DNA of 64,000 nucleotides from Raja brachyura (taxonomy: Eukaryota). The stretch spans positions 15,872,001 through 15,936,000 of the forward strand of contig OY740790.1 in NCBI GenBank assembly GCA_963514005.1. The letters run 5' to 3'. Positions within the stretch are counted from its first letter, which is position 1. Each line of letters opens with the position of its first letter. The notes under the pieces were generated by a model that was given only the letters and a program-made list of their open reading frames with translations, had not been told where the DNA came from and searched no databases. A program made the position numbers and the translations under genes. Shown here piece by piece: positions 1 to 64,000 of this stretch.

Positions 1-760
1 CATACGAAAAAATAAGCAACAAGACACACAACTGCGTAAAAATTAACATAAACATCCACCACAGCAGATTCCCCTCATTCCTCACTGTGATGGAAGCCAA
101 AAAAGTCCAATCTTCCTCTTTACTCTCCCGCGGTCGGGGCAGGCGAACCATCATCGCGGTGATCAAAGCTCCTGCAGCCGGCGGTCGAATCCCCCGCATT
201 GGGGCGATCGAAACACCCGTGTCAGGGCGATCGAAACTCCCATGTCAGGACAATTGAAACTCCCGTGTCGGGACGATCGAAACTCCCGTGTCAGGGCGAT
301 CGAAACTCCCGCTTCGGGGCAGTCGAAACTCCCGTGGCTTGGAGTTCCCGAAGTTGGTCTGACCAGAGACCGTGGGCTCCGTGATATTAAAGTCCGCCGC
401 GCCCATGGTTGGTGCTCTGAGGTCGATCCCTGGCAAAGGGGTCGCGAGCTCAACGATGTTAAAGTCCCGTAGGCTCCCTGCAGTGGAGCTCTCGAAATCG
501 GTCTCCAGCAAAGGCCGCCAACTCCTCGATGTTAGGCCGTAGTGCGGACGGAGATACGATACGGAACAAAATCGCATCTCCATCGAGGTAAGAGATTAGA
601 ATAATTTTCCCCCAACCTTCCCCCCCCCCCCCCCACCCCCCACATAAAACAAGTTAAAGAACACTAAAAACACCCATTTAACACATACAATTAAAACACA
701 AAGCAGGAAAGGACAGACAGACTGTTGGCGAGGCAGCCATTGCTGACGCCACCCGGAAAT
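1..760 (-). mobile_element. Non-coding retroposon with internal 23-bp VNTR (longer relative at ~41078-41656; 3' stubs at ~18984-19150 and 57580-57750)
   Basis: Colinear with 41150-41656; CpG-rich; about 7 units of CGATCGAAACTCCCGTGTCAGGG at ~182-342; other copies end in AATAAA plus a (TTGAA)-type tail on minus. Confidence 0.7.
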
Positions 761-1833
761 GTACCCACAATTCGGATTTAGCACTCAATTAAAACTTTTC
801 AATTTTAAGTACAGTGCCTGGAACATTCCTCTGAGTCCAATAAATGTATTGGGGACAAAAGCTGACATATTTTAGGAATGAGAGCTGTTGGTTTTCTGTT
901 TACAAATGAGAAGTTGGAACAGTCAACTGAAAGAGATCCAACTCATTGGAATAAAGCACAGAACAATCCAGAGGTCCCATTTACTAATTAAAGGCGAGAC
1001 TAAATTCCTAGCTTTGTGGTCAGAGGGGATCCTGCATATGCAAAAGTCCTGGAACATTACGTAAATAAAACAATTTGTGGCCTAGAAATTCATTAACATA
1101 GCACACCATGTGCTAAAATGACACAGGGAAGTACTTATGCCTTTCTGCCATATGTGTGTGGTTTTCAAGTTCACACCCCAGATAGGAATTTACGTGCTTA
1201 GGATGGGTCAATCATGGTTTTCTCATGAACATGTATTAAGCGCCAGCAATTTTAGGAGCCCTGTACCATTTGCTGAAACCTTTTAGTGCTAATCAATGTA
1301 ATTTGTGAACTCTAAAAGGGTAGGTGGCCACTGAATCAAACAAATAATGGATTTTCTTCTGCCTTTTCTAAGGCAGTCCCTCAGCAATGATGATAACTAG
1401 TTCCCACTCCAGTTCTGTGTGTTCTGAGGTGGCTAATGTAGCCTCACTAAAGACTTTAACACTCTTCTCAAATTTAGCTTCCTGATTGAAGTTTGATTAC
1501 AGGAGCGTTTATATTTATTGTACTGAGCAGGGGAGGCCTCATGCATGAACATGTGTCCCTCTACAACTCCTCTTCTCCATATATAAACTCAGGCAAAAAA
1601 GTTTTAAATATTATCTATTGGTTTTGAGAGACCCGCTTATAGGTGTATTTATTAGCTCATTTTTTTTCATCGGACCTGTGTTTTGATGCTAAAGGCAATT
1701 TGTAAACAAAAATCAGTGGCACCTAGCATAATAATGTTTTTTTATAATGGACTTGGAAGTAGTATGCTAGCCACCTCCTACGAAGGTCCCATTCAGCAGG
1801 ATCTTGGACAATTTGTGGGAGACAAATACTGTA

Positions 1834-2123
1834 GCTTAGTTTAGCGATACAGCTTGGAAACGGGCCCTCCAGCCCACCGAGTCCACGCCAACCAATGATC
1901 ACCCATTCACGCTAGTTCTATCCTACACATAGAGGGACCATTTACATTTTTGACCATTTACAGAAACTAATTAACTTGCAAACTTGCATGTCTTTGGAAT
2001 GTGGGAGGAAACTGGAGCACCCAGAGAAAATGTTCTCCCTGTGACTGCACAAACTCCGTACAGACGGTACCCGTAGTCAGGATCAAACCCGGGTCACTGG
2101 CGCAGTAATACAGCAACTCTACC
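1834..2123 (-). mobile_element. tRNA-derived SINE, same family
   Basis: Colinear with 55033-55344. Confidence 0.8.
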
Positions 2124-2550
2124 AGTAACTTAATCCAGTATTTCTGCTATAAAAACTGAAAATGCTGGAGATATTTTGCAGATCATGCTCAGGAGACGAA
2201 GAAATGAATTTGCAATATATTTGTATCAATAAAAGACATACATCGGAATTGTTCTTATTTCTCTCTCCAGGGATATATCAAGTATATAAGTAAATTTTAA
2301 TAAAATGATTATTCAGATTCTAATTCATTATATTGCCGAATATGGTCCTTGGAGTGTAATTAAATTATTTATGTTATGAGCTGTTAGTTTTATTTTGGAG
2401 AAGATATTTATGCAGTTACTTCAGCCTTGACAATATATGTAGTTAATTCAGCCTTGACGATTGCTTGAACTAGGGACCAAAGAACAGAACATCATTCATT
2501 GTTTTCCAACGTTTTCCAATTTTACCTTTTCTCTTTCTTTATATGTGCAG

Positions 2551-2826
2551 AGCCGCCTCCAATAATTCAGGTGCCCAACAATGTTACTGCCGTTCCTGGG
2601 GAGAGGGCCATACTCACCTGCTTGACACTCAGCACAGTGCGTTACAACCTCACCTGGAGTAGAAATGGCTTTGACCCAAGACTGGCAGAGAGACACAGGG
2701 TGCGAGTAATGAGCAACCTGTCTCTGGAGATCAGGAGTGTGCAGCCAGCCGATGCTGGCCCATACAGCTGTGTCGCTGCAAATGAAGGGGGGGCCACCTC
2801 TGCTTCTATCTACTTGATTGTGCAAG
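2551..2826 (+). CDS. HMCN1: HMCN1 exon A (276 nt, phase 1-1, one whole Ig domain)
   Basis: Pyrimidine tract + tgcag|AGCCG...GTGCAAG|gtaggt; EPPPIIQVPNNVTAVPGERAILTC...DAGPYSCVAANEGGATSASIYLIVQ. Confidence 0.95.
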
Positions 2827-3059
2827 GTAGGTTGCTTAATTAAACTTTAAGGATAATTTTGTGCTTAATTTCACCCCCCACTATCTGAACATAAAAGCAG
2901 TTAGCAAATTTTTTTTTAAACCTGCACAATTCAATTGCTCCTCACAAACATGTAAGGAGGTACTTTTTACATTACGGAAGTGACAAAGCACCACTAAGTC
3001 AATATGAATATAATCTTTGGAATCCGGGAAGGCTGTTCAGCTTTATTTTGTCGCTTTGC

Positions 3060-3680
3060 CTCACTTGAATGTTTGCAACATCTGGGCCTTGTTAATGGCT
3101 GCCTAGAGTATAATGGCAGGGATGTTAAACTAAACTTTTATAAACCTCTGGTTCTGTCTCAAATGGAGTATTATGTTCATATTACAGTGGGTCCAGATAA
3201 GATTTATGAGAATGGTTCCTGAGATAAAGACCACAGTTATGAGGGTGGTTTATTTAGAGAAGTTGAGAGGACTCAACTTCTTATTGAGAGAAGTTGAGAA
3301 GCGGAGAGTGGCTGAGATTTGTTATAAGTATATAAAATGATCATGAGTATAGACAAAATGTTTGGTGCAAAGCTCCATCCCTTTGGTGGGAGTTTGATGA
3401 CTGGAGATTACAGGATTTAAATTAATGGGAAGAGAATGAGGCATGTCAAATTTTGTTTATGTAGCATGTTCTTGGAATCTGGAACACTGCCTGCAGATGT
3501 GGTGAAGGTAGGTTCCATTGTGGCCTTCGAGAGAGAATTAGATAATTATATTGTGACAAAAAAATTACAAATCTTTGGAGAAAGAGTCTGTGAGTGGAAC
3601 CAGTGAATTGCTCTGCTCGAGGTCCGGTGCTGATGTAATGGACTGAAGGGTCTCAGCTGCATCCATCTGTGTTGATGCTA
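3060..3680 (+). mobile_element. Highly degenerate CR1 3' fragment
   Basis: YKPLVLSQMEYYV (PHLEY-like); WNTLP-like sequence. Confidence 0.55.
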
Positions 3681-4834
3681 TTTTAATTGAGCCCATATGT
3701 TTTCTGCTATATTATCTTACCTGCTGCCATTTACTATTATTTCCATTCTACATCAACTTTTCAATATGAGGATATAAAACATAGAAAAGTCATCCAACCG
3801 CAATGAGAACATGCTGTGCCATTGCAGTGTAATATTGAAAATACAACAAATCATTTTGTGTTCATTTGGTTTGATAAACAAGGGAATGATGCCATGGCTG
3901 AATGAGGGGACATTGTCTTAAGGTGGGTGATGGGAAACTCACTTGAAAGGATTTTGAATGATATTTGAAGGCAGGATGAAGCCTGCCTTCAAATATCATG
4001 GAATTGGGTTCTTGGAGGCTTTGTCACTAATACTGAAGGGGGTACTACCATGTCTAAATTGGCTATTTTTGTACAGGCCACTAAAATATTGATTTTGTTG
4101 TTGCATTACACTTTTAATTTAAAATAGCCTTTGTGTTTGGACTTCTGACACCTTTGGATATGTAAGATTAACAACTGCTACGTTTTACTTTTGATGAGTG
4201 AGGGATATCAATTCTCATAAACTTGCTGCTCTCTTTGTGCACACAGAGTGAGGGTGTAGCAGGTGAGCAGAGATTACTCTTGGCTTTGTTTCTTCACACA
4301 TTCTTTTGCCTGCTTGTAAGTTGTAAATAGTATTACAGGTCAGGCAGATGGTTTCAGAAGGGTGGATTGAATACTGCCTTCTCTTTTCAGCCTGGGTTGA
4401 AAATACAAAGATTTGGGAAAAGTATTGAGCGCTCTCTCTGTACCATGTTCTTTGTTGTGAGTAATTTATCTCTTGGATACCAGAATGTCCTTCTCTTGCA
4501 AACAGCTGCCAGGATGGCCTAAAGACAGTTAATTGCCATGTACTACACCCTGGATAATAGTCATTAAACCTTCTTTGATGTGAGATCATTACACAAAGCT
4601 TTTTAAAGTTGGGAGGTCATCTTCGAGGTAGAGTGAGTTGAATACGATTTATTTATTTAACAAGGTTAGAAAGGGAATAGAGGTTTCCCGTTCAAATTTT
4701 AAAAAGCAATCCCTGTAGATTTTAAATTTACTAAAGACGCACTTTGAAACTTTCTGAAATCAGTAATGAAATTTGTGTTCAATATTTTAAAAATGAGTTT
4801 CCATCCAAACCAAGTTGCCAATTAAGAACACAAA

Positions 4835-5290
4835 CTATAGAGTCATAAAGTCATGGAGTTGCACAGTTTAGAAGTGGGCTGTTCAGCTCATGATGCCAAC
4901 CTTTTTACCTATCTGCATCAATCCCAATGCCTGCAGTAGGTCTATATCCATCAATGCCTTACTTAGTCAAATGCCTGTCTAAATGTCTCTTGAATGTATC
5001 ATTTGTATCTGACACCAGTACCTCCTCTGGCAAAGAGTTTCAGAGATTAATCACTCTCTGTGTATAAAAACTTTCTCCTCAGATCTCCTTCCTCCCATTT
5101 TAGACTTGTGCCCTCTTGTTTCTGATACCTCCAATATGGGAATAAGATTCTGGCTATCTACCTGATCCATGTCGCTTAGAATTTTATAGACCGCTATCAA
5201 GTCACACCTCCCTTGATCCAGTGAAAACAACCTCAACCTATCCTATCACTCTCCATCACTGAAGTTCTACAATCCATGTAACATCCAAGT
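4835..5290 (-). mobile_element. Degenerate CR1 3' fragment
   Basis: LFSLDQ..DLIAVYKIL, TRGH; CR1-type 3' UTR. Confidence 0.7.
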
Positions 5291-5841
5291 GTAGAAAACA
5301 AAATGATGTACTTCAGCTGGCTTGTCCCAAGTTTTCATTTGCCCTTCCAGAACAATTTAAACAAAATTGCATCTCCTCACACTTTGTCTACCCTCATTTT
5401 TGATCCGTAATAAATAAATCGTAAATGGTGCTGGAGTGAATAGTTATGAAAGGTTATTTTAATATGATGTCACAAAGTAAGATTTTACGCAACAGAAAGT
5501 GCTCCCATGTGTCTGTCTTAGCACAGACTCCACAGGGCAAGGAAATGTGGAAATGAATTGTTAGGTTTTGAAGACAATATTTCGGCTCCAGATTTCCCAC
5601 TTTGTTTGTAAAATTTGTAATAGACCAAATGGCTCAGTTTGAACAATAAAGCTGTGTTTTAAAATTTATTTCCCATGTTAGAAACATAGAAACATAGAAA
5701 ATAGGTGCAGGAGGTGGCCATTCGGCCCTTCAGCCAGCACCGCTATTCATTGTGATCATGGCTGATTGTCCCCAATCAATAACCCATACCTGACTTATCC
5801 CCATACCCCTTGATTCCACCTGCCCCTAGAACTCTCTCTTA

Positions 5842-7445
5842 CAGTGGCTTGCAAAAGTTTTCATACCCCTTGAACTTTTCCACATTTTGTCACGTTACAA
5901 CCACAAACGTAAATGTATTTTATTGGGATTTTATGTGATAGACCAACACAAAGTGGCACATAATTGTGAAGTGGAAGGAAAATTATACATGGTTTTCAGT
6001 TTTTTTTTCAAATAAAAAACTGAAAAGTGTGGCGTGCAAAAGTATTCAGCCCCCCTGAGTCAATACTTTGTAGAACCACCTTTCGCTGCAATTACAGCTG
6101 CAAGTCTTTTGGGATATGTCTCTACCAGCTTTGCACATCTAGAGACTGAAATTTTTGCCCATTCTTCTTTGCAAAATAGCTCAAGTTCAGTCAGATTGGA
6201 TGGAGAGCGTCTGTGAACAGCAATTTTCAAGTCTTACCAGAGATTCTCAATTGGATTTAGGTCTGGACTTTGACTGGGCCATTCTAACACGTGAATATGC
6301 TTTGATCTAAACCATTCCATTGTGCTCTGGCTTTATGTTTAGGGTCATTGTCCTGCTGGAAGGTGAACCTCCGCCCCAGTCTCAAGTCTTTTGCAGACTC
6401 TAACAGGTTTTCTTCCAAGATTGCCCTGTATTTGGCTCCATCCATCTTCCCATCAACTCTGACCAGCTTCCCTGTCCCTGCTGAAGAAAAGCATCCCCAC
6501 AGCATGATGCTGCCACCACCATGTTTCACAGTGGGGATGGTGTGTTCAGGGTGATGTGCAGTGTTAGTTTTCCGCCATACATAGCATTTTGCATTTAGGC
6601 CAAAAACTTCAATTTTGGTCTCATCAGACCAGAGCACCTTCCTCCACATGTTTGCTGTGTCCCCCACATGGCTTGTGGCAAACTGCAAACGGGACTTCTT
6701 GTTTCAACAATGGCTTTCTTCTTGCCACTCTTCCATAAAGGCCTGATTTGTGGAGTGCACGACTAATAGTTGTCCTGTGGACAGATTTTCCCACCTGAAC
6801 TGTAGATCTCTGCAGCTCCTCCAGAGTTACCATGGGCCTCTTGGCTGCTTCTCTGATCAATGCTCTCCTTGCCCGGCCTGTCAGTTTAGGTGGACGGCCA
6901 TGTCTTGGTAGGTTTGTAGTTGTGCCATACTCTTTCCATTTTTGGATGATGGATTGAACAGTGCTCCGTGAGATGTTCAAAGCTTGGGTATTTTTTTATA
7001 ACCTAGCCCTGCTTTAAACTTCTCCACAACTTTATCCCTGACCTGACTGGTGTGTTCCTTGGGCTTCATGATGCTGTTTGTTCACTAATGTTCTCTAACA
7101 AACCTCTGAGGCCTTCACAGAACAGCTGTATTTATACTGAGATTAGATTACACCCAAGTGGACTCTATTTAATAATTAGTTGACTTCTGAAGACAATTGG
7201 TTGCACTGGATTTTATTTAGGGGTATCAGAGTAAAGGGAGCTGAATACTTTTGCATGCCACACTTTTCAGTTTTTTACTTGTAAAAAAAATTTGAAAACC
7301 ATAATTTTCCTTCCACTTCACAATTATGCGCCACTTTGTGTTGGTCTATCACATAAAATCGCATTAAAATACATTTACGTTTGTGGTTGTAACGTGACAA
7401 AATGTGGAAAAGTTCAAGGGGTATGAAAGCTTTTGCAAGCCACTG
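5842..7445 (-). mobile_element. Tc1/mariner transposon (Passport-like, IR/DR type), full length, defective transposase ~7069-6060
   Basis: TA|CAGTGGCTTGCAAAAG...CTTTTGCAAGCCACTG|TA; ~210-bp TIRs with inner and outer direct repeats; motifs [31 protein letters not shown]; frameshifts and an in-frame stop; inserted in a CR1 3' fragment. Confidence 0.95.
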
Positions 7446-7504
7446 TAAATCCATCCAGTGATTTGGCCTCCACTGCCCTCTGTTGTCCTCTTGTCTCAAC
7501 TCTA

Positions 7505-8860
7505 CCAATACACTTGAGCATTCAAAAGCAATAGAGTAGTCATAGTGGGTGACTTCAACTTTCCTAATATTAACAGTGGCTTGCTTGGTACAAAAGACAT
7601 ACAAGAGGCAGAATTTATTAAATGTATCCAAGAAGGTTTCCTAAAATAGTATGTGGACACTCCTACTTAATTAGGAATGATACTGGACCTGGGAAACATC
7701 TGGCCAGGTAGATTTAGTGAAACAGCATTTTTGGGGATAGTGATCACATCTCCATAAATGTTAATGTTGTAGGAAGGAACTGCAGATGCTCGTCTAAACC
7801 GAAGATAGCCCCAAAATGCTACAGTAACTCAGCAGGACAGGCAACATCTCTCGATTGAAGGAATGGGTGACGTTTTGGGTTGAGACCCTTCTTCAGACTC
7901 CTCTGGATAGAAGGAATGGCAGACTTTTTGCGTCAAGATCCTTCTTCAGACCTTGACTGAAGAAGGGTCTTGACTGAAAAAGTCACCCATTCCTTCTATC
8001 CTGAGATGCTGCATGTCCTGCTGAATTACTCCAACATTTTGTGTCTATCTTCCATAAGTTTTAAGATTATTTTGAATAGGAATAAGTCTGGTGGTTGGGG
8101 AAACGTCTGAAATTGGAGTAAGGCAAATTACAATATTATTATGTGTAGGAAGGAACTGCAGATGCTGGGGTTTACACCAAAGATAGACACACATTGCTGG
8201 AGTAAGTCAGCAGGACAGGCAACATCTCTGGAGAGAAGGAATGGGTAATGTTTCGGGTAGAGACCCTTCTTCAGTCTGCAGAAGGATCTCGACTTAAAAT
8301 GTCACCCATTCCTTCTCTCCAGAGATGCTGCCTGTTCCTTAGTCTTACAACATTATTAAGCAGGGGCTAGGGAGAGTAAGTTGGCAGTAGTGGGTATTTG
8401 GTAAGTCTGCCTTTAAAGGCCAATTGATCAATGTTCATGACCAACATGGTCCAGTACGGAGGAGGGATAAGGATGACTTAGTGAGAGAACCTTGGACGAC
8501 CAAACAGGTTGTAAATTTGATCAAAAGAAAAATAAACTGCATGTAAGGTTTAAGAAGATGAAATCTGGTAGGTGCTTTGAATATAAAGCAAGTAGTAAAA
8601 AAATCAAGTGGGTGATTAAAGGGGCCAAAGGCGGACATGAGAAGGAAGCCCTGGTGAGTTGGATTAAAGGAAACTCAAGGTTTTTTTATGCACGTTAAAA
8701 ACAAATGTGCAATTAGGGAGAAGGTAGGGCCACTTAAGTTGGGAATTTGTACATCGAGTCAAAGGATGCAGGTGCCGCACTATATGAGTATTTTACATCT
8801 GTATTCAGAAGATTAAGATGCACTGGATGCATGGTGACTTGATCGTACTGATTCAGAACG
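7505..8860 (+). mobile_element. Old CR1 ORF2 (endonuclease/linker) fragment interrupted by Penelope-derived palindromes
   Basis: VIVGDFNFPNI motif at ~7538; IKGAKGGHE...IKGNSRFFY. Confidence 0.65.
7768..8342. repeat. Two palindromic Penelope-terminus-derived repeats; further copies at ~10303-10395, 13399-13497, 14563-14676, 18587-18720, 19905-19999, 21025-21199
   Basis: Shared unit CTGAAGAAGGGTCTCGACCCGAAACGTCACCCATTCCTTCTCTCCAGAGATGCTGCCTGTCCCGCTGAGTTACTCCAGCA, often head-to-head. Confidence 0.8.
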
Positions 8861-10592
8861 GGCTTACTCATAGAAGGCGGGGAGTTAAAAACATAGAAAC
8901 ATAGAAAAATAGGTGCAGGAGTAGGCCATTCGGCCCTTTAAGCCAGCACCGCCATTCAATATGGTCATGGCTGATCATCGAAAATCAGTACTCCGTTCCT
9001 GCTTTTTCCTGATATCCCTTGATTCCTTGTGGTGAAAGGATGTCATATTGGCTGGAGTTTTGTGTGGAAGAGCCTGCTCCTGTGGTGTGCAGTTTTATTT
9101 TCTGTGTATTCAGAGGCCATCTCTTCTGTGGACACTTATTTCATGCGACACTACATTCATGTCAATCACCATTGGCTACATGTAAATTTAAAACGTGGGT
9201 ATTTCTCTTGTCTATAAAGTTGTCCTCAATCCACCTTTGCACCATGAAAGTTTAAAATTATTGGACACTTTGTAGAACCATTTTTGTAGAACCCCCTTCT
9301 CTATTTAAAAGCATCTTCTAATAATTTACCACTCCAAATCCTTCCATCATTTTTTTAATGGATACTTATCTTTTCTGCATTTTGTTGAATTGCTTCATTA
9401 TGAGAGGATAAAGGTAATTGTAAAGCTATTAAACTATTTGAACAATCTTTGTGCATTTGTCTTAATGTTCCACTTGTTTCTCAGTCTTGGTAGTCCGTAG
9501 CTGAGATTGAGAATGATTTCCAATAAATGATGCACATTAGCATTGTACATTATCACCCAAAGTCAAAATCACCCCCTCCTTTGCTAAATTCATTGCATAA
9601 TAGCTGTCTGAATGTAATTCTTTTTTTTTTAAACATATCTCCCCACGCACTGGTATCAGAAATGACTTAAATTAACAAAATTATATAATGCAAGCAAATC
9701 ACGCAACGTTTCAATGTTTGAAATCCAACTCTTTAAATTCTAGACATCTTTTTCCCAAAAATGCATATTTGTTCTTGCTTCTGGCAGTATTGTAGTTGTT
9801 TGGATGGACATTCCTAGTCTTAGATCAATTAGCTGGTAGTGTGGTCTCAAAATACTTTACTTTGCCAAATGTGTATCAAGGAATCGGTAAATTTAAAACA
9901 GTGAATGGTGAACTGGGAGAAGAAAGAATGCTGAGGAGGCAAGTTCTTGAGGAGCAATGAGACCACTGGTGGAAAAATTTAGAAAACATGAAAATTCCCA
10001 GACCAATTATACAGCATCACAAGAGAAGGCAGCACAAACATCCTGTGCATCCAGAGTTACTCAACACTGTCATTCTGACTGCTGGACTCCACACAAAATC
10101 TATTAATGAAGTGCCAACATCCTGCAGATTCCCAGCATTTTCCCAGGGAAATCTAATGTGAACCAGTGCCTAGTTAGACCTGGGTCAGGTTTAGTGACTC
10201 AATTAATTTCCATGGATGAGGGGAGGGAGAAAGATATGTAACATGTTATTTATATTAATTGAGTTATTTCAGATCAATTCAAATGTATTAAATTATCTTC
10301 AAAATGACACAAAGTGCTGGAGTAATTCAGCAGGTCAGGCAGCATCTCTGGTGAACATGGGTAGGTGAGGTTTCCGGTTGAGACTCTTCTTTAGTCCCAG
10401 ATAATTCAGTTTAATAATCTTACTTGTTTTCCAGTGTCTTAAAGTTTAGTTTTAAAACTCTAATTTGAATGCTACACTTTTGTATTTAATAGTATAGGAA
10501 TATTATTTCCATGTTTGAGATTACTGAAGACATTCAACATTTTTGCCTGCTTGTTTGCCTGGCTGTCAGATCATTTTTGGGGCAGAATAGTG

Positions 10593-11609
10593 TAGCAATG
10601 TTACAAAATTTTGAGATAAAAAAAATCAAGTCTGCAATTTTATCCCACCAGATAAAGCATAAAAATAAGTTTAATTTGACACCTAATTCACTTTCATATC
10701 TTCAGTATTAAAAAAGTTATGGTCATTTTCATACTCGGAAATTAGCATCTTGTTCCCCATTGCCTTTCCATTGACTTAACACAAAAGCTGTGTCAAAAAC
10801 CCATAACTTTCTTAAAAATTAAGAGAACTCAATTACATTTTCAGTTATTATAGATTGAAGCATTCTGAAACAAATATGAAACAATATTACTTGGATGACC
10901 TGATATTAAAGCATATAATTAGTTATTTACCTAATTGTAGCTAATTACAAAATTCAATTACTTGACCTAAACATCTATCCGTTTCTTAAGAAAAGATAAA
11001 CTTTTTTAAATTGCCTAAGTGTCCAAATAACATTCACACAGTAATTCACAATATAACATGATTTTTAAATCTAATTTTCATGAATTTATAGGCCAAATGG
11101 AAGGAATTTAGTTTTTAATTCCCGTAAATTAATGGCCATTTAAATCAACTTGCGAGTGGGTTTTAGGGAACGCCGTGGATTGGAACGTTTCGGTTTGCGG
11201 TGAAGTCGGCAGGAAAAACACTGCCGGTTCATGCATTTTTTTGTCCCCATTTCGCAACATGAAATGTGATTAAAGGCTTCCTAAAAACCAAGTTTTAATG
11301 TAAAAATAAACTATGTACTTTATTTTCTCCCCTACGTAAAATCCTTCCCGTTGTCGGCGCTCACGGCTTTAGAAGATGATTTTTAAATTACTCCAGTTAA
11401 TAAATAATCGCTTCATGAATGAAATGTCGGAGCGATTTTTCTTCAGCACGAAATCCCCTAATATGGATCGATTTGCCCTGTCTGTGGAAAAACGGCAGTT
11501 TAAACACGCCCCCCCCCCCCCCCCCCCCGCCCTGAAAGGCGCCAAAGTCACACACACGGGGAGTTGCAGAACTGCAGCGCTGCTCAAGGTAAGTTTTGTA
11601 ACATACCTA
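10593..11609. mobile_element. Non-autonomous DNA transposon, copy 1 (16-bp imperfect TIR, 7-bp TSD)
   Basis: TAGCAATGTTACAAAA...TTTTGTAACATACCTA; AATAGTG duplicated at 10586-10592 and 11610-11616; no coding capacity. Confidence 0.88.
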
Positions 11610-11616
11610 AATAGTG

Positions 11617-11966
11617 AAAGGCTTGGACAGAGTGGAAATGGAGAGGATGTTTCCACTTGTGGAAGAATCAAGGACTAGATGTTATAACCTCAGAATTAAA
11701 GGAGGTTCTTTTAGGAAGGAGATGAGGATTGTTTAATCAGAGGGTGGTGAATCTGTGGAATTCTTTGCCGCAGAAGGCTGCGGAGGCAGTCAGTGGATAT
11801 ATTTAAGGGAGAGATAGATAGATTCTTGATTAATAGGGGTGTCAGAAGTTATGGGGAGAAGGCAGGATAATGGGGTTAGGAGGGAGAGATAGATCAACCA
11901 TGATTGAATGGCGCAGTAGACTTTATGAGCCAAATAGCCTAATTCTACTCCTATCACGTGATCTTA
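11617..11966 (+). mobile_element. CR1/HER1 3' end
   Basis: QRVVNLWNSLPQKA, GYGEKAG, 3' UTR. Confidence 0.8.
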
Positions 11967-12183
11967 TGGTGTGTTTACCTTTATCGGTGGGAAGATAGTA
12001 TACTGCTCAGACCCCTGCTGATCAGGAGCCTTGTTATTCCAGTTCAATGCAAGAAGGCAAGGAGCAAGTCATGGCAGCTCGCTGGTCACAGGAGATTCCA
12101 AATTTAAACTAGGTGGGTTGAACAGAAAATCCATTGGATTAATGCAGCTAGTGAGTCATTTATTGCAAATTACTGGTGAAAAG

Positions 12184-13385
12184 TGTAATGAGTCAAGTCC
12201 TACACAGTTCAAGATACAACGCATATTTAATAAGGTCCACTTACAGCATTGGTCTGCAGGACAGTACATAAACTAGCAGCTACTCAGACTGAATTATGTG
12301 AGCAAGATCTTGCTAATATAAATCACATATTAGGCGGAGCAACTACTAAAAAGCACTACAATTGGTTAGTAGGAAATAACCAACCTACATCTTTCCTTGT
12401 AGAAACAAAATAAAGCATAGATACGTGGAAACATGGTGGCTAAACAATACTGCAGCCGAAACGTTAATAACACATATGGGGAAGTATAAATGGTGGCGTA
12501 AAATCGCCATATTTAATGGGTGGCCTGCTGACCCGTCCAGCACGTGTGCGGTACGAGTCCGCATCTCCTCCTTTCACCGGTAAAGTGACTGGGGAGGGGA
12601 CGTGACCGGGGACGGCAACGGAGACCCTGCGGGTAAAGGTGGTGAAGCAGGTGGGGTGGGTGCTGAACGTCATGGAGAGGCCGCGGGGGACACTGTCTCT
12701 GGTAGTGGAGCAGCCGGCTCGGTAGTGGGAGGGTATACAAAACGCGAGACCTCTAGATGCGGAGTCGCAGGACGCGGTTCCTTCACAGGAAGGAGATGTT
12801 GACGGTTGCGTCTGTAAATGGCCCCATCCGCGCTAACCAGGTAGGAGCACGGTTCTTTGGCAGGGCTGTGGATGTGACCCAGACGGCCATAGCCCTTGTT
12901 GGTTTGGAGGCGAACAACTGGTGAGAGGTTTAAGTGGCTTACTGTACTTGTCGAAAAAACATTTTTGTGCATCGCGCTTGAATTGTAGTTGTTTCTGGAC
13001 TGCGGGCGGAGAACGGACCTTTGGCTGCAGAAGCTGCTGGGCAGCACGGGTTTAACGAGACATCAGTTGTTGGGCTGGGGAACCCAGTATTTGATCCCTG
13101 GCAATGTTCCTTAAATTGACATCAGATTAATCTCCATTAGTTGTTTGGCGCTTCGGACGAGTCCGTTGGACTGTGGAAACTCAGGGTTGCTGGTGATACG
13201 TCGTAAGTCCCATCATTGTGCAAAGTTTTTGGAAAAGCTGGCTGGTGAACTGACTGCCGTTCTTGGATAAAAGGCATGCAAGGGAACCGTAAACGGAGAA
13301 ATGGCGTTGCAACTTCTGGATAGCTGCTTCAGATGTGACGGTTTGGAGTAGACCAATGTCAAACCAGTTCGAATATGAGTCACAC
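12184..13385 (-). mobile_element. Gypsy LTR retrotransposon remnant: degenerate integrase, PPT and 206-bp 3' LTR (12184-12389)
   Basis: Minus-strand peptides DSYSNWFD, LQRHFSVYG, TSNPEFPQSNGL, IYRRNRQHL, TRAGRVSRPP; PPT AAGGAAAGA (12398-12390) directly before TGTA...TACA containing ATTAAA. Confidence 0.82.
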
Positions 13386-14676
13386 AGATGTGTAAATATC
13401 TGAAAAAGTGTCTCGACCCAAAATTTTACCCATTCCTTCTCTCCAGAGATGCTGCCTGTCCCGCTGGGTTACTCCGGCTTTTTGTGTCTATCTTCTGTGT
13501 AAATGTCCTGCTGTGTTCATTAATTAATCCATGTGGGCACTCCGTTTTCCACAGCAAACTGCTTCGCACCCTGCTGAGACATATGTTATAGACTTACTTA
13601 GCAAAACTGTTATCACTGCATGTCCTCTCTCTCTGGTGACAGATTCCTCTGTTGGCAGCACATTGCTCCAGATTGTAGAGGGAAGTAGAGAGCTGTTCCA
13701 AACAGAACTCCCAGAATTTCCATGTGCATTTATCGGCAAGTTCAGAATTCTCACTTATGAATGTGGAAGCAGCAATCATGTTGGGCACTCATCACTGGTC
13801 TTTCCTAAACTAAGTTCCAGCAGAAGACTCCTCATGGAGTCCAGTGGTTGAGTTCCAGATTGTAGCAGGTACAGTCCTCCATCCATTTAACAGGATGGAA
13901 GTGCCTGCTGGGATAAAGGAGAGTTCCAGTCTTTTTTTCGGTTTAATTAAATGTTCTCTTTTTAATTTAGTCAGACTTCAAGCTCTTTTGCTTTAATTAT
14001 TCTGATGAATGGTTTGATATTTGTTAGTTTTTTACGTTTTCTGAATGAGACTGAGAAACATACAAATTCATAAAACGTTACAGTTGGCTAAGTCAAGGGA
14101 ATAAATTGATCTGGGTGCTTTGTTTTGTGTTCCAGCCAGGTTGTGTTCTCACCTAGTTGGATCAGTTACACGCACCGGAACACCAGCATGATGTTCTGTT
14201 GTATACTAAGGACGATTATCACTTTTGACTGTTCCATGGATCTAATCATTGATACTTTCAATACTCACCCACTTCTGTCTGGAGTCAACTTGTAACGATT
14301 GCTGTATGAGCTTTTCAAACATTAATCACGACACTGTGACACTCTTGACAGCAGTTTAAAGATGAGCCACCAAAGCATTTTTTGGGGATGCCTGAGTTTC
14401 TTTAAGTACATATTCACAGCCTTTTAGTTGTAATGTTTCCTCTCCTCGAAGTCCCATGACAATGTTCATAGGCATTTCAAATGAATGGCCTCTGCGACTG
14501 ACATTCCCTGAAGTTGAGATGAAATGCTTAATTAAGATCTGTCCCAGTTCAGGCTCAGCTGACGATAGACACAAAAGCTGGAGTAACTTAATGGTCAGAG
14601 AGCATCTCTGGAGAAAAGGAATAGGTACATTTCGGGTCTCGACCCAAAACGTCGCCTATTCCTTTTCTCCAGAGAT

Positions 14677-15677
14677 TAGGTATGTTACAAAACTTACCTT
14701 GAGCAGCACTGCAGTTCTGCCACTCCCCATGTGTGTGACTTTGGCGCCTTTCAGAGGGGGGCATGTTTAAAATGCCGTTTTTCCCTAGACAGTCCAAATC
14801 TATCCATGTTGGACGATTTCGTCGCTAAAGAGAAATCGCTCCGACATTTCATTCATGAAACTACTTTTAAACTACGCTAGATTATTTATTAACTAGAGTA
14901 GTTTAAAAATCATCTTCTAAAGCTCTGAACGCCGACAGCAGAACGGACCTAACGTAGGGGAGAAAATAAAGTGCCGAGTTTACTTTTACATTAACACTTG
15001 TTGCAAAAAGGGGACCAAAAAAATGTATGAACCGGCTGTATTTTTTATACCGACTTCACCGCAAACCACGACGTTCCAATCCACCGCATTCCACTAAAAC
15101 CCACTCGCTAGTTGATTTAAATGCCCATTCATTTACAGGCATTAAACACTAAATTCCTTCCATTTGGCCTATAAATTCATGAAAATGAGATTTAAAAATC
15201 ATGTTATATTGTGGATTATTGTGTGAATGTTATTTGGACACTTAGGCAATTTAAAAAAGTTTATCTTTTCTTAAGAAATGGATAGATGTTTAGATCTAGT
15301 AATTGAATTTTGTAATTAGCTACAATTAGATAAGTAACTAATTATATGCTTTAATTTCAGGTCATCCAAGTAAGATTGTTTCATATTTGTTTCAGAATGC
15401 TTCAATCTATAATAACTGAAAATGTCATTGAGTTCTCTTAATTTTTAAGAAAGTTATGGGCTTTTGACTGTTCTAGATCACAGCTTTTGAGTTAAGTCAA
15501 TGGAAAGGCAATGGGGAACAAGATGCTAATTTCCGAGTATGAAAATGGCCATAACTTTTTTAATACTGAAGATATGAAAGTGAATTAGGTGTCAAATTAA
15601 ACTTCTTGTTATGCTTTATCTGATGGGATAAATTGCAGACTTGATTTTTTAAATCTCAAAATTTTGTAACATTGCTA
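14677..15677. mobile_element. Same non-autonomous DNA transposon, copy 2, inverted relative to copy 1
   Basis: TAGGTATGTTACAAAA...TTTTGTAACATTGCTA; CAGAGAT duplicated at 14670-14676 and 15678-15684; reverse complement of 10593-11609 along its length. Confidence 0.88.
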
Positions 15678-17392
15678 CAGAGATGCTGTCTGAATGGTTG
15701 ATTGGTTTATTTTATAAAATAATGATGTTCTTCAATTTAGCTGCTAATTGCAGAGCTATTTATAGTATTAATCATACATTGACAAAATGAGTAAAGATTA
15801 TATGAAAAAGGTTGCAAAAGCCACATCATTATAAATTAAGATTCTAGGTTTCTTTCAGAACCTCTAATTTAAACACCTGGTTAATCATCTGACCTCATCA
15901 AGATTTTTGATGGATCGTCTAATAATACCCTCAGCATTCGAATCAGTTATAATTGAAGGCTAACTTTGAAACAAAAATTTTATTTTCAATGCGCATGCTG
16001 ATAATGTAAGCAAAATAATTCACAACTATAAAGATTCACAATGGCTGTTTCCATGTTAATGTATTCTTTTGAAGTTTCTGCAATTTTAAGTTTATCGTAA
16101 TGTGCAAACAAAAAATATCAGTGATATAGATCATGTCATGTCACTGAAAATCATAATTTGATATCGGAAATTTCTGGTCAATTTAAGTGTTTACTATGAA
16201 AATATCATGATATTACACTGAAGATGATAAATTTGATTTTGGTTGTTAACCACAGTCTCTGGGTATTATAATTAATACTATCCCCTGAGGTTTGGTAGCC
16301 ATTATGCAACAAAGCTGCATGCAAAATGATTCTGCCCCTGCCTTCTCTTCCATGAGAATGCAACAAAGCGTCTTCTAACAGTAAAGTGGAACCACATTTT
16401 CAACCTTTTTTCTGCTCTCTTGACTATAACTATAAAGCTGATAGTATCTATACTTTGCAAAATGACTGCCACGCTTTATTTAAATGCTATTCTGAACAGC
16501 CTTGGCATTTAGCTGAGATGTTAATTGCCTCTTAAGACTGCATGATGGTGAGTCCCTCTTTATCATTTTATTAGAAAAAGAATGCCACTAATTTATCCAT
16601 GAAGATAAATCTACATAAATACTTTGAATCAAGTGGTTAATATAAACTTCCAATCTTTGAAAACAATTAAACTTCTAACCTTGTACTGAAATTAACATAA
16701 TGGAGTGAACATATTTCCTTTTGCATGAGAAACAGTATCATGAAAGTTGACATCTTTGGGTGGAGAAGGATTTAAACTGGGGGTGAAGGGGGAGACTCAG
16801 CCATCGCTATTATTGTGGGCCCTGCGATTTTTTGTGGTAAATTATGACTCAGGCATTTATTCAGTGTGGGAATTCACAATATTTGCTGGACAAAAACATT
16901 TCCCTACTTGTGTCATGTCTGAATTATAATTGTTCTTTCAACAGAGGCGCATTGTGTGTTCCCTTGGATCACATGACTATAATGTGAAGCTCTAAAGTAA
17001 TGCTATGTAAGAACGCGAGTGGAGGGAAATGTTCTTCAATGTTAAACCAGACTCCTTCTTCTTGGCAATAATGCAGTGGAGATGGTTATTTAGATTTTAG
17101 AGTGTCCTTTCATTTTTGGTAATGTCCCAATTTGCAGTGTCATAGAGTGGTTGAACTTGTAGCTATAAGACATGCACTTGAATATTAGTTGTGAATCAAA
17201 TAATCTTAAAAATGTGTATTCAGTCAAAGAGAGCCACATGTTCAAGGCAACAAGCTGTACTCAGATTTACGGTGGTTGAACGGGTTTCTTTGGACTGATT
17301 GTCCTTATCTGAATCTCCTTCTCCTGCATGATTTGCTTTTCAATCAAAATAATTTTATTCTAAGTAACTGGTAATATTGTGTTTTAAAACAG

Positions 17393-17534
17393 AACCTCCA
17401 CGAGTCACCGTGTATCCCACAAACCAGACCTTCACAGAAGGGAGGGAGGTACAAATCGGTTGCACTGCCACTGGCTACCCTCATCCACACATAGTCTGGA
17501 CTCATAATGACATGTTTCTAATGGGAACAAATAG
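17393..17534 (+). CDS. HMCN1: HMCN1 exon B (142 nt, phase 1-2)
   Basis: aaacag|AACCTCCA...AATAG|gtatgt; EPPRVTVYPTNQTFTEGREVQIGCTATGYPHPHIVWTHNDMFLMGTNR; not in the ORF track. Confidence 0.93.
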
Positions 17535-17671
17535 GTATGTATTGTCATAATATTTTCTGATAACTGAAGATTCTGTTATGTTTGGCATCAATAATGCATA
17601 AAACACCCAACCCAACCAATGAGTTATATATCATGGACACGGGGTAAAGTCCCTGATTTAATATAGTTTAC

Positions 17672-17973
17672 TCTACTGTACTTTACGTTACTGTACTGTA
17701 GAGATATAGTGTGGAAACAGGTCCTTCGACCCACCGAGTTTGTGCCAACCAGCAATCACCCATACACTAATTCTATCCTGCACACTAGGGACAATTTACA
17801 AAAGGCAATTAACCTACAAAAGAGTCTTTGGAAGGAAACCGGAGCACCTGGAATAAACCCGTGCAGTCACAGGGGGAACGTACAAACTCCATACAGACAG
17901 CACACGTAGTCAGGATCGGCCGGAGTCTCTGGCGCTGTGGCAGCAGCTCTACTGCTGCACCACCAAGCCGCCC
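17672..17973 (-). mobile_element. tRNA-derived SINE, same family
   Basis: Colinear with 55033-55344. Confidence 0.8.
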
Positions 17974-18284
17974 TTCATATCTCTGCTGAGATACTCATTG
18001 AGTGCTAGAGAGTAAACTCTACCAGGTATCGAATTATGATAGATTTAGATTTGGCCTGGGAGAGAACGTTGATGTTGATTCACTTATCATTTCAGAAAAT
18101 TAGCAAGATTTTGTGGTGACAACACCGTTAGTATATTTGCAGTGCCAAGATGCCAGTTGAAGCAGAAATTGGTTATCACTGATGTAGCAGATGTAGGCGA
18201 GGTGACAACTTTGTGAACGTCTATCAGTTAGCTTGGAGCTGAGGCACTGCCTTCAGGAGAATTTACCTTGCATCTCCATGACTT

Positions 18285-18482
18285 TTTTCCGGGATGTTTT
18301 AAAGCGCTTTATAGCTTCTACCAATGGCAATGTGATAATGATCAGATAATCTTAATTTAGAAATGTAATTTGACAAACAAACCTTGGCCATGACATCTGG
18401 GATAATTCACTTGCTACTCTTTGAAATAATGTTGTGGGATCTTATATGTCGCCTTAAGTGAGCAAAGATGTCTTGGTTTACA
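18285..18482 (-). mobile_element. Ancient DeuSINE-like remnant (opposite-strand remnant at ~41885-42142)
   Basis: Resembles the Deu-domain consensus as I recall it (GATCCCAyrrCAyTATTTCrAAGA..AGCAGrGGArTTaTCCC..TGTCCTGGCCAA) with a GTAAAGCGCTT..ACATCC-type tail. Confidence 0.45.
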
Positions 18483-19849
18483 AAACTAGAATGCCAGAGG
18501 GTCTCAACTGTTAGCCTTCACAAATACTGCATGAGCTGCTGAGTTCTTCTGGTGTTCTATTTGTGGTCTAAATTCCAGAAACTGCATGTGTAGGAAGGAA
18601 CAACAGATGCTGGTTTAAACCTAAGATAGTACAAAATGCTGCAGTAACTCAGCGGGACAGGCAGCTTCTCTGGAGAGAAAGAATGAATGATGTTTCGGGT
18701 CGAGACCCTTCTTCAGACTTGTAAGGGGAAAGGGAAATGGGAGATAGTGAACTTTATAAAGGGAGTTGATCCATGGGGAATGTAAAGAGCAAACTACTAG
18801 CAGGAACTTTGAGATTTTGGATCAGCTGCATGATGTTCTGCTGTATACTAAGGACAGTTATTACTTTTGAAAGTTCCATGGATCTAATCATCGATACCGT
18901 CAACAATACTCACTCACTCCTGTCTTCTGTCAACTTGTACCGATTGCTATATGAGCTTTTCAGACAATAATCCCGACATGAAAGGTTTCAAAGGTCTTTT
19001 ATTGTCACGTGTGCCAATTATGGTACAGTGGTATGTGAATTACCATACAGCCATTCTAAAAAAGCAACAAGACACACAACTACATGAAAGTTAACATAAA
19101 CATCCACCTCAGCAGATTCCCACATTCCTCACTGTGATGGAAGGGAATAACATGTTGATCTTATTGACATTGTCTCCAGACTATCTTTATGTCAATTTTA
19201 TTGATAATAACATGATATATACTTATTCTGCAATAAATCTCATAACTAATTAGCTTTACCTATATTTACGTATGCATATGCATACCTCGTGTTGCCCTGT
19301 AATCATTCTTCTCGCTGCAAAATCCTAGAGTGGGTGAGAATGTACTTGCACTCCTTACCATACTGACTCCACCCAAGAGACATTGACATGCTCCAAAGCA
19401 ATCCCCACAGCTGGTAGTCTGTCACTGCATCCACTCTGTGATAAAGCATCACTAGGCTAATGAATTCCGTTAAAGCAAAATCTAGGACATATTGAAAGGG
19501 AAATGGTCCCTTCCCAAAGTTTTGAAGTAAAGTCATGATTTTTTGATCTGAATAAAAAAAGAGCAGAACAGATAACAGTTCGAGTCAATGTTATTGTCAT
19601 ATGCACAAGTACAATGAGAGACAGGTACAATGAAAGCAGCATCACAGGCATGAAGACTCAGACAAACTCATAAAAAGATGTAATACATATACATTAAATG
19701 CACACAAAAGTTCTAGAAAAAAGAAGCCTGCAAAAAAAAATGACATTAGTGCAAAGGCATAATTAAAAAATGCCACCCAGTTCAATCTCTTTAAATTCAA
19801 TTAATTGCATTTAAATGCTTGGGATACTGCAGATAGCAATTACTGGTAT

Positions 19850-20690
19850 AGAGGTTGAGGTTTAAGTTATTGTTGTCACATATACCGAGGTCGAGGTACA
19901 GTACAGAAGAAGGTTCTCGACCCGAAACATCACCGATTCCTTTTCTCCAGAGATGCAGCCTGTCCCGCTGAGTTACTCCAGCATTTTGTGTCTATCTACA
20001 GCGAAAAGCTTTGTTCTGCGTGCTATCAAAACAGATCAGATATACTTATACGTAGATATAATCAGTTTCAACTCAAGTAAAATAGATAGAGGAAAGGGGA
20101 AGATGCAGAATGCAGAATATAGTTCTCACCATTGTAGCGCATCAGTCCCTTAGACAAAGTCCAATGTCCTCAATGGAATAATGGTGAATCAAATGGTATA
20201 TTAGCTCATGGAAGGCCATTCAGAAGTCTGATAATGGAGGGGAAGAAGGTGTTACTAAAACTGGTGGTGCGCATTTTCAAGCTTCTGCATCTTCTGCCAG
20301 AGGAGAGCAGTGAGAAAAAGGAATGACTGGGGTGGGACAAGTCTTTGATTAAATTGGCCGCTTTTCCAAGGCAGTGTAAAGTGTAGATGAAGTCAATGGC
20401 AGGAAGTCTGATCTGTGTGATGCATTCATTTCGATTGGATTATGGTGCTGAAAGCTGAGCAATAGTTGACAAATAGGAGTCTAACGCAGGAGTGCTTGTC
20501 CAGATATTCCAGAGATAAGTTTAGGGCCAGAGAGATGACCTGCTGTGGACCTATTGCGACGGTAATCAAACTACAGATGATCAAGGCTGCTGGGAGAGTT
20601 AATGTGTGCAATCACCAGCCTTCATAATAGTAGATGTCAGAGCCACTGGATGGTAGTCATTAAGGCATGCTACCTTACTTTCCTTTGGCA
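19850..20690 (-). mobile_element. Degenerate Rex1/Babar-like LINE fragment
   Basis: LEYLDKHSCVRLLFVNYCSAFSTII (RT motif); 3' end AATAA-type tail at ~19865. Confidence 0.7.
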
Positions 20691-23600
20691 CCAGATGATA
20701 CTGTTACTGCCTCAAGACTCCAGCTTCAGAATTCTTAATGGCTCTGCGATGTTCAAAGATGGATTTATTGGGATTGTTCAAGTTGAATGCTGCAGACATG
20801 GAATTCACCTGGGAGTGGCCCACATTCATGGTTTCTGGCTCAGGAATACACATCTTCTTTGGTACATAGTCCGATACACACTTGCTGATAAAGTCAGGGA
20901 GGTAGAAAAAATAAATGTATCAGCATCTACACTGCTGAATACAATCCAATAACTACTGCTGGCAAATCTGTATGAACCGCATTGGGGGAAAGAGGCTTGG
21001 CTCCAATGTTCAATATTTAGTGTCGAAGGTAGACATAAAAAGCTGGAGTAACTCAGCGGGACAGGCAGATTCTCTGGACAGAAGGAATTGGTGACGTTTC
21101 GGATCCGACCCAAAACATCACCCATTCCTTCTTTCCGGAGAAGCTGCCTGTCCCGCTACTCCAGCTTTTTGTGTCCATCTTCGGTTTAAACCAGCATCTA
21201 TATTTATATCTATACAATATTTAGTGTCTCTGATTATCTATGGAGGACATCTTCTCAGGAGAGCTTTAGAGGGGAGTTGGCAACTTTACTATAGCTTTGA
21301 AACAAGTAGACAGTGGGGACGATGGAGGAGGCGAGGGGAATCATAGTGTCAATGAATGAAGTCTTTTGAAATAAGAACAGGCATAAAACCTGAGCTGTCA
21401 TTTCCACTATTAGTGTGCCAACCCAACTCAGAGCTCTAGCAGCCTCTAGTGGCGCTGGTCTAGACTTTCAGGATCACCGATTTTCCAGGATGAAAGCACA
21501 AACTAACAAACAAAGAATTTTGCTTTCTGTTTAGTGGCTAACACATTTTGAAAGATTTCAAATTTACGGCTTTGGAAAATTTTTGAAAGAAGCAAATCCA
21601 AAAGATTCAGCCCATGACCTAGATGATGCATGTAGCTCTGCTGCTGAAATGCAAACAGAACCAACTGAACGAACACAGCAAGTCAGACAGCATGTATGGA
21701 AAGGGAAACAGTTCAAGTTTCCAGTTGAAGGTACGAGGTTAGGGGAGGGATGCATAGGACAAAGGACACATCTCTGATGGGGTGGAGCCAGGTTTGCTGT
21801 GATAGCAGCAGTTGAAAAATTGTTGAGAAATATTATTGAGAGAGAGAAAACAAACAAATGGGTATATTAAAGCTGTGAAATGCAGGTCAGAGCTCTAGAA
21901 AATGTCACACTGATCAGGCACTGTCACGGGAAAAAAATAATTTGACTTCACAGATGGAAAACCTACAGTGGAATTAGCCAGCTCAGCGAGCAAACTAAAA
22001 TTATCTGAAACTATTGAATTAATGAATATTTCCAACATTTTCTGTTTTTATTTCAGACTTTCAGCATCTGCAGTTTTTCCTTAATTTTTAGACATGCTCT
22101 CAGCATCTCAGCATCTGCATGTAGAAAAAATTGAAACAGAGTGACTCCTGTGTTATTTGCTAAATAATCACAGCAGTAGAGAATTTGGTAGTAGAGAATT
22201 TTGATTTCTGATTGGTTTCTGACCATGATAATATTTGTTGCCCATGTTATGCTTGCTGTAGCCTATCATTTCTCTGCCACTCCACCCTCTGCCGTGCCAG
22301 GAAAACAGCAATTCCATATGTTGGCTTCTTGTCTCAAACAAAACTTTGCAGTTTGCTTAATCATGATCAAAAAGTCCATGCATCAAGTCAAAAGGGATGG
22401 TTAACCTTGTAATGCTTGTAATGAGTGGAAAGCATTCATTGGTGAGGGCATTAAATACATTGGATTATTTGCAATGGTAAAGCAATTTATAAATCTTAAA
22501 ATTAAAAAAAGCAGTTTGATTAACCTTAATTCCTATTACATTTTATACATGCATAGAGTAAATGGCAACTCACACCAAAGTTAGAATTGACAGTGTTAAA
22601 AGTGAGATTGTGCTGTGAGGATATCTAGTAAATGATTGTGAAATATACTGAGCAGAGCATTCACACTGTTGCAATTAGCAGAGTAGTGTGAGGTCACACA
22701 ATCACATGGCACTGGAAATGTCCAAACCGCAGATCATCATCTTGCAGTTTAACTCTTGGCCAGAGCTTTGTTCGACTTGTGCCTCTGTTTTTTCTTTCCT
22801 GGTATACCCTGTTCAAAATCTCTCTTGTGGGTCCATCCTAAATCAGTAAGTAAGAATTTCATCGTTCTGTTTCACTACATGTGACAATTAAACACTCTTG
22901 ACTCCTGAGAAAAAAATGAGTCAGTTGGGATCAAGTAGGAATCTGAGGAATAACAAGTTGTAAGGCTGCGGATTTTAACTTTGGTGTGGCCTGCCAGCCT
23001 CTGGGCTGTACACCTATGTACAGTGCTATTTTTGTGGGCAAAACTGTGCCCGTATTCATATCAATTAATTTTTCTCCCATCAGTTTGCCCCTCTCTTCTG
23101 TTTTGAATTTTGTCACCAATTTCTAATTTAATAAACTAATAACAAAAAAGTATTACATCGACACATGTTAAAAATTAAACATGTGTCGATGTAATATGTG
23201 TCCATGTAAAAATTAAACATATCGTTTAAAATAATACACTACAATAAAAAACTACAGTGCTGCGCCAGCACTTACCATCACAAGAAAATCACATTGTGTG
23301 CAACCAGTGAAGCCAAAACCCTTTAGTAGCTTAAATGAACAAGTGGGGCTCATTCCTGTTGGATACTTAAACTACAGAGAGCACATAAATCCCAAGTTCT
23401 TCTCTCAGTTTGTATAACATTAGCTAACATCAATTGAGACAAAAACACATTATTATAACTTCACAGGGAGCAAAGGATGAGGAAGGGGATGGAATGAGCC
23501 AGCGGTGTCATTTATGATTAGTTGTCATGCTGGGGAAGGTATATGTGAGGCTGTTAATCACAAAAGATTTTGAAGTAATCCACTCTTTATTCCCCCATCC

Positions 23601-23889
23601 TCCATCTCATGACCACTTTTCCTCGCCCACCTACTGCCACAGATACAAAGGGCCTTCTTACAGTCAATTCTCAGCATAATAAATGCATAGAAAAAGATGA
23701 TGTGGAACTGTGATCTGACATACAATTGAAAATTAAAACAGAGATCATGTTAAATATAGGGATATAATTTATTCCATTGTTTTTGTAAATTATTTGTACT
23801 TATGTCATATTTTAAGTAAACAGCTATCAACAGGAAAATGTGTCTTATAGCAAATGCAAATCTAATATGTTTCACTATGTGTTTTAAAG

Positions 23890-24017
23890 GCATATGCTAA
23901 GCAAAACTGGCAGTCTAATTATTAGACCTGCTTCTCGAAAGGATTCTGGAATTTATACCTGCCTGAGCAGTAACACTGCAGGGACAGACAGACAGGCATC
24001 CATCCTCACCTATATAG
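23890..24017 (+). CDS. HMCN1: HMCN1 exon C (128 nt, phase 2-1)
   Basis: taaag|GCATATG...TATATAG|gtaagt; HMLSKTGSLIIRPASRKDSGIYTCLSSNTAGTDRQASILTYI. Confidence 0.93.
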
Positions 24018-24735
24018 GTAAGTGCAAAAATCTTTAGTATACATTAGTTCTACGCTGCAGCAAGGAACCAGACCTGAAGAGAACATGGATTGCGAAATTG
24101 GGACTGCTAGGCTGAATGTGACGACTCTGTAGAATTACAGATGGGTTTAAGTATATTGCAGACTGTTATGGAAATTAAAGACTCTGGCTGACTCTGACAG
24201 GCAAATACAAAGAGATTAGGTCACTATTATGATAATCACCAGACCATATACAATTCCTGTACTGATTCTGTATATGAGGTGTTTTGTGGGAACTTTGTCA
24301 AAAACATTTGCATCCTAAGAAAAGCCAGTGACACACAGTAGTCGTAGTAATTATTCTCCAATCACTTCTGAGCCTTAATCTGTGACACTGCTATAAAAAG
24401 CAGAATACAGCCACTTCGAGGCTACAGCCGTTTAAATCTTGTAAATTTAATTTAAGGTGATTTTGGACGTTATCTTCATTTTCCTCGCAGCGTTGAGCAT
24501 CTGAATTTGTGGCATCTATTCTCACCTATTATATAGTTGATCTGTTCAGAAAATCAATGGTTGTTCCAGGATCAATTTCCACAAATTGATCGGTGTTGCA
24601 ATGCCCCGGCAAAATTGGTCAGTTAGTTTGTCCAAAGAATTGCTATAAATTGTACAGCATGTCATTCAAGAATATATCGCTGAACCTCTTATTGAATGTG
24701 TAGCATTGGCATTTTATACATGTTTTGCATGTGTA

Positions 24736-37202: not shown

Positions 37203-38492
37203 ATGTATTTGTCCTCCATGTATCATTGTAATGCACACAGGATTTCCTGTGCAGTGCGCAAAACATGCTGGGAAGTCACTTCCAAGAATTTTTACCCAAG
37301 GAAATTCGGCCTGCTACACATCAATGATTTAACACACCTATCTGACTTAGTTTGGTTTCTAATCAGTAATGGCCTTGCAAAAGTGTACAAGTGTACTGTG
37401 ATGAGCAGCTATTGGACTCCTTTGGCATTTTTGTAAGAGAAAAAAGTAGCATCTGTGAATATATTTTTTTATTTCATGTTTAGGACTTTGCTCTTAAACT
37501 GAAAAACATAAGCAATTGGAAAAAAACAGTCAGCCCATTGAGGTTACTTCACCATTCATCTGCTATCTGGTCTATTTTCCATTGGAGTATCCAGATAACA
37601 ATCCCTTTAGAGTTCTAACTTAATGTTCTCAGCTTTGAGCATACTCAGTAATAGAATGGATGGCTCTTGCCAACTTGGAAGATAGATTATTTTGAACACT
37701 CATTCTATCTGTTTTATGTTTGTTTTAGGGTCACTTTGCCAAAATGTTTGCTTGATTCTGTGCTCTTTTGCTACTCGTGTATTAACAATTTTCAGGAAGC
37801 CTGTGTGCTGTTGCATTGATTTGGCTCTAATCTAATTGCCCAGAACATGTTGAATTTAATTAATTGTCTGCTAAATTATGCTGTTGTCTGACAATTCTCT
37901 TACCCTTATCCACAATGATGAACCTACTGGTGTACTACATTCCCATCAGCAATGCCCTGCACAGTTCCAGAGCTCTGCGTAACATATTCTCTAGCAAAAT
38001 TATTAAAAATAAATGTTAATAGTTTTATTCTTACCTTACTTCCTGGCAACCATTGAATCTCCAATCATCCAAAATGAGTACATTGATTTTGCAGCAGATC
38101 TACATTTGTGCAGGTCCATCAGATTCCCAGTGTAAATTCCTGCATATTCATGGTCCATCATTGAAATTTGCATTTGCACTAAAGTCTCAGATTGGCTTTA
38201 GGTTAAAGTTTTGTACATACTGCTGTTTCTCCATAAACTTCAGCTTCATTACATGAGAGCATGCAATTGAGAATTGTTCTGTGAAGGTGATTTATTTTCC
38301 TTTTAAAAAACAATCTTGTCATATAATTATGCTCTAATTTAATTAAAAAAGAATGGCACTTCAATTCTTTGCATTAGAGTCTGGAAGTATATTATAAATA
38401 TGTCACCAAAAATAAATGGTTTTCCCACATTCATTGAAAGACATCAGTAGAGTTGAGTTTATTAAAAAAAACCATACATACCTTGTTCTCAG

Positions 38493-38588
38493 ATCTCTGG
38501 GTGGAGGATGAAGCCACATACATCTGTGAAGCTGAAAACCAGTTTGGAAAGATCCAGGCTCGGGCCACTGTGACAGTAACAGGATTGG
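38493..38588 (+). CDS. HMCN1: HMCN1 exon G (96 nt, phase 1-1)
   Basis: ctcag|ATCTCTGG...GGATTGG|gtaagt; NLWVEDEATYICEAENQFGKIQARATVTVTGL. Confidence 0.93.
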
Positions 38589-38807
38589 GTAAGTAGTTAA
38601 ATCTGAAAACATAGAACAGTAATCGTGACAGATATCTTAATGTACAAGTCAGATGAAACACTAGACAATGCAATGATGACAGATATCACTTAATGTTTAG
38701 TTTTAGTTTTTAGTTTTAGAGATACAGCACGGAAACAGGCCCTTCCGCCCACCGGGTCTGCGTCAACCAGCAATCCCTGCATATTAACACTATCCTACAC
38801 ACACTAG

Positions 38808-39817
38808 AGTCATAGAGTGAAACAGTGTGGAAACAGCCCCTTTGACCTAACTTGTCCACACCAGCCAACAATGTCCTATCTACACTAGTCCCACTTGCCT
38901 GCGCTTGGTCCATATCCCTCCAAACCAGTCGTATCCATGTACCTCCTCTGGCAGCTTGTTCCAAACCTGTCGTATCAACTACCTCCTCTGGCAGCTTGTT
39001 CCATACACCCACCACCCTTTCTATGAAAAGGTTACCTCTCGGATTCCTATTAAATCTTTTCCCCTTGAACCTATGTCCTCTGATCCTCGATTCCCCTACT
39101 CTGGGCAAGAGACTCTACGCATCTACCCGATCTATTCCTCTCATGATTTTGTACACCTCTATAAGATCCCCCCTCATCCTCCTGCGCTCCTTGGAGTAGA
39201 GACCCTGCCTACTCAACCTCTCCCTATAGCTCACATCTCTAGTCTTGGCAACATCCTCGTAAATATTTTCTGAACCCTTTCAAGCTTGACAATGTCCTTC
39301 CTATAACATGGTGCCCAGAACGGAACACAATATTCTAAATGCAGTCTCACCAACGTCTTATACAAGTGCAACATGATCTCCTAACTTCTATACTCAATAC
39401 TCTGACTGATGAATGCCAAAGTGCCAAAAGCCTTTTTGACCAACTTATCTATCTGTGAATTGACCTTCAAGGAACAATGCACCTGTACTCCTAGATTCCT
39501 CTACTCTATAACACTACCCAGAGGCCTGCCATTTACTGTGTTGGTCCTGCCCTTGTTCGACGTCCCAAAATACAACATCTCACACTTCTCCGTATTAAAT
39601 TCCATCAACCATTCCTCCGTCTACCTGGCCAATCGATCCAGATCCTGCTGCAATCTTTCACAACCATCTCACTATCTGCAAAACCACTCACTTTTATATC
39701 ATCAGCAAACTTGCTAATCTTGCTCTGTATGTTCTCATCCAAATCGTTGATGTAGATGGCAAACAGTAACAGGCCCAACACCGAACACTGAGGCACACCA
39801 CTAGTCACAGGCCTCCA
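38808..39817 (-). mobile_element. CR1-like LINE 3' fragment inserted in a SINE
   Basis: TSGVPQCSVLG, YINDLD, SKFADD, VWNKLP; SINE halves on both sides. Confidence 0.88.
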
Positions 39818-39997
39818 GGGACTAGGGACAATTTTTACAATTTCACCAAGCCAATTAACCTACATACCTGTACGTTTTTGGAGTGTGGGTTGCAGACCCA
39901 AAACGTTGATGTAAACATAGAGAAAGCACATTGATGCCTCTACTTCCTTAGAAGATTGAGGAGATACGGTATGTCAATGAATACTCTCTTGAACTTG

Positions 39998-40535
39998 CAG
40001 GCCACACACAAACTGGAGAAACAGCACCTCATAATCTGCTGGGATAGTTTACAACCTAATGATATGATAATTGAATTCCCCAATTTTAGGAAACCAACCT
40101 ACAAATACGACCCCACCTTCTCCCCCTTCCTCTCCTCTCTCTTTGCAGTGGCCTATTTCTCTTCTCCTCCACTTCTACCTATATTCCTATATTCTCTTCT
40201 CCTCCACTTCTACCTATATTCCTTCCTCTTGCTACACAATTCTCACCTTTCCTATCCTTATCTTACACCTTTTGTCTTTTCATCTCTGGCCTTTGTTCAA
40301 CCATCAGCCTATCAACCCCTCACCTCTCCAGTATCCATCTATCACTTGCCAGGCTTTGCCCTGCCCCTCATTTCTCCTACTCACCCCCCCCCCCCCCACC
40401 CCAATCAGTCTGAAGATGGGTCCCGACCCAAAACATCACCTATCCATGTTCTCCAAAGATGCTTCCTGATCTGCTGAGCTACTCCAGTACTTTGTGTCAT
40501 TTTTTGTAAACCAGCATTTGCACTTCCTTGTTTGA
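39998..40535 (+). mobile_element. Penelope-like element 3' end (GIY-YIG C-terminus, pyrimidine-rich UTR, hammerhead-like motif)
   Basis: ATHKLEKQHLIICWDSLQPNDMIIEF, then CTGAAGATGGGTCCCGACCCAAAAC. Confidence 0.8.
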
Positions 40536-42224
40536 CTTCTCCCAATCAGGTCCATTGACCGGGTCATGTTGTTGCAATGTCCAGCACCAGACTCTTTTAA
40601 GTGTCTATTAAATTATCTTTTAAATTCTATTCTGAGCTCTGGACAGAGGGAAAGGTTCAACGATATTCTTATTGTAAATGTGTAACAATCAAATGACTCA
40701 TGGAAATCATCACTCAAGGTAGAACTCACAAAATGAGTTCACTTTGATGAGTGGATTAAAGAAATGATGTTAATTTTGAAGCTCAATATTTCTGTCCACA
40801 AGCAGTTTAATTATATTTACAATTATTGAGACGGCTTCATTACAATAAATTGATGTTCATAAACAGTTGTTAAGAAAGTCTTACCATAAGTTAAGGACAA
40901 TATGACATCCTCCTAAGGTGTGGCTTAACCAGAAACAGGTTGTCACAAGTTTGAAAGATCACTAATGGGGCCATTTGACTAAACGCTCATTGGATTAACC
41001 TTCTCGAGTGCCACATGTGGAAGGAGGATTAGTGGAAAATCTCCACTGAATGTCTGACAATGCAGTATTAGGAGAGTTCAAGGTGAGTTTATTGTCACAT
41101 GTACCAATTAATAAATTTGAATAACCATACTGCCATACTAAAAAAAAAACCCAACAAGACACTCAACTGCATAAAAGAACATAAACACCACCACAGCGGT
41201 TTCCCCACATTCCTCACTGTGATGGAAGGCAATAAAGTCAAATCTTCTTCCTCTTTATTCTCCCGTGATCGGGGCAGTTGAACCATCTGCAGTTGGGGCG
41301 ATGGAAGCTCCCACAGCCGGCAGTCGAAGCTCCCGCATCAGGATAATGGAAGCTCCTGCATCTAGGCGGTCGCAGCTCCTGCGGCTTGGAGTTCCCGATG
41401 TCGGTCTCTGACCAGAGACCGCAAACTCCGTGATGTTTCCCGCAGACTCCTGCTGTAAAGCTCAGAGGTCGATCCCTGGCAAAGGGATCGCGGGCTACTC
41501 GATGTTAAGTTTGCAGGCACCCGTGGTGGAGCTCCCAAAATCGGTAACCGGCAAAGGCCGCCAACTCGTCGATGTTAAGCCGCAGTGCGGATGGAGAAGC
41601 AATACGGAAAAAAATCGCATCTCCATCGAAGTAAGAGATTAGAAAAAGTTTCCCCCAGCTAACAATGCTGAAAGTGAACCAATATAATATATATTGCAAA
41701 ATCAGCTACTTTATAGCAGAGCTGTTTATTGTTGCCTGCCAATTAGACAATTGTTAAATCATTACAAAGCCATTGTTTGTCAGTCAGAAAGCCTGTCGAC
41801 CCATGGAACTGAGTACATAAATCTTGGCAGATTCTCCAGTGCGACACTGAGGAAATTCCTCATTATCAAAGGTGCCCTCTTTTGGACAACAATAAATACT
41901 CTCGGCTGAATGTAAAGCACCTTGTAATGTTATTTCAAAGATGAGCAGAGGAATTATTCATGATAATAATATTCCTTCCCACAGTATCAATTTTCTCTAA
42001 TTATCTTATCCTTAGTATACTCTGTTCTGGTGGTATCATATTTCATTTCATATTTCCTGCACGACATCAATGAATATAATTCAAAGCATGCTGAGGTGAC
42101 TGTAAAGGACTTTGGGACATCCTGAAAGGGGCTTGAAAGGCAGGAACTAATTGTGTCTTTTTACTGATAAGAGTGTGGTGGTTGTTATTGTAAGTTCAAA
42201 CACTTCATCTCTTTCCTCCCACAG

Positions 42225-42352
42225 TTAAACCGCTGATTGGCATCAGACCAGCTGTGGTCAACATCATTGAAGGGCAGCCTTTGACTTTGCCGTGTGTAAT
42301 ATTGGCTGGAAATCCTCTCCCAGAGCGACGTTGGATAAAAAATAACTTAAAG
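42225..42352 (+). CDS. HMCN1: HMCN1 exon H (128 nt, phase 1-0)
   Basis: cacag|TTAAACCG...TTAAAG|gtcagc; VKPLIGIRPAVVNIIEGQPLTLPCVILAGNPLPERRWIKNNLK. Confidence 0.93.
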
Positions 42353-42589
42353 GTCAGCAAAGCAGTAAATAGACAATGGTTAAATGGGGGAAATTGGCAC
42401 CACGCCTTTGCCTCTTACAAGATAAGCTTAAGATTTGGGTTCAGCATGCCATATGCTGGCGTTAATGAATTGCACACTGGCATTAAAATTCAGTCTATGA
42501 CTTCAGTGATGCATGGATTTTGGAAATATCTTACAAATACTGATGTCACAAGATGACACATTTAACATGGCGGGCAATACATTTCTAAG

Positions 42590-43080
42590 CAATAGACACT
42601 TATTGTGGCTCTGCCGACTGACTCGTGGCACGATTATATCCTTAAAATTATCTTGTTAGATATCTTGCATTTCCAACAAAATCGGATTGTGTGATGGTAC
42701 AATCATAGGGTAACTTGATTCCATGCCCATTGAGATGAGAGCATAGCCTGGTTGAGGATCTTTGATGATATTAGCTGCCGTCCTCAGGCAGTGCTTCCTG
42801 CAGATCCCTTCAGTGGTGGGGAGATTAAAAAATGGTAATGTCCACCACTTTTGCACCCTCCTTCATTCTTGGGCATTCCGAGTTACCGAACCAGGCCATG
42901 CTGCAACCCATCAAAATGCTGCCCAACGTATACCTGTAGAAGTTCAATAGAGTATTCGGCAACATGGCAAATCCCCTTAAAATTCTAAGGAAGTAGAGAC
43001 ATTGATGAGATTTAATTGTGATTATATAATTGTGCTGGGTCCAAAACAGATATTCAGAGATGATCTTCACACCCTGGAGC
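42590..43080 (-). mobile_element. Rex1/Babar-like LINE fragment
   Basis: SHQCLYFLRILRGF, LLNFYRYTLGSILMGCSMAWFGN. Confidence 0.78.
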
Positions 43081-45272
43081 ATTATTATATGCATTGTTAT
43101 ATCAGTGCTTCATTTAATTCCTGATATATTTGATCCTATAAATCTGCATGTCTTTGGAGTGTGGGAGGAAACCGGAGCACCCGGGGAAAATCCATGCAGT
43201 CACAGGGAGAATGTACTAACTCCGTACGGACAGCACCCAGAGTCAGGATTGAACCCGGATCTCTGATGCTGTGAGGCAACAACTCAACCGCTGTGGCACT
43301 GTTGTTGAGTGCCTCGGATCTGATGCTTTCTGCAGAAGAGTGGTACTGCTCTGTCAGGCTGCTCCTCTTTAGGTTCAGGTAGCCGAAGAACTTGCCCATT
43401 TTGGATAAGTCTGCTTTCTTGGGAATGGCCTCACTGTGCAAAGGGCCTCATGGATGAAAACATACCATGTAATCTGCACCAGTGGTGCATTTGGGCTCTT
43501 GATCAGAATCTTCCTAAAGTGCACAAAATGCACTGTGGGTAGTAAATTTGATGGTTAGTATTCTATTGACATTTTTTATGCCATTTAAAAAAAAAAATGG
43601 TTTGGAAATGGTTTTCCTATTTTCGGTGCGATAAAGGGCATCTCAATCTGTCTGCATCCTGATGGTTCATCTCCTTTTCCAGTGCTTTCTTCAGGTTGCA
43701 AACCATCTTTGCAAGGGATACAACTACTTAATGTGGTGACTACTACTTCCGCTCCTGAAGCAAATGGGATTACATGTAATGATATTTAAATAATCACTCC
43801 CCACTTTCTTTTCTTCCACTACATTTCTTCCTTCAACTGTATAGATGTCAGGTTCTGGCCTGCAGTGTTTCCACTGCAGCTCTGCGCTGGTCAGGGTTCA
43901 GTGGCCAGGAGGTATGCACCACAGCAAGGGGGTGGGGACGTTCTTGCCAGATGTTCCATATCCCACACACAACACTGTTCCATGGAACAAATGAGAATAA
44001 TTAAAGGGTACACATCACTGTACCAAGGAACTAAGAGCTGGGCACCGTTCTCAGAGCAGCCCACTCCAAAAATTCCACTTCAGAGCTGCAACATGCCTAA
44101 TAGGATAATTGGTGGCTGCATTATAGCCAAAGGACTGTGTTTTACCCCATGCTTTTCCCATCCCACCCCCTCCCCACACACACAGCATCCTAGCCAAATT
44201 AGGTAGCACACAAGGATTTTATTAAACCTGCATCCAGCTTAATTAGGAGGTCCAATTTGAGAAAAATGTTGCGCAAACTACAGGTCTACACACCAATGAA
44301 AATGCTGTCAGTCTCTATCAGTCTCTGACCTTTCTAGTGCTTGTTAAAAAAAAAACAGCATCCTACCAGCCAACCTCTTTGCTCCTCTATAAAAAAACAG
44401 GACTTTTTTTAAAGGTTTTTTTGGCATTACTCCTGGTAGATAACTACCCAATAGAAACCCATCCTTCATCTGCTTAAATCAGGAAACCCCCATTCATTCC
44501 AGGGATAGCTTTAATGAAACCACATTAGAGACAGAACAGTTGGAGTGACTGGTCGATCTGTGATCCAATGTCCCCTCAGAGGCCTGGAGCAAAACACATT
44601 TGGAGTGTTGAGCAATGGAAAATGTCCCCATTTTCTAATCCTTTGACTAAGATATGAAGGCACCACATGGTAGTTACACCCCGATCCTTTTACCTGAAGC
44701 AGCCATTGAATTAAAGCCTCTCTTTTCTTTCTAATTCAATGGAAAGCTAAGATAGTTGGTTTCAATACAGATCTATTTGGGTTGCTCACAGAGTACAGTA
44801 AAGGCCACTGTTTATTTGCATTGGAATTTCTAAAAAACTTACAGCACGAGTTATTCGCCAAGAACACTCAGTTGTAGAATTAGGTGCTCTTCCAAAAGGG
44901 AAGAAAATATTTTTTGGGGATAAGATGCGATTTTAATTGAGATAAAATTGTGCAAAGCCTGACCATTCTTTGATTCTGAGGCAAACTGAAACCAGAGGCA
45001 CGCTGAGGAAAAGGGATATATATGACAGTAGTGTCTGACAGACAGAGGTTGAAAATAAGGGAAACTACCAATGAAAACTTTTCCAAAGGAGCCATTTCCA
45101 AAATTGTAAACTTATGCTGCTTTCGTACTTTCTATGCATCATCATCACTTTCTAGTGATTCATAACATCCCAACATAGAATTGGAAATCTGTGGTTGACA
45201 GTGAAAAGTATAAAACTATGAGGGAATGAATTAGTTATATATCAATGCAGTAAGTTTTCACCCCTTCCCTAG

Positions 45273-45417
45273 GTGATATCAGATGGGTATGTGACTGTAC
45301 GCAGGGATAAAAGTCTTCATATTGAAAGGATTCGCCTACGAGATGGTGGAAAATATATGTGCCTTGCCAGCAACGTGGCTGGAACAAGCAACAGAACAAC
45401 TACTGTGACCATATTTG
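45273..45417 (+). CDS. HMCN1: HMCN1 exon I (145 nt, phase 0-1)
   Basis: cctag|GTGATATC...ATATTTG|gtgagt; VISDGYVTVRRDKSLHIERIRLRDGGKYMCLASNVAGTSNRTTTVTIF. Confidence 0.93.
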
Positions 45418-46169
45418 GTGAGTGCTACTCAACTGACAGTGTTGGTGATATCACCTGACTAGAGCGGAAGGAGTACCTGGAATCAGTGTTGTCGTAAAAT
45501 AGTTGGGATGAGCTTGATCCCCATCCACAGTATCTTCCCGCCTTCTCATTCACATGCTTTGAAAACACTGAACTACCTTGTACCTTTGATATTTAACTTG
45601 TGAAAAATATCATGCTGAATTAATTATAAATTATTTCCACACAACCTATTAATTTACCAGATGTACTACCTGCAAGGGCAATAACAAAATTGATTATTTC
45701 GAGGAACATTTTGTATTAGGTAGGGTTCCTGTACCCTTTCATTATATGCCTTATCCTTTTTATAACTTTCTAAAGCCATTTATAAATGAATAGTGGGGTA
45801 ATAAAAATGTTATGGTTGAATGCCTTTGCTTCTCGCTGTCAGTTTTATTCACAGAAACATTGGACAAGGAGGAAGTCATTCCATCCTCCACCTCTCCACC
45901 TGCCTTTTCCATTCAATTAAATATAGGATGATGCGAATTTCAATTTACTCACCATGGCTCCATCCCATGATATCTCCTGTAATAAAAAAAGACCCATTTT
46001 GATGTTCTGAGGGGACATTTTCTCAAATAACTTATGTGAAAAAGTACTAATGAATTCACTACTAATGGCTGAACCCCAATGCTAGTTTAAATGTCTGTAA
46101 ACGTCACTTTGAACATATTTAATGGATCTCCAGGGTGGAAAATTGCAAAGATTTATGACTCCCTTAAGG

Positions 46170-46802
46170 TGCCGAAGTAGAGATGATTGAAAGCTTCAAA
46201 TTCCTCAGAGTAAATATCACCAACAATTTCTCCGCAACCACCCATTTTGAAGCAATGGCCAAGAAAGCACACCATTGCCTCTACTTCCTTAGAAGGCTTA
46301 GGAAGTTCGGCATGTCCCCAACAACTCTCACCAACTTCTACAGATGCGCCGTAGAAAGCATTTTATCAGGATGCATCTCAGCATTTGGGGACAAGTTACG
46401 CAAGAAATTGCAGAGAATTGTGGACTTTCACAAACCATCCTTCCTTCCATTGACTTAATTTACACCTCGCGCTGCCTCAGGAAGGCCACTAGCATTTATC
46501 AAGAATGAATCGCACCCCGCCACTCCCTCTTCTCCCCTCTCACATCGGACAACAGGTATTTTAGTGTAAAAACACACACCTCCAGATTCAGGGACAGTTT
46601 CTTCCCAGCTGCTATGAGGCAACTGAACCATCTTAGCACAACAAGAGTGCAGCCCTGAGTTACCAGCTACCACATTTGAAACCCTCGGACTATCTTTGAT
46701 TGGACTTTACTGGGCATTATCTTACACTAAACGCTATTCACAATATTTCCTTTATCATGTATCTGTACACTGTGGATTGCTCGATTGTAATCACGTATTA
46801 TC
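46170..46802 (+). mobile_element. Rex1/Babar-like LINE 3' fragment
   Basis: ESFKFLRVNIT, AKKAHHCLYFLRRLRKF, LTNFYRCAVESILSGCI. Confidence 0.82.
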
Positions 46803-46804
46803 TT

Positions 46805-47712
46805 AGACAATAGACAATAGGTGCAGGAGTAGGCCATTCGGCCCTTCGAGCCAGCACTTCCATTCACTGTGATTATGGCTGATCATCCCCAATCAGTACC
46901 CTGTCCCTGCCTTCTCCCCATATCTCCTGACTCAGCTATCTTTAAGAGCCCTATATAGCTCTTTCTTGAAATTATCCAGAGAACCGGCTTCCACTGCCCT
47001 CTGGGGCAGAGAATTCCACAGACTCACAATTCTCTGTGTGGAGTAGTGTCTCCTGGTCTCCGTTCTAAATGGCTTACCCCTGATTCTTAAACTGTGGCCC
47101 CTAGTTCTGGACTCCCCCAACATCGGGAACATGTTTCCTGCCTCTAGCATGTCCAAACTCTTGATAACCTTATATGTTTCTATAAGATCCCCCCTCATCC
47201 TTCTAAACTCCAGTGTATATAAGCCCAGCCGCTCCATTCTCTCGGCATATGACAGTCCCGCCATCTCGGGAATTAACTTTGTAAACCTACGCTGCCTCAA
47301 TAGCAAGAATGTCCTTCCTCAAATTAGGGGACCAAAACTGCACACAATTCTCCAGGTGTGGTCTCACGAGGACCCTGTATAACTGCAGAAGGACCTCTTT
47401 GCTCCTATAGTTAACTCCTCTTGTTATGAAGGCCAACACGCCTTTCACTTTCTTCACTGCCTGCAGTACCTGCATGCTTACTTTCATTGACTGATGAACA
47501 AGGACCCCCAGATCCCGTTGTACTTCCCCTTTTCTCAACTTGACACCATTTAGATAATAATCTGCCTTCCTGTTTTTGCTACCAAAGTGGATAACCTCAC
47601 ATTTATCCACATTAAACTGCATCTGCCAGGGATCTGCCCACTCACCCAACCTGTCCAAGTCACCCTGCATTCTCATAGCATTCTTCTCACAGTTCACACT
47701 GCCACCCAGCAT
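46805..47712 (-). mobile_element. CR1/HER1-like LINE 3' fragment
   Basis: WQMQFNVDKCEV, RDLGVLV, LVRPHLENCVQFWSP, WNSLP; (CTATTGT)n tail. Confidence 0.9.
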
Positions 47713-47828
47713 CTGCAGTTCCTTCCTGCACGACCTAGTAGGACAGATAAGTGTGGAACAATTAACCATGTCAGAGTTGAATCCAGCCATGCATATCCAG
47801 TTATTAATTAGTTATTTATCTCTTCCAG

Positions 47829-47941
47829 TGCTCCCCACCATACAACATGGACCTCAGATATTCAGCACCATTGAGGGAGTTCCAGTTCGACTACCTTGCA
47901 AAGTACATGGTGTTCCCAAGCCTTCCGTTGTCTGGTCTAAG
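47829..47941 (+). CDS. HMCN1: HMCN1 exon J (113 nt, phase 1-0)
   Basis: tccag|TGCTCCCC...TCTAAG|gtatgt; VLPTIQHGPQIFSTIEGVPVRLPCKVHGVPKPSVVWSK. Confidence 0.94.
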
Positions 47942-48029
47942 GTATGTATCCTGGGTTGCACACATTCATCGGAATCAAAAAAAGCAAAAGGATCGATTTT
48001 CTGCAAATGATTTGTATCTTCCTTTACAG

Positions 48030-48189
48030 AATGGCGAACTCATCAGCCAGCATTTGAGGAACGTCAGTATTGAATCCGATGGCAGTTTACTAATATCTTC
48101 ACCAAGTGGCAAAGAGACTGGGGAATTTGTGTGCACAGCCACAAACGCCGCAGGTTACACCTCACGCAAAGTTCAGCTGACAGTTTATG
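48030..48189 (+). CDS. HMCN1: HMCN1 exon K (160 nt, phase 0-1), after an 88-nt intron
   Basis: tacag|AATGGCGAA...GTTTATG|gtacga; NGELISQHLRNVSIESDGSLLISSPSGKETGEFVCTATNAAGYTSRKVQLTVY. Confidence 0.94.
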
Positions 48190-48324
48190 GTACGAGTACA
48201 TATTTAATCTCATTGTAGAATCTAATTTATTGGTTAGAGATTGCAGGTCCTGGCTTGTGGAATGTGTTCTTTAGTGTTGACAGGAGTACAGCAATTACTA
48301 AACGGAATCATTAATCATAATTTG

Positions 48325-49240
48325 AGTGAGGAAACAAGGAACTGTAGACGCTGGTTAAAACACAAAAGGAGTCAATGTGTTGGAGTAACCGAGTAGGTCA
48401 GAGAGCATCTTTGGAGAACGGTGACATTTCGGGTCAAGACACTTCTTCAGACAGATTGTTGGGTGGGGGGGGGGGGGGGGGATGCTGGAAAAGGGAGAGG
48501 TTGGAGAGTGTGTGGCAACATAGGCAAATGGGGGGGGGGGGGGGGGGTTGATAGGCAGATGGCCGTCGCAAAGGCTAGAGATAAGAAAGGAAGGTGTATG
48601 ACAAGTTTGAAGAATTACAGTTTGTAATTGTTACCAGAGGGAGGAAAGTAGAAGGAAGGGGATGGGGGTGGACAGAGGAAAGAAATAGGTGAGATTCCAG
48701 GTGGGGCACAAGGGTGGGAAGGGAAAGGGAGGAGGTGGGGCAGTTTGGTAGGGGGGGGGGGGGGAGTGGGGGGGTTGGGGTTTGGGTTTGTAAAAGGTTA
48801 CCTAACATTGGAGAATTCAATGTTCCTATTGTTGGGCTGGAAGCTGAGGTGCTGTTCTTCCAGTTTGCGTGTGGCCTCTGTCTGTCAATGGTGGAAACCC
48901 AGGACAGAAAGGTCAGCTCAGGTGCAGAAGGGCAGCCCCTATGCAGCTGACAATGTAGAACTCGTGGATTTTATTAGTTTCACCACTAATTTTCACCCTG
49001 CTCTCAAATTCACCTAGCCTACTTCTGACACCTCTCTCCCCTTCCTTAATTTCTCTGTCTCCATTACAGGAGACAGACTATTGACGGACGTCTATTATAA
49101 ACCTAGCAACTCCTCCAGTTACCTGGACTACATTTCATCCTACTCAGCCAAGATGCAAAAATGCTATTCCCTACTCACAATTCGACCATCTCCACAGCAT
49201 TGCTCCCAAAACCAGACTTTCCATGTTAGGGCATCTTTCA
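48325..49240. mobile_element. Penelope-like element with internal inversion (3' end on minus 48325-48920; RT fragment on plus ~48950-49240)
   Basis: Minus: EATRKLEEQHL..NIEFSN; plus: FTTNFHPALKFT, LPFLNFSVSI, TDVYYKPS..SYLDY, CKNAIPYSQF. Confidence 0.82.
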
Positions 49241-49450
49241 TTTGTAAACACAGATATGGGACCCAAAATGGCTCACAATGCTCTGAATGGGGGGGGTGAG
49301 AAGCTAGAAAAGGGGAGGCAGGATAAAGCATGGCAGATAATAGGGTGGCGCAGTTGGGGTTGTCAAGTTTCATTCTGAGAATTCGTTATTTTGTTTGCAA
49401 GTCAGGGCAATGTTTGATTATTTTAATTCTCAAGCATATTCTACTTCCAG

Positions 49451-49622
49451 TTAAACCAAGAATTGGTACTAAGTCGGGAGGAGGATCTGCAGGGAGAGGT
49501 CCAATGGAATTATCAGTGATAGAAGGAGAAGATATGACGTTGCCTTGTGAAGTCCATAGCTTTCCACCTCCCATTATCCGCTGGGCGAAAAATATGCAGC
49601 TTATCTCTCCTTTCTCACCAAG
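49451..49622 (+). CDS. HMCN1: HMCN1 exon L (172 nt, phase 1-2)
   Basis: tccag|TTAAACCA...CCAAG|gtaact; VKPRIGTKSGGGSAGRGPMELSVIEGEDMTLPCEVHSFPPPIIRWAKNMQLISPFSPR. Confidence 0.94.
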
Positions 49623-50022
49623 GTAACTCAAGATTAAACATGGATCCGCCTGAGAGCATTTCTCTCATTTCACTATTACCTGTAAGTGTGCTATGCACAG
49701 CTTTTGGATAATACTAGGCACATAAATTGTGAGGGGGCATACTGTGCAAATAAAGGTTGGGGTTATATTTCACTTGAGTAAATGTGGTTATTATTGTCAT
49801 CACTGATTTGTAACCTTTAAGTTATTTACAGATTCAGATAAAGTTTAGTTTCCATTGCTCGTTGTTTTTCTTTGTTCTTCATAATGCTTTAATTGCACAA
49901 TAGAATTACTGCGTTCACATTTGCAACCTATGTATGTACCTCCTCTCAATATATGCCAACATAAGTTGAATAGCTTATGTTTTCGCAACATGGAAGATGA
50001 ACCGATCTAAACATGAGTTCTT

Positions 50023-50158
50023 CTTCTTCTTTCGTGTGGCGTGCACAGCATACAGTCGTAGGACAACTTGTTCTATTTGACCTTCTGTTTGAGCACGTCG
50101 AGTTGATTGCATTAGTCGAAACAGGGCGGACCTCATGAAGGTTGCAACCTTCCACCCC
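50023..50158 (-). mobile_element. Short (136 bp) non-autonomous retroposon with (GAA)n tail and 10-11 bp TSD, probably Ingi/Vingi- or RTE-related
   Basis: Direct repeat ATGAGTTCTT at 50013-50022 and 50159-50168. The minus strand starts GGGGTGG and ends ...GCCACACGAAAGAAGAAG. No tRNA A/B boxes. Family assignment is inference. Confidence 0.8.
50105..50158 (-). ncRNA. Candidate minimal HDV-like (CPEB3-type) self-cleaving ribozyme
   Basis: GGGGUGG-AA-GGUUGCA-ACC-UUCAUGA-GGU-CCGCCCU-GU-UUCGA-CUAA-UGCAAUC: P1 7 bp with G1.U wobble, P2 7 bp, P3 3 bp, 7-nt L3, J4/2 CUAA, in HDV nested double-pseudoknot order. Confidence 0.78.
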
Positions 50159-50818
50159 ATGAGTTCTTAATATTTTAAACTATTTCAAATTTAAAATGAA
50201 GTAACGTGGAGCTTTTGCAAATTTTTTGTAAACATTGATCACAAGCAACAAGCTGCGCTTGATTTCTCTGATAGTTTAATTTCCTTGTTGTTCAGATGCT
50301 TACACTTTTTTTTTTATTTTCTAATTTCTTCCTGACTGAAATTATAAGATTCTATAATTGTTTTCATATGGATAGCAAATCCTTCAGCTCACCAGATTAT
50401 TGTGATTGGAGTATATCACAGGTTTCACCCCTATTTTTCCCCATGTTTGGTTGTCTTTCTTGTCCTTTCGTTTTCAATTGTTCAGTAGGATGATGATGGA
50501 AATGTTGTCCCCTCTACTTTTCCTGGGCACACTGAATGATGTGTAATTATTTTCCAATATGTTCTTGTTTACTTCTTGCATTGGATTACCATTTAAAAAA
50601 TAAAGAAACAAAAGAGAAGTCTAGTAAAACTCAAAAAATTGAAAAGTGGAGTCATTACCAACCAAACTGGGACAGTAGTTAGGATCTTAAATTGTTGAAC
50701 TTAATTTTGGTACCTGTCCCCTGTCTATATTGAAATATTTAAAAATATTTGTTCTACACATAAATGTTGATTTTAGCATGAACGATGATTTTTAATTGGA
50801 ATATATTTTGTATTCTAG

Positions 50819-50946
50819 ACACACTCAACTTTCCTCTGGATCACTAAAGATTATTGCGACCAGACTGTCAGATACTGGAATGTACTTTTGTGTTGCTACA
50901 AATATTGCTGGGAACATTACACAATATATTAGACTGAATGTCCATG
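50819..50946 (+). CDS. HMCN1: HMCN1 exon M (128 nt, phase 2-1)
   Basis: tctag|ACACACT...GTCCATG|gtatgt; HTQLSSGSLKIIATRLSDTGMYFCVATNIAGNITQYIRLNVH. Confidence 0.93.
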
Positions 50947-51534
50947 GTATGTATCCATACTGATGCAGACCAGTAATAACACCAGTTTGTTCTTTCGATG
51001 TTAGAAGTCTGAAACTACGGGATAATTCTCTCAGTGAACTACAAATCATGATTTAAGCCACACCATGAGACAATAGACAATAGGTGCAGGAGTAGGTCAT
51101 TCAGCCCTTCGAGCCAGCACCGCCATTCAATGTGATCATGAGCTTTAATATTTTGTTATTGTTCGCAGAGGAGTGGCATAAATTTATGCTTTTCTATAAA
51201 ACACATGGTTCAATCAGCATTGCATAAGTCGCACACACACACACAGAAACTAAAATCTTGCTCAGACCGTTCTTTATTTGACCTGAGAATCAATTTATTC
51301 AAAATTTTACACGCCCATCTGTTTGTGCCCTGTTATAGTGTTTGGAAGTTTGCACTCCACTCTCATTTCTATAATGAATGAATCGTTTTAAACATCTTGA
51401 AATGAATTTTTGAATTTAATTATAATCTAGATAGATAATTATATCTATTTTATTTGCATTAAGAATGGCTTCTGGGTGCAGAATAGAATTGCACATCCAA
51501 TTTTAAATTTTAGATAAGATAGGGGGTTAATATG

Positions 51535-52720
51535 ATGCCATAGATTGAGGATTGGCTAATGATTCGAGAAAAGAGAATGGGAATAAATAGTTTGAGAGCA
51601 AAGACCAGTGGGCTGCTGTGGATACAGCTGTTCACAATCTATATTAATCATTTGAATAAGGGAATTGAGTGTGATATACTCAAGTTTGCTGATGATACAA
51701 AATTAAATGACAATATGGATTATGAAGAGAATGTAGCGAGACATCATGGTGATTTTTACAAGGATGTTGCCAGGACTAGAGCGACGGTTCTTAACCGTTT
51801 CGGCAATAGTACGTGCATACGTGAACAAAATACTGTATGTGGTATATATCTTTGCTAGATTCCTAAACATGGGCTCAACAAATTGATATGTTATTTGTGT
51901 CCCCTTCATGACCCCTGGCAAAGCCCCAAATGACCGCCATAGGGGGTCATGACCGCCAGAACCACTGGACTAGAGGGTGTGAGCTTTCGGAAGAGGTTGA
52001 GAGGCTGGGTCTCTATTCCATGTAGCGCAGGAGGATGAGGGGAGATCTTATAGAGGTATATAAAATCATGAGAGGAAAAGATCGGGTCGATGCAGAGTCT
52101 TTTGCCCAGAGTAGGGGAATCGAGTTTAAGTGAAATAGGTTTAAGGTGAAGGGGAAAAGATTTAATAGGAATCCGATGGGTAACTTTTTCACACAAAGGG
52201 TGGTGGGTGTATGGAACAAGCTGCCAGAGGAGGTAGTTGAGGTTGGGACTATCTCATTGTTTAAGAAACAGTTAGACAGATACATGGATAGGACAGGTTT
52301 GGAGGGATATGGACCAAGCGCAGGCAAGTGGGACTGGTGTAACTGGGACATTGTTGGCTGGTTTGGGCGAGTTGGGCCGAAGGGCCTGTTTCCACACTGT
52401 TTCACTCTATGACTATATATAGACAGGCTAAGTGAATGGTGGATGGAATTTACAGAGGAAATTGTGAGGCATCCATTTTGATAGAAAAACACCAAAAGAT
52501 GAAGTTTTTTTGCAATGACGAAAGCTTTAAAAGTGTTGGTGTTCAGAAGGACTTTGGGTGGCCTTGTTCACTTGTGAAAGTTAGCATGTAGCTACAGCAA
52601 ATAATTCAAGAGACAAACACTACGTTGACCTTTATTGCAGGAGGATTTGAGTAGGCATATTTTGCTCGAATTATATTGAAGTCCTGGTGAAACCACATCT
52701 GGAATATTGTACTCAATTTA
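51535..52720 (+). mobile_element. Nested CR1 fragments (younger copy ~51753-52415 inside an older one)
   Basis: KFADDTKL in the older part; FFTQRVVGVWNKLP and 3' UTR in the younger part; the older frame resumes at ~52418. Confidence 0.8.
51782..51967. mobile_element. hAT (Charlie-like) MITE
   Basis: 8-bp TSD GACTAGAG (51774-51781, 51968-51975); termini CGACGGTTCT...AGAACCACTG; interrupts a CR1. Confidence 0.75.
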
Positions 52721-55032
52721 ATACATTATCTTGGCTCAATATGTTTCTTTAAGCCTTTTTGAGAGTTTAAAATTTTCTCTGAATTACTTTTGGCACTCAT
52801 AAGTAAATCTGATGCATAATAAGAAAAGTGTGCCCGGTACCAGTGGGTAAAACATCAGACAACAAACATTTATTAACTTGGGAAATACAGTGCTGAATAA
52901 TGCCAAATAACCAGTCTGTCTTTAACTGCACAACTAAGTTAAATTCAAAATTGTCGGAACTCACTCAGGGTCAATCAGCGTCAGCATCACATTCAGTATC
53001 AGCTTCCAGCCTTTCCTAGAAGTAATTATTTTGCTTTCCAGACAACTGGAAGCTAACAATTAGTTAGCATTAGCTAACTTAATCAGCAGAAAGAGTGGCT
53101 CAAGCTACTACAATGAATAGTGGTGCAGACCAATGTGTAACGACCAATTGCACTAAATACTGACCCTATTATGGGTGTACATATAAGCAAAGTTACATTA
53201 TTTGAGGTTTCATTGTTCATGAGAGACACAATTTTGCAATAAACTTAGCACAATCTGTAAATTAAAAGCAAAATTAATTAAAATTTAAAAGCAATAAAAT
53301 TATGAAGCATACAACAAACATGAGACATTTTCAGAAAAGAATAAGATACATATACTGTGACAATCCCACTTCTTTCCACAAACATATTCAACTGTCCTAT
53401 GCTACTTCAAATCATTACGTAACAACCATCCCTGGTTATAATCTGTAGTTGCAAAAAATTCTTACTATTTATTTTCTTCGTGACCAAAACGAACCCTGTA
53501 ATATGTTTTATCTTTTATTTAACAATACCTTCCTCTATTGCAATTGCACTAAAATTGTAAAGTACAGAAATTAGCCTGGATTAATAGAGCCCTCTACCCT
53601 GGCTGGTTATTGGAAAAAGCCTATTCTTAGAGTTTCACCATTTGTCCTACGGTTCTCTAAATTAATCTCTGAAACATTGCAGTGATTGTACCCATAGGGT
53701 AGAAAGGTCATAGCTAGGGTTAAGGAAGGTCAGCCCTTTGAAAATAAATGATTGTCAAGAACAGTGCGTACCATTTAAATTTGTAGCACGCCAGAGATGT
53801 GACTTACATGGTTTAAGATGAACGGTATAAAAATGCCAATAAATACCAGAATTATGATTATAGTCACCCACATCTCATTTTTTTAGAAAAGAAGCTTTAC
53901 TATATTCTACGACAGAATATTTCCTAATGCTTGTCTTCAAGTATTCACCATCCTTTTGTGGTAAGATTGCTAACAGAATTGTTAGAGTATTGTTAACAGA
54001 AATATCAGTTGCAGCTTTAGAGATGTATTTTTGGGACCAGCTTCTAAAGCGATTTGAAATTAAGTTTTGGAGCAAGGATATAAATAGAACATTTTCAAGT
54101 GATGAAATAACATAGAAATAATTGAAAGTAGCTTACTTTTTGCAGAAGTCATTATATAGTACGTACAGGATCTTGAGACCCCATATTTGTTGGATAAGAT
54201 ATATTTTTAAAGTAGTCCAGATGTTCAAATCCTTTTCAGGTTCTGTGGACCAAATTCCGGAGTTTGCAGGCAGCAACAAAGGAACAGTGTTCACATTCAC
54301 TGTGCTGACAGAGAAGTTGTGGTTTCACAAAAGAGGAGTTTAAGAAAAAGAATAGCTTTTAACCATAAGAATCTCCACTGAGATGTGTAGGCTATGCTTT
54401 CTTGTGTGGCGCTTCAGGCACCAATTTGCCTCCAGTTTTGGTTATTAGTGGCGAGTGGCTCTTTGGAGAATTAACACTACTTCAGACTGTTCAATGCAGA
54501 AGCATTTGACAGAGACAAATTGGTGACGCCAATTCTCATGCAAAATATTTTGACAGTAGCATCTCTAAAATAGGCACAATAATAAACTGCAATAATAAAC
54601 CGTGTGTTAATCCAAATAAATTTTGGTGAATTGCATGTACAATGGATGCATGAAAAGCATCCATTACCCTCCAACAAATGAGTTGTCTCATCCCTTCTTA
54701 TGCCTGCACCAGGCTGTTGCTGCTGGCACCAGGAACACATAGACATCTCCTGTAAAGCAGAAGAACCTCTGCATGATGCCTTACAAAGTGTTTGGGTCAT
54801 TTGTCAGTTAGTGGTGTGCAGATATTGTAAGATGTCAGTGTCAAAATTGGAATGGAATAAGATATGAGATGAAATAGAACCAAGGATGCGCGATGTCTGT
54901 AGCCAAATAATGTGTGAGGCTAATGGCATGAATTTGCTGTTTTCACTGACCTTAATCATACTTGTACAGTTGCAACACTGCATGTGACCTTGGAGCTTGA
55001 CATCTGGGGATGGTCCATGGTGATCTCTACTC

Positions 55033-55344
55033 TTTAGATTTTAGACTTTAGAGATGCAACGTGGAAACAGGCCCTCGTCCCACCGAGTCCGAACCGACCA
55101 GCGATAGCCCCGTACACTAGCACTATCCTACACACTAGGGACAATCCACAATGTACAGAAGCCAATTAACTTACAAACCTGTACATCTTTGGAGTGTGAG
55201 AGGAAACTGGAGTGCCCGGAGAAAACCCACACTGTCACAGGCAGAACATACAAACTCCATACAGACAGCACCCGTAGTCAGGATCGAACCCGGGTCTCTG
55301 GTGCTGTAAGACTGAAACTCTAGTGTTGCACCACTGTGCTGCCC
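55033..55344 (-). mobile_element. tRNA-derived SINE (HE1/V-SINE-like), full length
   Basis: Minus strand GGGCAGCACAGTGGTGCAACAC (A box)...GGTTCGATCC (B box), conserved body, (CTAAA)n-type tail. Confidence 0.85.
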
Positions 55345-56384
55345 TAAACACCTTTTAGCTCTGCCTGTAGAATTATATGTTGAAGCCCAGAGAGTTGGCT
55401 AATAGCAAATAGTCACTTTTTTTCCTGTTACTGCAAATATGATGTTTTTTTTGTGTTTATTAGCCATGTATTCCACCATGATGCTCTTACTTTGATTCGA
55501 GTGCCAAAGAATCTGTAAAGGAACAATTCTCTCAAATAACAAATCCCAGTTTAATTAAATTTGTGCACATGTTGGAAGTGCAGTCCAGTCAAGCCAGCAA
55601 TAACAGCCAGTGCCTATTGCCTCACATTATACCCATCACAAAACACAAATAATTACATTTTGTCAGTAACAGTTATTCTAAACAAACCAGGGTCTCAGTC
55701 TAAGAAAAATGTTTTTCAAGGTATACTGTTTATAGTAGCAATGGCTCTAAAAAAAGTGAGCGATCTCAAAGAAGATGTTACCAGGTAAGTAGAGAAATAT
55801 ACCGATGATTTAGTGATGGGGACAAAATGTAATTGTTAGTTTATGCAAAGCTGATGGTGGAGAGTATTTCCACATAGGTAGGTAGAGGCTGGTCTGTGAT
55901 GGTGTTGGTGGGTGGGGAGAGGGTGGAGATTGGTGGTGGTTATTGGTGGATTTGCTTCCGATATGAAGCTAAATGTCTCTTCCTGCGAGGTAATTTTGAG
56001 TTGCATTCATGGTATCAATACATTGACAAAAAGATTGCTAATGACACAATGTTACTGCAACAGTGCAGTCCTGCGTACTTAAAATAAGAACTTCTTTGCA
56101 GAAACCAGCACTTTAAACGATGCTACTTGCTTTTACCTTGAGTGAATTAGGCAAAAATGGTGCAACAGAGTAATGTTGATGAATAATGTTGTTAATGGAA
56201 GTGAACATGGGGAGAATTGGATATCCGTAATTTATATCGCAGGTTCCTGATGTGGGCAATTACCTGCAAGCAAATCAAATAGTACAAACTTAATTTTGTC
56301 TAATATGGTTATGATTAGAACTTGAAGTGAAATGCTGAGAGATGGCGATTCTATCTGAAAATTGTACTGTCTGCTGTTTTTTAG

Positions 56385-56657
56385 TTCCTCCAAGAATTCG
56401 GTCTGGACCCCGTATTATGAAAGTCCAATCTGGTCACAGGATTGACATCCCCTGCAATGCACAGGGTGTGCCACCCCCCACCATAACCTGGTATAAAGGA
56501 GGGAGAAGCATTCACTTTAATAAGGAGCCGTACAGTGTTAATGTAGAAGGAACGCTGACTATTAAGCGGGTCCAACTCAGCGATGATGGACCTTATACGT
56601 GTGTCGCCAAGAATGTGGCTGGTCAACATGAAGTAAATACAACTCTACAGGTTCACG
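56385..56657 (+). CDS. HMCN1: HMCN1 exon N (273 nt, phase 1-1, one whole Ig domain)
   Basis: tttag|TTCCTCCA...GTTCACG|gtacgt; VPPRIRSGPRIMKVQSGHRIDIPCNAQGVPPPTITWYK...DDGPYTCVAKNVAGQHEVNTTLQVH. Confidence 0.95.
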
Positions 56658-56667
56658 GTACGTACTT

Positions 56668-56992
56668 AGAAACATAGAAAAGTAGGTGCAGAAATAGGCC
56701 ATTCGGCCCTTCGAGCCAGCACCGCCATTCAATATGATCATGGCTAATAATCATCTAAAATCAGTACCCAGTTCCTGCTTTTTCCACATATCCCTTGATT
56801 CCTTTAGCCCTAAGAGCTAAATCTAACTCTCTCTTGAAAACATCCAGTGAATTGGCCTCCACTGCCTACTGTGGCAGATAATTCCACAGATTTGCAACTC
56901 TCTGGGTGAAGAGGTTTTTCCTCATCTCAGTCCTAAATGGCCTACCCCTTATTCTTAAACTGTGACCCCTGGTTCTGGACTCCCCCAACATG
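56668..56992 (-). mobile_element. CR1/HER1 3' end inserted about 10 nt downstream of the exon N donor
   Basis: Same 3' UTR and AGAAACATAG tail. Confidence 0.85.
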
Positions 56993-57231
56993 GGTAAAAA
57001 CATTTATGCATCAGAATGGAGAGAGACAATATTGAATGTGAAAGATAATTTAGTAAATATGCCTGGAAGGCTTGATGAATGAGTTGAAGGGAAATGAGGA
57101 TTGAGAAAAAGCTTTTTGGCAGGGCTTAGTTGTTTTTGCTTTGATGCTAAGATTCTGAGGATATACGCAATCAATTGAGGGCAGAGATGGGCATGTGACC
57201 AGAAACATGGTCTAAAGATGGATCAACACTT

Positions 57232-57558
57232 AACACTCAAGGATGCATTCCACAAGCCAGGACCTGCAATCTCCAGCCAATTAATTAGATTGTACAGAGA
57301 GATTAAACGTGTACTCGCACCATAAACTGTCATCTGAAACATGCGTGATGTATAATCTGCGGCGTTTGTGGCTGTACACAAATTCCCCAGTCTCTCTGCC
57401 ATTTGGTAAAGATATTAGTAAACTCCCATTGGATTCTATGCTGACGTTCCTCAATTGCTGGCTAATGAGTTTGCCATTCTGTAAAAGAAGATACAAATCA
57501 TTTGCAGAAAACAGATCCTTTTGCTTTTATTGATTCCGATGAATATGCGCAGCACAGG
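57232..57558 (-). pseudogene. Inverted, frameshifted duplicate of HMCN1 exon K with flanking intron sequence
   Basis: Reverse complement aligns by eye to ~47950-48278. The exon part has 17 substitutions and a 2-nt deletion in 160 nt; AG and GT are retained. ORF 57281..57496(-) reads NGKLISQQLRNVSIESNGSLLISLPNGRETGEFV before the frameshift. Confidence 0.93.
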
Positions 57559-60500
57559 GCCATTATTTGAGATCACATTTCAAGGTTTCAAGGTCAGTTT
57601 ATTGTCACATGTACCAATTAAGGTACAGTGAAATTTGAGTTACCATCCAGCCAAACTAAAAGCAACAAGACACACAACCACATAAAAGTTAACATAAACA
57701 TCCATCAATGGATTCCTTCATTCCTCACTGTGATGGAAGGAAATAAATTTCAATCTCTGCATTGTAATCATTAATGGAGTGAAATTAACGTTTCACTTAA
57801 AAACCATATTTATAAAAAATTCTATAATTTATAGGAGTATGTTTTAATCAGGTACAAAGGAGTGAAGGGGAGCAAGGCAGGATCAGCGAGATCAGAACCA
57901 TTTAGTTCAGGTGTGTGGAGGTGGGAACAAACACCAAGGATGACAGGTTAAAGGACAGGTTTTCACTGAGCAAGGTGAAATCCTTGACTCCCAGCAGCAT
58001 TAGCTAAGGGTGAACTTCAACCCTCACGTTAAGTTCCGCTTCAATGTCCAGGCCTCTACTGCGGAGAAGATATTTGCTCAAGTCATGTTAATTGACCTTT
58101 ATATTGCGCTGAAGTTGACTGCGCATGCCCAATGGCCTGCAGGCATGGAACTCACATTCAGAAAAGACCCAGATCAATTTTCTGTCCTTCGGGGGAATTT
58201 CAATAATTTGTTTTTATATACCTCATAAAACTTTGCGCTATATGATAAAATTCCCAGGCCCCTATGTTTTCAATAAAAATGCCACCAATGCAGTTAAAAA
58301 CAAATGTGGTCCATTTGTGGTAATATTTATGTTGGCATTGCTTTCTGTTTAAAGGGAACCCTGAGTAATATAATTTATTTTAACTTGCTAATCCTATTAA
58401 TGATATAAATGCTGGCTAAACCTATAGAAGCTTCAATCGACTAGAACTAGACCAGCAAACCAGTGGATACCAATAATTCACACAAAAGGAACTCGACACC
58501 TCAGTGGATAGTATTCAACTCACTCACTCATGAATAATGGAACATTTTGCTGTGTATATCTCCAACAGTTTGACAACAATATCTTTATTTTAATGGTATT
58601 GGGAATAGCTCCCCTGTCCTCCCTTGTAGACTCCAACTCCACCCCAACATTTCCTCAGCCCTCACCCCCCCCCCTCCCCCCCCACTACTAAACATATCAT
58701 GGACCTTGTCACCAGTGCCACCACCTTCGTATCATCCCTCAAGCAAACATAATCCTCATCTCACTCACCACCCACTTTCCCCAATCCAATTCCCCAACCT
58801 CTTGTAGTCTTGCATGGTTTCTTGCAAGGCTTTCTCCATTCTCCCACTCTTTTCTGCCCCCAACCACTCACTCAAATCTTTTTCCATGATCTCCAATTTC
58901 CACAATGCCAGGAGATCAGAGCCAAAAATACTTTTGTGCATATTTCTGTAGTCTAGGGCCTCCTACATGCAAAAGATTACAGGCATTGAAGAAATGCTAC
59001 ACTAGAATTTTTACTCTTCAGAACGAGGCTATTTATTTTGGCTGTCAATGTTCTAACATCTAATATGTGGTTATGTAGAAACTTCATGTGAAAACAGATT
59101 CTGGTTACAACCTTTTTCATCTTCAATTTCTGCTCTATAGTTAGCAATTCCCTTCTCACTAATTAGATTTTCTCTATTCACTGGATAATTCAGTGAACCC
59201 ATTGCCCTTGAGATGATTGAATGAATCAGAGTAAAACCAACCCAGGTTATGTCCACTGAGAAAGGGATTAGAGAAGAGAGATCAGATGATGATGGAATGA
59301 TGAACTAAAATGGGCATAGATTTAGATGGTGAAGCACCATCAAGAAAATTTCCAATAAGGAAGCAGGGTGGGGCAAGGATGTTGGTGATGATGGGTTGAA
59401 AATGAAGGGATAAATATCTGAGGATATGAAACTATGTACAATGAAGGAGTGGAGCTGGTGCCCCCAAGTTGAATGCTTTCTGCATGTGAGTTAGCCAGAT
59501 ACAGGAGAACCAGCTTTGGTGCTGGATATTTCAGTGTTGTGGGGCATTGACTCTTGGATCGTGCTGTGGCTGAGACCTGATACAGGTCCACAATCGTCGA
59601 GCTTTCAATGTATTTTGTGGGGCTGGCAGGAAGGAAAGTAAGAAAAAGCTTACTAAGTAAGTTCATTCATGAAAGATAAATTGGTTTTCATGGAGTCATG
59701 CAGAGATACAGTACATAAACAGGCACTTTGGCCCATCCAGTCCATACTGACCATCAACGATCCATTTTACATTAATCCTACATTAATTTATTTTTAATTT
59801 TCCCTACATTCTTTAGATTTTAGATTTCAGTGTGGAAACACTCCCTTTGGCCCACTGAATCTATGCCGGCCAGTGATCACCCCATGCATTAACACTATCC
59901 TACACACTATGGATAATTTACAGAAGGCAATTAACCAACAAACCTGTACTTCTTTGGAGTGTGGGAGGAAACCCACGCAGTCACAGGGAAAACGTATAGG
60001 CAGCACCTGTAGTCAGGTTCGATCCCAGGTCTCTGGCACTGTAATGCAACAACTCTACATTTGTGCCCCCTAAGTATATTATTTTATACTTCCCCCAGAT
60101 ATTACCATTCACCTACACACTAGGGGTGATTTACAGTGCGGAATTAATCTATCAAACCTCCGTCTTTGGATGCTGTCATTGGATGTTTTCACTTGTTGAG
60201 TGCAGTTCTTCCCTATGCAAAATGCAATTGCAATCACAATGCAAAAGTAACTGGAGATGATGTTTTGGTGACATTGAGGTCTTCTCCATTGCATTGCTTA
60301 AGACTTGACTGCTGTTATGGGGCTTATACTAGACTACTGGACACTTTGGATCTGAAATCCTATGTACTGAATCAAGTCGGCTATTTTGGAGATGATTAGC
60401 AGGGAGAAATGAAGCAGGATTATCTTCAGATTCCTGATTATTCTAAATGTTGATGGTGATATTGCAAGACCAGTAAAGACTCAAACGAACGATGGCTAAA

Positions 60501-60588
60501 CCAGTTATGAGTCTTTCATGCTCTGCTTTTAGCCTTATGGACATGATGAATTGAGTGGACTGTTGATATTATTTCCATTGTATTGTAG

Positions 60589-60684
60589 AACCTCCTACTG
60601 TTGAAGACCCAGGACCTCCATATAATACTCCTTTCCAAGAGAGAATGGCAAACCAACGTATTGCATTCCCGTGCCCAGCCAAAG
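60589..60684 (+). CDS. HMCN1: HMCN1 exon O (96 nt, phase 1-1)
   Basis: tgtag|AACCTCCT...GCCAAAG|gtatga; EPPTVEDPGPPYNTPFQERMANQRIAFPCPAK. Confidence 0.93.
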
Positions 60685-61050
60685 GTATGAATGGGAAATG
60701 CATTTATACTACATTTTATAATCCATTGAAGTATGTATATTGCATTCTACGTAAAGATGTTTTTTGTTTAACTGGCATTACAGCATTACCTTCAAACACC
60801 CAGCTTATTATTGGAGGTAGGAAAATAATGGCTAGGTTATTGAAATTTGGTGACGTTATTCTAAAGCTGTAAAGAAATGTTGGCTAGATCACACACAGAC
60901 CACCTGGTCACTGTATGGGAAGCGTGCAGAGGAGATTTATAAATTGATAACAAGAATGTGATTGAATTAAGGATAAAGAGATAGATGTCCCTCTTTTACA
61001 AAAGGAAGCCTGAGAATTTACCTATCAAAGATGTTTAAAATGATATTATG

Positions 61051-61355
61051 TTTTAGTTTTAGTTTTGTGATGCAGCGTGAAAAAAGACCCTTCGGCCCAC
61101 CGAGTCCGTACTGACCAGCGATTCCTGCACATTAACACCATCCTAGAACACAGGGGCCAATTTACATTTATACCATGCCAATGAACCTACAAACCTATAC
61201 ATCTTTGGAGTGTGGGAGGAAGCTGTGGATCTCACAGAAAACCCACGCGGTCACATAGTGAATGTACAAGCTCCGTACAAACTTCGTTGTCGAGATCGAA
61301 CCCGGCTCTCTGGCGCTGTAAACACTGTAATGCAGCAACTTTACCGCTGTGCCAA
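61051..61355 (-). mobile_element. tRNA-derived SINE, same family (others at ~38695-38808/39818-39890, 43140-43300, 59812-60070)
   Basis: B box GGTTCGATCT on minus strand; shared body and tail. Confidence 0.8.
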
Positions 61356-62639
61356 GTTGCTGCATTAAATGTAAATGGAGTAAATATAGAGAGAATGTTT
61401 TCAATCATGGGAAGAATATGAATAGATGTCCCATTTTACTACATCCACATAGAAATGCAGAAGGAAACTTAGAATAAACCATCTCACCTAAAACATGGTG
61501 AGTCTTGCAACTCACTACCACAGAGAATGGAGAAAGGAATTGAATTGAAGAGAGTTGAGATTTACACTTATAACTTTGGCGGAAGAACAGTGGAAACATT
61601 ATGAGCATTATTTTGGCAGTCTGTTTCTGTGCAGCATATCCAACAGCCCCATGATATCCAAAGTCGCAAGGATAATAATTAGTATATTTCTTTTAGTCTA
61701 TATTATAATTTTTCTTCTTACATTACGCCTTTTCTATGAATGACTTTAAGGAGGACTTGAATGAGTTAAGGATATGTTCTTTTGAGTTATTTTATTTCAT
61801 TAAATGCTCTTGATATTGTCTGTGAAATAAGGTTGATGCTTGTCCTTGGGAACAGAAATAATTCAGTGCATCATTAACATCCCACTCTACACGTGGATAG
61901 ATGCTATAATATCAAATTGTGCATCACAGCTTCTGGGAGATACTTCACACTGTGTTTCAGACGGTTCTCTGAGAAATGGTGTGAACTCTATCCCATATTA
62001 TCCTGGATGATGTACATACTTCACTTCATATGTTACCATCCTGTCTGCTTGCAACAGCTTTGCATAATACCTTGGGACATTGTACACTCATTATTTCATG
62101 GAGATTGATATGCAACGCAATTCTGGAATAGAAGATGGTTGGAAGGTTGTTTTTATTAAAAGATTGACGGGTATGTTTTATCAAAAATGTTGGTTTAATC
62201 TACAAGGGGAATGTTACAAATTAATACAGGGGTAGATGTTCTGAACTTGATTCAAAGTATTTTTCAAAAGCAACCATGGTAGCCATAGTGACCCAATAGT
62301 CTTAGTTCACCCATTAATAGGCAGTAAGGATTAGTAATTCAAAAGGTAAGTCTAGAGCTTTCAATAGGTCACAATCTATGGTTCCTAAACATACCCAGAT
62401 AATTTAACTAAAAACATAAAAAGTTTGCAAAGAAAAGAGAGTAACAACTGCAGTTTATCCGTAACATATGTTATTTTGAATTTGCAGTGAAATCATTGAA
62501 ATTGGTGGGGGTGCCATATAAATTTGAACTTGTTTTCTATAAAAAGAAAACTAAACATTTCTTTAAAAGCCGGATTCATAGAGTTCATAGGTTCATGGAA
62601 TAAAGGAGCTGGTGGCAGCATAGAAATACATATTCAGCT

Positions 62640-64000
62640 GAAGGGCAAAATCAGCATTGTTGCAAAAAGTCATTTTTCAAACCAGGAGCAATAAAGTTCT
62701 CCAGGGGTGAGAGCTAACATCACTGCTTTTTGTGATGCATTTGACATGGCAGTGCTGGGTAAAATTCCTAAATTTGTAGGGATTGCTAAACTTGGCATTA
62801 TGGTATAGATCGAGGACTGTGGCAGACTTCTAGAGGATCATGGACTGACAAGTAGTAGATTATGTTTTTTTTTAAATATGAAGAGGTGCACTTTTGGCAG
62901 AAAGAATGAGGAGATGCAGTACTAGCTAAATTGTACAGTTCTAAAAGATGACACAGAGCGTGGTAGATATATGGAACGAGCTTCCAGTGGATGTAGTTGA
63001 GGCAGGTAAAATAACAACATTTAAAATACATTTGAACAAGTACATGCATAGGAAAGATTTTGAAGAATACGGGGAAAATGCAAGCAAATGGGACTATAAG
63101 ATGGGGCATCTTGGTCAGCATTGACGAGTTGGGCCGAAAGGCCTCTTCCGGTGCTGCATGATTCTATGATTCTCTATGCAGGAACTGTGAGCAGTATGTC
63201 TGCCTCGATCTTTCAATGTGCTGCCATGTAAGAAAGCGTTTAATGAAACTTGTATACTCTGGAATTTAGAAGGATGAGAAGGGATCTTATTGAAACATAT
63301 AAGATTATTAAGGGTTTGGACACACTAGAGGCAGCAAACATGTTCCCAGTGTTGGGGGAGTCCAGAACCAGGGGCCACAGTTTAAGAATAAGGGGTTAGC
63401 CATTTAGAACAGAGATGAGGAAACACATTTTCACACAGAGAGTTGCGAGTCTGTGGAATTCTCTGCCTCAGAGGGCGGTGGAGGCCGGTTCTCTGGATAC
63501 TTTCAAGAGAGAGCTAGATAGGGCTCATAGAGATAGCGGAGTCAGGGGATATGGGGAGAAGGCAGGAACGGGGTACTGATTGTGGATGATCAGCCACAAT
63601 GATTGAATGGCGGTGCTGGTTCGAAGAGCCAAATGGTCTACTCCTGCACCTATTGTCTGTTGTCTATTGAAATCATGAACTTCATAAATAGAGCATAGTT
63701 TACAAATGCATGAAGTGAAATCTTTGTAAAGTGCTGACTAAGCCAAAACCAGAGTATTGCATCCACTTTAGGATGCAATATATCCGAAAACCCTAAGGTG
63801 TGTTGTCGAAGATTTATTTGAATTGTTTGAAAGAGGGATTTTGGACACAAAATTGGACCATAGAAGCTGGGGATTCTATCCTGGATGTATAGAAGGAGAG
63901 GCGATTTGATCAGGTATATGACCATGACTGGTTGACATAGGGTAAGAGAGAGAAGCAGTTACCATAATCAATGGCTGGAGAACCAAGATAGGGAGATTCA
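62640..64000 (+). mobile_element. Cluster of nested CR1 fragments (youngest ~63255-63668)
   Basis: LEFRRMRRDLIETYKII, FTQRVASLWNSLP, GYGEKAGTGY*, (CTATTGT)n tail. Confidence 0.75.

Follow-up and report, generated by a model that had tools for sequence, protein, structure and literature searches.

The window, the whole 64-kb stretch of DNA that was analysed, contains a single copy of a 136-nt element on its minus strand. It is a defunct member of a family of non-autonomous Vingi-type retroposons that arose by internal deletion. Most probably, it is a Vingi-derived SIDE whose head is predicted to fold into a P4-less HDV-like ribozyme, which would have cut the source RNAs exactly before G1. The reading is carried by the bipartite origin of the element, its copy number, the 5′ boundary of its copies at G1 and the covariation of the fold across families.

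Locus, copy number and 5′ boundary

The original prediction placed a ribozyme-headed retroposon between TSDs of 10-11 bp. Direct reading of the minus strand finds its helices, L3 and J4/2 all in place, and the TSD, ATGAGTTCTT, is 10 bp long and lies next to G1 (Table 1). The upstream exon is read from the plus strand and codes for an I-set Ig segment, and a putative RNA contig stops at its donor, 49622 (run X2, of which contigs only were used and which is RNA by guess). The element thus lies antisense within an intron, as had been proposed, and would not cut the host pre-mRNA. The host gene is presumably HMCN1, as in the original prediction. The same insertion is present in organism E, where a contig enters the element by 66 nt, and probably also in organism D; with a flank divergence of ~1-2%, this marks it as old. 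Many CR1-like and other interspersed repeats (families D3, D4, D6 and D12) occur across 5688-63600 of the window.

Table 1. Positions of the element, its parts and the neighbouring exon in the window.
Feature	Position	Strand	Basis
Host-gene exon, 3′ part, I-set Ig segment; fixes the orientation of the intron	49500..49622	+	domain match, contig end
TSD, left copy	50013..50022	+	sequence
Non-autonomous internally deleted Vingi-type retroposon, 136 nt	50023..50158	-	sequence, family and parent comparison
Parent-derived 3′ segment: final codons, a stop codon that has decayed in this copy, 3′ UTR and (GAA)n tail	50023..50066	-	parent comparison
Junction, ~19 nt; in typical copies, its terminal part pairs with the 3′ segment (7-bp hairpin)	50067..50085	-	parent comparison, folding
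5′ segment, derived from nt 1-73 of Vingi-type family D	50086..50158	-	parent comparison
P4-less HDV-like ribozyme fold, 54 nt; predicted cut 5′ of G1 = 50158	50105..50158	-	descriptor match
P1 5′ strand, pairs with 50123-50129; wobbles G1.U36, U5.G32	50152..50158	-	sequence, descriptor
P2 5′ strand, pairs with 50105-50111; A11G gives competing hairpin nt 7-22	50143..50149	-	folding
P3-L3-P3′; U20, C22, G25 of L3 kept; C24U, U26A private	50130..50142	-	copy alignment
G37-U38 (P1.1 partner) and 5-nt loop in place of P4	50116..50122	-	descriptor
J4/2 C44-U-A-A; putative catalytic C44 = 50115	50112..50115	-	copy alignment
AUG at J4/2-P2′ junction; in parent LINE in frame with endonuclease	50110..50112	-	parent comparison
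TSD, right copy, abutting G1	50159..50168	+	sequence

The element belongs to a large family. A DNA search returned 1,066 candidates, and the 40 that were scored all span nt 1-3 to 135-136; the 39 other than the window copy are 93-95% identical to it. Exact patterns were counted 3,810 times for the head and 4,127 times for the tail genome-wide, with 0 for the reversed-pattern controls. Rough estimates are ~23,000-25,000 copies by capture-recapture (15/100 overlap among the places listed) and up to ~40,000 copies from six copies met by chance in 401 kb of sequence that had been retrieved for other purposes. The predicted retroposon family therefore has at least ~7,000 members, and likely 2-4 x 10^4. 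It consists of two main subfamilies, of 136 nt (5.6% from the column majority) and 138 nt (8.4%), and of less frequent derivatives whose junctions differ (L174, L227 and L187); all of these keep the whole head. Single loci show other rearrangements: one insertion was multiplied at least 12 times by tandem segmental duplication (L190-L201; G000:C1 14.57-14.95 Mb), and internal inversion of the head, or inverted element pieces in the flanks, is found at L250, L180/L181 and L238. One short copy (L118:802-937) lies nested, with a TSD, inside a member of the parent LINE family.

For the 5′ boundary, 90 loci were taken from the 100 tail matches listed; removal of 12 segmental duplicates left 78 loci anchored at the 3′ end. 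Among these, 71 begin within 2 nt of G1 (64 at G1, 4 at nt 2 and 3 at nt 3). Of the other seven, one is aligned from nt 14, one has an internal deletion and five are headless, one of them a truncated parent. No common sequence was found 5′ of G1 in the 78 loci. The 5′ ends thus stack as originally proposed, and copies extending well beyond G1 were not seen. Contig ends pile up at the same place: loose ends at 50158/50159 are found in three DNA-type runs from three organisms (X5, 101+92; X7, 97+65; X8, 99+84; best rows only), with unrelated flanks (agreement 0.33-0.35).

TSDs were found in 61 of the 73 headed copies, with a length of 7-17 bp and a mode of 11-12 bp. They lie directly before G1 in 33 copies, overlap nt 1 in 15 and are placed otherwise in 13, so that 48/61 abut or share G1. 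The base before G1, mostly the last TSD base, is T in 41 copies, C in 15, G in 11 and A in 6 (n = 73). This excess of T suggests a preference of second-strand nicking or of microhomology, and a templated U-1 may possibly account for part of it.

Bipartite origin from a Vingi-type LINE

The element is composed of nt 1-73 of a Vingi-type LINE of ~3.1 kb with a single ORF, a junction of ~19 nt and the last ~44 nt of the same LINE. The original prediction had described it as SINE-like, a ribozyme followed by a LINE-recognition tail of ~80 nt; this layout has to be replaced by the tripartite one, and the proposed lack of a Pol III head was borne out. As both ends are the ends of one Vingi-type LINE, the element is a SIDE rather than a SINE with a new head.

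The parent was reached by a PF14529 search, which led to the 3.1-kb single-ORF LINE at L071 and from there to six related families (A-F). The top PF14529 matches (25 loci, L031-L055) were discarded as parent, since they belong to another LINE family and lack the element's ends. This abundant young family with two ORFs, which gave the strongest PF14529 scores, is presumably I/Nimb-like. Families A, B, C, E and F were likewise rejected as direct parent, because their heads and tails differ from the element. About 50 candidates were obtained for the 5′ region of family D; compared with natural copies of this family, the element is identical at 63/73 positions of its 5′ end and at 37/44 of its 3′ end. 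One parent copy of ~3.1 kb (L157) carries both ends of the element, and APE and RT domains (PF14529 and PF00078) were found in parent copies with both ends over ~3.1 kb (L157, L152 and L118). The parent AUG is in frame with the endonuclease.

An autonomous LINE sharing both ends had been anticipated; family D corresponds to it, in broken copies. No intact parent ORF was found in 20 loci or among 150 scored RT matches, and all copies examined are broken. RNase H gave no match at E≤0.1 in five C-terminal fragments of decayed copies, where the decay lowers the sensitivity. By architecture and size (single ORF, APE and RT, ~3.1 kb), the parent fits the Vingi clade.

Beyond an 8-nt word, the junction shows no match to the parent loci above chance. 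Its end is an inverted copy of the 3′ segment, with which it forms a 7-bp hairpin. This suggests that the junction arose by fold-back during the deletion.

The small size and high copy number of the element, and its lack of a TTTT run, would suit a SINE transcribed by Pol III, with a head that resembles the ribozyme fold by mimicry. No tRNA was found in the element, the best A-box and 11-nt B-box matches have three mismatches each, no tRNA, 5S or 7SL head was seen, and the head is collinear with the LINE 5′ end. The Pol III reading is largely refuted, and we regard it as highly improbable.

Two further features were noticed in parent copies. An ORF resembling a ferritin retrocopy (PF00210, E 1e-35) is inserted in one of them (L152:2652-3233), and in six others (L162, L165, L167, L169, L170 and L171), the 5′ and 3′ parts are opposed, as in twin-priming inversions.

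Ribozyme fold of the head

The 54-nt head is predicted to form a P4-less HDV-like ribozyme that cuts before G1. P1, P2, P3, a 7-nt L3, the GU and the CUAA follow each other in the HDV order that had been read from the sequence, in a double pseudoknot that includes P1.1. P4 is shrunk, as proposed, to the 5 nt between G37-U38 and C44. The window copy holds all HDV-like core residues: G1, U20, G25, C22-G37, the catalytic C and the R-A in J4/2. An HDV-like descriptor, written after the element was seen and thus partly fitted to it, matches the 64-kb window once, precisely at 50158, and none of 200 dinucleotide shuffles; with a looser descriptor, the window again gave a single match, against none in 30 mononucleotide shuffles. 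In Rfam, the HDV and CPEB3 models (RF00094, RF00622 and RF02682) gave no match to the element even at E≤10. The nested MFE fold is ordinary (z -0.67); the P2 pseudoknot lies outside the scoring of both methods. The missing Rfam match and the unremarkable MFE would be expected of a chance fold within a repeat. This explanation has a negligible probability in view of the shuffles and is ruled out by the covariation across families described below.

Within the short family, the strict descriptor is passed by 22/73 sampled heads, the core pattern is intact in 38/71 sampled copies, and C44 is kept in 69/71. Only three head positions vary in more than a quarter of the 71 copies: nt 8 (J1/2), nt 45 (N of J4/2) and nt 32 (U.G/U-A). 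The frequent variants at all three fit the fold, which is weak support, since decay after insertion is neutral. Subfamily variants occur at 3/54 head positions vs. 6/50 downstream, a weak contrast, and no two-sided pair changes were found within the short family itself (71 copies).

The genome contains at least six Vingi-type families (L071:1858, L098, L102/L121, L115:749, L108:827), and in five of them (A, B, D, E and F) descriptor-positive HDV-like heads, differing in sequence, are located at the 5′ boundary. The looser descriptor is passed by 3/6 loci of family A, 4/4 of B, 0/2 of C, 2/5 of D, 1/4 of E, 2/2 of F and 3/3 of the short family; it was failed by 11/21 loci of A, B, D, E and F. 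Counted by eye from the best copies, and with a descriptor that itself selects for pairing, two-sided changes are found in 12/18 pair columns across these families: P1 4/7, P2 6/7 and P3 1/3, plus P1.1 (C22-G37 to U22-A37). The covariation expected in P1, P2 and P3 is thus present, with two terminal P2 pairs mismatched in the best family copies. In L116, a different G-rich segment, without an Rfam match, lies 5′ of the endonuclease match; by eye, it resembles an RTE-type leader.

The stacking at G1 is also expected from an internal promoter with a +1 start. The head could be mainly such a Pol II promoter, starting at G1, with a ribozyme fold that is inherited, slow or dispensable. In the related L1Tc/ingi elements, Pr77 serves as promoter and as ribozyme, and Kojima 2018, as far as its available text goes, anticipates that bipartite LINEs are transcribed by Pol II. 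However, five families of different primary sequence keep the pairing, each starting at the G1 of P1, which weakens this explanation, since in a promoter the sequence itself would be conserved and not its base pairing. We consider it unlikely; a dual role of the head as promoter and ribozyme is possible.

P4 is missing in family D only, with 5 nt between G37-U38 and C44 vs. 33-46 nt in families A, B, E and F. The first AUG of families A, B and D spans the boundary between J4/2 and P2′: its A is the final base of J4/2, and its U and G open P2′. It is in frame with the endonuclease (AUG at this junction in L071, L073, L083, L090, L095, L098 and L155); families E and F have no AUG there. The embedded AUG, the reduction of P4 to a mere 5-nt loop and the cap-like protection that a review attributes to the R2 ribozyme fold are what one would expect if the fold had lost catalysis along with P4 and had been retained for cap-independent translation, for protection of the 5′ end or for recognition by the RT. 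Yet short elements need no translation, and C44 and the whole core are kept in the independent derivatives L174, L227 and L187; moreover, P4-less ribozymes cleave in vitro. Such a non-catalytic role is unlikely, somewhat less probable than the promoter, and self-cleavage before G1 is the favoured function of the head.

The window copy itself is probably an attenuated ribozyme. The majority of the short family has A11, C24 and U26, which are changed here to A11G, C24U and U26A. The two L3 differences from CPEB3 in the original prediction are real, but they are private to this copy; the family majority, UUCACGU, is the Rfam CPEB3 L3. The third change, A11G, was absent from that prediction and creates a competing hairpin over nt 7-22 (-6.9 kcal/mol vs. 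-0.2 in a typical copy), with a pairing probability of 0.56 vs. 0.01 in the nested model. P2 and P3 would therefore be blocked, although by folding, flanking sequence can misfold a typical copy as well. The U20/G25 reverse wobble, called crucial in the available part of PMC6326823, keeps both bases here, and the accessible text of the CPEB3 mutational-scan literature gives no values for C24U or U26A. With two L3 changes and the competing hairpin, the suspected attenuation of cleavage becomes likely. Each of the three private changes (window 50133-50148) improves a local palindrome, which is formed either within nt 7-22 or between L3 and the upstream TSD; the changes may be templated mutations.

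Mobilization, known systems and the CPEB3 ribozyme

By analogy with R2 and L1Tc, source copies would have been co-transcribed by Pol II as read-through within longer host transcripts, and their RNA would have cleaved itself directly before G1. The parent APE-RT protein would then bind the 3′ UTR/(GAA)n, and insertion would occur by target-primed reverse transcription with TSDs of 7-17 bp. That most copies are full length would be accounted for by the shortness of the element together with the folding of its 5′ end.

SIDEs with ribozyme heads are known, and the element would be a Vingi-type, P4-less, vertebrate version of them. In the available parts of the sources, R2 SIDEs carry ribozyme heads (PMC3414825), NARTc, RIME and SIDER are SIDE-class elements and NARTco/SIDER ribozymes cleave (PMC4035085), and Vingi-1_EE derivatives are bipartite (PMC5786205). 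Like these, the element joins a 5′ end with an HDV-like ribozyme fold to a parent 3′ end, has TSDs and would be mobilized in trans. It differs from them by its Vingi-type parent, outside the six ribozyme-bearing clades of Kojima 2018, by its size of only 136 nt, by the lack of P4 and by its dispersal through a vertebrate genome in thousands to tens of thousands of copies. The text of Kojima 2018, as available, lets Vingi make bipartite elements but places it outside these clades, never mentions CPEB3 and leaves open why Vingi makes bipartite elements; ribozyme heads would explain this for Vingi, as for RTE, Ingi and R2.

The compact single ORF with APE and RT, without RNase H found, and the ~3.1 kb of the parent match Vingi LINEs as described in PMC13708176 and PMC5786205, where Vingi-2_Gav has 3,128 nt. 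The parent is placed by this description, and the available sections of both papers mention no ribozyme for Vingi. No report of a Vingi ribozyme was found in the accessible text of the literature searched.

Minimal HDV-like/theta ribozymes, which are active without P4 (PMC10879173, available part), share with the element the short L4 and J1/2 and a J4/2 that begins with cytosine. Their sources are gut phages and metagenomes, in which they often neighbour tRNAs, whereas the element is a vertebrate retroposon and its P1.1 is C-G plus U.U, as in CPEB3. According to the same part of the source, that search covered human, mouse and protist genomes, and its matches outside phages were in bacteria only. 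If the present reading is true, minimal HDV-like ribozymes, known from phages and metagenomes, have a eukaryotic home and function. The thousands of intronic copies offer a natural test of activity in vivo, through sense-strand depletion. Vingi UTRs serve gene-writing platforms, so that a 5′ UTR which cleaves itself and contains the start codon would, if true, be of practical importance.

The CPEB3 ribozyme (RF00622) has the same helix lengths and numbering as the element through G37, including G1.U36, and the L3 of the short-family majority. The element differs in the sequence of P1, P2 and P3, in the lack of P4, in its mobile-element context and in having no Rfam match. Family F and the published 5′ end of Vingi-2_Gav are much closer to CPEB3 than the element is. 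Rfam HDV-like matches below threshold were obtained in families E and F, and family F heads match RF00622 below cut-off (E 0.045 at L108:827-920 and E 0.41 at L113:773-866) and share its P2. For the gharial Vingi-2_Gav, nt 2-74 (PMC5786205 supplement) agree by eye with the Rfam CPEB3 consensus at 45/47 comparable positions, which are all but 19 P4-region positions hidden in the Rfam output: 34/36 from nt 2 to G37 and 11/11 in J4/2-P2′.

From this sequence agreement, the CPEB3 ribozyme and the Vingi 5′ end are very likely homologous, and a common origin of the element's fold and the mammalian ribozyme is likely. The CPEB3 ribozyme is said to have no relative outside mammals; the Vingi match would be the outgroup that studies of it call missing. 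The direction would be from Vingi to CPEB3, by domestication. In its broadest form, the proposal is that the Vingi clade carries 5′ HDV-like ribozymes, that in one lineage the ribozyme was reduced to a P4-less form of 54 nt that is active, and that this lineage gave rise to tens of thousands of ribozyme-headed hitch-hikers within the genome of a vertebrate, and that the mammalian CPEB3 ribozyme is a domesticated Vingi 5′ end; we would give this proposal as a whole an even chance. The 5′ segment of SINE2-1_AMi, like that of Vingi-2_Gav, is nearly identical to the CPEB3 ribozyme.

Follow-up and report, generated by a model that had tools for sequence, protein, structure and literature searches.

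Hemicentin-1 (HMCN1) of Raja brachyura carries, in the intron between its exons N and O, an inverted copy of its own exon K together with intron sequence from both sides of it. The copy is real and old and most likely a neutral scar rather than a splicing switch, and we assign a probability of about 0.78 to its being a local DNA-repair duplication that arose in a single event and has decayed neutrally since. As it stands, the copy is of little significance; it is a clean and datable example of break repair placing copies of exons within the gene they come from, and it warns against taking an in-frame loop in a gene of Ig repeats as evidence of design. All positions given without further label are those of the window, the whole stretch of 64,000 nucleotides that was analysed.

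The host gene and the inverted copy

The host gene of exon K and its copy is hemicentin-1. A motif scan over 464 kb around the window revealed a vWA exon (129 kb upstream; Pfam score 25.5 bits, slightly below the cut-off of 27), a long array of Ig I-set domains, six TSP1 exons and EGF exons, all of them in plus orientation, and the Hemicentin-1 protein maps to 102 loci that are 97% collinear, with exon K representing residues 1031-1071, so that both the domains and the collinear orthology by which the gene was identified were found. This protein, named Hemicentin-1, is the best match for exon K in a HMMER search; a word-based search of proteins with exon N as query did not return a hemicentin. 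The bounds and phases of the exons were taken from the reading of the sequence, and the features needed here are the following:

47829..47941, plus strand: exon J (phase 1-0), encoding the first half of an Ig I-set domain (sequence; tblastn with bird hemicentin-1 residues 978-1038)
47942..48029, plus strand: intron J-K, 88 nt, likely about 100 nt shorter in this lineage than it was
47950..48278, plus strand: donor arm as it survives, with 80 nt of intron, exon K and 89 nt of intron K-L
48030..48189, plus strand: exon K (160 nt, phase 0-1), encoding the second half of the Ig domain (Pfam I-set; 75.6% to bird hemicentin-1 1031-1071)
49451..49622, plus strand: exon L, 172 nt, phase 1-2 (sequence, bird hemicentin-1 mapping)
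50819..50946, plus strand: exon M, 128 nt, phase 2-1 (sequence, bird hemicentin-1 mapping)
56385..56657, plus strand: exon N, 273 nt, one complete Ig domain, phase 1-1 (sequence, Pfam, bird hemicentin-1 mapping)
57232..57558, minus strand: the donor arm as copied in inverted orientation into intron N-O, with a 2-nt deletion that shifts the frame, also in organisms B, C, D and E
60589..60684, plus strand: exon O, phase 1-1 (sequence, bird hemicentin-1 mapping)

The sequence-only reading from which we started had described 57232-57558 as an antisense copy of exon K, and a self-BLAST of the window confirmed it as the reverse complement of 47950-48278 (57558-57232 on the minus strand, 329 columns, 87.8% identity, E 1e-114). 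By local alignment the exon part differs from exon K by 17 substitutions in 158 aligned nt and a 2-nt deletion and the two intron parts by 8/80 and 13/89, with no difference in divergence between exon and intron parts (p 0.73). The minus strand of the copy retains the AG, the pyrimidine tract and the GT, with A changed to G at donor position +3. Donor and copy lie 8,954 bp apart, or about 6.7 kb after subtraction of 2.26 kb of repeats.

A search of the 2.7-Gb genome returned two matches from two candidates, the exon K locus and the copy itself, in agreement with the earlier description of the copy as no transposable element. That it was made at the DNA level rather than as a processed retrocopy had also been proposed, and this holds in so far as intron is present on both sides and neither a poly-A tail nor a flanking direct repeat or target-site duplication is visible at the copy junctions. 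A processed retrocopy or class 1 templated insertion is thus ruled out, and the intron content excludes a spliced mRNA as template and is compatible with an unspliced RNA. A tandem array that would account for the match was not found in 47000-61000.

The two other long inverted pairs that were tested within the window, 10591-11610/14676-15679 and 38805-39244/51968-52417, turned out to be high-copy repeats and not local duplications. The first is a 1-kb AT-rich non-coding repeat in intron A-B with thousands of candidates in the genome at about 90%, for which a strong duplex is predicted. A further pair in opposite orientation, 5839-7448 and 24734-26129, is 94.5% alike, has terminal inverted repeats of about 215 bp and is presumably a DNA transposon of the Tc1/mariner type.

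Presence in relatives and history of the copy

Parts of 56300-57600 are contained in 21 sequencing runs, four of which, representing organisms B, C, D and E and as many studies, were aligned to 57013-58500 at 90% likeness. Contigs crossing a copy junction were present in all four runs:

57145-57604: contig of B over the copy junction
57161-57380: contig of C over the copy junction
57136-57280 and 57378-57606: contigs of D in the copy region
57013-57281 and 57378-57605: contigs of E in the copy region

As these junction contigs occur in all four organisms, the copy is real and predates the splits from B to E; the presence in relatives that the sequence-only reading had suggested looking for was therefore found in 4/4 cases. 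C, D and E each have a second contig with exon-K-type letters, which we read as the donor locus, and two contig ORFs (P0137 and P0142) are 83% like exon K. All four relatives carry the copy, and no pre-insertion site was seen among them. Copy contigs leave 57381-57575 uncovered in run X9 (organism C, 74% read), and at 90% likeness they leave 57282-57360 almost uncovered in X13 (organism E); these coverage holes prove nothing, and the 90% filter may have dropped a more diverged piece, which would lower the divergence estimate for E. We found nothing in favour of an assembly artefact, which is refuted by the junction-spanning contigs from four other organisms and four studies and is at odds with the 12% divergence between the arms, and we give it practically no credence.

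Judging from the relatives' donor contigs, the original duplication was probably longer and reached to about 57856. The donor contigs of D (X10) and E (X13) extend past the homology end of this genome, to 57567 and 57583, respectively, and the donor contig of C (X9) matches to 57583 and again over 57806-57856 (51 letters), giving a joint from 57583 to 57806 with 30 letters between its two sides that resemble 57757-57805. The outer parts can accordingly be laid out as follows:

57559..57583, minus strand: continuation of the original copy, without a remaining match in intron J-K of this genome
57578..57756, minus strand: fragment of a high-copy repeat, about 180 bp, ending in a short repeated tail (2218 candidates; 39 other matches at 89-92%)
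57757..57856, minus strand: outer part of the original copy, matched by the X9 contig, its end 57856 lying by inference at about +4 of intron J-K

The repeat at 57578-57756, by its appearance presumably the 3' end of a LINE or SINE, can be placed inside the copy because the X9 exon-K contig skips it, and would therefore have entered after the copy arose. A LINE 3' transduction as source of the copy was rejected, since the repeat sits inside the original copy, is skipped by the relative's donor contig and has no counterpart in intron J-K. For 57757-58200 no second copy exists in this genome. The copied piece would originally have measured about 440 bp. In this lineage intron J-K seems to have shortened by about 100 nt, to 88 nt from about 190 nt, for which a 4-nt microhomology may have been responsible, and the copy appears to preserve sequence since deleted from its donor. 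The repeat insertion and the donor-intron loss would both interrupt the duplex that the arms could form.

Near 57856 the copy reads TGTACCTG on the minus strand and intron J-K of this genome reads GTA-TGTAT-CCTG; their comparison places the copy end at about intron +4, a boundary for which one contig and 4 matching nt are the basis. The donor sequence runs on with AGTGTTGA at the 3' junction, and the identical 8 nt follow the copy after an offset of 7 nt. This match fits microhomology and, as no pre-insertion site was seen, such breakpoint marks are suggestive only.

Decay of the two arms

To follow the changes between the arms we used 40 of the 155 table rows, which cover 23 of the 38 arm-to-arm substitutions. 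A change was assigned to the copy when the relatives' copy keeps the exon-K letter and to the exon-K arm when the copy letter stands in the donor contigs of D and E. Ten of the 23 traced changes arose in the copy, four in the exon-K arm and nine are older, and none of the 14 lineage-specific changes, dated after the split from D and/or E, is compensated on the opposite arm. The 2-nt deletion of the copy is common to B and absent in D and E, and its reading frame is broken in both A (this genome) and B. At site 57343, where C and D differ and A and B agree with exon K (the donor letter of C and D not being visible), a change towards pairing is possible. Transitions between the arms are G-U-compatible and incompatible in a ratio of 12:12, and six of the eight traced copy transitions keep a G-U pair (p 0.14).

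Copy-containing contigs do not differ significantly from flank contigs in their differences from this genome in any of the four comparisons, which have low power: B shows 4/460 versus 11/985 (Fisher p 0.79), C 10/220 versus 26/922 (p 0.20), D 14/338 versus 49/829 (p 0.26) and E 12/228 versus 62/781 (p 0.20). The point estimates for the copy are lower than for the flank in B, D and E and higher in C, with the copy about 30% less diverged in D and E, again not significantly. These figures would still be compatible with a constraint of about 30%, given that some flank is contained in the copy-containing contigs, that one branch is common to the four comparisons and that their power is low. As far as the data from four relatives reach, the copy decays at a neutral rate, an outcome that the sequence-only reading itself had named as contradicting its regulatory idea, and they favour the neutral debris that it had offered as its alternative.

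Pairing between the arms and the regulatory idea

The proposed ability of the copy to pair with exon K is borne out on paper, as the predicted duplex of the arms reaches -491 kcal/mol compared to -107 +/- 8 kcal/mol for 20 shuffles. This raises the possibility of a selected cis-antisense element that pairs with exon K and promotes a circle of exons L, M and N, skipping from K to O or A-to-I editing. Besides the predicted energy, such an element would be in line with the placement of the arms 1.17 kb before the acceptor of L and 0.57 kb after the donor of N, with the persistence of the copy in five organisms and with exon K being the only one among the 102 mapped exon loci to have such a copy. 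Reverse-complementary matches are described to promote back-splicing and skipping (bioRxiv 10.1101/2021.02.28.433292), and stable duplexes to be enriched in editing sites and outside circles (PMC8052449). Against it stand the complete lack of compensation among the 14 traced changes together with the even wobble ratio and the flank-like divergence, as well as the splitting of the copy by a repeat and the probable loss of part of its partner in the donor intron. Three transposon pairs over the same exons are predicted to form even stronger duplexes (-701, -699 and -551 kcal/mol), and HMCN1 contains 490 inverted pairs of at least 150 nt, 25 of them within 10 kb. The short introns beside K, transcribed 9 kb ahead of the copy, would usually be committed first, which also counts against a regulator. 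We therefore regard a selected element as highly improbable, and the claim of a built-in cis-antisense function is not supported.

The geometry of the loop does not help to distinguish either. Exons L, M and N do add up to 573 nt in phase 1-1, as had been claimed. An in-frame block is nevertheless expected by chance in this gene, as phase 1 applies to 11 of the 15 introns between exons A and P (with the phases beside exon H taken from one side) and as an in-frame block would be enclosed over about 93% of the intron length lying 1-18 kb downstream of K (L to P); any such block trivially gives a stop-free circle, and the in-frame loop thus fails as a signal. Skipping from K to O needs the donor of K, which would be hidden in the duplex, and therefore conflicts with a masking of K, which in turn would lead to the loss of 160 or 733 nt, both out of frame. 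Side effects of pairing would be low-level at most and not kept by selection. The most plausible one would be some editing, because spliced exon K could still pair with the copy until intron N-O is removed. If the duplex did recode or circularise hemicentin-1, a regulatory arm would have been born of a repair accident.

The retained AG, pyrimidine tract and GT could also let the copy serve as an exon of an antisense transcript, for which a copy in human ACSBG2 provides a precedent (PMC2671141). The copy shows no sign of constraint and its frame is broken in A and B, which makes such a use exceedingly improbable.

Local duplications and the origin of the copy

The frequency of local single-copy duplications was estimated from a sample of 1.66 Mb, consisting of this region and six blocks of 200 kb. 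Within 9 kb, 17 mutual-only pairs were found compared to 0.3 expected from the rate of distant pairs, one of them being the copy and three being tandem. Genome-wide searches with seven of the 16 others identified five as local only and two as dispersed repeats, which makes the number 16 an upper bound. Two of the five local-only duplications are inverted (244 and 482 bp apart), three of the five lie in HMCN1, and in one the sole full-length partner is local with part of the query being an old repeat; among the verified inverted cases of the sample, the copy of exon K lies farthest from its donor. As a random donor of 330-440 bp in the gene would cover a whole exon in 3.6-6.3% of cases, a backwards exon copy should be uncommon per gene and expected many times per genome.

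Several of the sampled pairs deserve mention on their own. Positions 14177-14333 and 18819-18978 form a direct duplication (160 bp at 84%, 4.5 kb apart, two copies genome-wide). An HMCN1 intron contains a young inverted pair of 120 bp at 95% with two copies genome-wide (G000:C10:15865894-15866376; L022:3894-4013 and its partner 244 bp on), which would form a tight hairpin in the pre-mRNA. Further local-only cases are a direct duplication at 5 kb (G000:C10:15771358 and 15776426; L012:9358-9468) and an inverted one at 482 bp (G000:C6:30114267 and 30114908; L094:4267-4426). A direct pair of 919 bp at 97% lies 5.4 kb apart at G000:C6:30099595-30106767 (L092:9595 to L093:6767), and L155:4393-4703 (G000:C20) belongs to a repeat dispersed over many contigs, inside which units of about 110-200 bp stand in tandem. 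The sample holds roughly 5 local single-copy duplications per Mb, well above the rates published per Mb of transposon DNA, which are 0.62 in human and 0.19 in zebrafish (PMC2671141); as the methods differ, the excess is only a lead.

A repair duplication is favoured because there are only two copies genome-wide, no poly-A tail or target-site duplication and local duplications are common. The broken end of a DNA break in intron N-O would have used the nearby exon K region as template, and strand annealing or a template switch would have placed about 440 bp backwards and 9 kb downstream. Later a high-copy repeat would have inserted into the copy and the donor intron J-K would have lost about 100 nt, and both arms would then have drifted as neutral sequence, able to pair in the pre-mRNA as many transposon pairs in the gene could. 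Some observations do not sit easily with this: the 8.95 kb between donor and copy exceed the 5-kb cut-off of the published proximal class, the missing pre-insertion site leaves the breakpoint marks suggestive only, the somewhat lower divergence in D and E would make weak constraint conceivable, and site 57343 might be a pairing-directed change, as might the transitions that keep G-U pairs. The outer end about 4 nt from a splice donor is also not predicted by a random DNA break.

This last point would be explained if a piece of unspliced HMCN1 RNA, beginning with the 5' end of intron J-K, had been reverse-transcribed and patched into a break of the same gene, with an equally neutral outcome. 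The fragment would correspond to a first-step splicing intermediate, since the X9 contig match ends at 57856, at about intron +4, and patches of RNA origin lacking a poly-A tail and target-site duplication have been proposed as class 2 insertions (PMC5110952). Against this, one contig and 4 matching nt give the boundary, a coincidence at the level of a few per cent is nothing unusual when spotted in hindsight, DNA duplications within short range are frequent in this genome, and the published RNA patches derive from distant sites (PMC5110952); we therefore consider an RNA template unlikely. Even more doubtful is the combined idea of a fossil splicing intermediate, cut at the donor of exon J and reverse-transcribed into its own gene, that now yields editing of exon K or a circle of two Ig domains. 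If an RNA-templated origin were true, the copy would be germline evidence that nascent splicing intermediates can patch their own locus, and a preference of local exon-containing duplications in this genome for splice donors as their starting points would amount to a germline path by which nascent RNA returns to its own locus.

Comparison with known systems

The open-access texts that were searched contained nothing relevant on this locus or on circular RNA of HMCN1. Among known cases the copy of exon K resembles class 2 templated insertions in containing introns and in lacking a poly-A tail and target-site duplication, whereas those come from distant sources and are polymorphic and the copy is local and shared across species (PMC5110952). 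With functional reverse-complementary matches it has in common a long inverted match around an exon block and a strong predicted duplex, and it differs from them in that one arm is an exon with splice sites and that no compensation is seen and its divergence does not differ significantly from that of the flank (bioRxiv 10.1101/2021.02.28.433292; PMC8052449). Compensatory substitutions, by which conserved complementary regions are recognised, amount to 0/14.

Editing-complementary sequences of ADAR targets such as the partner of the GRIA2 Q/R site are intronic, complementary to a coding exon, short-range and strongly conserved. The copy of exon K is likewise intronic and complementary to an exon, but it lies 9 kb off and is decaying.

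The closest relation is to the repair-mediated duplications described by Pace et al. 2009 (PMC2671141) from mammals, chicken and zebrafish, with 824 proximal cases in human that measure up to 619 bp, have no poly-A and mostly show neutral divergence. As in exon 7 of human ACSBG2, a whole exon with its intron flanks stands backwards in an intron of its own gene, present once more on its chromosome as a piece of a few hundred bases, without poly-A and with neutral-like divergence (PMC2671141); the ACSBG2 copy is in addition reported as an exon of an antisense transcript. One other copy in the genome for an insert of at least 50 bp, the absence of poly-A/T and a divergence that is neutral, at low power, all agree with that class, and the distance of 8,954 bp does not, lying 9 kb apart here compared to a cut-off of 5 kb there (PMC2671141). 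The copy of exon K thus works like the proximal repair-mediated duplications without being a strict member of them.
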